From positions 130,696,001 through 130,760,000 of the forward strand of contig OZ024740.1 in NCBI GenBank assembly GCA_964016885.1: a stretch of 64,000 bases of DNA. The letters run 5' to 3'. The notes under the pieces are model-generated. The model saw only the letters and a program-made list of their open reading frames with translations. It was not told the origin of the DNA and did not search any database. A program made the translations under genes and the position numbers. Each line of letters opens with the position of its first letter. Position 1 is the stretch's first letter. Positions 1 to 64,000 of the stretch are shown piece after piece. This DNA is from Eledone cirrhosa (taxonomy: Eukaryota).

Positions 1-57
1 TGCGTTTTCTTCCCTTATTATCATTATTATTATTATTATTATTATTGTTATTGTTAT

Positions 58-1420
58 TCCTTGAATCTCAGTCATTGATGTTGGTTAACTGGAAAGTCCG
101 TTGGATTGAATATCAAGCCACTACCTGCAGCCTCAGATATTCAGGACGTATCGGAGGGTTCTTGCCGTTCCAAGCAAGCATGCCTTTTGAAGCGTTCCAA
201 AAAGCGTGGAGGGGCCGATTTTCTTTAACCATCCCTGGAAACCTTTGGAGATAGTCCCCAGTGCGCCTATGACAATCGGGATCACTTTGACTTCATGGCA
301 GTTCCAAATCCTTTTCACCTCCCACTTTAGGTCCTGGTATCGGTTAATTTTCTCCCTCTCCTTCTCTTGCACTCTCGTGTCGAACGGGCAGGCAGGCCAC
401 ATCCACAATCAGGCACGATCTTTTTTCTTTGTCCACAACCACCAGGTCAGGTCTATTGTGTTCCAGTTTTTTGTCCGTCTGTATCCTAAAATCCCACAGC
501 ACCTTCACCTGACTGTTCTCCATCACCGCCTCTGGCCTATGCTCATACCATTTCTCAGAATGTGGTAGATTGTTTACTTTGCACAGGTGCCAGTGGATCA
601 CCCTGCCCATCACATCGTGTCTCCAGCCCTTATAGTGGGTCTGGGCTAGGTGTTTACACTCGGACACAATGTGAGCCACAGTCTCCTCTCTCTCTCCACA
701 GATCCTGCACAGTGGGCTAGCCTCCTCCTTGTAGATATGGTGCTTCAACCACTTCGTTTTGAGGGCCTGCTCCTGCGCAGCCATTAGCATTCCTTCTGTA
801 GCCTTTTTGAGGTCTCCTCTTCTCAACCAGTTCCATGTCTGTGGATCTCTAAATTCAGTTTTCTCAAAGAAGGTACTATGAAGGGATTTTCCCTTAAGGC
901 TGCTCTTCCTCCTTGATGTTATTTCCTCCTTGGGTATCCCCTGGCCTACTGTCCCCTCCTTCAGTACAGCTCTGAGCATTGGCTCCTTACTATAGGTCAC
1001 GTATTTGTATAGGTTGTTTTTCTCCATCTGAACACAGTCCTCTATGCTGATAAGACCTCTTCCACCCTCAGATCTCCTTAGGTAGAGTCTATCGACATCA
1101 CTCCTCTTGTGGAACATGTTGTAGATAGTCAATAGCTTCCTAGTCTTCCTATCCATTTCTTTTTGTTCAGCAACATTCCATCTCAGAATTCCCGCACTGT
1201 ACCTAATAATAGACACAGCTCGGGAATTTACTGCGCTTATGGCATTTCTGCTGTTCAGATGTGACTTCAATACGCTCCTTACTCTCCGAATGTATTCAGT
1301 TCTTAACAATTCCTTCATTTTTTTGTTCTTTATGCCATCAGCCTCCAGAACGCCCAAATACTTGTATCCTTCCTCAGAGTCAATTTCCTTTATCATCTCA
1401 CCTGTTGGTATCTGGATCCC
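58..1420 (-). mobile_element. Dong/R4-clade non-LTR retrotransposon, 5'-truncated copy 1 (RT C-terminus, CCHC finger, REL endonuclease; frameshift near 390)
   Basis: ORFs 344..1396 and 133..408 contain YKYLGVLE (RT), CRIC...HIVSEC, and KVLWDFRIQTD...RPDLVV...IVDVACPFD...KINRYQDL (PD-(D/E)xK REL domain). (ATT)n tracts flank both ends. Confidence 0.92.
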
Positions 1421-1447
1421 TATTATTATTATTATTATTATTATTAT

Positions 1448-2540
1448 AGTTGCATTTATCTTGCTTTAATTTCATACGAGTTATCACCAAGTCAGAACCA
1501 GTGACCTCAAGAGACAACACGGTCCGCCAGGTTCAAGAAAGTACATACAAATCCACACATTCATCTTTAGGTGTTTAGACTTGTGATGTACTTATATTGA
1601 CAATACCTACCTTAGTATAGGGGCAGTTCCTATTAGGACTATCTTTTGTATTTCTCCTGTAGGCGGTTTTCCTGGGAGTTTCGATAAGTAATGATTAGAC
1701 TCATTAGGTATTATTTTAGTTCTCAATTTCCACATTTTTCCAATTTCTGTCTCCAGGTCCTTATACTTGCTGAATTGTCCAAATGTTTTTATAGAGACAT
1801 TCTTGTCTATTAGAACGGACATATCAATTAGCAGACATACCCTCTTTTTAAAGTCCTTCAGTATTATATAATGTCTATTTGCATCTATTTTTCGGTCTGT
1901 TTGGATGCTAAAGTTCCACAAGATTGAGATGTGATCTTTTTCAAATATGGGAGGTGGTTGATTTCCCACCAATTCTTTTGATGGGGCCGGTCAAAATGCT
2001 AACACATTATACAATGTATGTATTGTGCAGCTCTGTCATGTCTGTTTTGGTATTCGGTTGGAGCTATAGAACTGCATATTGACATTATATCATCAATGGT
2101 CTCTGGTTGTTTTTTACATACACGGCATAATGGGTTGCATCTTTTTTTTATTATGTTGGCTTAGTAATTTTTTGTTGGCAGACACTGATCTTGAGCTGAT
2201 ATAATCAGTTCTTCAGTCTCCGATTTTAGTCCAGAGAATGCCAACCATTGATGGGTTTTGTCAACATCAAGTTTTGTCAACATCAGGATTGTTAGCTCTT
2301 TCTGGGTATTTTCCATACATAGGATTTTATTGCTATTTCTTAGCCAGTTTCTGTAGCACTTCTTTCTTTGATGTTACTTTTACCTTCTTTGCTTTTTCTG
2401 TGTTTTCCATTTCAGCAGTAAATGGGACTTCTGAAATTTGTAGTCCATTACTGTATCTTTGTGCATCTTTTGTAATGGAGTATGATCTTTTGATGGTTTC
2501 GTATTTCAAAACGAGTTTCATCATCCTATCATGTGATTCT
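1448..2540 (-). mobile_element. Dong/R4-like LINE fragment, copy 2 (more decayed, different subfamily)
   Basis: ORF 1607..1972 ISILWNFSIQTDRKIDANR...LLIDMSV...SKYKDLETEI is the REL domain. Upstream remnants are interrupted by stops. Bounded by (ATT)n and (TTC)n. Confidence 0.8.
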
Positions 2541-2543
2541 TCT

Positions 2544-2577
2544 TTTTCTTCTTCTTTTTCTTCTTCTTCTTCTTCTT

Positions 2578-2646
<69 letters not shown>
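2544..2646. repeat. Compound (TTC)n(TTA)n microsatellite
   Basis: Directly visible; abuts the 5' end of the Tx1 element. Confidence 0.95.
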
Positions 2647-2852
2647 GGCGACCTACGTAGTAAATCGTATCATCGTGAGCTCCGCAAAGGTCTGTTATTT
2701 CCGTTTGTTAAAAATTGTCATGTATGGAAAATGTTATTGTTAACTGTTTATAAGCGCACATACATTGTTTTCCGAAAAGGACACCCAACAAGATTGGGGC
2801 CTTGTGCCCAAAATTTAAACTTTTATTATTATCAAAAAAATTTCTTCAAAAA

Positions 2853-4845
2853 ATGGCTACCTCACCTCTGCACGAAGCAGCTGAAAGCCTTCCTCACAAA
2901 TTAACACCTCACACCGACACCACCATTGTAAATGTTACTACGTTTGCCAACACAAAAAAAAATATAAGCAGTAGCAATATTTTAAATTTGTCTCAGGCAG
3001 ACATTCATTTCCCGCCATTACCAATGACTGCAGGTGTTAAAGCCTCCACCACCACCACCACCACCGCGACAACCACCACCACCACCACCACCACCACCGC
3101 GACAACAGAAACAAAAGAAGAAAAAAATAAATTAACTCGTGATGTCGAAATGAAATCAAGCAAAATGGACACTTCCCCACCAAAGACGACTGACGTCACC
3201 ACCACCACAACTGAAACTAAAATTAATATTAACGATAGCAACAACAACAACAATGACATTATAAAACCCCCCCTCAGTTTCGCCAGAGTAGCAAAACAGT
3301 TCGAAGCATTTATGGTAACTCAGGAGGATTTAGAAAATGCCAAACAAATGGTAAAGAAAGATGGGTACACGGTCAGCCTCACCCCCCACCTAATAAAATG
3401 GAGCATCGTCGCCTATGCACCGTGTCGTATAGAACAATAAATGTAAAATCGCGCCGAGTGGAACGGGCATCCGAGTCCCAAATCCCAAAAGCTTTGGGAC
3501 ATGTGTGGGCAAGAAAAACCCACATCAGACGTGGGCAAAAGTATGGAACTGTGGACGTGTTCTTTGAAACACCAGAGGAGGCTAGAGAACACTCCATGGC
3601 CCCATTAAGAAGTGACGACTTCACACTCGTCCCAGGCTATTGTGGCCAGAGACTCGTAAAGATCAGGGTGACCCACGTTCCACCGGCCATCGAAATTCCC
3701 TGGCTAATAGCGGCTGTCCTCGCCGGCATCGAAGCCAACAAGAAAATAATAGCAATAGCAAAAGAAAAGCAGGAGAACTGGTCCGGATCTGGGATGGAGC
3801 TCCTGATCCAAGCGGACCAAAAAAGCATTGAGGAGATCCCAGAGGTAATAGACCTCACTGACAGCAGCCACCTCACGGTAATTGTCGAGGGCAGAAGACC
3901 TAGGTGTGTCGTTTGTGGTGAAGGAACCCACCTAAGGGCTTTCTCTCCTCAGGCTAAAAGGTTGAGGCCACCTCTCCTACCCACCCCAGTGACACAACCA
4001 TCAACACCACCAGTAGCACAGATGGCAGCAACAACTGTAGCAGCAACAACAGAAGCAACTATAACAGCAACAACCCCAGCAACAGTAGCAAAACCAACAC
4101 CACCACCACCACCAGCAAAACCAACACCACCACCACCCAACGCTTCAGAACTAGCACCAGCGCCTACAAAATCCACCACGCCACAACCAAAACTAACGGC
4201 TGTGGAGGATTTTCCACTCCCCGGCCTATCACAACTGGAGACAGATTGTGACGACGAGGAGTGGGAAATGATATCCGGAAATAAAAAAGAAACCAAAAAA
4301 GAAAAAATTCTCTTTCTTCCTCCTCCAAAAACAAAATACAGAGGGAAACAAATAAATTAAGAAACAAAAAAGTTAGAACAGATATGCCACCATCCACAGC
4401 AGCATCACCAATCCCATCAACCCAAACACCAACACCATCACCATCATTAACCCCAACACCACCATCACCTACACCCCAAAATTCACCAAAATGCGAAACA
4501 GAAACAAACCCACAACAAACGCAAACAAAACAAAACAACCAAAACGATACACACTACACAGCATTAAATTTGAACAACAAGCAATTATTACACTACACCC
4601 AACACAACACCAGCATCACAGAAAAAGACTACACAACAACCCCAAAATTCACACCACCTCCACACATACAAATCACTCGCATCACACAGAAAACGTACAT
4701 GACACTAAAACAAAAATTCCCCAAAGACATCGGAGACTTCCGACAAGCACTCTCCAGGAGGATTTATAAGGACATCCTTCCTGAGGAGGCCACAAGCAGT
4801 GAAAAGGATGGAAAAACCGTCCTTCTCCTACGAGAAGTAAGGTAA
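2853..4845 (+). pseudogene. Tx1 ORF1 (gag-like nucleic-acid-binding protein), frameshifted
   Basis: ORF pieces 2802..3440, 3398..4360 and 4384..4845. PLSFARVAK resembles the SYA motif; VIVEGRRPRCVVCGEGTHLRAFS is a degenerate CCHC knuckle; Thr/Pro-rich tracts. Confidence 0.7.
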
Positions 4846-4879
4846 GTGTTTTTTCCCAATTTTTCCACTCCTTTTCAAC

Positions 4880-7800
4880 ATGACCTCATTCAGAACAGGC
4901 AGCATAAATGCGCGTGGCTTGGGGTCGTCATGGAAGCAGGGCCACCTGCTCAACGACCTCAGGTCACTAAACATAGATGTAGTGGCCATCAGCGAGACCA
5001 GAATCTCCGAAGCACAGGCTTTCGCACCGATCTTCGGCGGCTACGATGTGTACGCATCTCCCAGCCGTCCGGGATCGGGGGAGGAGTTGCTGTGCTTTTT
5101 CGGAGAGGTTTGGAACTTGCCATACGGGCCATCTTCCTGGACCCAGAAGGTAAGTTGGTGGTGCTGGACGTGACCAGCGGAGACGGCCAAGCTTTCAGGT
5201 TAGTGGCCGTCTATGCCCGACAGGAGCAGGGCGGCCTGTTTTCTTCCGGCGTCTGGAGACCTTTCTGGGAACGTCCCGCTCTTTAGTGTTAGTGGGCGAC
5301 TGGAACGGGATCTTAGATGCACGCTGGGATTGTGTGGGATTAGTGGATAGGTAACGAGGGTGCAAGAGTCTCACCAACCTGCTCAGACGTTTTGAACTGT
5401 CTGACAGGTACCGAATGGATTTCCCGAATGTACCAATGTGGACTTGGACAAATCGCATAGGGACATCCAGATCATATCTAGATAGAGTATTTTGTAGGGA
5501 AATAGATAGGTCTAGCATAGGCTGTCCACAATTCAAGATAGTCAGCTGCACGAACCACAAATTCGTGATCTGTGTGCTTGACTTAGATAGGCTTCATAGA
5601 CGAGGACCCGGCTACTGGAAGCTAAACGCGTCCTTACCAGCGCGCAAGGCCTGCAGAGACCGGATTAAGGAACTAGTTAAGCGGGCGTTGACGGGGGCCA
5701 TCGTCAACAACAAGTGGTGGTTTGCTCTGAAAAGAGCAATTAGAATAGAGTCCATTAGGTTTAGTAAGAATTTAGCAATAGAGAAAAATAGAGTAGAGGG
5801 AGAATTAATTAGAAAATTAGATGAGGCGCTTAGCAAAGACATCGCGACCGACGTACTTGCAGTGAAATTGGCCCTTGACCAATTCTTCAATGCAAAGCAC
5901 GAAGGCTGCGTTGTCAGAGCTAGGGTGCGTGCTCTCAGACACGAGGGGACGAAAGCCGTTCAATGGGCCCGAGTGGCGGAGGTGCGTCGTGGCAACAAAG
6001 CCACGATCCGGTCTTTGGTGGATCACGACGGGCGCATACTACTCGATCCCGGGCAAATGTGTGAAGCTTTTCAGCGACACTTCGCTCAACTGTTCGGGGG
6101 CAGTGGCGGGCCGGATCGAGGGATGGACTTTAGTGTCAACCTCGACGTACTAGCGCGGCTTTCGGCCACTGAGGTGGAGTGTTGCGAAAAGCCGATAACA
6201 ACCGCTGAAGTACGGGATGCAATGACTTGTTGCACAAGGGGTAAATCGGCTGGTTTAGATGGTCTGCCCTATGAACTTTACGTACAAATGCCGAACTTAT
6301 TCGGAGGCCTCTTGGCGGACGTCTACTGCAACTGGCAACAGAACGGGAGAATCCCAGCTCTGTGAGCCGAGGAGCGGTGGCGCTGCTGAGAAAGGATCCG
6401 AACAAGGCGATAACATAGATAATTTTAGGTCCATAACTCTGCTAAACACAGAGTTCAAGATTTTGACCAAGGTGCTAGCAAAGAGGTTGGCGCTTGTCGT
6501 TGGTGGTCTGGTGGGAGAGGTACAGACATGCGACATTCCCGATAGATCCATTCGCGACAACCTCCACCTCATGCGATACATCGTAGAGATGGTAGCTAGG
6601 GAACCTGGCACTGGTGGGTCTTTGATCATAGGGTCGACCATCGTTACCTCGCGGCAGTCCTGAGGGCGGCTGGCTTTGGGCCCGTCTTCAGAGGCAGGAT
6701 CGCTGCCATGCACAGCGACATCTGCTCTGTAGTGAGAGTGAACGGACACCTTTCGGAGCCGTTCAACATCATGCGCTCGGTCCGCCAAGGATGTCCTCTC
6801 TCGTCCCTCTTGTACGTATTGACTCTCGAGCCATTACTGCACAAACTGGAGACGTTGAGGGGGGTCCCGCGCGAACTAAGATGCGGAAGATCCATGTCAG
6901 CATGTGCCGACGACGTCACCGTAGTGGTGTCGAACGCCAAACACATCGAGGCGATCGGCACTACACTAAGCAAATACGAAGCGGTGACAGGAGCAATGAT
7001 CAACCAGGAAAAGTCAGTGGGCCTGCAGCTCGACACCTGGAGAGGCAGGTCCATGCCGTCCAACAGCGTCGTCGGGCGCTGGACAGACGGACCGGTTAAA
7101 TTGCTATGGGTCTGGTTCGGTCCAGACCTCCAGACGGACAAAAACTGGGACGAGGTGACGAGCAGGGTGGCTTCTCTCACCCAGAAATGAGCCGAGAGGA
7201 AGCTATCCCTGAAAGGTCGAGCGGAGGTGGCTAACGCGTACATCGCGTCCGTCATCTACTACCGCCTGACCGTCGTACCTTGTCCTAAGCCCCGCTTGAC
7301 TGCGCTGGAGCGTTTGCTCTTTCGCTTCTTGTGGAAGGGACGCGCTCCTGTGGTCAGGCGGTCCATCTGCTGTCAACACCCGCTACGTGGAGGGCTGGGC
7401 ATGCCGTGGCTGATGATGCGCAGACACGCGCTCAGGCTACGACATCTCCACCTCTTCCTCGACGGTGATCAGGTGTGGTCGCCGTTTGCTAGACGTGTTT
7501 TTCCCCAGCTCGTCTCCTTGACGGAGCTGCAGTCCTGGGTCAAGCGAAGACCGAGAGGGAGCGCTTGGAGACTGGAATGTCTTCAGGCGCTCACAGCCCT
7601 CGACCAATCGGGCAATGTGATTGGTGGAAACTCCACCTTGGCGTTCTATAGGGGATTAGTGGAGGGGAAGAGCGACGACGTACTTGGAGAAACTCTAGGC
7701 GTCGACGAAAATCAACTAGCCAATCTCTTCGGAAGGACTTTCGGGCCGGGGCCTATGGACAACTTCCAGAAATCCCTAGCCTGGCAGTGCTACCGGGGTG

Positions 7801-8270
7801 CTATGCCAGTTCGGGATAAACTTTACAGGCATGGAGGTGCCGTCACCCGGGCATGTCCGAGATGCGCACAGGGCGACGAAACCGTCCTGCACGCACTGGT
7901 CCAGTGTCCGAGCATTGCTGACTTGTGGGTTTATGTCGAACACCTGCTGTCACGTGTAGGACGGATCCAGCTATCAGCCGAGTCCATCGTGAGGATTGCC
8001 CCGCCCCCTTCCTTTAGCCGGGAAGGGCAGGCAGTTTTTATCTGTCTGGTGGCCATGGCGAAAGAGATAGTATGGTGGACACGTTTGAAAGGGTTGAAGA
8101 GGAGCACTTACCTCTTCGGTGATGCCCTGATTAACTTTTTCAAATTTCATTTGAAAAGGAAAGTCAGGGTAGAGAGGGAAGTGCTCTCTTCCCAGCATTT
8201 TGTTGAAAGATGGGTGAGAGAAGCAAGTATGGCCCGAATGAATGGGCCTTCTCTGAGTATGTGTCTATAA
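4880..8270 (+). pseudogene. Tx1 ORF2: APE endonuclease, reverse transcriptase and C-terminal Cys/His finger, disrupted
   Basis: GSINARGL...VAISETR, SYLDRVF and GPGYWKLN (APE); GKSAGLDGL, NFRSITLLNTEFKILTK, VRQGCPLS and SACADD (RT, YADD altered to CADD); CPRC...ETVLHALVQC. Several frameshifts, and RT motif A appears deleted near 6628. Confidence 0.92.
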
Positions 8271-8515
8271 ATTAAAGGTGGAAAACTGGGAGAGGGCACT
8301 TGCCCTGGTGGTCAGGGCCACTGTGGTCTTTTAATGGGCTTTCTCCACAAATGTCCCTCGGAAGTCTCCCCCCCTATTGGGAATTTTTTCTTTGTTATTT
8401 TATTTCATCCGCTGTTTTTTTTTACACGCATAAATGCCCATTTGTACCGTCCTGTATTGTCCTGTACTGTCCTTAATGTCTACTTTATGTAAACCATTGT
8501 GGTTAATAAAGAAAA

Positions 8516-8570
<55 letters not shown>

Positions 8571-8576
8571 ATTATT

Positions 8577-10295
8577 GTTCTTTGTGTCTCAGTCATTGAT
8601 GTTAGTTAACTGGAAAGTTTGTTGAAATGAATATCAAGCCTCTACCTGCAGCCTCAGATATTCAGGACGTATCGGGGGGTTCTTGCTGTTCCCAGCAAGC
8701 ATGCCTCTTGAAGCGTTCCAAAAAGCGTGGCGGGGCCACTTTTCGTAAACCATCCCTGGACATTTTTTGAGAGAGTACCTTGTGCGCCTATGACAATCGG
8801 GACCACTTTCACTTCATGGCAGTTCCAAATCCTTTTTACCTCCCACTTTAAGACCTGGTATCGGTTAATTTTCTCCCTCTCCTTCTCTTGCACTCTCGTG
8901 TCGAATGGGCAGGGCACATCCACAATCAGGCACGATCTTTTTTCCTTGTCCAAAACCACCAGGTCAGGTCTATTGTGTTCCAGTTTCTTGTCCGTCTGTA
9001 TCCTAAAATCCCACAGCACCTTCACCTGATCGTCTTCTATCTCCGACTCTGGCTTATGCTCATACCACTTCTCAGTATGTGGTAAATTGTTTACTTAGAA
9101 TAGGTGCCAATGGATCACCCTGCCCATCACATCATGTCTCCAGCCCTTATAGTGAGTCTGGGATAGGTGTTTATACTCGGATACAACGTGAGCCACAGCC
9201 TCCTCTCTCTCCACAGATCCTGCTCATTGGGCTAGCATTTCTGTAGTCTATCCATCCCATGGCATGACTCGTATGTCTCCTCTTGAAATTCCTCATTACC
9301 ATCTTATCAATAAGTAACTGGTCCTTTGTCCCACGGGACTTCTTTCGGCATCCTTTCTGTTCGTCCGGTAACAAGTTGTTAGCGTGGAGGTGATGGTAGA
9401 TTTCCTCAGACATAATGCTTGTCAACAGTTTCCACATTACGGACAGACATGTGATAGGTCTATAGTTGGTAACATCATTACCCTTGATTCGGTCTTTCAT
9501 TACCAGAACTATTGTACCTTTTGTCAACCACTCTGGTACCTCACCTGACATCAAGCAGTCATTCAACATGGTTGTCAGTTTCGGGTGGATGGATGTTATA
9601 TTTTTAATCCAATACCCCTGCACGCCATCTGGGCCTGGTGATTTCCAGTTGGTTAGTATTTTGCTCTGCCCCGTAAGAGTTTCAACTGTCATAATCAAAT
9701 CAGTTTGTTGGTGTGCCTGTTCACTAATCTCCTTTTGTACTGTCTCAATCCACACTGCCTGGTCATTATGTTTAACATCCTGCTCCCATATTCCTCTCCA
9801 GAATGTCTTAGTTTGTTCCGCCTCAGGCATCAAATCGTTGCCTCTCTCTTTCCCTTCAAGCTGTCCAAACAGCATTTTCTCGTTGTTGTCAAACATGCGG
9901 TTCTGTCTATACTGACTGACTCTGCTCTCGTATCGCCTAATGTTTGTACTCTTTGCTACAATGCGTTGCTTCAGTTCCTCTATGATAATATTTAGCTTTT
10001 TCCTCTTAATTTTGTACTTTATTTCCAGTCTATTTTTAGTGTCTATGTGTTTTAGTGTCCCATTCAGTAGGGACTCAAGCTTTCCAATGTCATTTCTCAT
10101 TTCCCTGATTTGACCATTCAGTTGTTTCTTCCACCAAGGTTCTGATCTTTCTTGTTTGTTGTTTCCTCTCCCTTTTATGCCAAGTAATTTCCTCACCGCA
10201 TTTGCTGTTGCTTTGAGGATATTGTTGTACTGCTGAAGGCTCCTCGCTTCAAGGTATGGAATGGCTTTGTTTACCTTAGCTGTTGTTTCTTTTAA
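8577..10295 (-). mobile_element. Dong/R4-clade LINE copy 3 (same family as copy 1) with a large internal deletion
   Basis: ORF 9171..10196 has NWKSPGPDG, NYRPITCLS, EQKGCR and GTKDQLLIDK, then WIDYR fused directly to ASPMSRICG. REL domain at 8654..9025. The 3' region aligns with 58..720. (ATT)n on both sides. Confidence 0.92.
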
Positions 10296-10331
<36 letters not shown>

Positions 10332-10800
10332 GTTTCCTTGAACAGCCTTTAGCGCTGGAGAAATATTACAGTTTTAGCTGTTCCCTAACAGTGAACTTAG
10401 GGAACACCTCTTTTATTCTAGTACTCTCCTGAATATTCGAGCTCTTTTAAGTAATGTTATTTTTTTAAATTGTAATGTCATCCCTATTTTTTTAATGCAC
10501 TCCTCAATATCTCTACTCACTGTTCTCAAGACTCTAACTATTATTGGTGTTTGCATCACCTTTTTCAGTGACCACAGCCGGTTAATCACCCAAGATGAAC
10601 TGTCATATCTATCAATTCTTTTTCCTTATCTATCACATATCTTGTCATGAGCTTGAGAGGCTATATCTATGATCCAACACTGTCTGCTTTCATTCTCAAT
10701 TAGTACAATATCTGGTCTCGTATGTTCAATCTCTTCCTGGTCACACTGTATCACGATGTCCCACAGGAACTTTGCCTTTGCTTTTTCGATAACACGTTTT
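10332..10800 (-). mobile_element. Dong/R4-like LINE 3' fragment, copy 4 (old)
   Basis: Hand translation of the minus strand gives AKFLWDIVIQCD...HTRPDIVLIENESRQCWIIDIA and RARIFRRVLE*. 3' end runs into (TAA)n. Confidence 0.72.
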
Positions 10801-13266
10801 GGGACCGAAACTGTTAACCTGTTTTGATCATCTCATTACTTTTTCATTCCCCTTCCTTATAAGCATGAAATTGGTCATCTGTGTAGGTAAACGCTGCTAT
10901 TTTTCTTTATTTTCCTTTTTCTGGGGGTAGCTGTGTTTGTGGCAATACTTGTGGTGGTGGAGTTGGTGGTTTTGGTGTTAATGTTTGTACTTGTAGTTAT
11001 CGGATTGATGGCTTGGTGTTGTTATAAATATGGCTGCATTTGCTCTTAGAGCGTGCTTTGCGTTTTCTGCGATGTTTGGTGTTAGAAGGAATAGTTGTAT
11101 GACATTTGTTGCTTATTGTGTTTTCTTTTATGTTTGGGTTCCTGTTTTGGGTTCCTCCACGTCCCCACTTTAAGATGTGGAGGTAACCCTCTCTGCGGAA
11201 TCTCTCTCGGAGAAGAGTGCGCTTGTGTTTGTCTCTGTGTATGTTTCGAAGCGTGGGAAATAAATTACCCAATCTGGAAAACCCATGGGTTATTTCGTTT
11301 ATAATTCATTCTTATAGTAGATGTCGGGGGTGGTGTTGATGGTGGTACCTTTGGTACTATTTGAGTCCCAGGTTTTGTAGTCGTTGCTGTTGTAGTTTTT
11401 TCTTTGATGGTACTGTAAAATATTGTCTCATATAACAACAGTATTTATAATAGGCTAGTTTAGATTTAAAGAAGTGAGTAGCTTGCACGTGGGGAGAGGT
11501 ACCTCTTTCTATATCTCTCTTTAATATGATTTTAAAATCAATACATTTATAAATCAACATAGGATCCATACAAGTATTCTCATATCGATTTTTTCAAAAA
11601 ATCTTGCCTATATTTGAATGCAAATTAGAATATTAATACAATGTTATATACTAATAATATAGTCATGTGCTGTAACGTTGGGTGACAACATACAACAACG
11701 TATAACTGTCCATATCTATGTTATGTGCTTTGGTTCGTTTTCTGAAATGAAAACACGCATATATATTTCATTAATTTATTCACAACGCATATATGAAACT
11801 TGAATCAGAAAATACAGTTGCTCTCTGACGAAATGATCAAATCGTATCGTGCAAATGCTTTGATCAAATAATTATCAATGTGTACATTATTAATGTGTAG
11901 GAACTGTTGTTGCTGTTTAGCTCCTGGTTCGGTATGGTTGAGCCGACGTCTGATTAAAAGTATTAATGAAATAATCATACCTCATCACAAGTAGTGTTTT
12001 CTTTTCCTGACATCACTCTGCCTTCTCACGCCGCTAATATATGATAAGTTTAAAGATGTTGCTGCCGAGTTTCGTATCTCTCACACTTGCAGTGGCACAC
12101 ATGTATTCATCGGAAAATTTGCTATGCGATGACATATGTAACATAGTTTTGTTGCGATTACTGTCATCTTAGATTTAAAATCAACTCATTTGATTGCAGT
12201 ATCTACTACATATGAATTAGATGTTGACATATTTTGTAAGTTTGTAATATGTTATGTTAAATTATTAAAATGTTTACAGGGAGGGTGGTATCAGATATTG
12301 CAGTAAATTCAGACTCATATAATCACTAACGTATAATATTTCTGTAAAGAAGTATTTTGGAGTTCAGAGTTAAATACGTGTTAAAAGGGACAGAAAGAAT
12401 AGAAAATTAAATAAGGTAATTCATTTAACACTTGTTTAAACAATATTCCATTAGATTGTTTCGTCAGATGTTCTATAGGAAGACTAGATATAATAAATAT
12501 AAGGGGAAATAAAAAACAGAACATTAATGTGATACAAATGATGACTTGTGACCAGTTATTATAATTTGCAACAATGGTGTTATATATAACTACTAAGATG
12601 ATTTGTTTTAATGGGATAAATGAACAGATCTAAATGAAAAAAAAAATAATGCTAGATATTTAGCTTTATTTATATGAGATAAAACATTTCTGAAAATAAT
12701 AGAATACGACACTAAATTTATATCGAAATACATACGTGCAGGTGCTAACATATATGTAAATATATACATATATATACCGTCGCCACATCTATCATCATCA
12801 TATATAATTCCACAGAATGTATAATCATCATTGTAGTTGTATCTCCATAAGTTATATTCCAAATATATACTTAACATCGATACCATCCCGCCACCACTCA
12901 CTCATTTAGTCATCATAGTTCCAATAAACATATATCCCCATAATATTCACCGTGCCTAATTCTTTAATTCTTAAATTATTTATATTTGTTTATTATTACA
13001 TCGATTTATAATCATTATTCTTTCCTGCGACACCAACTGCTCTGCCAGCTAAACAAATGTAAAATAGACGTAATCTTACCGTCCGTGTCAGCTTGAAATG
13101 GAACTTGCAAATTCATATTCCGACGGGTCAGCTCCTGCCCTTTCATGTTAAAACGGCAGGAGCTCAGCCATGGGGTCCCGGCTTTTTCATATTAACCACT
13201 CTACTACCCCACGTATCGATTACTGTAGTGAATAATGGTCTAATTGTTTTTGCCGCTTCCATTCTG

Positions 13267-13531
<265 letters not shown>

Positions 13532-13858
13532 AAATATGGAGGTGTGACACACGAGTTGTGCTATATTAGTGAAAAGGTAAAGACAATGCTGACAAATGTT
13601 TGCCAGTGAAAAATAGTTTAATTAGGAATAAGTATAAATTAGTAATAGTAATAAGTGATTTTTGCTCTAATCTGATTGGAGCAAAATCACGAGCACTCTA
13701 TCTCAAAATTATTTTTGAAAAGAATAAGAAAGGCGCAACCCGTAAAAGCTTAAAACTATAACTGAATACTAACTAATACTTATTACTAATTTATACTTTT
13801 TCCTAATTAAACTATTTTTCTGTGCGAAAAATTTGGCACCATTTTCTTTTCATTTTTA

Positions 13859-13951
<93 letters not shown>

Positions 13952-13956
<5 letters not shown>

Positions 13957-16900
13957 GAATTCCAACTTTTTCTGATTTACTCGTTTTATTTACAATCCTT
14001 TAAAATTATAATGATATTAGAATGAAATAGTATCTTAGAATATTAAATGTTAAGTGTTAATTGAACAATTACTTCCATGCTTTAGCAATCATCTGGGTCA
14101 TATTCTGTGGTGACAGGCAAGTTTGCAAGTTTCAACTGTAATGAGATAGGTAAATGTTGTGCCTTATATAGTGTGAAAAGTCACTACAGAATGCTAAGTT
14201 TTGCAAACTGTATTTCGACCAATCGGTGTGTTGTTTCCCTGGATTACTAAACCTGATTGCTTTAGGCGACACGGTTGGTTGAGTATGTCTAACGACTTCT
14301 ATTTGAGCCTATCCAAAGCATCAATTGTTTTTATGTATTTTTAGAAATGATGAAAATGGCATTTTCTACGGTTTTTATAAGAAGTCTTCAGTAATCATCA
14401 CCATCAACATCAATTTTATTATTATTATTGTTGTTGTTGTTGTTAGTGGTGGTAGTCGACATGGCCGTAGGTGTAGTCATGGTGGGAGTAATACCCCTAA
14501 GCATTATTATTGTTCATTTAGCTTGGGTTGGAATTTATCAATAAAATTCTTTCCTTTAATTTTTCTCTTGATTTCACTTGGGCTGCGTAATTTGTAGAAT
14601 GGAAATATTATAAATATTTTCTGACCATATGTTGCTAGATGGTTACTCAGGGGTATTTGACGGATATTTGGGTCTCTGATTTGCTGTCAGTGCACCCGTG
14701 CATGTTCCGACAGTGCATTTCCAGTTTGACCGACATATAATTCTTCACAATTTGGGCACTTAATGCAGTAAATTAGATTTCTGCTTTTGCAGTTCATATT
14801 TGCATTTGGGAATATTTTTCCAGTTTTTGTGTTCATATATTGACCGGTGTGTATGGATTGACATGTGCCACATCGACTATCATTGCATTTAAATACAGTG
14901 AATGATTGGTCTTTGTTGTTAATGTCAAACTTTGCTTTTGTTAGTAATTGCTTCACATTTTTCGGCTGTCTTTTACTTAGAGCCAAAGATCGGTCTGTGA
15001 TTAAGCCTTTTAATTCATTACATTGAGCAATGATCGGTAGGTTTTCTTTGGCAGTTTTGAAGATATTCTGGTGATATGGGTTGTGTGTCATTATAAATGG
15101 TATGACCAGTTCTTGGTTTCTTCTTCCTTGGGTTGTGCTAAGTTGTTGTATAGGTATTTTTATAGCCGGCTGCATTCCATTTTCTATACGTAGAGATGGG
15201 TATTTTTGTTTGAGCAAAAATTCACGCAGTTCTGTTAAGCGTTTGTTCCTGGTATCCGTATATTCTACAATGGTACAAATTATTCTGGCTAGGCAGTATG
15301 GGATGTTGCGTTTTGTATGAGTGGATGGCACGACTTAAGATTCAGATATTGATGGGTGGCTGTGTGTTTATAATATATATCTGCGGCAATGGTGGTGTCG
15401 TTTTTGATTACCATTATATCTAGGAATGGTAATTTGGTACTACTCATCTCTTTTGTGAATTTGAGAGATGGGTGTAGGTTATTCAGGTGGATATTGAACT
15501 CATCCAGTGTATCTAGAGATTCTGTCCAGATGATGAAAGAGTCATCAAGGTATCTCCTCCAAGATTTTTCAATGTACTTTCTAAAGTCAGTACTATATTT
15601 TTCCTCTATTTCTGGGTAGAGTTGTTGTTCTAAGTATCCCATTACAGAGTTCGCGTAAACGGAAACAAACTTCGTTCCCATCGCTGTACCTCTAATTTGG
15701 ATGTAATTCTTTCCATTGAAGAAGAAAGTGTTGTTTTCCAGAATACGTTTGACTGCGTCTAATATAAATGGCGCTGTGAATCTGGTGGGAATCACTTCTC
15801 TATGTTTTGTCCACCTAGTATTTAACCGCCTTTATTCCTAAATCATGTGTAATCTTGGTTTAAAGGCTTATCCCATCAAAACAAAGTAGAAGTGAACTCG
15901 TTTCCGTGGTTTTGAGAAGATGAGATAAGAAGTCGCTGCCATCCCTGATGAAACTGGTTATGTGAATACATATTGGTTTCAAAATAATGTCAACAAAATT
16001 GCTTTAGAGGGTGGGTAGAGCATATTGGACCAGCAATAATAGGTCTTTTGAGTGTAGTAATTTAATGTACTCACTTTTTTGTTCTTCTACTGCTAGTTGG
16101 ATTTCTTATGACTTATGAACTTTCGGTAGGCCATACAGGTTGTTGGGTTTTGGCTCAAAATTGGTGGTGTAGCCTCTTTCCTTATTCGTAAGGGAGTTGT
16201 AGTATTCTGAAGCTAGGTTGTTCATCTTCTTCATGATGTTGTGGTCTATATTTGATGGTATTTCCTGATAGAATGTTGTGTATTTCAGTTGTTCCTCAAC
16301 CAAATCTTTGTAGTATTCAGCATCCATTATAACAACTGCACCCCCTTTATCTGCTTGTTAATTATTATTGTTTTATCATTTTGTATATATTTAAGTGCAG
16401 ACATTTCTGATTTGTTAATGTTTGGCCTAACATGAGTATTACGTCTAAGAGGAAAATTAAACAGGATGTCAATGTATTGGTCGAGATAGAAATTTCTTCC
16501 TTTTGGCGGTGTGAAATTTGATTCATTCTTTACTAGTGATTTATCACTCTCATTACTTTTATCAGCGAAGGATTCCACAAGTCGTAATTTTCGACATAAT
16601 TCTTGCGTATCCTCCTTCAATTATTGGTAGTTGACTGTTGGAGTCAGTGTGAATTTCAGTCATTTTGACAGAATTTGCATTTCATCATTGTCAAGATCTC
16701 TTTTGGATGAATTAATTATTTTAGGATCTACGTGTACAGTTGTTTTGGGTATGTTTCCTCCTGTAGTTTTTCTTTGTCCTGACGTTAAAAAATGGATTTT
16801 TCTCTGTTAAGAATCTATATTCCTGTTGGTGTTTGCTTGATGAAGTTTTGGTCGTGATATTATATTTGGTTTCGTTATGTTTTTTGTCCTATTTTTGGTA

Positions 16901-18015
16901 TTATGTATATTATTTTTCCATTTCTTGTTATTATTATTTTTAACAATCTGGAAAAATGACCTAGGTTTGCTTTCAGATTTAGATCGTTTTTTCGCCCAGT
17001 TTCTTGTGGTTAATCTAAGTTGAGATCTTGAGAGTGATCTGGTTATTCTATGGTTTTTCACCGTTCCGTGTGGGTAGTCTGTGTTGAGATCTTGAGAATG
17101 ATCTCCTGGTTTTTCTACTTCTCATGGTCTGGAATATCTATCTTGTTTGTGCTTTTTGTTCATGTTGTGTGCGTTAGGATGTTTTTGTAGAAAAAGCGAA
17201 CAGTTCTTACGGTAGCTCTTATTTGATTCAAGGTAAGGTGAGTGTTTGTGTTGCCACGTGTTCTGGCATATGTTGTGTTGGCGAGATTGTCTACCTTTAA
17301 TGCTTTTTCTCAGAGTTCCAGAGTCTTTACCGTAATTTGCAGCATATTCGTCGACAAATAATTGTTTCTGCTGCCATATTCTTGATTTGCTTTCTTCTTT
17401 TGAGATATCTCTGATTCATAGTTCTCCTAGGTTTTCAGCTATGTTACCAGCCGTTAGGTTTTACATTTCGGTTTCAATTTGGTCATCGACAGCTTCATAT
17501 TTGGGTTTGTAGCGGGATAGTTTACATTGAGTAATGGAGAGTCGGTCCTGAATGTTGTTAATGTAAGTTACCATCGGAGTTTTGTTTCTTCTTCTGGTTC
17601 TCCTGCAATTTCTGTAATTATGTATTTACTCGGTAGTATTGGTGCCGTTAGAGACAGCCATTTCGAATGTGTTTCGACATATCCTTTGCATTTGTATGCT
17701 TTACAGAAGTTTTGTTTTCTAATGTTAAGAAATGTTTTCCATGTCTTCCACATTTATTTTCTTATTCGATGTGTTTTGTTTTCCAAATTTGTTTCGTTTA
17801 GTTCTGACATTCAAGGTGGTTGTGGTAGGCTTTCTCTTGTATCTTTGATAACTGTTGGTATAATTTCAACTAAATTTTTAATTTCAGAGTTTATATGTTC
17901 AGTTATAAGTTTTCCGTCTGTAGATCATAATTTCGATGATATCTCCCTTAGAATTATTTCTGATTCTATTGATTTCATTTGTTGCTTTCCAGACATGTTG
18001 GCATATACACAATAG
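13952..18015 (-). mobile_element. Neptune-like Penelope-like element, near full length, decayed
   Basis: LYGLPKVHKS, RGTAMGTK, WRRYLDD and LPFLDI (RT); CNDSRCGTC linker; CKSRNLIYCIKCPNCEELYVGQTG (GIY-YIG). An additional upstream coding remnant lies at about 16800-17995. (AT)n at both ends. Confidence 0.9.
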
Positions 18016-18063
<48 letters not shown>

Positions 18064-18109
18064 AAATATACACGGGTGTGTATGATTGTGTATATAATAT
18101 TATATTATT

Positions 18110-18300
18110 AAGAAGAATTCCAACTGTGTCTGATTTACTAGTTTTATTTACAATCCTTTAAAATTCTAATGATATTAGAAAAAATAGTAGAGTAGAATAT
18201 TAAATGTTAAATGTTAATTGAACGATTACTTTCATGCTTTAGCAATCGTCAGGTTCATGTTATGTGTTGACAGTCAAGTTTGCAATGTTCAACTGAAATG
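18110..18300 (-). repeat. Direct repeat of 13955-14140 (pseudo-LTR or tandem 3' end of the Neptune element)
   Basis: Clear alignment by eye (gaattccaact...tttacaatcctttaaaatt...caagtttgcaa...ttcaactg); contains a hammerhead motif. Confidence 0.75.
18220..18256 (-). ncRNA. Minimal type I hammerhead ribozyme (decayed twin at 14063-14099)
   Basis: Minus strand GAAC-CUGACGA-UUGC-UAAA-GCAU-GAAA-GUAA-UC-GUUC. Stem I GAAC/GUUC, stem II UGC/GCA; stem III is one change from the palindrome AGUACU. Confidence 0.65.
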
Positions 18301-19229
18301 ATTATAAATATGATGGATGCAAACTCTGCTAGGAGTATTGCAATCGCTTGTCAGATCGCAGAAAATGGTGCACTTTTAGGCTACGGCCAGCCACACGACC
18401 TGTAACATAATTTGATCAAGCAACGCCTGTGCTTTGACGTTTTTTTGAAGCGGAGAAGGCTTTGCATTAGACGAATCCCACTCTCTGAACATCGAAAACA
18501 CTACCAGAAAAGTAGAGCCGGTCAAAATACTCACATGCTTCCGAAGCCGCAATATTTTTTTCACAGATTCCCTCTCTTAGAAAGTGGATGTGGCCACAAC
18601 TTGAGGAGGTTTCACTCATGGGTAAAATAAAAAAATACTATTTGGATGGCCGTTGACTCTGCTGAGTTCCTGCGCCTTAAACCGGGTCTTGTATTTCATC
18701 CCGTAATGTGTCCAAATATCACCCTACTCACCAAGCAGGCATGGTTTCGAGCAACATGGTTTCCATCAAATTGATGGTGTCTCATCCCGCCATGACTAGC
18801 TTGCGTCCACGTGGGTTTTGTTATTTCAAGTCTACACGCTGTCGTTTGCCTGATTTTAATTCCCCTCCGGCATTTTAGCAGTGACGATCTAGTTAATGTA
18901 TTGAGCACTATTGAAGATCGATTCAAAACCGTGACTAACCCCACTGAAAAGTTTCGTGAAATAGTCTTTTAAGACTATATAGTGAATTTATAGTTTTCCT
19001 CAAATTGACGGTTAAGTATTTCTTCTTGATTTTATTTTGAGTTAAGATTCTACTGCTTTTTCCCCAACTTACACAAAGTCTTAGGATAAAGTTTTTCTTC
19101 TTGATTTGTTTTAAATTAAGATTGTATTACTTTTCCCACGTCTTACATTAAAAATGTTTTCCTGTTGATGGTATAGTCACTTATATGTCTGAATTATTGT
19201 TGGCATTTAGCTTACATTAATTTCTCTAT

Positions 19230-19302
<73 letters not shown>

Positions 19303-19434
19303 AAAGTAGAAGAACTGCGAAACCGGTAAAGGAACCAAATAAATATATATATATTTTTAAAAATAAGACTCAAGTTTCATTTTCGATTTCATCTTTTTTC
19401 TTTATAAATATATATATATATAATATATATATAC

Positions 19435-19594
<160 letters not shown>

Positions 19595-19607
19595 TATATA
19601 TATATAT

Positions 19608-22600
19608 ATTTATAAAGAAAAAAAGATGAAATCGAAAATGAAACTTGAGTCTTATTTTTAAAAATATATATATATTTATTTGGTTCCTTTACCGGTTTCG
19701 CAGTTCTTCTACTTTTCAAAAGTAGAGTTGAGATGGAGGGACTGTGGATTTTCTCACATCTGGTTGTTCTCTGAATGTTACTTGTTTTATATGGAAAAGG
19801 TGGCACCAAATGCCAGGTTTTTCGAGAAGTAATTTCATTGATTGGTCAATAATTATAATAAATTTCGCGCCTGTTTGAGTTACAAAGTTCTTCAAACAAG
19901 AGGGGGGGGGGCAGGTCTTTTTTTCATATATTACTGTTTGAATTTCTTTGTTACTTAAAAAGGGGGCACACGAATGCTTTTTTTTAATAAACGTAATTTG
20001 ATTGGTTATAAATGAAATTATGGCTGTCACGGGAACAAGTTTTCATTAAATTTTCGCGCCATTGTTTGGAAATATATTCTGTAGCCTTTTTAGAGAATTT
20101 TATGACGAGTAAATGATAATGGTCTGAGAAATTGGATGGGATAATTGTTCTGGTTCAGTGAATATGGTTAGTTCGCTGGGGTGTCAGAATTCAGATATTC
20201 TATTGAATAAAGAAAGTAAAGATATGAATGTTTATTTATGTACATGTGTGTGTGTATGTGTGTGTGTGCGTGTGTTGTGTATGTGTGTTTGAATTTAATT
20301 TTACTTTAAAAAAAGGGTCTCACGGAGGCTTTTTTTAATAAACGTAATTTGATTGGTTATAAATGAAATTATGGCTATCACGTGAACAAGTTTTCATAAC
20401 ATTTTCGCGCCCTTATTTGGAAATCTATTCTGTAGCCTTTTTAGAGAATTTTATGACAAGCAAAAGATAATGCTCAAGAGAAATTAGATGGGAGAATTGT
20501 TCTGATTCAGTGAATATGGTTAGTTTGCTGGAGTATCAGAATTCAGATTTTGTATTGAATAAAGAATGTAAAGATATGTATGTTTATCTGTGTGCTTGTG
20601 TGTGTGTTGTGTGTGTGTGTTTGAATTTCTTTTTACTTAACAAAAGGGGCTGACAATGCTTTTTTTTTATAAACGTAATTTGATTGGTTATAAATGAAAT
20701 TATGGCTGTCACGTGAACAAGTTTTCTTTAAATTTTCGCGCCCTTATTTGGAAATCTATTCTGTAGCCTTTTTAGAGAATTTTATGACGGGTAAAATATA
20801 ATGGTCAAGAGAAATTGGATGGGAGAATTGTTCTGGTTCAGTGAATAAGGTTAGTTCCCTGGGGTGTCAGATTTCAGATTTTCTATTGAATAAAGAAAGT
20901 AAAGATATGTATGTTTATTTGTGTGCTTGTGTGTGTGTGTACATGTGTGTTTGTGGGTGTGTGTGTTGTGTGTGTGTGTGTTTGAATTTCTTTTTACTTA
21001 AAAAAAGGGGTTCACGAAGGTTTTTTTTTTAATAAACGTAATTTGATTGCTTATAAATGAAATTATGGCTGACACGTGAACAAGTTTTCATAAAATTTTC
21101 GCGCCCTTATTTGGAAATCTATTCTGTAACCTTTTCAGATAATTTTATGACGGGTAAAAGATAATGATCAAGAGAAATTAGATGGGATAATTGTTCTGGT
21201 TCAGTGAATATGGTTAGTTTGCAAGAGTGTCAGAATTCAGATTTTGTATTGAATAAAGAAAGTAAAGATATGTATGTTTATCTGTGTGCTTGTGTGTGTG
21301 TTTGAACTTCTTTTTACTTAAAAAAATGGGTTCACGAAGGCTTTTTTTTAATAAACGTAATTGGATTGCTTATAAATGAAATTATGGCTGACACGTGAAC
21401 AGGTTTTCATTAAATTTTCGAGCCCTTATTTGGAAATCTATTCTGTAGACTTTTTAGAGAATTTTATGACAAGTAAAAGATAATGGTCTAGAGAAATTGT
21501 ATGGGAGAATTGTTTTGGTTCAGTGAACATGGTTAGTTCGCTGGGGAGTCAGAATTAAGATTTTCTCTTAAATAAAGAAAGTAAAGATATGTATGTTTAT
21601 TTGTGTGCTTGTCTGTGTGTGTTTTTGTGTGTGTGTGTTTGAATTTCTCTTCACTTTTAAAAAAGGGAGCTCACTAAAGGTTTTTTTTAATAAACTTAAT
21701 TTGATTGGTTATAAATGAAATTATGGCTGTCACGTGAACAAGTTTTCATTAAATTTTCGCGCCCTTATTTGGAAATCTATTCTGTAGCCTTTTTAGAGAA
21801 TTTTTTCCAAATAAGAGCGCGAAAATTTAATGCAAAGTTGTTCAGGTGACACCCATAATTTCATTTATAACCAAGTAAATTACGTTTATTAAAAAAAAAG
21901 CCCTCGTCAGCCCGCTCTTTTTAAGTAAAAAGAAATTCAAACACACACACACAACAGACACACACACAAGCACACAGATAAACATACATATATTTACTTT
22001 CTTTATTCAATAGAAAATCTGAATTCTGACACCCCAGCGAACTAACCATATTCATTGAACCAGAACAACTCTCCCATCCAATTTCTCAGACCAGTATCTT
22101 TTGCTTGTCATTAAGTTCTCTGAAAAGGCTACAGAATAGTTTTCCAAATAAGGGCCCGAAAATTTAATGAAAACTTGTTCACATGACAGCCATAATTTCA
22201 TTTATAACCAAACAAATTACGTTTATTATAAAAAAGCCTTCGTGAGCCCCCTTTTTTTAAGTAAACAGAAATTCAAACACACACACACACAACACACACA
22301 CAAGCACACAGATAAACATACATATCTTTACTTTCTTTATTCAATAGAAAATCTGAATTCTGACACCCCAGCGAACTAACCATATTCACTGAACCAGAAC
22401 AATTTTCCCATCTAATCTCTCTTGAGCATTATCGTTTGCTTGTCATAAAATTCTCTAAAAAGGCTACAGAATAGATTTCCAAATAAGGGCGCGATTATTT
22501 AATGAAAACTTGTTCACGTGACAGCTATAATTTCATTTATAACCAATCAAATTACGTTTATTAAAAAAAAGCCTCCGTGAGACCCTTTTTTTAAAGTAAA

Positions 22601-23276
22601 ATTAAATTCAAACACACATACACACACACATGTACATAAATAAACATACATATATTTACTTTCTTTATTCAATAGAATATCTGAATTCTGACACCCCAGC
22701 GAACTAACCATATTCACTGAACAAGAACAATTCTCCCATCCAATTTCTCTTGACCATTATCTTTTACTTGTCATCAAATTATCTAAAAAGGTTACAGAAT
22801 ATATTTCCAAATAAGGGCGCGAAAATTTAATGAAAACTTGTTCACGCGACAGCCATAATTTCATTTATAACCAATCAAATTACGTTTATTAAAAAAAACC
22901 CTTCGTGAGCCCCTTTTTTGAAGTAAACAGAAATTTAAACAATCATATATGAAAAAACAACCTGTGACACCCCCCACCCCCACCTTGTTCGAAGAACTTT
23001 GTAACGCGAACTCGCGTGAATTTTATTATAATTATTTACCAACCAATCAAATTACCTCTCTAAAAACCTGGCATTTGGAGCCTCTTTTTCCATATAAAAT
23101 AAGTAACAATCAGAGACCAACCAGATGTGAGAAAAACCAGGGAACCTCCATCTCAACTCTACTTTTGAAAAGCAGAAGGACTGCGAAACCGGTAAAGGAA
23201 CCAAATAAATATATATATATATTTTAAAATAAGACTCCAGTTCCATTTTCGATTTCATCTTTTTTACTTTATACAT
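19608..23276. repeat. Fold-back element: inverted unique arms (~350 bp) enclosing a ~320-365 bp tandem satellite that flips orientation near 21823
   Basis: Unit marker aaacgtaatttgattgg (with variants) at 19989, 20340, 20671, 21034, 21353 and 21692; reverse-complement marker near 21879, 22217, 22551 and 22879. 19610-19960 is the reverse complement of about 22920-23275. Confidence 0.92.
23162..23197 (+). ncRNA. Minimal hammerhead-like motif with U3-A8 core variant (mirror copy at 19687-19722, minus strand)
   Basis: CUU-UUGAAAA-GCAG-AAGGA-CUGC-GAAAC-CG-GUA-AAG. Stem I CUU/AAG, stem II GCAG/CUGC (GUAG/CUGC with a wobble in the other copy), palindromic stem III ACCGGU. Confidence 0.55.
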
Positions 23277-23329
23277 TCACTCGTGTAGGACACCTCGGTT
23301 ATTTTTCATTTTGTAACAAAAAACCTCAC

Positions 23330-23409
<80 letters not shown>

Positions 23410-23411
<2 letters not shown>

Positions 23412-23720
23412 CAAAAATGATTCTAGTACCTCAGAGAACCCATGACTGGACAACACGGAGTATTTACGGAGTAAAACACACTTAAACAATATGTTTACCT
23501 CTCTCTACCACGCCAATTCGGACTGCCTGAAGACGTCACAGCCAATGATGGCTGTCACCGAAATATATATAGCTGTATATCTATAATTTATAATAAAAGA
23601 AGCCAATTTTTTTCCTATTTCACTTAATTATTTTACATTACTCTGTAGTAAAAAAACCGACCTGCGCACTTCGTCCAGTGCACCAATCTGCATACTTAGG
23701 TGTCGCTAAACAACCAACAT
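23410..23720 (+). mobile_element. Isolated PLE 3'-end fragment with hammerhead (23522-23576), between (AT)n tracts
   Basis: Homologous to the reverse complement of about 26600-26790 (ctctaccacg.aattcggactgcctgaaga...gatggctgtcaccgaaatatatatagc). Confidence 0.7.
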
Positions 23721-23721
23721 A

Positions 23722-23817
<96 letters not shown>

Positions 23818-24045
23818 CTATATATATTTATATATATAATATATATTTATAATGTATATATATATATTATATATATATATATATATATAATGTATATATA
23901 TATCTAATATATATATATATATATATAAAATATATATATATAATGTATATATATATATAATATACATATAATATATATATAATGTATATATATATATATA
24001 TATAATATATATATAATGTATATATATATTTATATATAATATATA

Positions 24046-24084
<39 letters not shown>

Positions 24085-24094
24085 TATATATATA

Positions 24095-24165
<71 letters not shown>

Positions 24166-25726
24166 ATATATATACATATATATACTATATATATATAATA
24201 TATATATATACACCATCAATTTGATAATAATAAACATGAAATATGGTTTCATATGTACATCCCTATTTATTTTGTATTACATATTTCAAAGACATAAGGC
24301 AGTTGTATAACTACTCCCCTAGGTGTTCTCGTCATAAGCATCTGCATATGTGGATTTAGTTGTATGTATGTGTAGATAATGTTGTCTGTGTATATGTTTA
24401 TTTATGTACATGTCTAACTGTACATAAATGCATATTCCATCCACCACTACCACCCTTTGTCTCTTTCTTTCACATATGTTTATCCTCCCTCACTGCCATC
24501 ACCACTCTGTCCACCCTGTCTTAATTACCATTTCTCAATTTAATCACCCTTCCCCTTTTCAAGTCCTCCTTATTTACATTGTATGAGCTATTGATGATCC
24601 CCTGATAAACATGTAAAGCTCTCGCGTAACAAGACTCATTATTTAATCTTATTAAAATGAATATATATAATATAAGGGTTAACTAATTACGTTATTTAAT
24701 ATTTAGACGAACTATTCATTCGATCATAAACAATCTGTGACAGCTCTCTTTTAAATGCCTTTAATATTTGGAAATAATTTTTATAAAAGAGTTTATTAGT
24801 GCGTATTGAATGACGGGAATAAATTACATGTTACATGTAACTTAATATTTCCTAAGGAGTACAATGTTAGGAATTCTTTCAAAGATAGGAATAATTTTAA
24901 ATGTAAGACATAATGCTAAAGATTAATGGAAACATACCAAATCATTGTTGTTAAGAAATATTATCAGCTTCTGATTAATCTTAATGTTTCTTTCATTAGC
25001 TGAATATAGAAAGCATCTACATTATTTTGATCTTGATTTTATAGCTCTTCACATTATTTCATTTTTACGTTACTCTTCACATTATTTCATTTAATGTTAT
25101 AGCAATCGTACAATAGATATTGTATTATTATCGATTCTTGTTCTATTTGTGATAAACAATGAAACAGGGACAGCTTCTTGCTGATGTATTCTAAATGCAA
25201 TCATTAGGTTTTTTATATACTATGCGAGTATTTACATATTGTTAATTTACAAAGCTAGCAGTCGTGAATTCTATGTAAGGAAGTTAATGCAGGAACATAT
25301 AAGGATCGTATTACTTATATATTTGGCATTTAGATTTGTTTTAGGTTAATAGTAATGCATTTATTCCTCTCATCCATAACATTTTCTTAGATGTGTGCGT
25401 GCTCTGTTATCTCATATAATAACTAGCAAGAATTTCTCTATTTTTGGTCTAATTCTGTTGTTGTGTTTTATCAGTCATAATATCTATTCTAACCATTATA
25501 TTTATAGATTCACTATATCGGGAGTTTACATTTTTCTTATTTTTAAATCACTAGTTGTACATATGACTATATATATATATATATACTGCAAAATCGAGCG
25601 CAACTTAGTTTGCCGCCGGTTTGTAAGCAATCCTGTTTTAGTTTTCCGTTATCTATAATGACGAAAGTAAATTAGAGAGAGAGAAAGACAGAGAGAGAGT
25701 GTGTGAGAGGGGGAGAGACGATATAT

Positions 25727-25811
<85 letters not shown>

Positions 25812-26146
25812 GAAAGATTTAAATGTTGCAACATATGTACACATTTTATTTGCATATTACTAATGTTTCAATGTCGACCAGCTCAGTGTACAATCAAGGT
25901 GTCGAAGCCCGACTCTTAAATATATTTACACTCTGCCCACAACAGCCGAAACAATGGGGGGAATACAACCCAAATGAAACGTCCTTCGATCGGCGCTCCG
26001 CCTGGAAATTGATACGCACTTAACTAACATATGCCGATACAAACCCTTATATTAACATACGTTTGCTCATAGCTTCCGAGTTACATGCACACAGACACTT
26101 TTACTCCCATATACACACATTTCCTCTTAGCTTCGTACGGACCTAT

Positions 26147-26184
<38 letters not shown>

Positions 26185-26423
26185 ACAAACTCATGAATAC
26201 GCACGTGGTCAAATGTAGCTCTCTTTATAAAACGTTATATTTTCCATTTCAACTGCACGCGCGCCATCATCCACTTTTCTAAAAAAAGAAATCCTACACA
26301 AAACGCCAGCACAAACAGTCTTGCAAGAGATGTCAACAGGAATGGACCTGTTATTTTTATCTAAAGACATTTTTGCCGATTCTATCCCACTCGTCCCCTC
26401 AATCTATTTTATTTCTCATATTT

Positions 26424-26459
26424 TCTTCTGATGAAGGACTAGCGTCCGAAACGTTAAGA
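26424..26459 (+). ncRNA. Minimal type I hammerhead ribozyme
   Basis: UCUU-CUGAUGA-A-GGAC-UAGC-GUCC-GAAAC-GUU-AAGA. Stem I UCUU/AAGA, stem II GGAC/GUCC, loopless palindromic stem III. Confidence 0.78.
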
Positions 26460-26589
26460 CCCTCTTCCTGCTATATCAAGCGTTAAACTAATATATCCCT
26501 TCCATATATTTTACCGACTGTGTTGTTATTTCCGTTTACCTTTTACATACATATATATATATATGTATATATATATATAAAATATAATA

Positions 26590-28677
26590 AATAAGTCAAA
26601 TGTTTAAAATTTGGCTTTGTTTATTACTGCTATATATATTTCGGTGACAGCCATCTTTGATTACGACCTCTTCAGGCAGTCCGAATTAGCGTGGTAGAGA
26701 CGAGTACACATGTTGTTGAGGTGTTTAACTTTGTCAATACTCTGATATGCCCAGTTCCTGGTTGGGTTGTTATTTCACTGAGTAACTGGAATCATATGAA
26801 TTTAAACAAACGAATTTCGGCGTCAAAGGACATCTTCTCCTCTCATTGGTCAGTTGTGAGAAAATTTCTCAGTCAAAAGTCTATAGAAATTCGTTCTGAG
26901 GAGAGGCAATCTGTAGTGGATGTTCTTGTTATTGTTAAGTACATGTGACCTCTACTCGTATGTTGGTAGTGGTGTTGGTGTTGGAGTCAGCTCCAAAAAG
27001 TGGTAGAAGGAATAAGATGGTAAAGGAAAAAAACAAAATAATTAAATTAAAATGTCTGTGTGTTATACCAACTCACAATGATAGAAAGATTTGTAAGGTC
27101 ACTCCTGCCATTGATCAGTTTTGAGAGCATTCCTCTGTCAAAAGTCTATAGAAATTCTCTGTAGTGTTTGTTTTTTATATTGTTAAGTACATCTGACCTC
27201 TACCCTTATTTTGGTAGTGAGGTTGGTGCTGTGGTCAGCATATGTTTTGCTGCTGCTGAGATTTAGAAGTATCTGTGTGTGTTTTTTCATCCATCCTGCC
27301 ACCATCTCTCATAGTGTGGGGGGGGGGGGGGTCTGCCATGTATATGAAGAAATAGAAGTCAATAAAATGAAGAAAACAGAAAATAAAAAAATAAATAATA
27401 AGTAGAAAATAAATAAAAAAAATAATAAAAAATTAAAAAATTAATAATAAATTAATGAATAATGAAAAATGAAAAATGAAAAATGAAAAGTGAAATGTGA
27501 AAAAAGTGAAAAAAGTGAAAAATAAAAATGAAGATTCAAATAAAATAAGATGTGTGTGTGCTATAACGAATCTCAAAGTCAGAAAGATGTTGGATAAAGT
27601 GGTAGGAGGAACAAGCTTGTAAAAGAATAAAAGAATGAAAGGAAATAAGATAATCAAATAAAATGTGTGTGTGTTATAACTACTCTCAACTTAAATAGGA
27701 AGCAATAAAGTGCAGAAAACAGAAAACAAATGAAAAATCAAGTAAAATGTGTGTGTGTTATAAAGATGTTGGCCAAATTAGACAGGCTGTGTCAGAATCA
27801 GTCCATGGCTTTCATGGTGTCTGCTCAGCCTGTGTGGGTCCCTATGGCTAGAGGGGAGTTCTCAACCTATGGTGTTGTTACTATCTATATATCTTGAGGG
27901 AGTTCTGGCCGAGAGGTGTCTACATGTTCTGGAGAAGTCCCTATAGCTTGAGGGGAGTTCACATCTCAGTGTGTTGCTACTGTCCATATAGCTTGAGGAA
28001 GGTCCCGGCCATGAGGTGTCTGCATGTCCCGAAGAAGTCGGTTCTGAGGTTTATCAGGCGGCTTCCACCTCTTACTATTTCGAGGGTCTCGTTCAGACAT
28101 AGTTTGCATATGCCGGATCCTCCTTTATCGGGTGGTACTTTCCTGATTATGGACCATGCCAGAGAGTACCGGGTCCTGTCCAGCTTAAGCTTCCAGATCA
28201 GGTCTGAGAGAGCCGTACTTTTCAGTTTGGCTTCCTTACTGAAGGAATGGTGATGGTTATACCAACGGTCTTTAAAGTTCCTTGATGTGGTTCCTATGTA
28301 GAGGTGTTCGGAGTTGGGGCTTTTAACCCTACATCCGTATACTAGGTTCTTCTTAGGCCTTCATTACTAATGGGGCATGATTCGGGGTTTCTGCAGTTGC
28401 AGAGGGTGGTCCACCTCTGCGTGCCTAGTGTGTGGTTCCCGTTAAGTGTTACATGGTGGTCTTCCCCCGGGCACGGTGGGGGGTCACCGGGTCTGTTTCA
28501 GTTTCTTGGGTGGGCACTGGGTCCCCCCTTTCCTACTTCCACATGGTTCTGCTGGGTGCTTATATTGACACCATCTGGTTGTGTGTGATTTTTAAGCCTA
28601 CTCCTGTTGATGCTAGCTATGTGTTGGGCTAGATTTCTCGTGGTGGAATACGAGAGCTTCACTGTGTGTGTTGAAGA
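26590..28677 (-). mobile_element. Nematis-like PLE 3' fragment (GIY-YIG remnant at about 27990-28677, then a long 3' region ending in a hammerhead)
   Basis: Hand translation: FNTHTVKLSYSTTRNLAQHIA, CNCRNPESC, NLVYGCRV...LYIGTTSRNFKDRWYNH, STALSDLIWKLK...CKLCLNE. (AT)n at both ends. Continuity of the middle section is inferred. Confidence 0.75.
26626..26680 (-). ncRNA. Hammerhead ribozyme, partly decayed stem II
   Basis: Minus strand ACUGC-CUGAAGA-GGU...ACC-GAAA-UAUAUA-UA-GCAGU; stem I ACUGC/GCAGU. Confidence 0.65.
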
Positions 28678-28936
28678 TATATATATATATATTTATTAAA
28701 ATAACAGATTAAAGTTTAAGCAAAGAATCGGTGCTTTCACCATTAACGGAATCTTCTGAAACTAAAAAAAAACAATCTGTGAACTCAGTTCGAAACCCGT
28801 TGCAACCAAAGTTCCCGTTAAGGGTGAAAGCAGCGATTCTTTGCTTAAACTTTAATCTCTTATTTTAATAAATATTTGATATATATTTATACTTATCGAG
28901 CCCTCTTTGAATGTTAGTCTTCAAATTTATTATTAT

Positions 28937-29066
<130 letters not shown>

Positions 29067-29144
29067 ATATATATATATTTATTGAAATAACAGATAAAAG
29101 TTTAAGCAAAGAATCGCTGTTTTCACCCTCAACGGGATCTTCTG

Positions 29145-29184
<40 letters not shown>

Positions 29185-29799
29185 TATATAAATTGGAAGT
29201 GATCGGATGTTGTATATTTAAGTAAGTAGGTGTAGTTGGATAAACGTCGAAACGGCTTGGTGGAATGCAGGGAAAATTTACACAGTTGTGCAGAATGAGC
29301 CGAGGAGGGGTTGTGTCGACATTCAAGCTACAAGCTTCCATGGTTACAGAGAAATTCGATGAAACTGGAATTTACCATTCAAATTGAACTGTGAACGCAG
29401 AAGAAAATATTTCGAGAAATGTTGCCACCGAACCAAAACAGAAAGATGATATTTTGGTTCATGAAGACGTTCACTGGCAATGAACGGAAAAAAAGCGAAG
29501 ATAATACGTCGTTATGTGGACCATAAAGTACAATTCCATGCAAAGACAAGACCAAATGTATGGTATAAATGGAGTCGTAAGACTAATATTCTATTTAAAA
29601 TAACAAAATGACTTCCAGCCCCGGAGTTTAAGAATGATGTAAATAAAATTGAAAACGAAAATGACAGAGGTTATTAAAATAGTAAAGGTAAATAGTGAAG
29701 ATTTAGGCCAGTACATACGTATGCCCCGACGGACATACACATAGATACGCACACACAAATACACACACAGACACACACGCGCGCGCACACGCACGCACG

Positions 29800-30240
29800 C
29801 GTATGTATAAACCTTATGCATTTCTACAGTATTTTCATCAAACTTAAGTCATAGGTTAATCATGTACTCAGGATGGTCATGGGCACTTTTATTTTTCCGG
29901 ATATTGATTATAGGGCCTCTCGGCAGATAACCCCCTTTAACCACTTTCTTGGAGTCGACTGAAGCACAGCAGTGCAATGCAACAAAACGTCATAACTTCT
30001 GAAGTTCGCAACCGATTTTGAAAAAACTTTAAAAATGGGCTACGTTTGTCCTACAGATGAATGTGAACTCTCAGAATTGGCAATATTGAGTAGGGGATCA
30101 CTGGGGGCAGGTACCCCCTTTTGGAAAAAGCCGATGATGTTGTAAAAGTATAGTTTTCGAAGCAGCACTGAAGTATTGACATAAATGGTATACACAACTA
30201 CTATTTAATAGCCGAGCAACGCCGTGTACCTCTGCTGGTA
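29800..30240 (+). mobile_element. Probable non-autonomous Helitron-like element
   Basis: Ends in gccgagcaacgccgtgtacctctgctggt, a decayed GC hairpin plus CTRG terminus. The 5' boundary is uncertain. Confidence 0.5.
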
Positions 30241-30269
30241 TATATATGTACATATATATATGTATATAT

Positions 30270-30432
30270 AGGGCGAGTAAAATTCCCGAGATCCATGGAC
30301 GAATTCTCTCCAGCTGTCTCTGTCCGTCATTATCGCTACCATGTCCTGCTTCTCCAACAGGCCAGCGTCTGTCCTTAGGGCATCAACATACGTTAACATT
30401 GGTCTTTCTCTTCCAGTTATGGTCATCCCACG
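30270..30432 (-). mobile_element. RTE-like LINE extreme 3' fragment
   Basis: GRERPMLTYVDALRTDAG...MTDRDSWREFV resembles the RTE ORF C-terminus (GRP...DR..WR). Confidence 0.6.
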
Positions 30433-30435
30433 GAG

Positions 30436-30955
30436 CTTGAGACAATCCAGCGAAGCTACACCAAGACGTTTGCGACGCTGAAGGAGATAAGCTACTGTGA
30501 GAGGCTAAAAGAACTGAACCTCTACTCATTAGAACGAAGGTAGGAGAGATATGCAGTGATATACATGTGGAAATTCCTTGAGGGACTAGCACCAAACTTT
30601 GGCATTGGGAGCTGGACCGACCACCGAACAGGACGTCACTGTGTGGTGCCAATCGTCCCGTCTTCCACATCTAGAATAAGGAGCAGATATTGCAATAGAC
30701 TGGGGTTCAAAGACCTTCAACTCTTCAACAAGATGCCGAGGGATCTGAGACATCTGCATGGTGTGGACGGGGATGTTTTCAAGAAACATCTCGACACCTT
30801 GTTATCCAGGAACCCGGATGAGCCCACAGCAGGCACGATGGAAACCTAAGGGCAGCAGCAACGAACTCCCTCTTGCATTAGTGGCCAGCCAATACAAGCT
30901 GAAGAAAAAATGGGTAGCAACAAGGGCGGTGCCTCAGCATGGAACAGGTAAAATA
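30436..30955 (+). mobile_element. CR1-group LINE 3' fragment
   Basis: LSYCERLKELNLYSLERR*ERY...IYMWK...LFNKMP...FKKHLDTLL matches the CR1-group ORF2 C-terminus. Confidence 0.8.
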
Positions 30956-30967
30956 GTAAAAGAGTAT

Positions 30968-31710
30968 ACTAGCTGATGTACCCTGCTTCGCCCGGGGATT
31001 AGTTAGGAGAATATGGATAAAAGAGAAAACAACTGGCTTGGATGTGTGGTCTGGTATGAGGTGAGACGGTAATGTGTGGGTGTGTGAGGGTGTGTGAGAG
31101 AAGGACCTAAACAAAACAATGATAAAACTTCCTTATTAGGCAGGGGGAATCCATTGTCGATTAAATGGTAGCATTGACCTTGGATTTTGAATGTCGTGAA
31201 ATAACCATAGTCAGTATGATCTTTTATAGCTCCATAGGACGTCATCTAAAACGCAGCAATATACCACGTAACATTGTTTTGAAGTCTTTATCTTCGTTAA
31301 TACGGACTGTAAGTAGTATATGGATAAAAACTGGAAGTAGTATATGGATAAAAACTGGAAGGTTGATTTCAAATAGTATACATTTTTCTTTGCTCTATAA
31401 AATGAAAGATTGTAAAACGACTTCATAAAAGCTAACGCAATATTGTTAAACCTTCCTATTGAGCAAAGGATCTATAGTTTAAGCTGTTTCTAGACTATCG
31501 TGGGACGTTACTCTCTCTCCCTCTCTCTCTGAATATCTAACACTTTAATTGTAACTCTCTCTGTATAAGGGTCTATCTCTCTCTTTCTGTTTCTCCCTCT
31601 GTATGTCTCTCTCTTTAGATGTGTCTGTATATATTTGTGTGTGCATTGTGTATGTGTGATTGTGTGTAGTTCTCGTGTGATCCAACCAGGCAACCAACCA
31701 AAAATCATCT
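30968..31710 (-). mobile_element. Non-autonomous Helitron derivative
   Basis: Minus-strand end cccgggcgaagcagggtacatcagCTAGt (hairpin plus CTAG); retains GYFTTFKIQGQCYHLI from the RepHel N-terminus; homologous to 57122-57680. Confidence 0.75.
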
Positions 31711-31720
31711 CTCTTATATA

Positions 31721-31793
<73 letters not shown>

Positions 31794-31819
31794 GTATATA
31801 TGTATATATAATATCTATA

Positions 31820-31856
<37 letters not shown>

Positions 31857-32343
31857 GAGTTAAACAAGATTCAATGAGTACATCAAATAATGAGTTTTAC
31901 AGTAGATTGGAAGCACTCTACAATGACAAATTATTTTCCAGAGTTATTAATATTAAAATACAAATATTAATAAAATAGATGTTCTTTTGATCAATTACAT
32001 TGTATTATACCTAATTCAGAGGTACACCAGTACGTACTCATCAGACAAAATATAATGATACATGACATACCCTGAGATGTTAAATGGTTAAGATTTAATC
32101 AAAGTAGTGACTAACCTAAGAGAAAACTCAACATTTATAGCCTAAAAATGAGAAAATGCTAAAACGCGAAACCGTAATAAATTCAATAGAGAATCCGTGA
32201 ATAAGAATGACGTTAGTTAATGTGACAGCTATAGAGATTGTAAAATTTAGGATACTACAAGTTATGGTTATCTAGGAAAACATTTCATGAATTATAACTG
32301 TCCATGAAGTCCGCTGAAAGAGGATTTAAAGTGAGGGAAAGAT

Positions 32344-32410
<67 letters not shown>

Positions 32411-32448
32411 AGAGAGAGAGATAGAGAGATAGAGAGATAGAGAGCGTT

Positions 32449-32499
<51 letters not shown>

Positions 32500-32599
32500 A
32501 TGTGTGTTCACCCCCAACAGTGTATAAACACTTCAAATGCATTCTAATAAATATATGCATACATTTTTGGGGACAACCTATACATATATATATATATTT

Positions 32600-34636
32600 T
32601 TAAAGAGATGCAAGGTTCTATAGAAGACAGTGGTTATCGAGAAAAGGTGAAATTGGAAATAGCATGGGAAATCTATTTTAGGGTCTATTTTTCTTTTTAC
32701 CGTTCTTTGATTGATCAAAGCGATGTTATTGAAAAATTGACGGGTCAATTCTTTAAAAAACCTTTTATAATATATATAAAGTATATAAAATATAACGGTA
32801 TTCGATGTATTAGTAAAATTCATCTTATAAAATGTTAAGTATCACATTTAAAAAAACATTAATAAGTATTAAAAACTAGAAATTAAAGATTGAAAATTAA
32901 GTGTTAAGAAAAGATGTTTCATTTTAATAGCAGCAGAATAAAATTATGTTTAGGGGAAAAGGAATATTCTGTAAATATGTGTGTGTGTATTTCAATTGTG
33001 TTAATGGACTGTTCAAGAATTCAGATGGGGCTTCGCGAAAGGGGGAATTGTAAGATAGAGACAAATTCTATGGGATTGGCAACAGTAGGGTTATAAAAGA
33101 AATTCTATGTTTGGAATATGGTTTTAGAGAGTGTGGGTTTGTACGGGTCAAAGTGTATATTTAAAAATACACACACGTGTGTCTGTATGTGTGTGGAAGT
33201 GGTGTAAGCGTGTGTGTGCTTCAGCCTGTCTTTCACAGGTCACTTCGTGGTAGGAAATTTAAAAAAAAACACAACAGGGCAAAGCATCTGTGGTGGTTTT
33301 CAATCAAAAATGTTTGGAATGTCTGTGTATGAGCAATGTGTTCTCTTATTTCGTGGCATGTGTGTGTGTGTATGTGGTTGGTAGAGAGAGATAATCCAAT
33401 GGGGGTGATTACATATTCCTAAACCCCAGAAACACCGAAATGTTCGACCTCCTACACAAAAACCTCCCCATTCTATTTAAAGTTGAAAAAATGAAAAAAT
33501 CCTAGAAACACGATTATTAAGAGTAAAAGGCAACCTAAATCACTAAAACACATTCTCACTGTAACAAGTATACACAAAACAATATCCAACCTTACGGTGA
33601 CAACATGCGGAAGAACGAACTGTGACACATGCCTATACTTAATTGAAGGACAATAATTCACCTTTAAAGATGGCCCAAACTTTCACAGTGAAAAACACTT
33701 CACTTGCAACTCAGAGAACCTGATCTACATAATCACATGCGGTGGCTGTCGACATACCTATATAGCACAGTGTCACTACGCAAAATAATGACCATCCATC
33801 GCCAACAAATCCTAGATGTAGATACAGGAAAAATCCCCTTAAGTAGCCACGTTGCAAATTTTGCAGGAATGATCCTACCCAACTTTAAAATCCCCCCCTT
33901 TACATGTGCCCCTATTCTTCAACTCAACATCAAAGAATAAATAAAGAAAAACTATTTATTAACAAATTTTAAACAAAATTAAATATGAAATCACCTCCAA
34001 TAGTTTATCCCCCGCCACCCACACATCAAGAAAAAATTGCTCAAACACATAAACTCCAAAAATTCCTTATTGTTTTCTTTAATTTCCCACCTCAAAGGGA
34101 CCTGTGACAGACAGGCTGAAGCGCGCGTGCGCACACACAGACCCACTTCCACCAACGCACGCGCGCACTAACACCAGTTGATTAACACAATTGAGATACA
34201 CACATATTTACATAATATTTACTTTGTCCCTAAAAAAATGTTGTTCTATGTGATAAAAAACACTCTTACCACCACCGCTGATGCTACTACGATAACTACA
34301 CCACTCTCTCTATACACAAGAGTTAATTTTCCAGCATCCTTCTCAACAAGAAAGATGAAAAAAACTTATCTCAAAACTTAATTTAAATCTTTTAATGTTT
34401 ACTTTTTAATTCTTATTAATTCTTTTTAAATGTAATACTCAACATTTTATGAGATGAATTTTACTAATACATCGAAACCGGTTATACTTTATATACTTCA
34501 TATATATTATAAAATCCTTTTTAAAACTATCATTTGTCCCTCTCATTTTTTCAATAATGCAGCTTTCATGAATTAAAGAAAGGAAACAAAAGAAAAATAG
34601 ACACTTAAATATATTTTCCATGCTATTTCTAATTTC

Positions 34637-34638
<2 letters not shown>
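32600..34638 (+). mobile_element. Neptune-like PLE 3' fragment with an inverted upstream arm, old
   Basis: 33560-33990 encodes TTCGRTNCDTC...FTCNSENLIYIITCGGCRHTYIAQ...HRQQI. 32650-32880 and 33190-33300 are reverse complements of about 34390-34637 and 34070-34150. A decayed hammerhead lies at about 34447-34485 (GAUG/CAUC stem II, GAAACCGGU). Confidence 0.75.
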
Positions 34639-34727
<89 letters not shown>

Positions 34728-34763
34728 CTCTCTCTCTCGCTCGCTCTCTCTCTCTCTCTCTCT

Positions 34764-34805
<42 letters not shown>

Positions 34806-35358
34806 CATGTTGGATGCTTAAATCGTCCGTATACGGTAGGCCGCGTGAGCACTCGATGCCCTCGTAGAGCAGGGTATGATATCACAGAAAAAAGAGAAAC
34901 AGTGTTGCGACGAAAATAATTTATTGGACATATTACAATTGTTTCTCGGGCGACCAGCTCGAGGCACGATCGATATGGTAATATACCTGACTCTGAAATC
35001 GCGCGATCCTCGGATTCTTCTCGATTCTACGAAGCAGATTTTCCTATTGTCCTTTAACATCGAATTCCTTCGTTTGTTGATTTAGATCCTATTGTTGCCA
35101 TTCCATGAGTGTTCAAGAATTGTACACGTCACCGGTATTTCTAGCCACTCATGGTTTCCCACTGCATGATTCTTCTCGTTCTCCACCTGGCAATCAACAT
35201 TTCTTCATGTATCAGAATTACTACTGTGGTGGGGGAGGGGATGCAATCTTGAACGGCTGGCATCAGTTCGACGCCTTCATTGTCCCTAGACGCCTTAGTC
35301 CACACCGTTCAGGTACATACTCGTAATTATGCTGTATGCGGCATTCATCATAAATAAT

Positions 35359-35530
35359 TGTTTATACCTTTGGCACAAGGCCAGCAATTACCAAGTGTAT
35401 TTTATCGACTCCCTAAGGATAAAAGGCAAAGTTAACGTCAGCGAGATTTGAACTCAGAATGGCAAGGGCCGTAACTGAATGCGTCAAATCATGGCGTCCG
35501 ACTCTCTACCAATACTGCAAAACCACCGCC
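35359..35530 (-). mobile_element. tRNA-derived SINE (octopus OK-like family)
   Basis: Minus strand starts GGCGGTGG; B-box GAGTTCAAATC; core TTTGCCTTTTATCC...GTCGATAAAATA. 20-bp target site duplication cggca(t/g)tcatcataaataat at 35339-35358 and 35531-35550. Confidence 0.85.
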
Positions 35531-35661
35531 CGGCAGTCATCATAAATAATGTTTGGCGGGAATTAAAAAAAAACAACAAATCAATCATAGGGATATTTAG
35601 CATAACATTTGTAGGACAGCCTTAGAATGTCCTCCGCCATACATATTTCAAAAAGAAAAAC

Positions 35662-35787
35662 GAAAAAAGAAAAAAGAAAAAAGAAAAAAGAAAAAAGAAA
35701 AAAGAAAAAAGAAAAAAGAAAAAAGAAAAAAGAAAAAAGAAAAAAGAAAAAAGAAAAAAGAAAAAAGAAAAAAGAAAAAAGAAAAAT
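35662..35787. repeat. (GAAAAAA)n heptamer tandem repeat
   Basis: Directly visible. Confidence 0.95.
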
Positions 35788-36456
35788 AAAAAAAAACCTG
35801 TATTAAGAACGTTTTTAAATGAAAGCTTTCAATAGCTTTTCAAACACAAAGGCTATATCAAAGGTCTTTTCAACAAATACACCCAATTCTACACTCACAC
35901 ACTGGACTCAGGGGTGCGCGCATAGCCAAGATGACGCACATGTATAGACAGATGAGAAAAGAAAAATCCATAGAAAGTCATCTGTACTCCCACGCAGACA
36001 TGCTCAAATAAATACATCAACCCAGGTATGCCCACACCTGTGCTCATGCAAATATGTGTGGATAGACAGGCATACATGCACCCGCGTACTCCCACACCAG
36101 ATGCATATACTTGATGAGTACTCCTGTATCCGTCTTCTCACGCGCAACTGCACATATGGTGCAATGAGTATTGTATGAGACAACGCTTTTGAGAATTTGA
36201 CTCAACACGGTCACGTGGAGTGTATGTATGATTGTAATGTGCAAGTGGCTGCGATATGTGCGTGTGTATACCATCAGCATGGAACGACAAATTAAGACAT
36301 ATATATAGAAGGTAACACGTGTATGAGCTGAGGATCCGCTAAGGTGAACACTTGTTCTCGGTATGGTGAATTAACTGTCGTGTTACCACTTCTACCTAAC
36401 TCGTCCCATGGACTGAGTGCTCTACCACTAAAGATATTATCGTACAGTGCTCTCTC

Positions 36457-36530
<74 letters not shown>

Positions 36531-36535
<5 letters not shown>

Positions 36536-37975
36536 ATATATATGCAGTAAGAAACACAGTAAATCGTGTGTCTAATATTACAAGGGTTGAAAAACCACAT
36601 TTGTTTGAAATATTTAACCAGGAAGCAGACAGAATGATATAATAAAAATATATTATTATACAAACCGCCTCAATAGCCATTTTATCTCTCGGACAGATTA
36701 TCGCTAATCTGTTTCGCCCTGAGTGTGTTTGTAACAGATAATCCTTAGGCATCATCAGCGAGAGAATCTGATTAAATGCAACAAACACTATGTACCAACG
36801 TTCACACAGAAAGGTGAAATTCATCACCTCGTGCGCCGCTAGTCAAACGTGGTAAGCGTGTATTGAATAGAAACAACAGTCCAACACACACAACTTAATA
36901 AGCTCGACTTGTGAGGGAGCAGAAATATAAATGAAAATTAGAGTTAAAACTCCAATTGTAACCTTGTAACTATTAAGCTCCAAGTATAAAATACTGAGCC
37001 GATTAATCATATATATGCAGTAAGAAACACAGTAAACCGTGTGTCTAATATTACAAGGGTTGAAAAAACCCATTTGTTTGAAATATTTAACCAAGAAGCA
37101 GACATAATGATAAAATAAAAATATATTATTATACAAACCGCCTCAATAACCATTTTATCTCTCGGACAGATTATCCCTTATCTGTTTCGCCCTGAGTGTG
37201 TTTGTAACAGATAATGCTTAGGCATCATCAGCGAGAGAATCTGATTAAATGCAACAAACACTATGTACCAACGTTCACACAGAAAGATGAAATTTATCAC
37301 CTCGTGCGCCGCTAGTCAAACGTGGTAAGCGTGTATTTCAAATATTTCAAACAAATGTGGTTTTTCAACCCTTGTAATATTAGACACACGGTTTACTGTG
37401 TTTCCTACTGCATATATATTATTAATCGGCTCAGTATTTATACTTGGAGCTTAATAGTTACAGGGTTTCAATTGGAGTTTTAACTCTAATTTTCATTTAT
37501 ATTTCTGCTCCCTCACAAGTCGAGCTTATTAAGTTGTGTGTGTTGGACTGTTGTTTCTATTCAATACACGCTTACCACGTTTGACTAGCGGCGCACGAGG
37601 TGATACATTTCATCTTTCTGTGTGAACGTTGGTACATAGTGTTTGTTGCATTTAAGCAGATTCTCTCGCTGATGATGCCTAAGGATTATCTGTTACAAAC
37701 ACACTCAGGGCGAAACAGATTAGGGATAATCTGTCCGAGAGATAATATGGTTATTGAGGCGGTTTGTATAATAATATAGTTTTATTTTATCATTCTGTCT
37801 GCTTCTTGGTTAAATATTTCAAACAAATGTGGTTTTTCAACCCTTGTAATATTAGACACACGGTTTACTGTGTTTCTTACTGCATATATATTATTATCGG
37901 CTCAGTATTTTATACTTGGAGCTTAATAGTTACAGGGTTTCAATTGGAGTTTTAACTCTAATTTTCATTTATATA
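36531..37975. mobile_element. Hammerhead-bearing tandem array, 473-bp unit, inverted near 37338 (putative non-LTR retrozyme family A)
   Basis: Marker gcagtaagaaacacag at 36544 and 37017; reverse-complement units from about 37340 and 37812. One hammerhead per unit, no credible ORF, (AT)n at both ends. Confidence 0.85.
37662..37742 (+). ncRNA. Type I hammerhead ribozyme with full stem III (other copies 36685-36765 and 37158-37238, minus strand)
   Basis: UCUCUCG-CUGAUGA-UGCCU...GGGC-GAA-ACAGAUUA-GGGA-UAAUCUGU-C-CGAGAGA. 7-bp stem I, 8-bp stem III, GUC cleavage triplet. Confidence 0.92.
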
Positions 37976-38394
37976 TATATATATATGTTACCAGCGATAT
38001 GGAAGACCCCTTTGTATGAAATATTGCATACAGGATGGACTTAAATATAACGAGACTTGCTGCATTTTCAAAAGCTACTGCAGATGTTGTGCTGCCAGTG
38101 GTAGTGGTCAATGGGAAATGCAGAATAAGGTGAGCTGAATGTTATTACCTGTTTTGTTAATTGCTAATAACCATCAGTGCACGTCAAGGATTAAATCGGT
38201 TTTTATTTTATTTCAATGTGAGCACTTCATTCTTGAACACTTAATTCTTTAACCGGCCAGAATTCTCTACCTCTTTCTGTTGAAACTGGCTGTAACTGGC
38301 CACTCATGTTAAGGTATTGTTATAAAAAATAAATACTTTCAAAATCTCATAGATTCGATATTATCATGAAATATAATAGTATATATAGAGTAAT

Positions 38395-38712
38395 TATTTC
38401 TACTTTTGGCACAAGGCCAGCAATTATCCCGGTGCATTACTGGTACTTTATTTTATCGACCCCATAAGGATGAAAGGCAAAGTTATCCTCGGCGGGATTT
38501 GAACTCAGACCGGAGGGGATATAATTGTTTCTACCTTTGGCACAAGGCCAGCAATTACCCAGTACATTACTGGTACTTTATTTTAACGACGCCGTAAGGA
38601 TGAAAGGCAAAGTTAACCTCGGCGGGATTTGAACTCAGAATGGAAAGGGATATAACTCTATGCGTCAAATCGTGGCGTCCGACCCTCAACCAATACTGCC
38701 AATCCACCGCCC
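38395..38712 (-). mobile_element. tRNA-derived SINE (same family as 35359-35530) with a tandemly duplicated 3' half
   Basis: Full unit at about 38520-38712 plus a second copy from the B-box onward at 38395-38510. 17-bp target site duplication agtatata(t/a)agagtaat at 38378-38394 and 38716-38732. Confidence 0.82.
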
Positions 38713-38748
38713 TAGAGTATATAAAGAGTAATGTGAATGGTAAAGGGT

Positions 38749-38778
<30 letters not shown>

Positions 38779-38781
<3 letters not shown>

Positions 38782-39185
38782 TGAAATAAAATGAAAACGA
38801 AATTTCATTTCTCACTCTTAGTATGGCACTTACTTAAGTGCCATACTAAGAGTGAGAAATGAAATTTCGTTTTCATTTTATTTCAACTAATCGTTTTCGG
38901 TATGCCTGACCGATTTAACTCACTCAATATGCAAATTAGGCTGCTCAGCCGTTAATTTTCATAAGGAAAGTATATACTTTCGAACGTTCAACTATCTGGC
39001 AGATGGGTATACGGTGCTGATGATAGTTAACAAGCTTGAAACTAGTACATCGTTCCTGTGTTAGTGTTGAACAAAAAGGTGACGTGGTTGCCTTAACACC
39101 GTATGGCATATATTCAGGCTGTTCAGTTTGTTTACAAACGAACAAAGCGGCGTTATAATAAGCGTCCGCTAAACTGATACGTGCA
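38779..39185 (+). mobile_element. Monomeric hammerhead-bearing structured insert with a 54-bp inverted 5' arm (putative retrozyme family C)
   Basis: Perfect hairpin 38779-38832 / 38835-38888; hammerhead at 39012-39052; several internal hairpins; AT-rich simple repeats on both sides. Confidence 0.65.
39012..39052 (+). ncRNA. Minimal type I hammerhead ribozyme
   Basis: CGGUG-CUGAUGA-U-AGUU-AACA-AGCU-U-GAAAC-UA-GUA-CAUCG. Stem I CGGUG/CAUCG, stem II AGUU/AGCU, palindromic stem III ACUAGU. Confidence 0.82.
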
Positions 39186-39284
39186 TATATGTATGTGTAC
39201 CTGTATGTATATATGTGTATATATATATATATATATGCATGCTACTGTACGTCTGTATACATATATGTATGTACGTATACATAC

Positions 39285-39320
<36 letters not shown>

Positions 39321-39327
<7 letters not shown>

Positions 39328-39538
39328 ATTGAGGTTGGTAATGGCACATGGAATATATAAGAGACAGATTACTTTTTTGTGAAAAAACATAATTTTATAA
39401 GGTAAGGAAATAATAAAGGGTATAACAAATTTTTTATACCCTTTATTATTTCCTTACCTTATAAAATTATGTTTTTTCACAAAAAAGTATTCTGTCTCTT
39501 ATATATTCCATGTGCCATTACCAACCTCAATTTTCTCT
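39321..39538. repeat. Near-perfect palindrome, arms about 105 bp
   Basis: agagaaaattgaggttggtaatggcac...gggtataa / ttataccc...gtgccattaccaacctcaattttctct, with one visible mismatch. Confidence 0.92.
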
Positions 39539-39569
39539 ATAACCTTCGTTTTGTGTAGAAAATTACACT

Positions 39570-39659
<90 letters not shown>

Positions 39660-39742
39660 GTATCCTGGGTTCAATCAGGGGTGACCACAGTAAGTAAGGT
39701 ACTCAATACATAGCAGAGTATAAATAGTTAATATAGAAATGG

Positions 39743-39795
<53 letters not shown>

Positions 39796-39799
39796 CTGT

Positions 39800-39928
39800 A
39801 TGTAAGTGGGATACAGACCCCTCAGACTGTTTAGGAGGTCAGTAGCCCTGCCTCAGTATTGACTTAGTCTATGTAGACCCATCCAACCTTTGCTAACAGG
39901 GAACGTGGACATTAAATGATGATAATGT
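39800..39928 (+). mobile_element. 3' tail fragment of an RTE-related SINE or LINE
   Basis: gacccatccaacc...ggacattaaatgatgataatg resembles a common cephalopod retroposon tail ending in (GAT)n (recalled similarity only). Confidence 0.45.
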
Positions 39929-39984
39929 ATATATATATATATGCAGTGTATATATATATATATATATATACATATATATATGCA

Positions 39985-40222
<238 letters not shown>

Positions 40223-42558
40223 ATTTGGTTCCTTTTGTAACTCTTAAGATTTTGATTTCGGTGATATCTGAATACATTAATCATTTCCAGGAACATCTAT
40301 TTTATAGTGCTTATAATCCTCAAATTATGTATGTCTGTCTAGCCAGTTCATTATATTTTAACCACAAATGTTCAGTATTTTTCATTTTAAGAAATATTGT
40401 CGTTAACCACCATATATATTTCACGCGGATGACATTGCTAGTGGTCCTTGGCAGTAATACCAATATTTCATAAAGCTAACATATTTCAAGTTTATCAGCT
40501 CTCAATCTTAATATATTCGCTAGTCACTTTAACTAGATACAATTTACTTTATTTCTTGTCAACAATTTCACAACAAATCTTGTATTGTGTTATCACCCAT
40601 ATTGTGTCCCTGAGTAATTATCTCCAGACATCATGTTATGTTTTCTCAATGAGATGGGATCTTGGATTGTATATCAAAATAATGATTGCCTAATGAATTA
40701 GAATAACAGATTCACTGAACACACAGTGAAATATACAAAATGTGCCACCATACTTATCGATGCTAATATATATATCTTCAATGATTATTTTTATAATTTC
40801 AACAAATTAAAATTACAGATTGTATATTGTCATTGGACATTACAATGTAATTAGATATGTTATTGGGAACATTACAAGCGAGGTTTCCATAGGGAAAATA
40901 AATTTGGACATCAGAAGGAAAAACAATAATAACAAATTATGATAAGAAGTCCACAAATAGAATATAATACCGACGGATAACTAGGATATGTTCCCCTATA
41001 TTATGGGACCCACTATTAGGGTAATTACAGGGAGAACCAGGTATGAAGCCCAGATTAATATGTCACCACTCAAGCTTATTTTGTTCCTCCGTAGAACTGC
41101 AATTTCAAGGCTACATAGAATTTGTTTACAATTATTGCTCAAACTCTAGAATATCCATTTAAACGCCCAGAGCTGCGTTTAGAACACCTTCACTCATATG
41201 TAATCATCAATACAACCTCTATAAGTTTAAAACTCTATATGATTGAGAGTGAAGCCTAACATCCAAAAGACCGAGTAATATGTACTCCGAACAACACCCA
41301 AAACCGAAATGAGCATGGGTGAATGAGGCAAGTGTATAAAAAATCAATTGAAATGTATGAGCACGAGGTAATCTCGTTTTAATGGCTTAGGTGCTATGAA
41401 CTGAACCCGATTTATGTTACTCATCTCCCATAACAATTGGCGCGCAATTGGTTCATAGCATCGAATTCTCATTGACGGAGTTAAGTCGAAAGATGGAAAT
41501 AAAATGCAAAATTAGGTGCACTCAAATACGCCAGTTTCCTTACTTGCATCTAACCACAATATTCTCATAAAAATCTATCTCTCAGATAAAACTACATCCA
41601 TTTTCCGTTTAACGTATTCTCCAACGCCGTGACAAGAATTCGGATCGAGTCATATATGTCGGTTTACAAGTGCATGACTGACGTAAACCATAAACACGCT
41701 TGAGATTTAAACTCCAGGGAATGAAGAACAATCTTTAATTCCTTGCCAAATGTGGGTGATAGGAATATTTCTTTGAAGTGCACGGCCAACAACAAGATTC
41801 CCTGTGTATGCGATAAGATCTTTACGACAGAGCTTAGCGTTTCATTCAGCAGTAAACAAAAGCAGAAAAATAATCTATTAACTTGTTTCGTATGACGGAA
41901 TACTGAATATTAATTGGCTATACGAACCAATCCACTCCATACCAGGTTCAAAATATGTACATGAACGTATAACGAAAATTCAATGAAAACAATAGATCTG
42001 AAAATCAGAAGTACGGGTCCGTTCATCGGGGCATAGAACTTAATGCATCTAACGTGGAAACGATTAAACTTAAATCAATAAAAACATATAAATTGATATA
42101 ATAACTTATAGGTATGTAGCAAATAAGATAAATCTTGCAGCGACTAAGTTCGTTTGAACAGTTTGATTGCTTCTTTCACGAGTATAAATTAATATGCAAC
42201 ACAGTGAATAGAAATAAAAACGCATAACGCCATGCATCTGATATTCATTCTCAACAGTAATTGAAGCTGACTGGTAGATATATATAGAAAATAAATCTTC
42301 AGTGCACTCAAAATGATAAAGAAGTATGTAGGTAAAGAGTGAAGAAAATATACAATGGGAGTTTGCCACAACACGCCTGCATGGAAATAAAATTTGTAAA
42401 TAATAGGCTCTGGATAAATATAAAGTATTGATTGAATATATACACATTTTAAAAATATTCGCTGGTCTTGATTCTATGATATTTATATTTATATGATTGC
42501 TATTTACAATCATTACCACTAGAAAAAACAAAGTAAAACTACGATTACATTGACACCA

Positions 42559-42593
<35 letters not shown>

Positions 42594-43925
42594 GGGGGGG
42601 GGGGATGTATGTGCGGGTGTGTGTGTATGTGTGCGAGTATGTGTGTGCCTGGGTGTGTGAGTGTACGTGTGCGCGTGCTCCTGTGTGTGTAGTAGAGAAT
42701 CAGGGTCTGATAGCTATATAAGACATCAACTAGCTTCCAGGGAATGAATCACTTCTCTATTTAGCTTTCTTATTCTGAAATATTCCAGAAGTGTAAATGC
42801 CGCCACGATAATGGAAATTCTTGAAATCACGTGGTTACACAATATTTGCTACATTCACCGGGGTAAACAGTTGACATTCCTTGAAATACCACATGTTATT
42901 TGAAACAGAATATACAGCTATATGTGATAGCATGAAATATTTACGAATTGTTAGTTCTAGATAAGCGCAATGAGAAATAATATAAATGTGTAATGGTTCT
43001 GAAAATTGCATTATTTTAAATCATTACACGAGATTTCTGAAGACCTGAGATGGAGAGCAACTGAATAACTTGGAGCAGCAATCCATCACATAAAATTGGT
43101 ATTCGTCATCTTAAAGAAAACAGATGTGAACACTTGTATATGACATTATGTTCATAAATAAAAAATATTCAAAAACAAACAAAATGCGTGTATCTCCATA
43201 TCTACTTTGATAGAAATAGCCAAATGGAAGCGATAAATGTAAAAGCAAAATAGTATTACGAAATCAAACGCTTCCAGAAAAAAAGAATTTGGGAAAATAC
43301 CAAACTCTTTATTCTCATTGACTACAAAATGAATATAATAGTTTGCATATAAACCGTTGGTGTGAAACCTACCATTGCATCTTTGAAATAAAATTCATTG
43401 ACCATAATCCCCCGTATAGAAACCTATACAAAAGCATATGAATAAACACACCTAAGAATTGATATTAATTTTAGAAATTAATTTAAATTCCATAATAAAC
43501 AAACAGATGACAGCTAATCAAAAAGGAGTGAAAGCCATTTTAAGTCTCCTAAAGACATAAAGACCCTATAAATCATAAAAAGTGTAAACCCTAAATCTAC
43601 TCGAATATTCATAGACATAGAGCATAAATAACTGGAATATCTGTGCAAAGTAATTATTTTTTAACAAAACCACAATATGATATACAACGAAGTAAAGGAT
43701 ACGATTTACTGTGATATGAGGTAGATAAATGTTCGTACGCGGAGTAATTAACATGTAAATTGATAGATAATGAAAAAGGCACACAGCCATGGGAAAATGA
43801 AATGAATGCATATTAAATCTGTATTAATAAGTGCAATTGAATCGGCAAAATATCAAAGATATGTAGATTCACACACACATACACTCACACACACGCACAC
43901 ACAAACACCCACACACACACACACC

Positions 43926-44062
<137 letters not shown>

Positions 44063-45193
44063 ACATTATATATATATATATGTGCGTGTGTGTACATATA
44101 TATATATACATATACACACAAACATATGGTCTGGCAACACACATTGGCTTAGATATCATCAATTCAAAGTTAATTAGGGAAACAATGAAATATAATATAT
44201 CATATCAGAAAAAACAAATACAATAGCAAAATATAGTTATGTTCGAATAAAAAAGTAGTAAATTATTAGAAATTATCAACCAGAATGCGAGGAAAATATC
44301 ACATAAACATTGAAAATAATCTACAAATAATTACAAACATGAGGAAAAGCAAATGGAGTGATCTAACTAGTCTCAGTCATATGAGGTGTTAAACAACTGG
44401 ACAAAAAAGTTTTGACTTTAAATCAAATTATTAACACGAAAGGGTCATAATATGCCGGCCTATGTATATTTGTAAAACCAAAAGAAGTTCAGATGAATAG
44501 GGAATCTTACTTTGGTAAGATATTAAGTAATTTCTCACTTTGCAATATGCGAGAAAGCTGAGTTAATTGTTTCGGTAGTGCTTACAGAAAGAGCACCAGT
44601 ATGTACTGCAAACAGTACATGAAATACTTTTATTAGAGTAAGCTTAAATCGGAAACAAAATACTAAATACGCAGATATCTGAACATCATGTTATGATTAA
44701 AGAAAACAAAAATAAACAATTATGTCAAATATACGGTGACGGTTGGCCGATTGCCTGTATGCCTTGCTTTTGTGTTTAAAAAGTATCCGTAAATACGTAT
44801 ATTAGAGAATGAGCTACAGAAGGCATAAAAGCACTCAAAAAACCGCAAACATCATTAGCCATAGGGATATTATTACTGACGAATAAGCCATCGTATGGAA
44901 TGAAATGGTGAATCCATTAATCCGAAATGTATTGGAAGATATCTTCACTCAAATTAACACATTTATCAAAGATCTATCCATTTATATACGTCCATACATT
45001 CTGCAACAGATATCACACAAATAATGTGTTGACGATTTGGGGCGGAAACTCGAATGAAAGTATCTAAAATGATATTGAATCATTCTATGTGACAATGACA
45101 ACGAGAAAAATATATGCAGATACTACATATAACTTCAGAATTTATCAACAGAGAGAGATACTATTGACATGTAAAAAAAAGATGTTTGATTTT

Positions 45194-45314
<121 letters not shown>

Positions 45315-45416
45315 TATTTATGTCTTTCTACATCGTATTCACTTTATCTTACATGTTTTCTCATTTACTGATTGTAACTCTATATATGCATTTATAAACA
45401 CGCACACACACACTCA

Positions 45417-45525
<109 letters not shown>

Positions 45526-46368
45526 TGTGTGTTTGCATATGTATGTGGGGATGAGTATTTGTGTACGTGTATATAGATTTTTTTGTTGTTGTGTGACTCC
45601 GTTTGTCTATGCATTTTGCATATAAAAGCTGTATGTGATGTGTGCAATATTTAATTGAATTTGATATTTTTTGTGTTAAAGATAAACAGGATAAATATAA
45701 ATCGGGAAAAAAAAAACGAAACTGATTCAAACTAAGCTGCTTATATTTCTGGGATTCTATTGATGTTCTATTGAAGTTATTGTATATATACTTATATGTG
45801 AATTATTTTATTCCTTGAATTCTATTGAATTTAATGAATATGTCGTAAAATTACTGATAAAACGTTATAACTAGACTTGAAGTTTCTCTTATCATAATCT
45901 GCAGTTCAAAAATGTTGGCCAATCTTGTCAGTTTTTATCCAAGATAACCGAAGTTGCAAGATATTAAATGGGCCTACCTGTTTTGGAATCCAGTTATATT
46001 GTCCTCAGTTAGACAATAAATACGGATTATTGATTACTTAAATCATCATCATAGTAAACGTTGTTTTCTCCAACGTTATATGTATGGACCTTTTTGACAA
46101 CAACAGCAGAATCAGTAGCCCCATGACAAGAAAAAAACAAAATCCACTACCACCGTTGTCTCTGATCACCACCGCTACTATTGGTATCATCATCAGCATC
46201 AAAACACTAATCTTCATCATCACCAACGCTCTCTTCATTAGTATCGTAAAAAAAGATGCAAACTGTTGAATGAAAAAACATGATCGTAAACATATCATAA
46301 TTGTAATCTTCCAAGTAGCAAAACTAATTGGTAAATTTGAGTAATGCCATAATTATAGCAGTCCCTTC

Positions 46369-46427
<59 letters not shown>

Positions 46428-46430
<3 letters not shown>

Positions 46431-48150
46431 TATAGACATAGAATATTCGAAAATATTCTGTATGTTTATAATAAACATTTTGAAGACCTAATCGCTATAG
46501 AATAGAATACGTCACGTATTACAATTAGATTCTCGATAAAAGCAAGGGAAGTAATCTACGCGTTTCATTCTTGTTAGAAATCATCAGGACTACATATCCA
46601 GTGCTTTTATCGAGAATGACACAGCTAGAGACTTATAGAATACTTAGCTGTGTACAGGAACTGGTTTGAAAGAGCGGTTGCCGGTCCGGCACAAATTAGA
46701 AATTGGAATAAATGCTCTGAAATAGCGATATATATGTGAATATAGACATAGAATATTCGAAAATATTCTGTATGTTTATAATAAACCTAATCGCTATAGA
46801 ATAGAATACGTCACGTATTACAATTAGATTCTCGATAAAAGCAAGGGAAGTAATCTACGCGTTTCATTCTTGTTAGAAATCATCAGGACTACATATCCAG
46901 TGCTTTTATCGAGAATGACACAGCTAGAGACTTATAGAATACTTAGCTGTGTACAGGAACTGGTTTGAAAGAGCGGTTGCCGGTCCGGCAGAAATTAGAA
47001 ATTGGAATAAATGCTCTGAAATAGCGATATATATGTGAATATAGACATAGAATATTCGAAAATATTCTGTATGTTTATAATAAACATTTTGAAGACCTAA
47101 TCGCTATAGAATAGAATACGTCACGTATTACAATTAGATTCTCGATAAAAGCAAGGGAAGTAATCTACGCGTTTCATTCTTGTTAGAAATCATCAGGACT
47201 ACATATCCAGCGCTTTTATCGAGAATGACACAGCTAGAGACTTATAGAATACTTAGCTGTGTACAGGAACTGGTTTGAAAGAGCGGTTGCCGGTCCGGCA
47301 GAAATTAGAAATTGGAATAAATGCTCTGAAATAGCGATATATATGTGAATATAGACATAGAATATTCGAAAATATTCTGCTTTTATCGAGAATCTAATTG
47401 TAATACGTGACGTATTCTATTCTATAGCGATTAGGTCTTCAAAATGTTTATTATAAACATACAGAATATTTTCGAATATTCTATGTCTATATTCACATAT
47501 ATATCGCTATTTCAGAGCATTTATTCCAATTTCTAATTTCTGCCGGACCGGCAACCGCTCTTTCAAACCAGTTCCTGTACACAGCTAAGTATTCTATAAG
47601 TCTCTAGCTGTGTCATTCTCGATAAAAGCACTGGATATGTAGTCCTGATGATTTCTAACAAGAATGAAACGCGTAGATTACTTCCCTTGCTTTTATCGAG
47701 AATCTAATTGTAATACGTGACGTATTCTATTCTATAGCGATTAGGTCTTCAAAATGTTTATTATAAACATACAGAATATTTTCGAATATTCTATGTCTAT
47801 ATTCACATATATATCGCTATTTCAGAGCATTTATTCCAATTTCTAATTTCTGCCGGACCGGCAACCGCTCTTTCAAACCAGTTCCTGTACACAGCTAAGT
47901 ATTCTATAAGTCTCTAGCTGTGTCATTCTCGATAAAAGCACTGGATATGTAGTCCTGATGATTTCTAACAAGAATGAAACGCGTAGATTACTTCCCTTGC
48001 TTTTATCGAGAATCTAATTGTAATACGTGACGTATTCTATTCTATAGCGATTAGGTCTTCAAAATGTTTATTATAAACATACAGAATATTTTCGAATATT
48101 CTATGCTAATATTCACATATATATCGCTATTTCAGAGCATTTATTCCAAT
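46428..48150. mobile_element. Hammerhead-bearing tandem array, 310-bp unit, inverted near 47378 (putative non-LTR retrozyme family B)
   Basis: Marker gaatatagacatag at 46428, 46738, 47037 (preceding unit has an 11-bp deletion) and 47347; reverse-complement units start at 47378, 47688 and 47998. Units are nearly identical; five hammerheads; (AT)n at both ends. Confidence 0.9.
47639..47681 (+). ncRNA. Minimal type I hammerhead ribozyme (also 47949-47991 plus; 46551-46593, 46850-46892 and 47160-47202 minus)
   Basis: GUAGUC-CUGAUGA-U-UUCU-AACA-AGAA-U-GAAAC-GC-GUA-GAUUAC. Palindromic stem III ACGCGU. Stem I is extended past an internal loop by a 16-bp helix AUUCUCGAUAAAAGCA/UGCUUUUAUCGAGAAU. Confidence 0.92.
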
Positions 48151-48167
48151 ATATATATATATATATA

Positions 48168-50352
48168 GAAGTAGTTACACAACAGTTAGTTCACCATACC
48201 GAGAACAATTGTTTCACCTTCGCGGATCTTCAGCTCGGGATGTGTATGGCTATAGGAACAGGAAGGACAACCGTACGAACGGACAAGCGCAGAAACTCGG
48301 TCACTTCACACAGGCAATACTAGACTGCGTGCGGGGGGTGTAAGGGAGATAACTTCGAAAGTCCGGAAAGTTTTTGGGTTGAAAATAGAATAAAAAAATA
48401 AAAAAAATTACAAAGAATCGGTCCGGAGCCTTGTAGTTATACAATAGAGGTTTGGTGACGTGTGGACAACGTGTGAACAATTCACTTCTCGTGTTCAGAC
48501 AATCACTATTGGGTAACTCGTTAGGATAGTTATTCGTTCGTCAATACATAAGCCACACGTCGGATTTCCCCTTGCGTATGGCTTGGACTTAGTGATGGCT
48601 TTCCATTGAATGGAGTACCCTATACTTGAGTCCTTGAGAGACCATACGTGGATCGCGAGTTTCGTGGATGAACGTCTGTCCGGGTATCTGAAGGTAGACT
48701 GGTGGTTCAGGAAACGCTCCTTGAATCGGCCCTCCGCCATGCCCACATAGAATTTGACCTTCTGGGTTCGTTTGGTCGGTTGGAAGTGACCACAGCTTCA
48801 TAGATTACAGCTGGTGTGTTGCATTGTTGTTGAAAGGGGAAATATTCAGGCTTACGGCAAGAGCACCCTGGTGGGGTGTTGCTCCTAGGGCTGGTGGTGA
48901 TGTGGGCCTTCATGTTCTTAGCGCAAGAGTATCCTAGTTCAAGTTTGTGTCGGTTAAAGATGGAGCGGTATTTATGACCTATGGAGAAGTGTCTATCTAG
49001 AGGGCTAGCATTTTTTTCCTACATTGGTTTTAACGTTGAGTGAGAAGGGTGGAGAGAACCAGATAGTTTGTCTATTGATGCGCTTACTTTTCTTAATGGT
49101 GTCGTTGCTAGTGGGAGAGAATGTGATAGGTTGTGAGAAGCCGCTGTTAGCCAACGTCGTGTTATAGTAGGGTGCCGCCCTGTCAAAGATAGCCTTATTA
49201 GAGGAGAGGTTTGAGAGTCTAGTACTGATATTCTTAACGAAGTTTCTAAAAACAGTGGGAGGGTGGCATGAGTCCTTGTGGATGTAATTAAGTTTCTCGT
49301 TTAGCTTATGGAAGGGTCTGTGGATGTGTGTGCGAAGGTCTAAATTAATGTCTAAGAAATATACGCTAAAGAGGTTGATGGCTACTGTTATCCTAAGGCC
49401 GAACTCATTGAAGGTAGAAGCTAAGTCTTTTTTTAAACCGGTCGAGGTCGTGACACTTTTATGGCTCGATAAAGTCAGTCCATCCTCACGGTATATTCCC
49501 GTGTGGGCTTTTATTCTTAGACATATTACGTGTTAGATTCCCGGACTTCCACACGAGAATATACCGTGACGATGGACTGATTGTATCGAGCAATAAAACT
49601 GGTCACGATTTCGACCGGTTTAAAAAAGACTTAGCTTCTACCTTCAATGAGTTAGGCCTTAGGATAACAGTAGCCACCAACCCCTCTAGCGTAGATTTCT
49701 TAGACATTAATTTAGACCTTCGCACACACACCCACAGACCCTTCCATAAGCTAAACGAGAAACTTAATTACATTCACAAGGACTCATACCACCCTCCCAC
49801 TGTTTTTAGAAACTTCGTTAAGAATATCAGTACTAGAATCTCAAACCTCTCCTCTAATAAGGCTATCAGAAACTTGCCAGCCACGCATGGTCCCTCAAGG
49901 ACTCAAATATTGGGTACTCAATTCAATGGAAACCATCATTAAGTCCAAGCCATACGCAAGGGGAAATCCGACGTGTGGCTTATGTATTGACGAACGAATA
50001 ACTATCCTAAAGAGATTACCCAATAGTGATTGCCTAAACATGAGGAGTGAATTTTTCACACGTTGTCCACACGTCACCAAACATCTATTGCATAACTACA
50101 AGGTTCCGTACTGATTCTTTGTAATTTTATTCTAAATTTTTTAATTTTATTTTCAACCAAACAACTTTCCGGACTTTCGCAGTTATCTCCCTTATATCCC
50201 CCGCACGCAGTCTAGTATTTCCTGTGTAAAGTGACCGAGTTTCTGCGCATGTGCCTTCCTACGGTTGGCCTTCCTGTTCCTATAACCATACACATCCCGA
50301 GCTGAAGATCCGCGAAGGGGAAACAATTGTTCTAGGTATGGTGAAACTAACT
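48168..50352. mobile_element. Nematis-like PLE, 5'-truncated, head-to-head inverted pair (minus arm 48168-49530; plus arm 49535-50352 with an internal deletion near 49868)
   Basis: YREDG/YRDDG RT motif, DFLDI, CSCRKPE...C...VIYEAVV, GMAEGRFKERFLNH...TKLAIHVWSLK...CGLCIDE (GIY-YIG). Hammerhead near each outer end; (AT)n flanks. Confidence 0.9.
48199..48238 (-). ncRNA. Minimal hammerhead ribozyme of the PLE 3' end (mirror copy 50297-50336, plus strand)
   Basis: CCGAG-CUGAAGA-UCC-GCGAA-GGU-GAAAC-AAUU-GUU-CUCGG. Stem I CCGAG/CUCGG, palindromic stem III ACAAUUGU. Confidence 0.8.
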
Positions 50353-50458
50353 CATCCCTTGGTCTGAGTGCTCTACCACACCTTCCAGTGTTCCACCACT
50401 ATATATATATATCTACATATATATATATATATATACACATATATATATATATATATAC

Positions 50459-50698
<240 letters not shown>

Positions 50699-51345
50699 GC
50701 TCGTCAAAATTCGCCGGTTCTTATGTTCGCAATGAATTATTGACTTTACGTTGCATCACCATTCGTGTCTGTTTACATGTCTTTCTCTTTCTCCACCCAA
50801 CTTTTGTTATCCCAATAACTTATTTTAGTTATTGTATCGCCCTAGCTGGAGGTATATTGTCTGTAATGCGAATAAATACCTATAGTGGCTAGTAGGCAAC
50901 TGATGACTGATATTCCTAACTTCTATTTCTAATTCTTCATTTATTATACTTAAATGCAACAACACAGCTCGCCATGTTTGACTCATATATATATATTCAA
51001 CATAGAAATGTGTGGCTCTAACGCGGGTTGAATCGTTTTTAACCACAGTAATTAAGGTACTCAATGGATAGCAGAGTATAAATACGTAATATAGAAACAC
51101 CATCTACAGGACTAGAACAATTTCATACGATGGAAATCATCAGGAAAGTTTTCAGGGATTCCCTGATGATTTCCTTAGAATAATGATTTCCTTTAATAAT
51201 CATCACTTAAGGGCGGTTAAGACTTAATAATCATCACTTGAGGGTGGTTCACCGGGCTAGTAGCTGCTAAATGATCGGTCGCCCTCATGTCTCTGACTTT
51301 CAGAACCATGGATTTTGTCTATTATATTCCTTTGTTATATTTCGA

Positions 51346-51403
51346 ATATCTGATGATGTCACCAGATTCATACTGAACCCGGTCATTGAAATGATCATAG
51401 TAT
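51346..51403 (+). ncRNA. Hammerhead ribozyme, decayed stem II
   Basis: AUAU-CUGAUGA-...UUCA-UAC-UGAA...-GAA-AUGAUCAU-A-GUAU; palindromic stem III AUGAUCAU. Confidence 0.55.
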
Positions 51404-51824
51404 AATAATCCTTTTAAGGAATTACACCAGTCCAGCCTCCTGTTATTTTATAAGAATTAACTCCGTGCTCGCACCACCTACAACACAAACGAGACGGGTG
51501 CTCTCCACTATCTTACATCGAGGTTGACCATACGGAATGACCAGTTCTATCCAGTGGTGAACCAATAAACCTATATAATTAATATATATATGTATATTTC
51601 CAAAATGAATTTAATTAAACTAAATTATGGGAGTCATGTCCGAGACATGCGCCATATCCACCGTAGAGCAAGCTCAAAGATTCCAATGAATAGATCCGAG
51701 CATTATATATATATATATATATCGATCTCTATCTATTCATGATGTACGTATGTATGTTTGTATATAGGTATATATGATAACAAGCAATATATAAGATTTT
51801 GATACGCGTATCTACGAATGTATC

Positions 51825-51909
<85 letters not shown>

Positions 51910-52750
51910 CACGTACAAGAGGAATTTTTTCATTAAGAGACTGTTTTAATAATTATTTTATTATTAGTTGTATGTACCTACACTTAGGAAATTTCAGTAG
52001 AGACATTCCTTTATTGGCTGGGTCTTTGTGTAGTAACATATAAGACGTTAGTATATTCGACAGGACAGAAATCATTTTTGTATGATTGACACATAAATAA
52101 AAATATAAAATGACATTAGCTAACCCTACGAAAATCGATCCGATAGATGCGGATTGCCAATACTGAAAATACACGAAATATTTCTGAATTAGAATTCCCT
52201 TTATGAATAAATCAATTCTAAATATAAGATATTTTGCAATATTTCCCTGTTATTTTTTTTTTTTGAAAAGTGTACTACGCGCTAATATTTTGAAAACACG
52301 CAACTGTCTCTGAGATGGTCAGCCTCGCCTTCGGACGAGGCCACGTGAATTACTTTTAGCAAAGCTATCACTAACACATTTTTATCCAAGTACAGTTACT
52401 ATTTCCATATATCTACCTCCTAAATGTTTCACCGGAATCTCTGGCGCATAATGGGAAACAAACATTCATAATTTTGCGGCTGCGAAACTTTGCACACCAG
52501 ATATATTATATAGATTCACAAACTCGTAAAATCATGAAAGCTATGTAGAGCAATATATAAATATTACAACAGATAAGAAATTAAAAATATGAAATAAAAA
52601 TTGTAATTAATCACAATTGACAAAAATATATCATGTTATTCCACGATCCTCGTAATGTAGCCACAAGCAATTTCTGAGACTTAAGATGTAAGGGATACCG
52701 ATAGAATTTACGCATTAATACAATGCAATAACGTGGTCTGATCTGGCATG

Positions 52751-52823
<73 letters not shown>

Positions 52824-53530
52824 CACACACACCCACACACACATGCACAGACACACAAACATACGCTCACACTCATATATATATATATATATCTTTATAT
52901 ATATACAAGCGAGAATGTGTGTGTGTCTGTACACATTTGCATGCGTAAGGCTTTCACAATTACCAACTGAATTTGACCAAATTGTCTGTGCACGTTGCAC
53001 AGGTCGCTAAGATTGTCACATCCCAAACATTTTTCAAATCGACCCACGTTGAGCAATAATAAATCGATATCAAAATTATCAGTAGAAAAATTGATGTAAG
53101 GGAGATAACAAACGTTATTGAAAATCCTTATAAAAAGGGAGATAACCAACTTGTCAATATAAACATCACATTCATTTGAAGATAAATCACTAATGTTATC
53201 GTTTGTTTCTTGTTTAATCTTTGTTGCACTTTCAAAGTTAAAAAAAAACACTTGTTGTTTTAACTTGGTTCACTATATTAAGTGTTAATTTTCGCGTTAA
53301 GGGCATAATCTCGTAGCAGTCTCGAATTGACGAGATGTTGATGATAGTTTGCTTATTTTTAGAACAATCGTTATGGGACTTTCCATTCAACCGTTGGGCC
53401 CTACAACTTTTTCATTTTTAAAACTTTCATAAGCAAAGCCATGTTGATACAACACAAACATTGTTGTACTTTCAAAGTTAACTGTAACGCTTCAATTCAT
53501 ACATTTTGACTTTACAACTTTTCACCAAAT

Positions 53531-57000
<3,470 letters not shown>

Positions 57001-57121
57001 TTTGCTTTGCAAGATTTCTTATCTGAAAAGTGTGTCGAAGCAGATAGTGTTAACATTTGCGGGGGTCATGCTGTCAATAAAAACAGACGCAGCCGTTGGA
57101 TTTCACTTCAATCCGTTATTA

Positions 57122-57680
57122 ACTAGCTGAGATACCCGGCTTCACAAAGGAGAATAGACAAAACGTCTCTAGTGAATGTGTTGTCTGGTATGAGGTGATA
57201 CCGTAATGTGTGGGAGTGGGAGTGAGTGTGAGAAAGACATAACAACAAAACAATCATAACACTTCCTTATTAGGCTGGGGGAGTATACTGCCGATTAAAT
57301 GGTACCATTGGACTCGGATGTTAAATGTTGTGAAATAACCAGAGTCAATATGATATTTTTCAGCAACAAAGGGCATCAGTTGAAACACCAATATACTGCA
57401 TAACATTGCTTCTAAAGTGTTGCTTCGACAGTATAATCTATAAGTAGTATATGGATAAAAGATGGAGGGTAGATTAATTTCAAATAGTATCAATTTTTCT
57501 TTGTTGTGTGAAATCAAAGATTGTAAAATGACTTTATAAAAACTAACGCAATATTGTTAAACCTTCCTCTAGATCAAAGGATCTATAGTTTAAACCCTTT
57601 CTTGACTTTCGTAGGTCTTTACTTCCCCCTCCCTCTCTATTTCTCTAAATCTCAATATCTGACACTTTAATTGTTTCTCC
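57122..57680 (-). mobile_element. Non-autonomous Helitron derivative (same family as 30968-31710)
   Basis: Minus-strand end gaagccgggtatctcagCTAGt; SGYFTTFNIRVQWYHLIGSILPQPNKE remnant. Confidence 0.75.
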
Positions 57681-58502
57681 CGAGTGCCTAATGTGGGGTT
57701 CCTGTTGCGTAGTACAGAGTGGTCTTCACCTGGGCCCGTTTGGGGGACCATGGGTCTGTTTGGGTTCCCAAAGTGGGTAGCTGGTCCACCATTCCTTCCC
57801 TCGACATGGCTCTGCTGGGTTCTTATATTGCCAGCTCCTGGTTGTGTGTAGTTTCTAAGGCTACCCATAGCTATGTGCTGGGCTACGTTGCGCGTGGTAG
57901 AATACGAGAGCTTCAAAGTGTGCTTGTTGAAGAACCTGTGGTATCTGTGTTCCCCCGGGAAGCATTTATCTAGTGCTCTAAAGAATGACCGGGCCAGGCT
58001 GGTCTTTAGGCCCGCTGAGTAGGGTGGGTTCTAGCACGTAATTTTTCTTAGTCTATCCCTATGAGGGTGGATTGAGCGTGATGTGGGCTGTCGGGGAGTT
58101 GTTGGGTTGCTACTGGTTCCTGCATTGTCGTTTCCACTTTGGGCTCTATGTGTTTTGGTAGCTTCACGGCCCGTACCTGTTTTTTGTTGTTGGCAGGGGG
58201 GGGGGGGGGGGGCACGCTGAGAGTTCTATATCAGTCCCGCTTCTTGTCTTGCAATTTGGGCCGTCGTGCCCGGGTGGTTAGCATCAATCCTGAGAACGCC
58301 CCGCATACTGTATTTCCTCCGATAGCTAGGCGTACGCATTCTTTTCGCTAATGTAGTGGTGCCGGGTTCATGGGGTTTAGTGTCTTCCACTCTGCCTGCA
58401 CTGTTGGCTTCCCCTGCTCCAGGATACCGAGGGTCGCGGGATCCGATAGGCTATTCGTATCATGGCACCTCGGGTTGTAAGATATAGTTTGGCCATGGGC
58501 CG

Positions 58503-58505
<3 letters not shown>
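57681..58505 (-). mobile_element. Nematis-like PLE internal fragment (same family as 28400-28677)
   Basis: RKITC*NPPYSAGLKTSLARSFFRALDKCFP...FFNKHTLKLSYSTTRNVAQHIA; starts at an (AT)n tract. Confidence 0.75.
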
Positions 58506-58538
<33 letters not shown>

Positions 58539-58599
58539 ATGCATATACGCGCGCGCACGAACACATACGCACACACAAATAAACACCCACACCCACACA

Positions 58600-58644
<45 letters not shown>

Positions 58645-60138
58645 ATATATATATATATACTTTTAATTAAAGCTAAATATGGAGTTTGTTTCACTAGAGT
58701 TCATCCTGTTCAGACAAAAACATGAATTTACATTCTACTGCGGCATTGGGTACTCTTTTCTCACAGCTCTAACTTTTTTTTTATGTCCAATATTTATTTC
58801 CATGTGTCTTAGTGATACTTCGTGCTGCCTATTTCTTCTTTTATAATCGCCTAGTTACTCAATTCGCATAGCCTGCCAGCATAAGCTGTCACCTGGATGT
58901 GTCTGTAAAATGTCCAAATATCAAAGTGAGAGACTAGAAAGAACCGATGTAACCTCTCCATTTTTTAGGATGAGGAAGTGAGACATCAATATGCTCTCTT
59001 TAGTTGAACCTAACGTATCTGGAATAATGCTTCTATAAATTCTCACTAACGTTCTGTCCAATATTGTAATAAAGTTTCATCAAATCATTTCACTATTAGA
59101 AATGATTATCTCCAGTATTGAATTAAAGTTTGTTTTCAAAATATCTAAATCGGAAATTATATTAGCATAACACAACATTGTATAACGCTAAAACCTGTAG
59201 CGAAATAATGTTTCTTTAAAACATGTTCTTATATGAGAAAACAGTAAACAAGCATTGAAATGTACTTTTCTATGTTCAAAGCAACATTATATAACGCTAT
59301 GTCAAGTAGTGGTTTAGCGTTTCTTTAAATTAGTTCTATCTTTTGTAGTAGCGCATCTTTAACTCCTGTAAAACGTTATGACCTGTATTAATATAATATA
59401 ACTTCTTTCTTTTCACGACCTGACAGATGGAAAAATGGTTTAGAATCTAAGGTTCTCAACCCATTTCGGCTAAATCCCTTCGTAATCACGAAACGCCCAC
59501 TACCCTTTTTTTTCCATTTTTCAATATACTACTATTTTGATATTAGTAGATTACTAAACAATTGATTAACGATATTCTAAAGATACTATTGCAGGCAGTT
59601 GAAAGTATAAATACATTCCTTGAAAGGAAGTATATAAATTTCAAAAAAAGGAACATAAATGTTCTTTTTTTAAGAATAAGGACCAGTTGAATGTGTTATA
59701 TTCCCACCAGACGATACCAGCTATTTTGAACATTTATACAAGAGCAACTCTGTCTATCCAAAGAGTGCTCTTATCTGGAAGAATGTGGCAATTGTATTAT
59801 TTCAAAGCTTTCCAATTTTCCCTTTAATGAAACGGACAGAATAAATGTTGATATCTAACTTGATGTCCCCTCCGCTTTGTGAGCTTAGAGACCACGCAAG
59901 AGGGTTTTCATGACCACGTAAGAGGGTATTTTCATTAGTAAACAGTAAAATATATACAACGAATGAGTAAGTGAATTGTGGTAGACGGTTTCCAGTCCAG
60001 GCAGACTGCAACTACAAATACAAAATCGACTTACTTAGACCGTGTATCAATGGGACCCATCAGCTTCAAGGAGTTTAGCTAACTCTTTGACGTCATGCTG
60101 GATTGTCGTGAGTTTTAGCCGGAGATCTCCACGTGAGA

Positions 60139-61818
60139 TCACATTGTAGTGGTTGCGAACCTTACTATGCAATCTGGAACAACGCCAAACCCCCTCTCGA
60201 CTAAGTATGAGCTAGGAAAAGGCAAATCAAATCTCTTAACCTCTGCATGTAGGAGTGGAAATCGACGCTGAATTTCCTCTTGCATCCAAAAAAGGGGTTC
60301 ACCTATTTTGGAAAATTTTATTTCGATAATGTCATCTGTCTGAATTTCAATAAATTCTTCCTGAAATTTAACGTCGAAATCGTCGACGTTGGCTATGAAG
60401 GGATCTGCTATCCACATTGGGATGTCCATCGGCAAAAGGTCGACAAACCGTTCTCTCATGTTGTCTTGTAGTGCACGGAGGTGCGCGGTATACATTTGCA
60501 GTTGGTCATCGCTCACAATGTTTTGAACATTGGCGACACTAGGAAAATTATAGAATTCCCGTCGACAAAGTTTCCTTTCGATGACTTTCAATTTGTCCAG
60601 GAATATTTTCACAGCATTCCTTGCTTTAAACAAGGTGATGTTCTCCCCCTGCAAAGCCATAATGAGGCTATTGCATTTGTCAAAGATGTCGGCGAGTTAG
60701 GCACAGTCTTGTCTCACATCGAGTTTTTTTATATAGTTCTGTGTTGCGTCCTCGAAGAAACTCAATGATAGAGTCGAACAGTTCAAAGAAGCTAGTAAGG
60801 CACTTGCCCTTTGAAAGCCACCTCACTTCAGTATGAAGGAGCAGCTCGACGAATTCTTCGTCATTATCTTCGCACAGTTGCAGGAAAATTGGTTCATTGA
60901 GGGCATGGTATTTGATATAAATGACATCAATGGCTACCTGCAAAGACTTTATCAGCGGCTCGCTGAGTTTCTTCGCAGCCAAGTGTTGTCGATGAATGAC
61001 ACAATACACAGAAAATACAGATGGATTTTCCCTCTTCAGAAGAGAGACGAAACCCTTATGTTGGCCGACCATTGCTCTTGCGCCGTCCGTAGCACATGAT
61101 GCAATATTGTTAAGAGGTATCTCTTTTCCTTCGAGGTATCCCTTGACAGATTCAAAGATCGTGGCACCTTTAGTATCTGTGGCTAGATTCAGAGTGAAGA
61201 GAAGCTCCTCGTGCATTTCGCTTTGGTGGAAAAATCGCACGTATCCCAGTAGTAAGGACTGATTCCCGAAAAGTGTGCTTTCATCAAGTTGCAAAGCAAA
61301 TTGTGTCGATTTCAAGATGTTGCATAATGTTTGTTCAACATTATCCGCCATTTCGTCGATGCGTCTCTTTATTGAGTTCTTACTCAACGGAATACATTTC
61401 AAGGTCTTTAACGGGTTCTGACGTAGTACTGTTGAAAGAACTTCTGAGGTGACAGGAGCTACCAATGTTTCACCCAAGGAATGGGGCTTGCCACACTTTG
61501 CGATTATGTTGGCAATATTGTAAGCTGCGACAAGTCCATCAACATTTGAAGCTTCAACTTTTGAAAAGGCAGAAGAAATTAGTGTGTTTTCTGGAATTGG
61601 TCCCTTAGAGACTGAAAGTATGCTAAATCTTTATATCTATTATCGGGGTGCCTACCCAGGTGTCTACCCAAACGCGATGGCTTCATCGCCTCATTCGAAA
61701 AGGACTCCTTGCAAATTAAACACATGGGTGACAGGTGGTTCAACGGCGATGGGATAAATCCGAACCGTAAGTAATCAACGCTGTACTGCCTGCATTTTCT
61801 CTTCATTGCTGAGTTCAT
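60139..61818 (-). pseudogene. hAT Buster/Charlie-type transposase, frameshifted
   Basis: RQYSVDYLRFGF...PMCLIC...NEAMKPSRLGRH (BED finger), FALQLDEST, CATDGARAM, CVIHRQHL, HTEVRWLSKG, FPSSYLVERGF. Possible terminal-repeat remnant ggttctcaacc near 59450. Confidence 0.92.
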
Positions 61819-62537
61819 TTTCTGTTTAGCGAATGTGTTTGGTAAATTTACGCAAAGATTTGCCTATATAAGCCTATAAAATTATGTATAAGGAACTTAC
61901 TATAATTAGTCCTGTTCAAGTAATGTTCTGGAATAACACTGTAATAAACAAAACTGCAATGAAAAAGACAAATGCTGTCATTAATTAACCAAGTCGAGAC
62001 AAGTTAAAAATGAAGATTAACCAGTCTTTCATGTATGAATAGTAATACCCTAGCTTGAGGGAATTAAGGTGGCATACTCAATAAAAGATCAACGAAGCAA
62101 CAAGCTCAAGAGAACTTAATGCAAGAATGACTAGTAATGTGCTATTTTGAAATGGAATTCATCAATTAAGCACGTAGTGATAAGACGCGATAATACTAAG
62201 TTAAGACATTACTTATTATTCAGAGTTACTCAAATTATCGCCCTTACCTAAATGCATCACTGTGATATTATTGTAATGGTGCTGCAATTATAATGGATGA
62301 CTGTTGAAGACTACAAAAGCTTTTCCTTAAACCCAAGGCTATAACAAGACTTGATCGTAGTATAAACAGTCAGTTTATATAGGATTAGCAACAACCTAGT
62401 TATAGAATAAATGATGTGGAAATGCAATGAAGATAAGATGGAGTCAAACAAAGGAATGTTAGTAAGAATGAGCTGAAGTATCGAGGTCAAGCCGATCACA
62501 GTGATGAACGGGTCAGTGAATAATATTGCTCTTTTCC

Positions 62538-63760
62538 AGGGGCCACGTTTGCCTTAAAAATATGAGGGGCACAAACCAACATTTGTTGGAACATTTTAGT
62601 TTTACTTATGTTGTCTTTCCTGAACCCTATCACATAAGTAAAACATTATTTACGCTAATTAAATTTTATATATTCAAATGAAGTTCAGATATAAAAACAA
62701 AATAAGCTTAAAAAGTATTTATTATATCAAATAAACAAAATATAAAACATAGACGTTTGAATAAAATCATATAAAGTAAATGTATTGTCTTTTAGAACTT
62801 TCCAAATGTATCATATCTCGCATCATTGCTGTCAATAAATAATTTAGCAACTTCTTCACAACTAATCTTTTTCAAAACATCTTTATGAACGTCTCATATT
62901 AGAATATGATTCAACCTTTGCTAAGTCATGGTCGATCGCAACCATGTTTTGAGATTCTGCAGAGCGCTAAAAGATATTTCAGCTTCACAAGAACTGGTGG
63001 GAAACATTAAAAGTAGACATTTAGAAACATGCGATGAACTTCTGGTTGGATTTCACGGAATATTTTACGATGATCCTCGAGAGATGATGCACTATGATGA
63101 TTTCTATAAAAGAGTATTTCCTTCCTTAAAGAAAATTCATCAAGCTCTGGATACTGTATGATCACTTCTGCACAAACATTTCCATTCCTGGTATCTTTTA
63201 GGAACTTTTCATTGCCTGGGTAGCTCCAAAGGAGAAATATCGAGTTGATAAATCATTTTTTCTGCTGTATTGAACAGCTCCTGAAATTTTTCTTCACTGC
63301 GTAGATTTTTTTAGCTCCTCCTGCACCAGTTTGACACTATACAACATGTTACCTAGATTGAAGGTGGTACGTTGGAAATATTTGTTCAATCCTTCAAGGA
63401 ATTGATGTAATGGAATTTCAATCTGCAATCCAAGAACACATTGGCCCGGAGAGTGAGACGTAAGAATAACATTAGCTCTGGATGCAATGTTGGTGCCAAA
63501 CTCATTTGTTGCTCCTTGTAAAGAAATAGGTACATCTGAATAATTGTCAAGAAGGGCTTTGACTGCAGAAAGTCGTGTAAGCCATCAAGTAGGGCACACA
63601 TGTGTTAAGGAGCGTGGTGACGATACTTCATTTTCTTCATCAAGTTGTGATAAATACGCTTGCGTAAATTTCCCTGATGTACCATATAGTTACCGCAATT
63701 CATTCACGCATCCTAGAACATTTTGGATAAGTGAAGCTTGTTGTACATACTTAGTTATAA
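62538..63760 (-). mobile_element. Second hAT transposon remnant (Tip100/ZMYM-like transposase C-terminal half)
   Basis: Hand translation: VCPT*WLTRLSAVKALLDNY and LLMFPTSSCEAEISFSALQNLKTWLRSTMT*QRLNH (hAT dimerisation domain). Possible terminus caggggc at 62538. Confidence 0.75.
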
Positions 63761-64000
63761 TAAGTTGAGAAATATGAATGCCGCAGTGCACGTAATGGGC
63801 CAAATCAAGTTATGTTAGAATCTTTGAAATTATCTTTAAAACATAACCGTACGAATTAAATACATAAAAGTTTCAATCCAAAACGAAAGCAAACTATTTC
63901 AAATTATATATTTTTGAAAAATAGACGTGAATGTTCTCAAAGACTTGATTTCAGTCGAAAAAGCTTCAGTCGAAAAAGCTTTCCCTGTTAACTATTGTAA

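What the first reader, a model, noticed from the sequence alone, without database searches (positions are those of the whole stretch)
46428..48150. Retrozyme-like array B: very young 310-bp hammerhead repeats arranged as a giant palindrome
Seen: about 3.1 units, then about 2.5 inverted units, almost identical (a few substitutions and one 11-bp deletion). Each complete unit has a minimal hammerhead with palindromic stem III (ACGCGU), a stem I extended by a 16-bp helix across an internal loop, and further hairpins (ACACAGCUA/UAGCUGUGU, AAUACG/CGUAUU, AUGUUUA/UAAACAU, AGAAUAUU/AAUAUUCU). No ORF. Known: minimal type I hammerheads cleave as dimers, which tandem units allow; retrozyme monomers circularise. 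Inference: a recently active viroid-like 310-nt circular RNA, copied several times around by a reverse transcriptase and integrated with an inversion. Probably an undescribed family.
Basis: partly seen in the sequence, partly recalled or inferred. Interest (0 to 1): 0.9.

Follow-up and report, generated by a model that had tools for sequence, protein, structure and literature searches.

The report
Self-cutting RNA repeats inserting as palindromes
This is one of more than a thousand copies of a 310-base repeat carrying a hammerhead ribozyme motif that mostly sit in the genome as head-to-head palindromes with one short and one long end, a pattern that likely records a Penelope-type retrotransposon enzyme copying a predicted RNA circle round and round from both DNA strands.

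Summary
The genome holds 4,177 exact ribozyme cores and at least 1,249 array ends. All 142 fully seen inverted insertions are head-to-head and end at two fixed unit positions, one arm at about +131 and the other at about +165; most ends abut (TA)n. That 34-nt 'tail' is the known Penelope-like-element (PLE) signature. Both arms share one haplotype in 114 of 116 loci, and private variants are fixed in every unit. Inner ends do not pile up at the ribozyme cut. Inherited variants spare the core and helices (2/39 versus 49/148). So each insertion likely came from one monomer, most likely a circle, copied by a PLE reverse transcriptase primed on both target strands. The class is known (non-LTR retrozymes, proposed to be PLE-driven). 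I did not find the family or this two-ended architecture for a retrozyme in print. Cleavage, circular RNA and the partner PLE are untested; fold-back copying remains a rival. The scan noted similar PLE palindromes in another genome.

The parts
46372..46427 (.). (TA)n microsatellite, left half of the target site
   Evidence: TRF row 46372-46427; 314 of 330 family ends are followed by 4 or more further alternating A/T bases
46428..47379 (-). Left arm, about 3.1 units, ribozyme on the minus strand; outer end is the SHORT end (unit about +131, merging into (TA)n); inner end at unit +97
46785..46786 (-). Site of the 11-bp deletion (unit 70-80), in one unit only
   Evidence: 1 of 3 left-arm units, 0 of 3 right-arm units; sequence
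46557..46587 (-). Hammerhead core, copy 1
46856..46886 (-). Hammerhead core, copy 2
47166..47196 (-). Hammerhead core, copy 3
47378..47379 (.). Centre junction of the two arms, 2-nt overlap (microhomology)
   Evidence: gap -2
47378..48150 (+). Right arm, about 2.5 units, ribozyme on the plus strand; inner end at unit +13, outer end is the LONG end (+165)
47645..47675 (+). Type I hammerhead core (helix II 4 bp plus U-U, helix III 2 bp with palindromic ACGCGU); predicted cut after 47675
   Evidence: covariation with the sister lineage
47676..47985 (+). One cut-to-cut monomer, 310 nt, 34% GC, the predicted circular RNA
47955..47985 (+). Hammerhead core, copy 5
48117..48150 (+). 34-nt 'tail' (unit +132 to +165), present at the outer end of only this arm
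48151..48167 (.). (TA)n microsatellite, right half of the target site

Best explanation
The locus is a young insertion of a non-coding 310-bp hammerhead repeat family (a non-LTR retrozyme) whose copies lie head-to-head in (TA)n with one short and one long end, likely made by a Penelope-like RT/GIY-YIG enzyme that primes on both target strands and copies one predicted RNA circle several times round. Steps: (1) Arrays are transcribed (inferred). (2) Neighbouring hammerheads pair through ACGCGU and cut out 310-nt monomers (fold predicted; selection on the structure shown). (3) A host ligase closes the monomer (inferred from published retrozymes). (4) A PLE protein supplied in trans nicks both strands of a (TA)n tract (target shown; enzyme inferred, partner family not identified). 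(5) One nick primes cDNA at unit about +131 and the other at about +165 (the ends are shown; that they are RT start sites is inferred from the Poseidon in-vitro work). (6) Each RT runs round the monomer for a median of 3-4 turns (single-haplotype arms shown). (7) The two cDNA ends join at scattered positions, often through microhomology (shown).
For: Family: 4,177 exact 43-nt cores, reversed control 0; 1,249 short-end matches; 685 forward long-end matches, with reverse matches mostly double-counted. End rule: in C1 0-153.5 Mb, 51 of 51 divergent end pairs are short+long (p = 4e-16). In all, 142 of 142 fully seen inverted insertions are short+long, 77 of them fetched by one end only. This matches the PLE inverted copy, 30-40-bp tail at one end and (TA)n bias (PMC8557442 passages; PMC3846280 passages). 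It also matches the in-vitro finding that a PLE protein nicks and extends both strands, is predicted to be a dimer and has two RT start sites bounding the tail (PMC11167929 parts 1-2). Monomer bottleneck: 180 variants fixed in all units, 200 singletons, 24 intermediate; arms share a haplotype in 114 of 116 loci (permutation mean 14.0, maximum 28); 42 haplotypes, 33 seen once. 26 of 142 loci carry a private fixed variant, close to the 0.158 singletons per genomic unit expected if one unit founds each insertion. No nick at the cut: 5 of 284 inner ends lie within -5..+10 of it, against 13.7 expected; 2 of 200 singletons lie at the junction, against 6.5. Selection: 2 of 39 inherited substitution types versus 49 of 148 singletons hit the core or break a helix (Fisher p = 2e-4). 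With 16 older sister-lineage copies, 11 of 27 pairs change on both sides, 0 of 500 shuffles reach this, and slid controls give at most 4. Overlaps of 4 nt or more at the centre: 56 of 142, against about 3 expected.
Against: No partner PLE was found. The two PLE families compared by BLAST share no sequence with the unit ends; the only strong hit was a sister-lineage copy inserted beside one of them. The three families examined have tails of about 66, 45 and 60 nt, not 34. Three loci show variants mirrored in register in both arms (L121, L107, L183), which two independent copies of one monomer circle do not predict. Inner ends are enriched at +11..+30 (29 versus 18.3, p = 0.015; 25 versus 15.2 after removing long overlaps), which could be trimmed run-off at a cut 5' end; over +1..+30 the excess vanishes (27 versus 22.8). 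Repeated variant blocks in long arms (L035, L241) show that some length is gained after insertion. 24 loci have one arm only, 2 of them with a stump of the second. In the Poseidon work the hammerhead was dispensable for insertion in vitro. The covariation shuffle does not control for relatedness.
Confidence: 0.63

Rival explanations
1. Same retrozyme, same PLE machinery and same monomer template, but only one arm is reverse-transcribed. The cDNA folds back on itself (self-priming) and is copied into the inverted arm, and the endonuclease resolves the second end 34 nt away.
For: Proposed for PLE head-to-head repeats (PMC3846280 passages); tail attributed to EN resolution (PMC8557442 passages). 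In-register mirrored variants at L121 (two units of one haplotype, then another, in both arms), L107 and L183, all with the long-end arm the longer. Centre microhomology fits both models.
Against: The long-end arm is the longer in only 72 of 142 loci, so the copy would have to run either way and still stop at exactly the other fixed site. L140 switches haplotype in one arm only; L035 and L148 share variants out of register. 152 rare variants in doubly covered zones are unmirrored versus 2 mirrored pairs, though most may post-date insertion. Both tail boundaries are RT start sites in vitro. Arm-to-arm gene conversion could also give mirrored variants (inference).
Confidence: 0.19
2. The template is a cut linear monomer held end-to-end by stem I and the 16-bp helix; the RT jumps the nick each turn, so no covalent circle is needed.
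For: The fold brings both ends of the monomer together. Two inherited haplotypes carry an extra base two positions after the cut (11 loci). Inner ends are enriched at +11..+30.
Against: No per-turn scars: 2 of 200 singletons at the junction versus 6.5 expected. Inner ends are depleted at the cut (5 of 284). Published retrozymes accumulate as true circles (PMC7229834 sections 13-15).
Confidence: 0.08
3. The arrays are PLE end repeats copied from long linear transcripts, or inserted short and expanded locally by unequal crossover like a satellite (the route favoured in bioRxiv 10.64898/2026.07.22.740005).
For: Block duplications exist in some long arms (L035, L241). L121 and L140 are mixed arrays. 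PLEs form partial tandems without circles.
Against: 29 private variant types are fixed in all units of one locus while 200 singletons stay unhomogenised. 207 of 284 arms exceed two units, and both arms of an insertion are usually multimeric. Only 17 singleton types recur at more than one locus. No ORF-bearing element carrying this unit was found next to 30 sister-lineage hits or the family loci checked.
Confidence: 0.08
4. The palindrome is an assembly or amplification artefact, or a fold-back DNA transposon with terminal inverted repeats.
For: A few loci sit beside N gaps or appear duplicated (L033, L103, L143, L209). The inversion was not seen in raw reads here.
Against: Artefacts and TIR elements would not give one short and one long end in 142 of 142 cases with locus-specific centres, nor the same two ends in an older sister lineage.
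Confidence: 0.02

Closest known systems
Non-LTR retrozymes of animals (Cervera & de la Pena 2020, PMC7229834; seen: abstract, sections 13, 14, 15, 17, term search)
   Same: Tandem 150-450-bp repeats, type I hammerhead in each unit, GC under 50%, no ORF, no LTR/PBS/PPT. Weak helix III and a U-U at the base of helix II resemble the axolotl ribozymes that cleave better as dimers. The paper proposes RT on the circle giving tandem cDNA, with PLEs as candidate helpers.
   Different: The paper's main text has no occurrence of 'inverted', 'opposite' or 'microsatellite'. Here head-to-head form, two fixed ends and (TA)n targeting are the rule. Circles are shown there and untested here. Its supplementary figures were not seen.
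Retrozymes as non-autonomous PLE derivatives (Li, Clavereau, Pollet, bioRxiv 10.64898/2026.07.22.740005; seen: parts 1-3 of 5 and a term search; supplements closed)
   Same: Links retrozymes to PLEs by co-occurrence and pLTR homology.
   Different: It does not discuss orientation or tails and favours local satellite-like amplification. Here the link is the integration footprint; no pLTR homology to an ORF-bearing PLE was found, and the variants favour monomer-templated multimers.
EN+ Penelope-like elements: inverted 5'-truncated copy, 30-40-bp tail, (TA)n targets (PMC8557442 and PMC3846280, passages; PMC11167929, parts 1-2 of 4)
   Same: Head-to-head arms, a tail on one end, microsatellite target, two start sites, joining by microhomology.
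   Different: No RT/EN ORF; both arms are multimers of one small unit. The tail, described as 'optional' or 'often at one end', is here on exactly one end in 142 of 142 inverted insertions.
L1 twin priming (recalled, not looked up)
   Same: Both target strands prime cDNA and give an inversion joined by microhomology.
   Different: In L1 the two arms come from non-overlapping parts of one linear RNA. Here both arms hold the same sequence, start at fixed sites 34 nt apart, and the long arm's inner end is not clustered at the short start (5 of 65 versus 3.4 expected).

Membership tests
Non-LTR retrozyme | Short tandem repeat (about 150-450 bp) with a type I hammerhead in each unit | tested here: met
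   310-bp units, five cores in the window; 4,177 exact cores genome-wide
Non-LTR retrozyme | Hammerhead with conserved core and helices under selection | tested here: met
   No inherited variant in 11 core positions; 2/39 versus 49/148 harmful; covariation with sister lineage, including U3-A8 cores (variant described in PMC4209133). Rfam models give no hit.
Non-LTR retrozyme | Non-coding, GC below 50%, no LTR structure | tested here: met
   Longest ATG frame 30 aa, GC 34%; ends abut (TA)n. PBS/PPT were not searched for separately.
Non-LTR retrozyme | Dispersed multi-locus distribution | tested here: met
   1,249 short-end matches; loci read on C1 and C2
Non-LTR retrozyme | Self-cleavage in vitro (better as a dimer) | not testable with these tools
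   Only a cofold prediction of the dimer helix III
Non-LTR retrozyme | Expression as unit-length linear and circular RNA | tested here: inconclusive
   Three laid runs of unrecorded kind each give one 340-nt cyclic contig, which tandem DNA gives as well as a circle
PLE-type integration | Inverted 5'-truncated copy, head-to-head | tested here: met
   142 of 166 classified insertions
PLE-type integration | 30-40-bp tail at one end | tested here: met
   Ends at about +131 and about +165; 142 of 142 short+long
PLE-type integration | (TA)n / AT-rich target | tested here: met
   314 of 330 ends
Autonomous PLE | ORF with RT and GIY-YIG endonuclease | tested here: not met
   No ORF in the unit; the element is non-autonomous
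pLTR derivative of a specific PLE | Sequence homology of the unit to the pLTR of an ORF-bearing PLE | tested here: inconclusive
   None by BLAST for two families or by reading the ends of the third; none beside 30 sister hits; other PLE families in the genome were not examined
Viroid / viroid-like infectious RNA | RNA-to-RNA replication independent of a DNA copy | not testable with these tools
   Nothing here requires it; genomic copies explain the data

The most novel reading that the evidence does not exclude
A dimeric Penelope-like enzyme uses its two start sites at once on one and the same 310-nt RNA circle: two reverse transcriptases 34 nt apart, each primed by one strand of a nicked (TA)n tract, roll round it together, the trailing one displacing the leader's cDNA. 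That would explain, in one mechanism, the tail, the strict short+long rule, the inversion, the shared haplotype and L121, where both arms switch haplotype after the same two turns. It would be the missing PLE integration mechanism, read from a natural rolling-circle substrate.
Probability: 0.3. Interest if true: 0.8.

Novelty: new variant of a known kind. Interest (0 to 1): 0.57.

Why it matters
Two questions are stated as open in the papers read: how retrozymes integrate (circle-templated RT by a PLE was proposed, not shown; local satellite expansion is the alternative), and how PLEs make inverted, tailed insertions. This family gives more than a thousand near-identical natural products with a strict end rule and haplotype tags. 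They tie retrozymes to PLE enzymes by footprint rather than co-occurrence, and they favour monomer-templated multimers. It also supplies a 310-nt substrate with predicted start sites for the existing in-vitro PLE assay, which makes both questions directly testable. The class itself is known, so this is a mechanistic clarification rather than a new kind of element.

Tried and rejected
DNA search of the own genome with the unit returned nothing because common words are skipped; patterns were used instead. Rfam: no hit at gathering score. Pfam did not recognise the four neighbour-PLE fragments; their assignment rests on motifs and a longer relative. Sequencing runs: no RNA holder listed; the one raw-read run laid (X21, Hi-C) had 0 reads, so the inversion was not tested in reads; X1 is near-identical and may be this DNA's source. 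Partner hunt: the neighbouring Hydra-type PLE (tail about 66 nt), a young family with about 900-aa frames (tail about 45 nt) and a third family (tail about 60 nt) do not match the unit's ends; single-arm loci have no PLE second arm; PLE fragments near sister copies L257, L267 and L323 read as separate insertions. A genome-wide count of mixed-haplotype boundaries was not obtained, so the test between two primings and fold-back rests on a handful of loci. Arm lengths do not separate the models (rho 0.27). Rows left out of the 142: L033, L103, L143, L128/L129, L041 (N gaps or cut by the fetch), L093 and L215 (complex), six truncated or gapped loci, and duplicate views (L034 second insertion, L209 second copy, L243 second fragment); those with both ends visible are also short+long. 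Not-in-print claims rest on searches and term searches, which cover open-access text only; unseen supplements of PMC7229834 and of the 2026 preprint may show inverted arrays or this family. The word 'octopus' in two searches and in term searches was my guess from a recalled SINE resemblance and was not tested.

Full report
Observation. The window holds 3.1 units of a 310-bp repeat at 46418-47379 and 2.5 inverted units at 47378-48150. Five type I hammerhead cores are present, three on the minus strand in the left arm and two on the plus strand in the right arm, with the GUA cut after 47675 and 47985. The arms are therefore head-to-head, with RNA-sense 3' ends facing outward into (TA)n. The monomer folds better than shuffles (z -4.38; circular -4.58), has no ATG frame over 30 aa and no Rfam hit. 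Two ribozyme fragments cofold into the double-hammerhead form through ACGCGU (prediction). By PMC4209133 (passages) this is the canonical metazoan type with a weak helix III rather than the PLE minimal form.

The family. An exact 43-nt core occurs 4,177 times in the 3.0-Gb assembly, reversed control 0. Only 369 of 1,494 cores in the fetched loci are exact, which extrapolates roughly to 17,000 units (sample from C1 and C2 only). Numbering from the cut, arrays end at two places: a short end near +131, where an internal AT run merges into the target, and a long end near +165. Short-end matches number 1,249; long-end matches 685 forward plus 1,302 reverse, the latter mostly double-counted. In the first 153.5 Mb of C1, 75 long and 70 short ends formed 51 divergent pairs, all short+long; 43 ends were unpaired by exact pattern. 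Fetching loci gave 142 fully seen inverted insertions, every one short+long, 77 of them picked by one end alone, and 24 single-arm loci. Left-out rows are listed under Tried and rejected. 314 of 330 outer ends run into alternating AT. Arms have a median of 3.4 units. Inner ends are scattered and enriched for microhomology (56 of 142 with 4 nt or more, about 3 expected).

What made the ends. An inverted 5'-truncated copy, a 30-40-bp tail on one end and (TA)n targeting are the published marks of endonuclease-bearing Penelope-like elements (PMC8557442 passages; PMC3846280 passages). In vitro a Poseidon protein nicks and extends both target strands, is predicted to dimerise, and starts reverse transcription at two internal sites that bound the tail (PMC11167929 parts 1-2). 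Priming from both strands on a sense RNA gives exactly the orientation seen here (inference). The genome has such enzymes: the neighbour at 48168-50398 is a truncated, inverted PLE whose relative L077 has a 722-aa frame with RWR, DKT and CxCx5C motifs of the Hydra clade, and another family has many frames of about 900 aa. All three families examined show short and long ends, but with tails of about 66, 45 and 60 nt and no match to this unit's ends. The partner is unidentified.

What the template was. Variants are bimodal: 180 fixed in all units, 200 singletons, 24 intermediate. The two arms carry the same haplotype in 114 of 116 loci (permutation mean 14.0, maximum 28), across 42 haplotypes of which 33 are seen once. 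26 of 142 loci have a private variant in every unit, about what sampling one genomic unit would give at 0.158 singletons per unit. So each insertion passed through one monomer. Inner ends avoid the cut site (5 of 284 versus 13.7) and junction singletons are few (2 versus 6.5), which favours a sealed circle over a cut linear RNA. An excess at +11..+30 is the caveat. Inherited substitutions spare the core and helices (2 of 39 versus 49 of 148). An older sister lineage (1,818 matches to a 20-mer; about 320 bp, 68-78% identical) is colinear, ends at the same two sites and covaries in 11 of 27 pairs (0 of 500 shuffles, a control blind to relatedness; slid controls at most 4). The ribozyme is thus likely needed for spread.

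Against and open. L121, L107 and L183 carry variants mirrored in register in both arms, as fold-back self-priming (proposed in PMC3846280) or arm-to-arm conversion would give. L140, L035 and L148 are not mirrored, and 152 rare variants are unmirrored against 2 mirrored pairs. Block duplications show some later growth of long arms. Cleavage, circles, expression, polymorphism and raw-read support for the inversion were not tested.

Comparison. The element meets the sequence-level criteria of non-LTR retrozymes (PMC7229834: abstract, sections 13, 14, 15, 17). That paper proposes circle-templated tandem cDNA and names PLEs as candidates. A 2026 preprint (parts 1-3) links retrozymes to PLE pLTRs but favours local expansion. 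Neither main text treats orientation or tails, and searches found no report of head-to-head retrozymes or of this family; subscription papers and supplements were not seen.

Verdict. Real, young and multi-locus; a new family of a known class whose integration footprint and haplotype structure give unusually clean genomic evidence for PLE-driven, monomer-templated retrozyme transposition. New variant of a known kind; interest 0.57.

Noticed in passing
window 48168-50398: Older, 5'-truncated, head-to-head PLE of Hydra type (RT C-terminus and GIY-YIG fragments, own small hammerhead), arms 91-96% alike; its family has short and long ends about 66 nt apart; 34,871 first-look candidates in the genome.
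   Followed up: partly
window 36525-37970: A second, unrelated hammerhead repeat family (unit about 473 bp, type I core with long helices), also head-to-head in (TA)n, with ends differing by about 70 nt.
   Followed up: no
window 19610-23340: Head-to-head insertion with internal repeats of about 330 bp and one end about 65 nt longer; no hammerhead found by my descriptor.
   Followed up: no
L253-L282, L179, L113, L178: Older sister lineage of the 310-bp family, with longer palindromic helix III, GUC cut and, in several subfamilies, a U3-A8 core; L282 has a shorter unit of about 163 bp that appears to lack the ribozyme.
   Followed up: partly
L134, L192, L208, L244, L249: A dispersed family whose hammerhead core matches the young family's over 26 of 28 bases but has a full helix III; possible core swap or convergence.
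   Followed up: no
runs X1-X20: 20 holders in 16 studies under 17 organism labels. The three laid each give one 340-nt cyclic contig with 0, 0 and 1 differences at depth 10-26; a Hi-C run under label J had no reads. Kind of run unrecorded; trace carry-over, diet or horizontal spread cannot be told apart.
   Followed up: partly
L121 and L140: Mixed-haplotype insertions: L121 switches after two units in both arms; L140 switches in one arm only.
   Followed up: partly
L036:2899-3170: 272 bp of unrelated sequence captured between the two arms; L227 has a TA-rich run of about 250 bp there instead.
   Followed up: no
G000 loci L284-L307: Young PLE family with many near-identical hits and frames of about 900 aa, head-to-head pairs and a tail of about 45 nt; likely still active.
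   Followed up: partly
L103, L209: The same insertion appears twice in tandem (L103 also holds an N gap); possibly assembly duplication.
   Followed up: no
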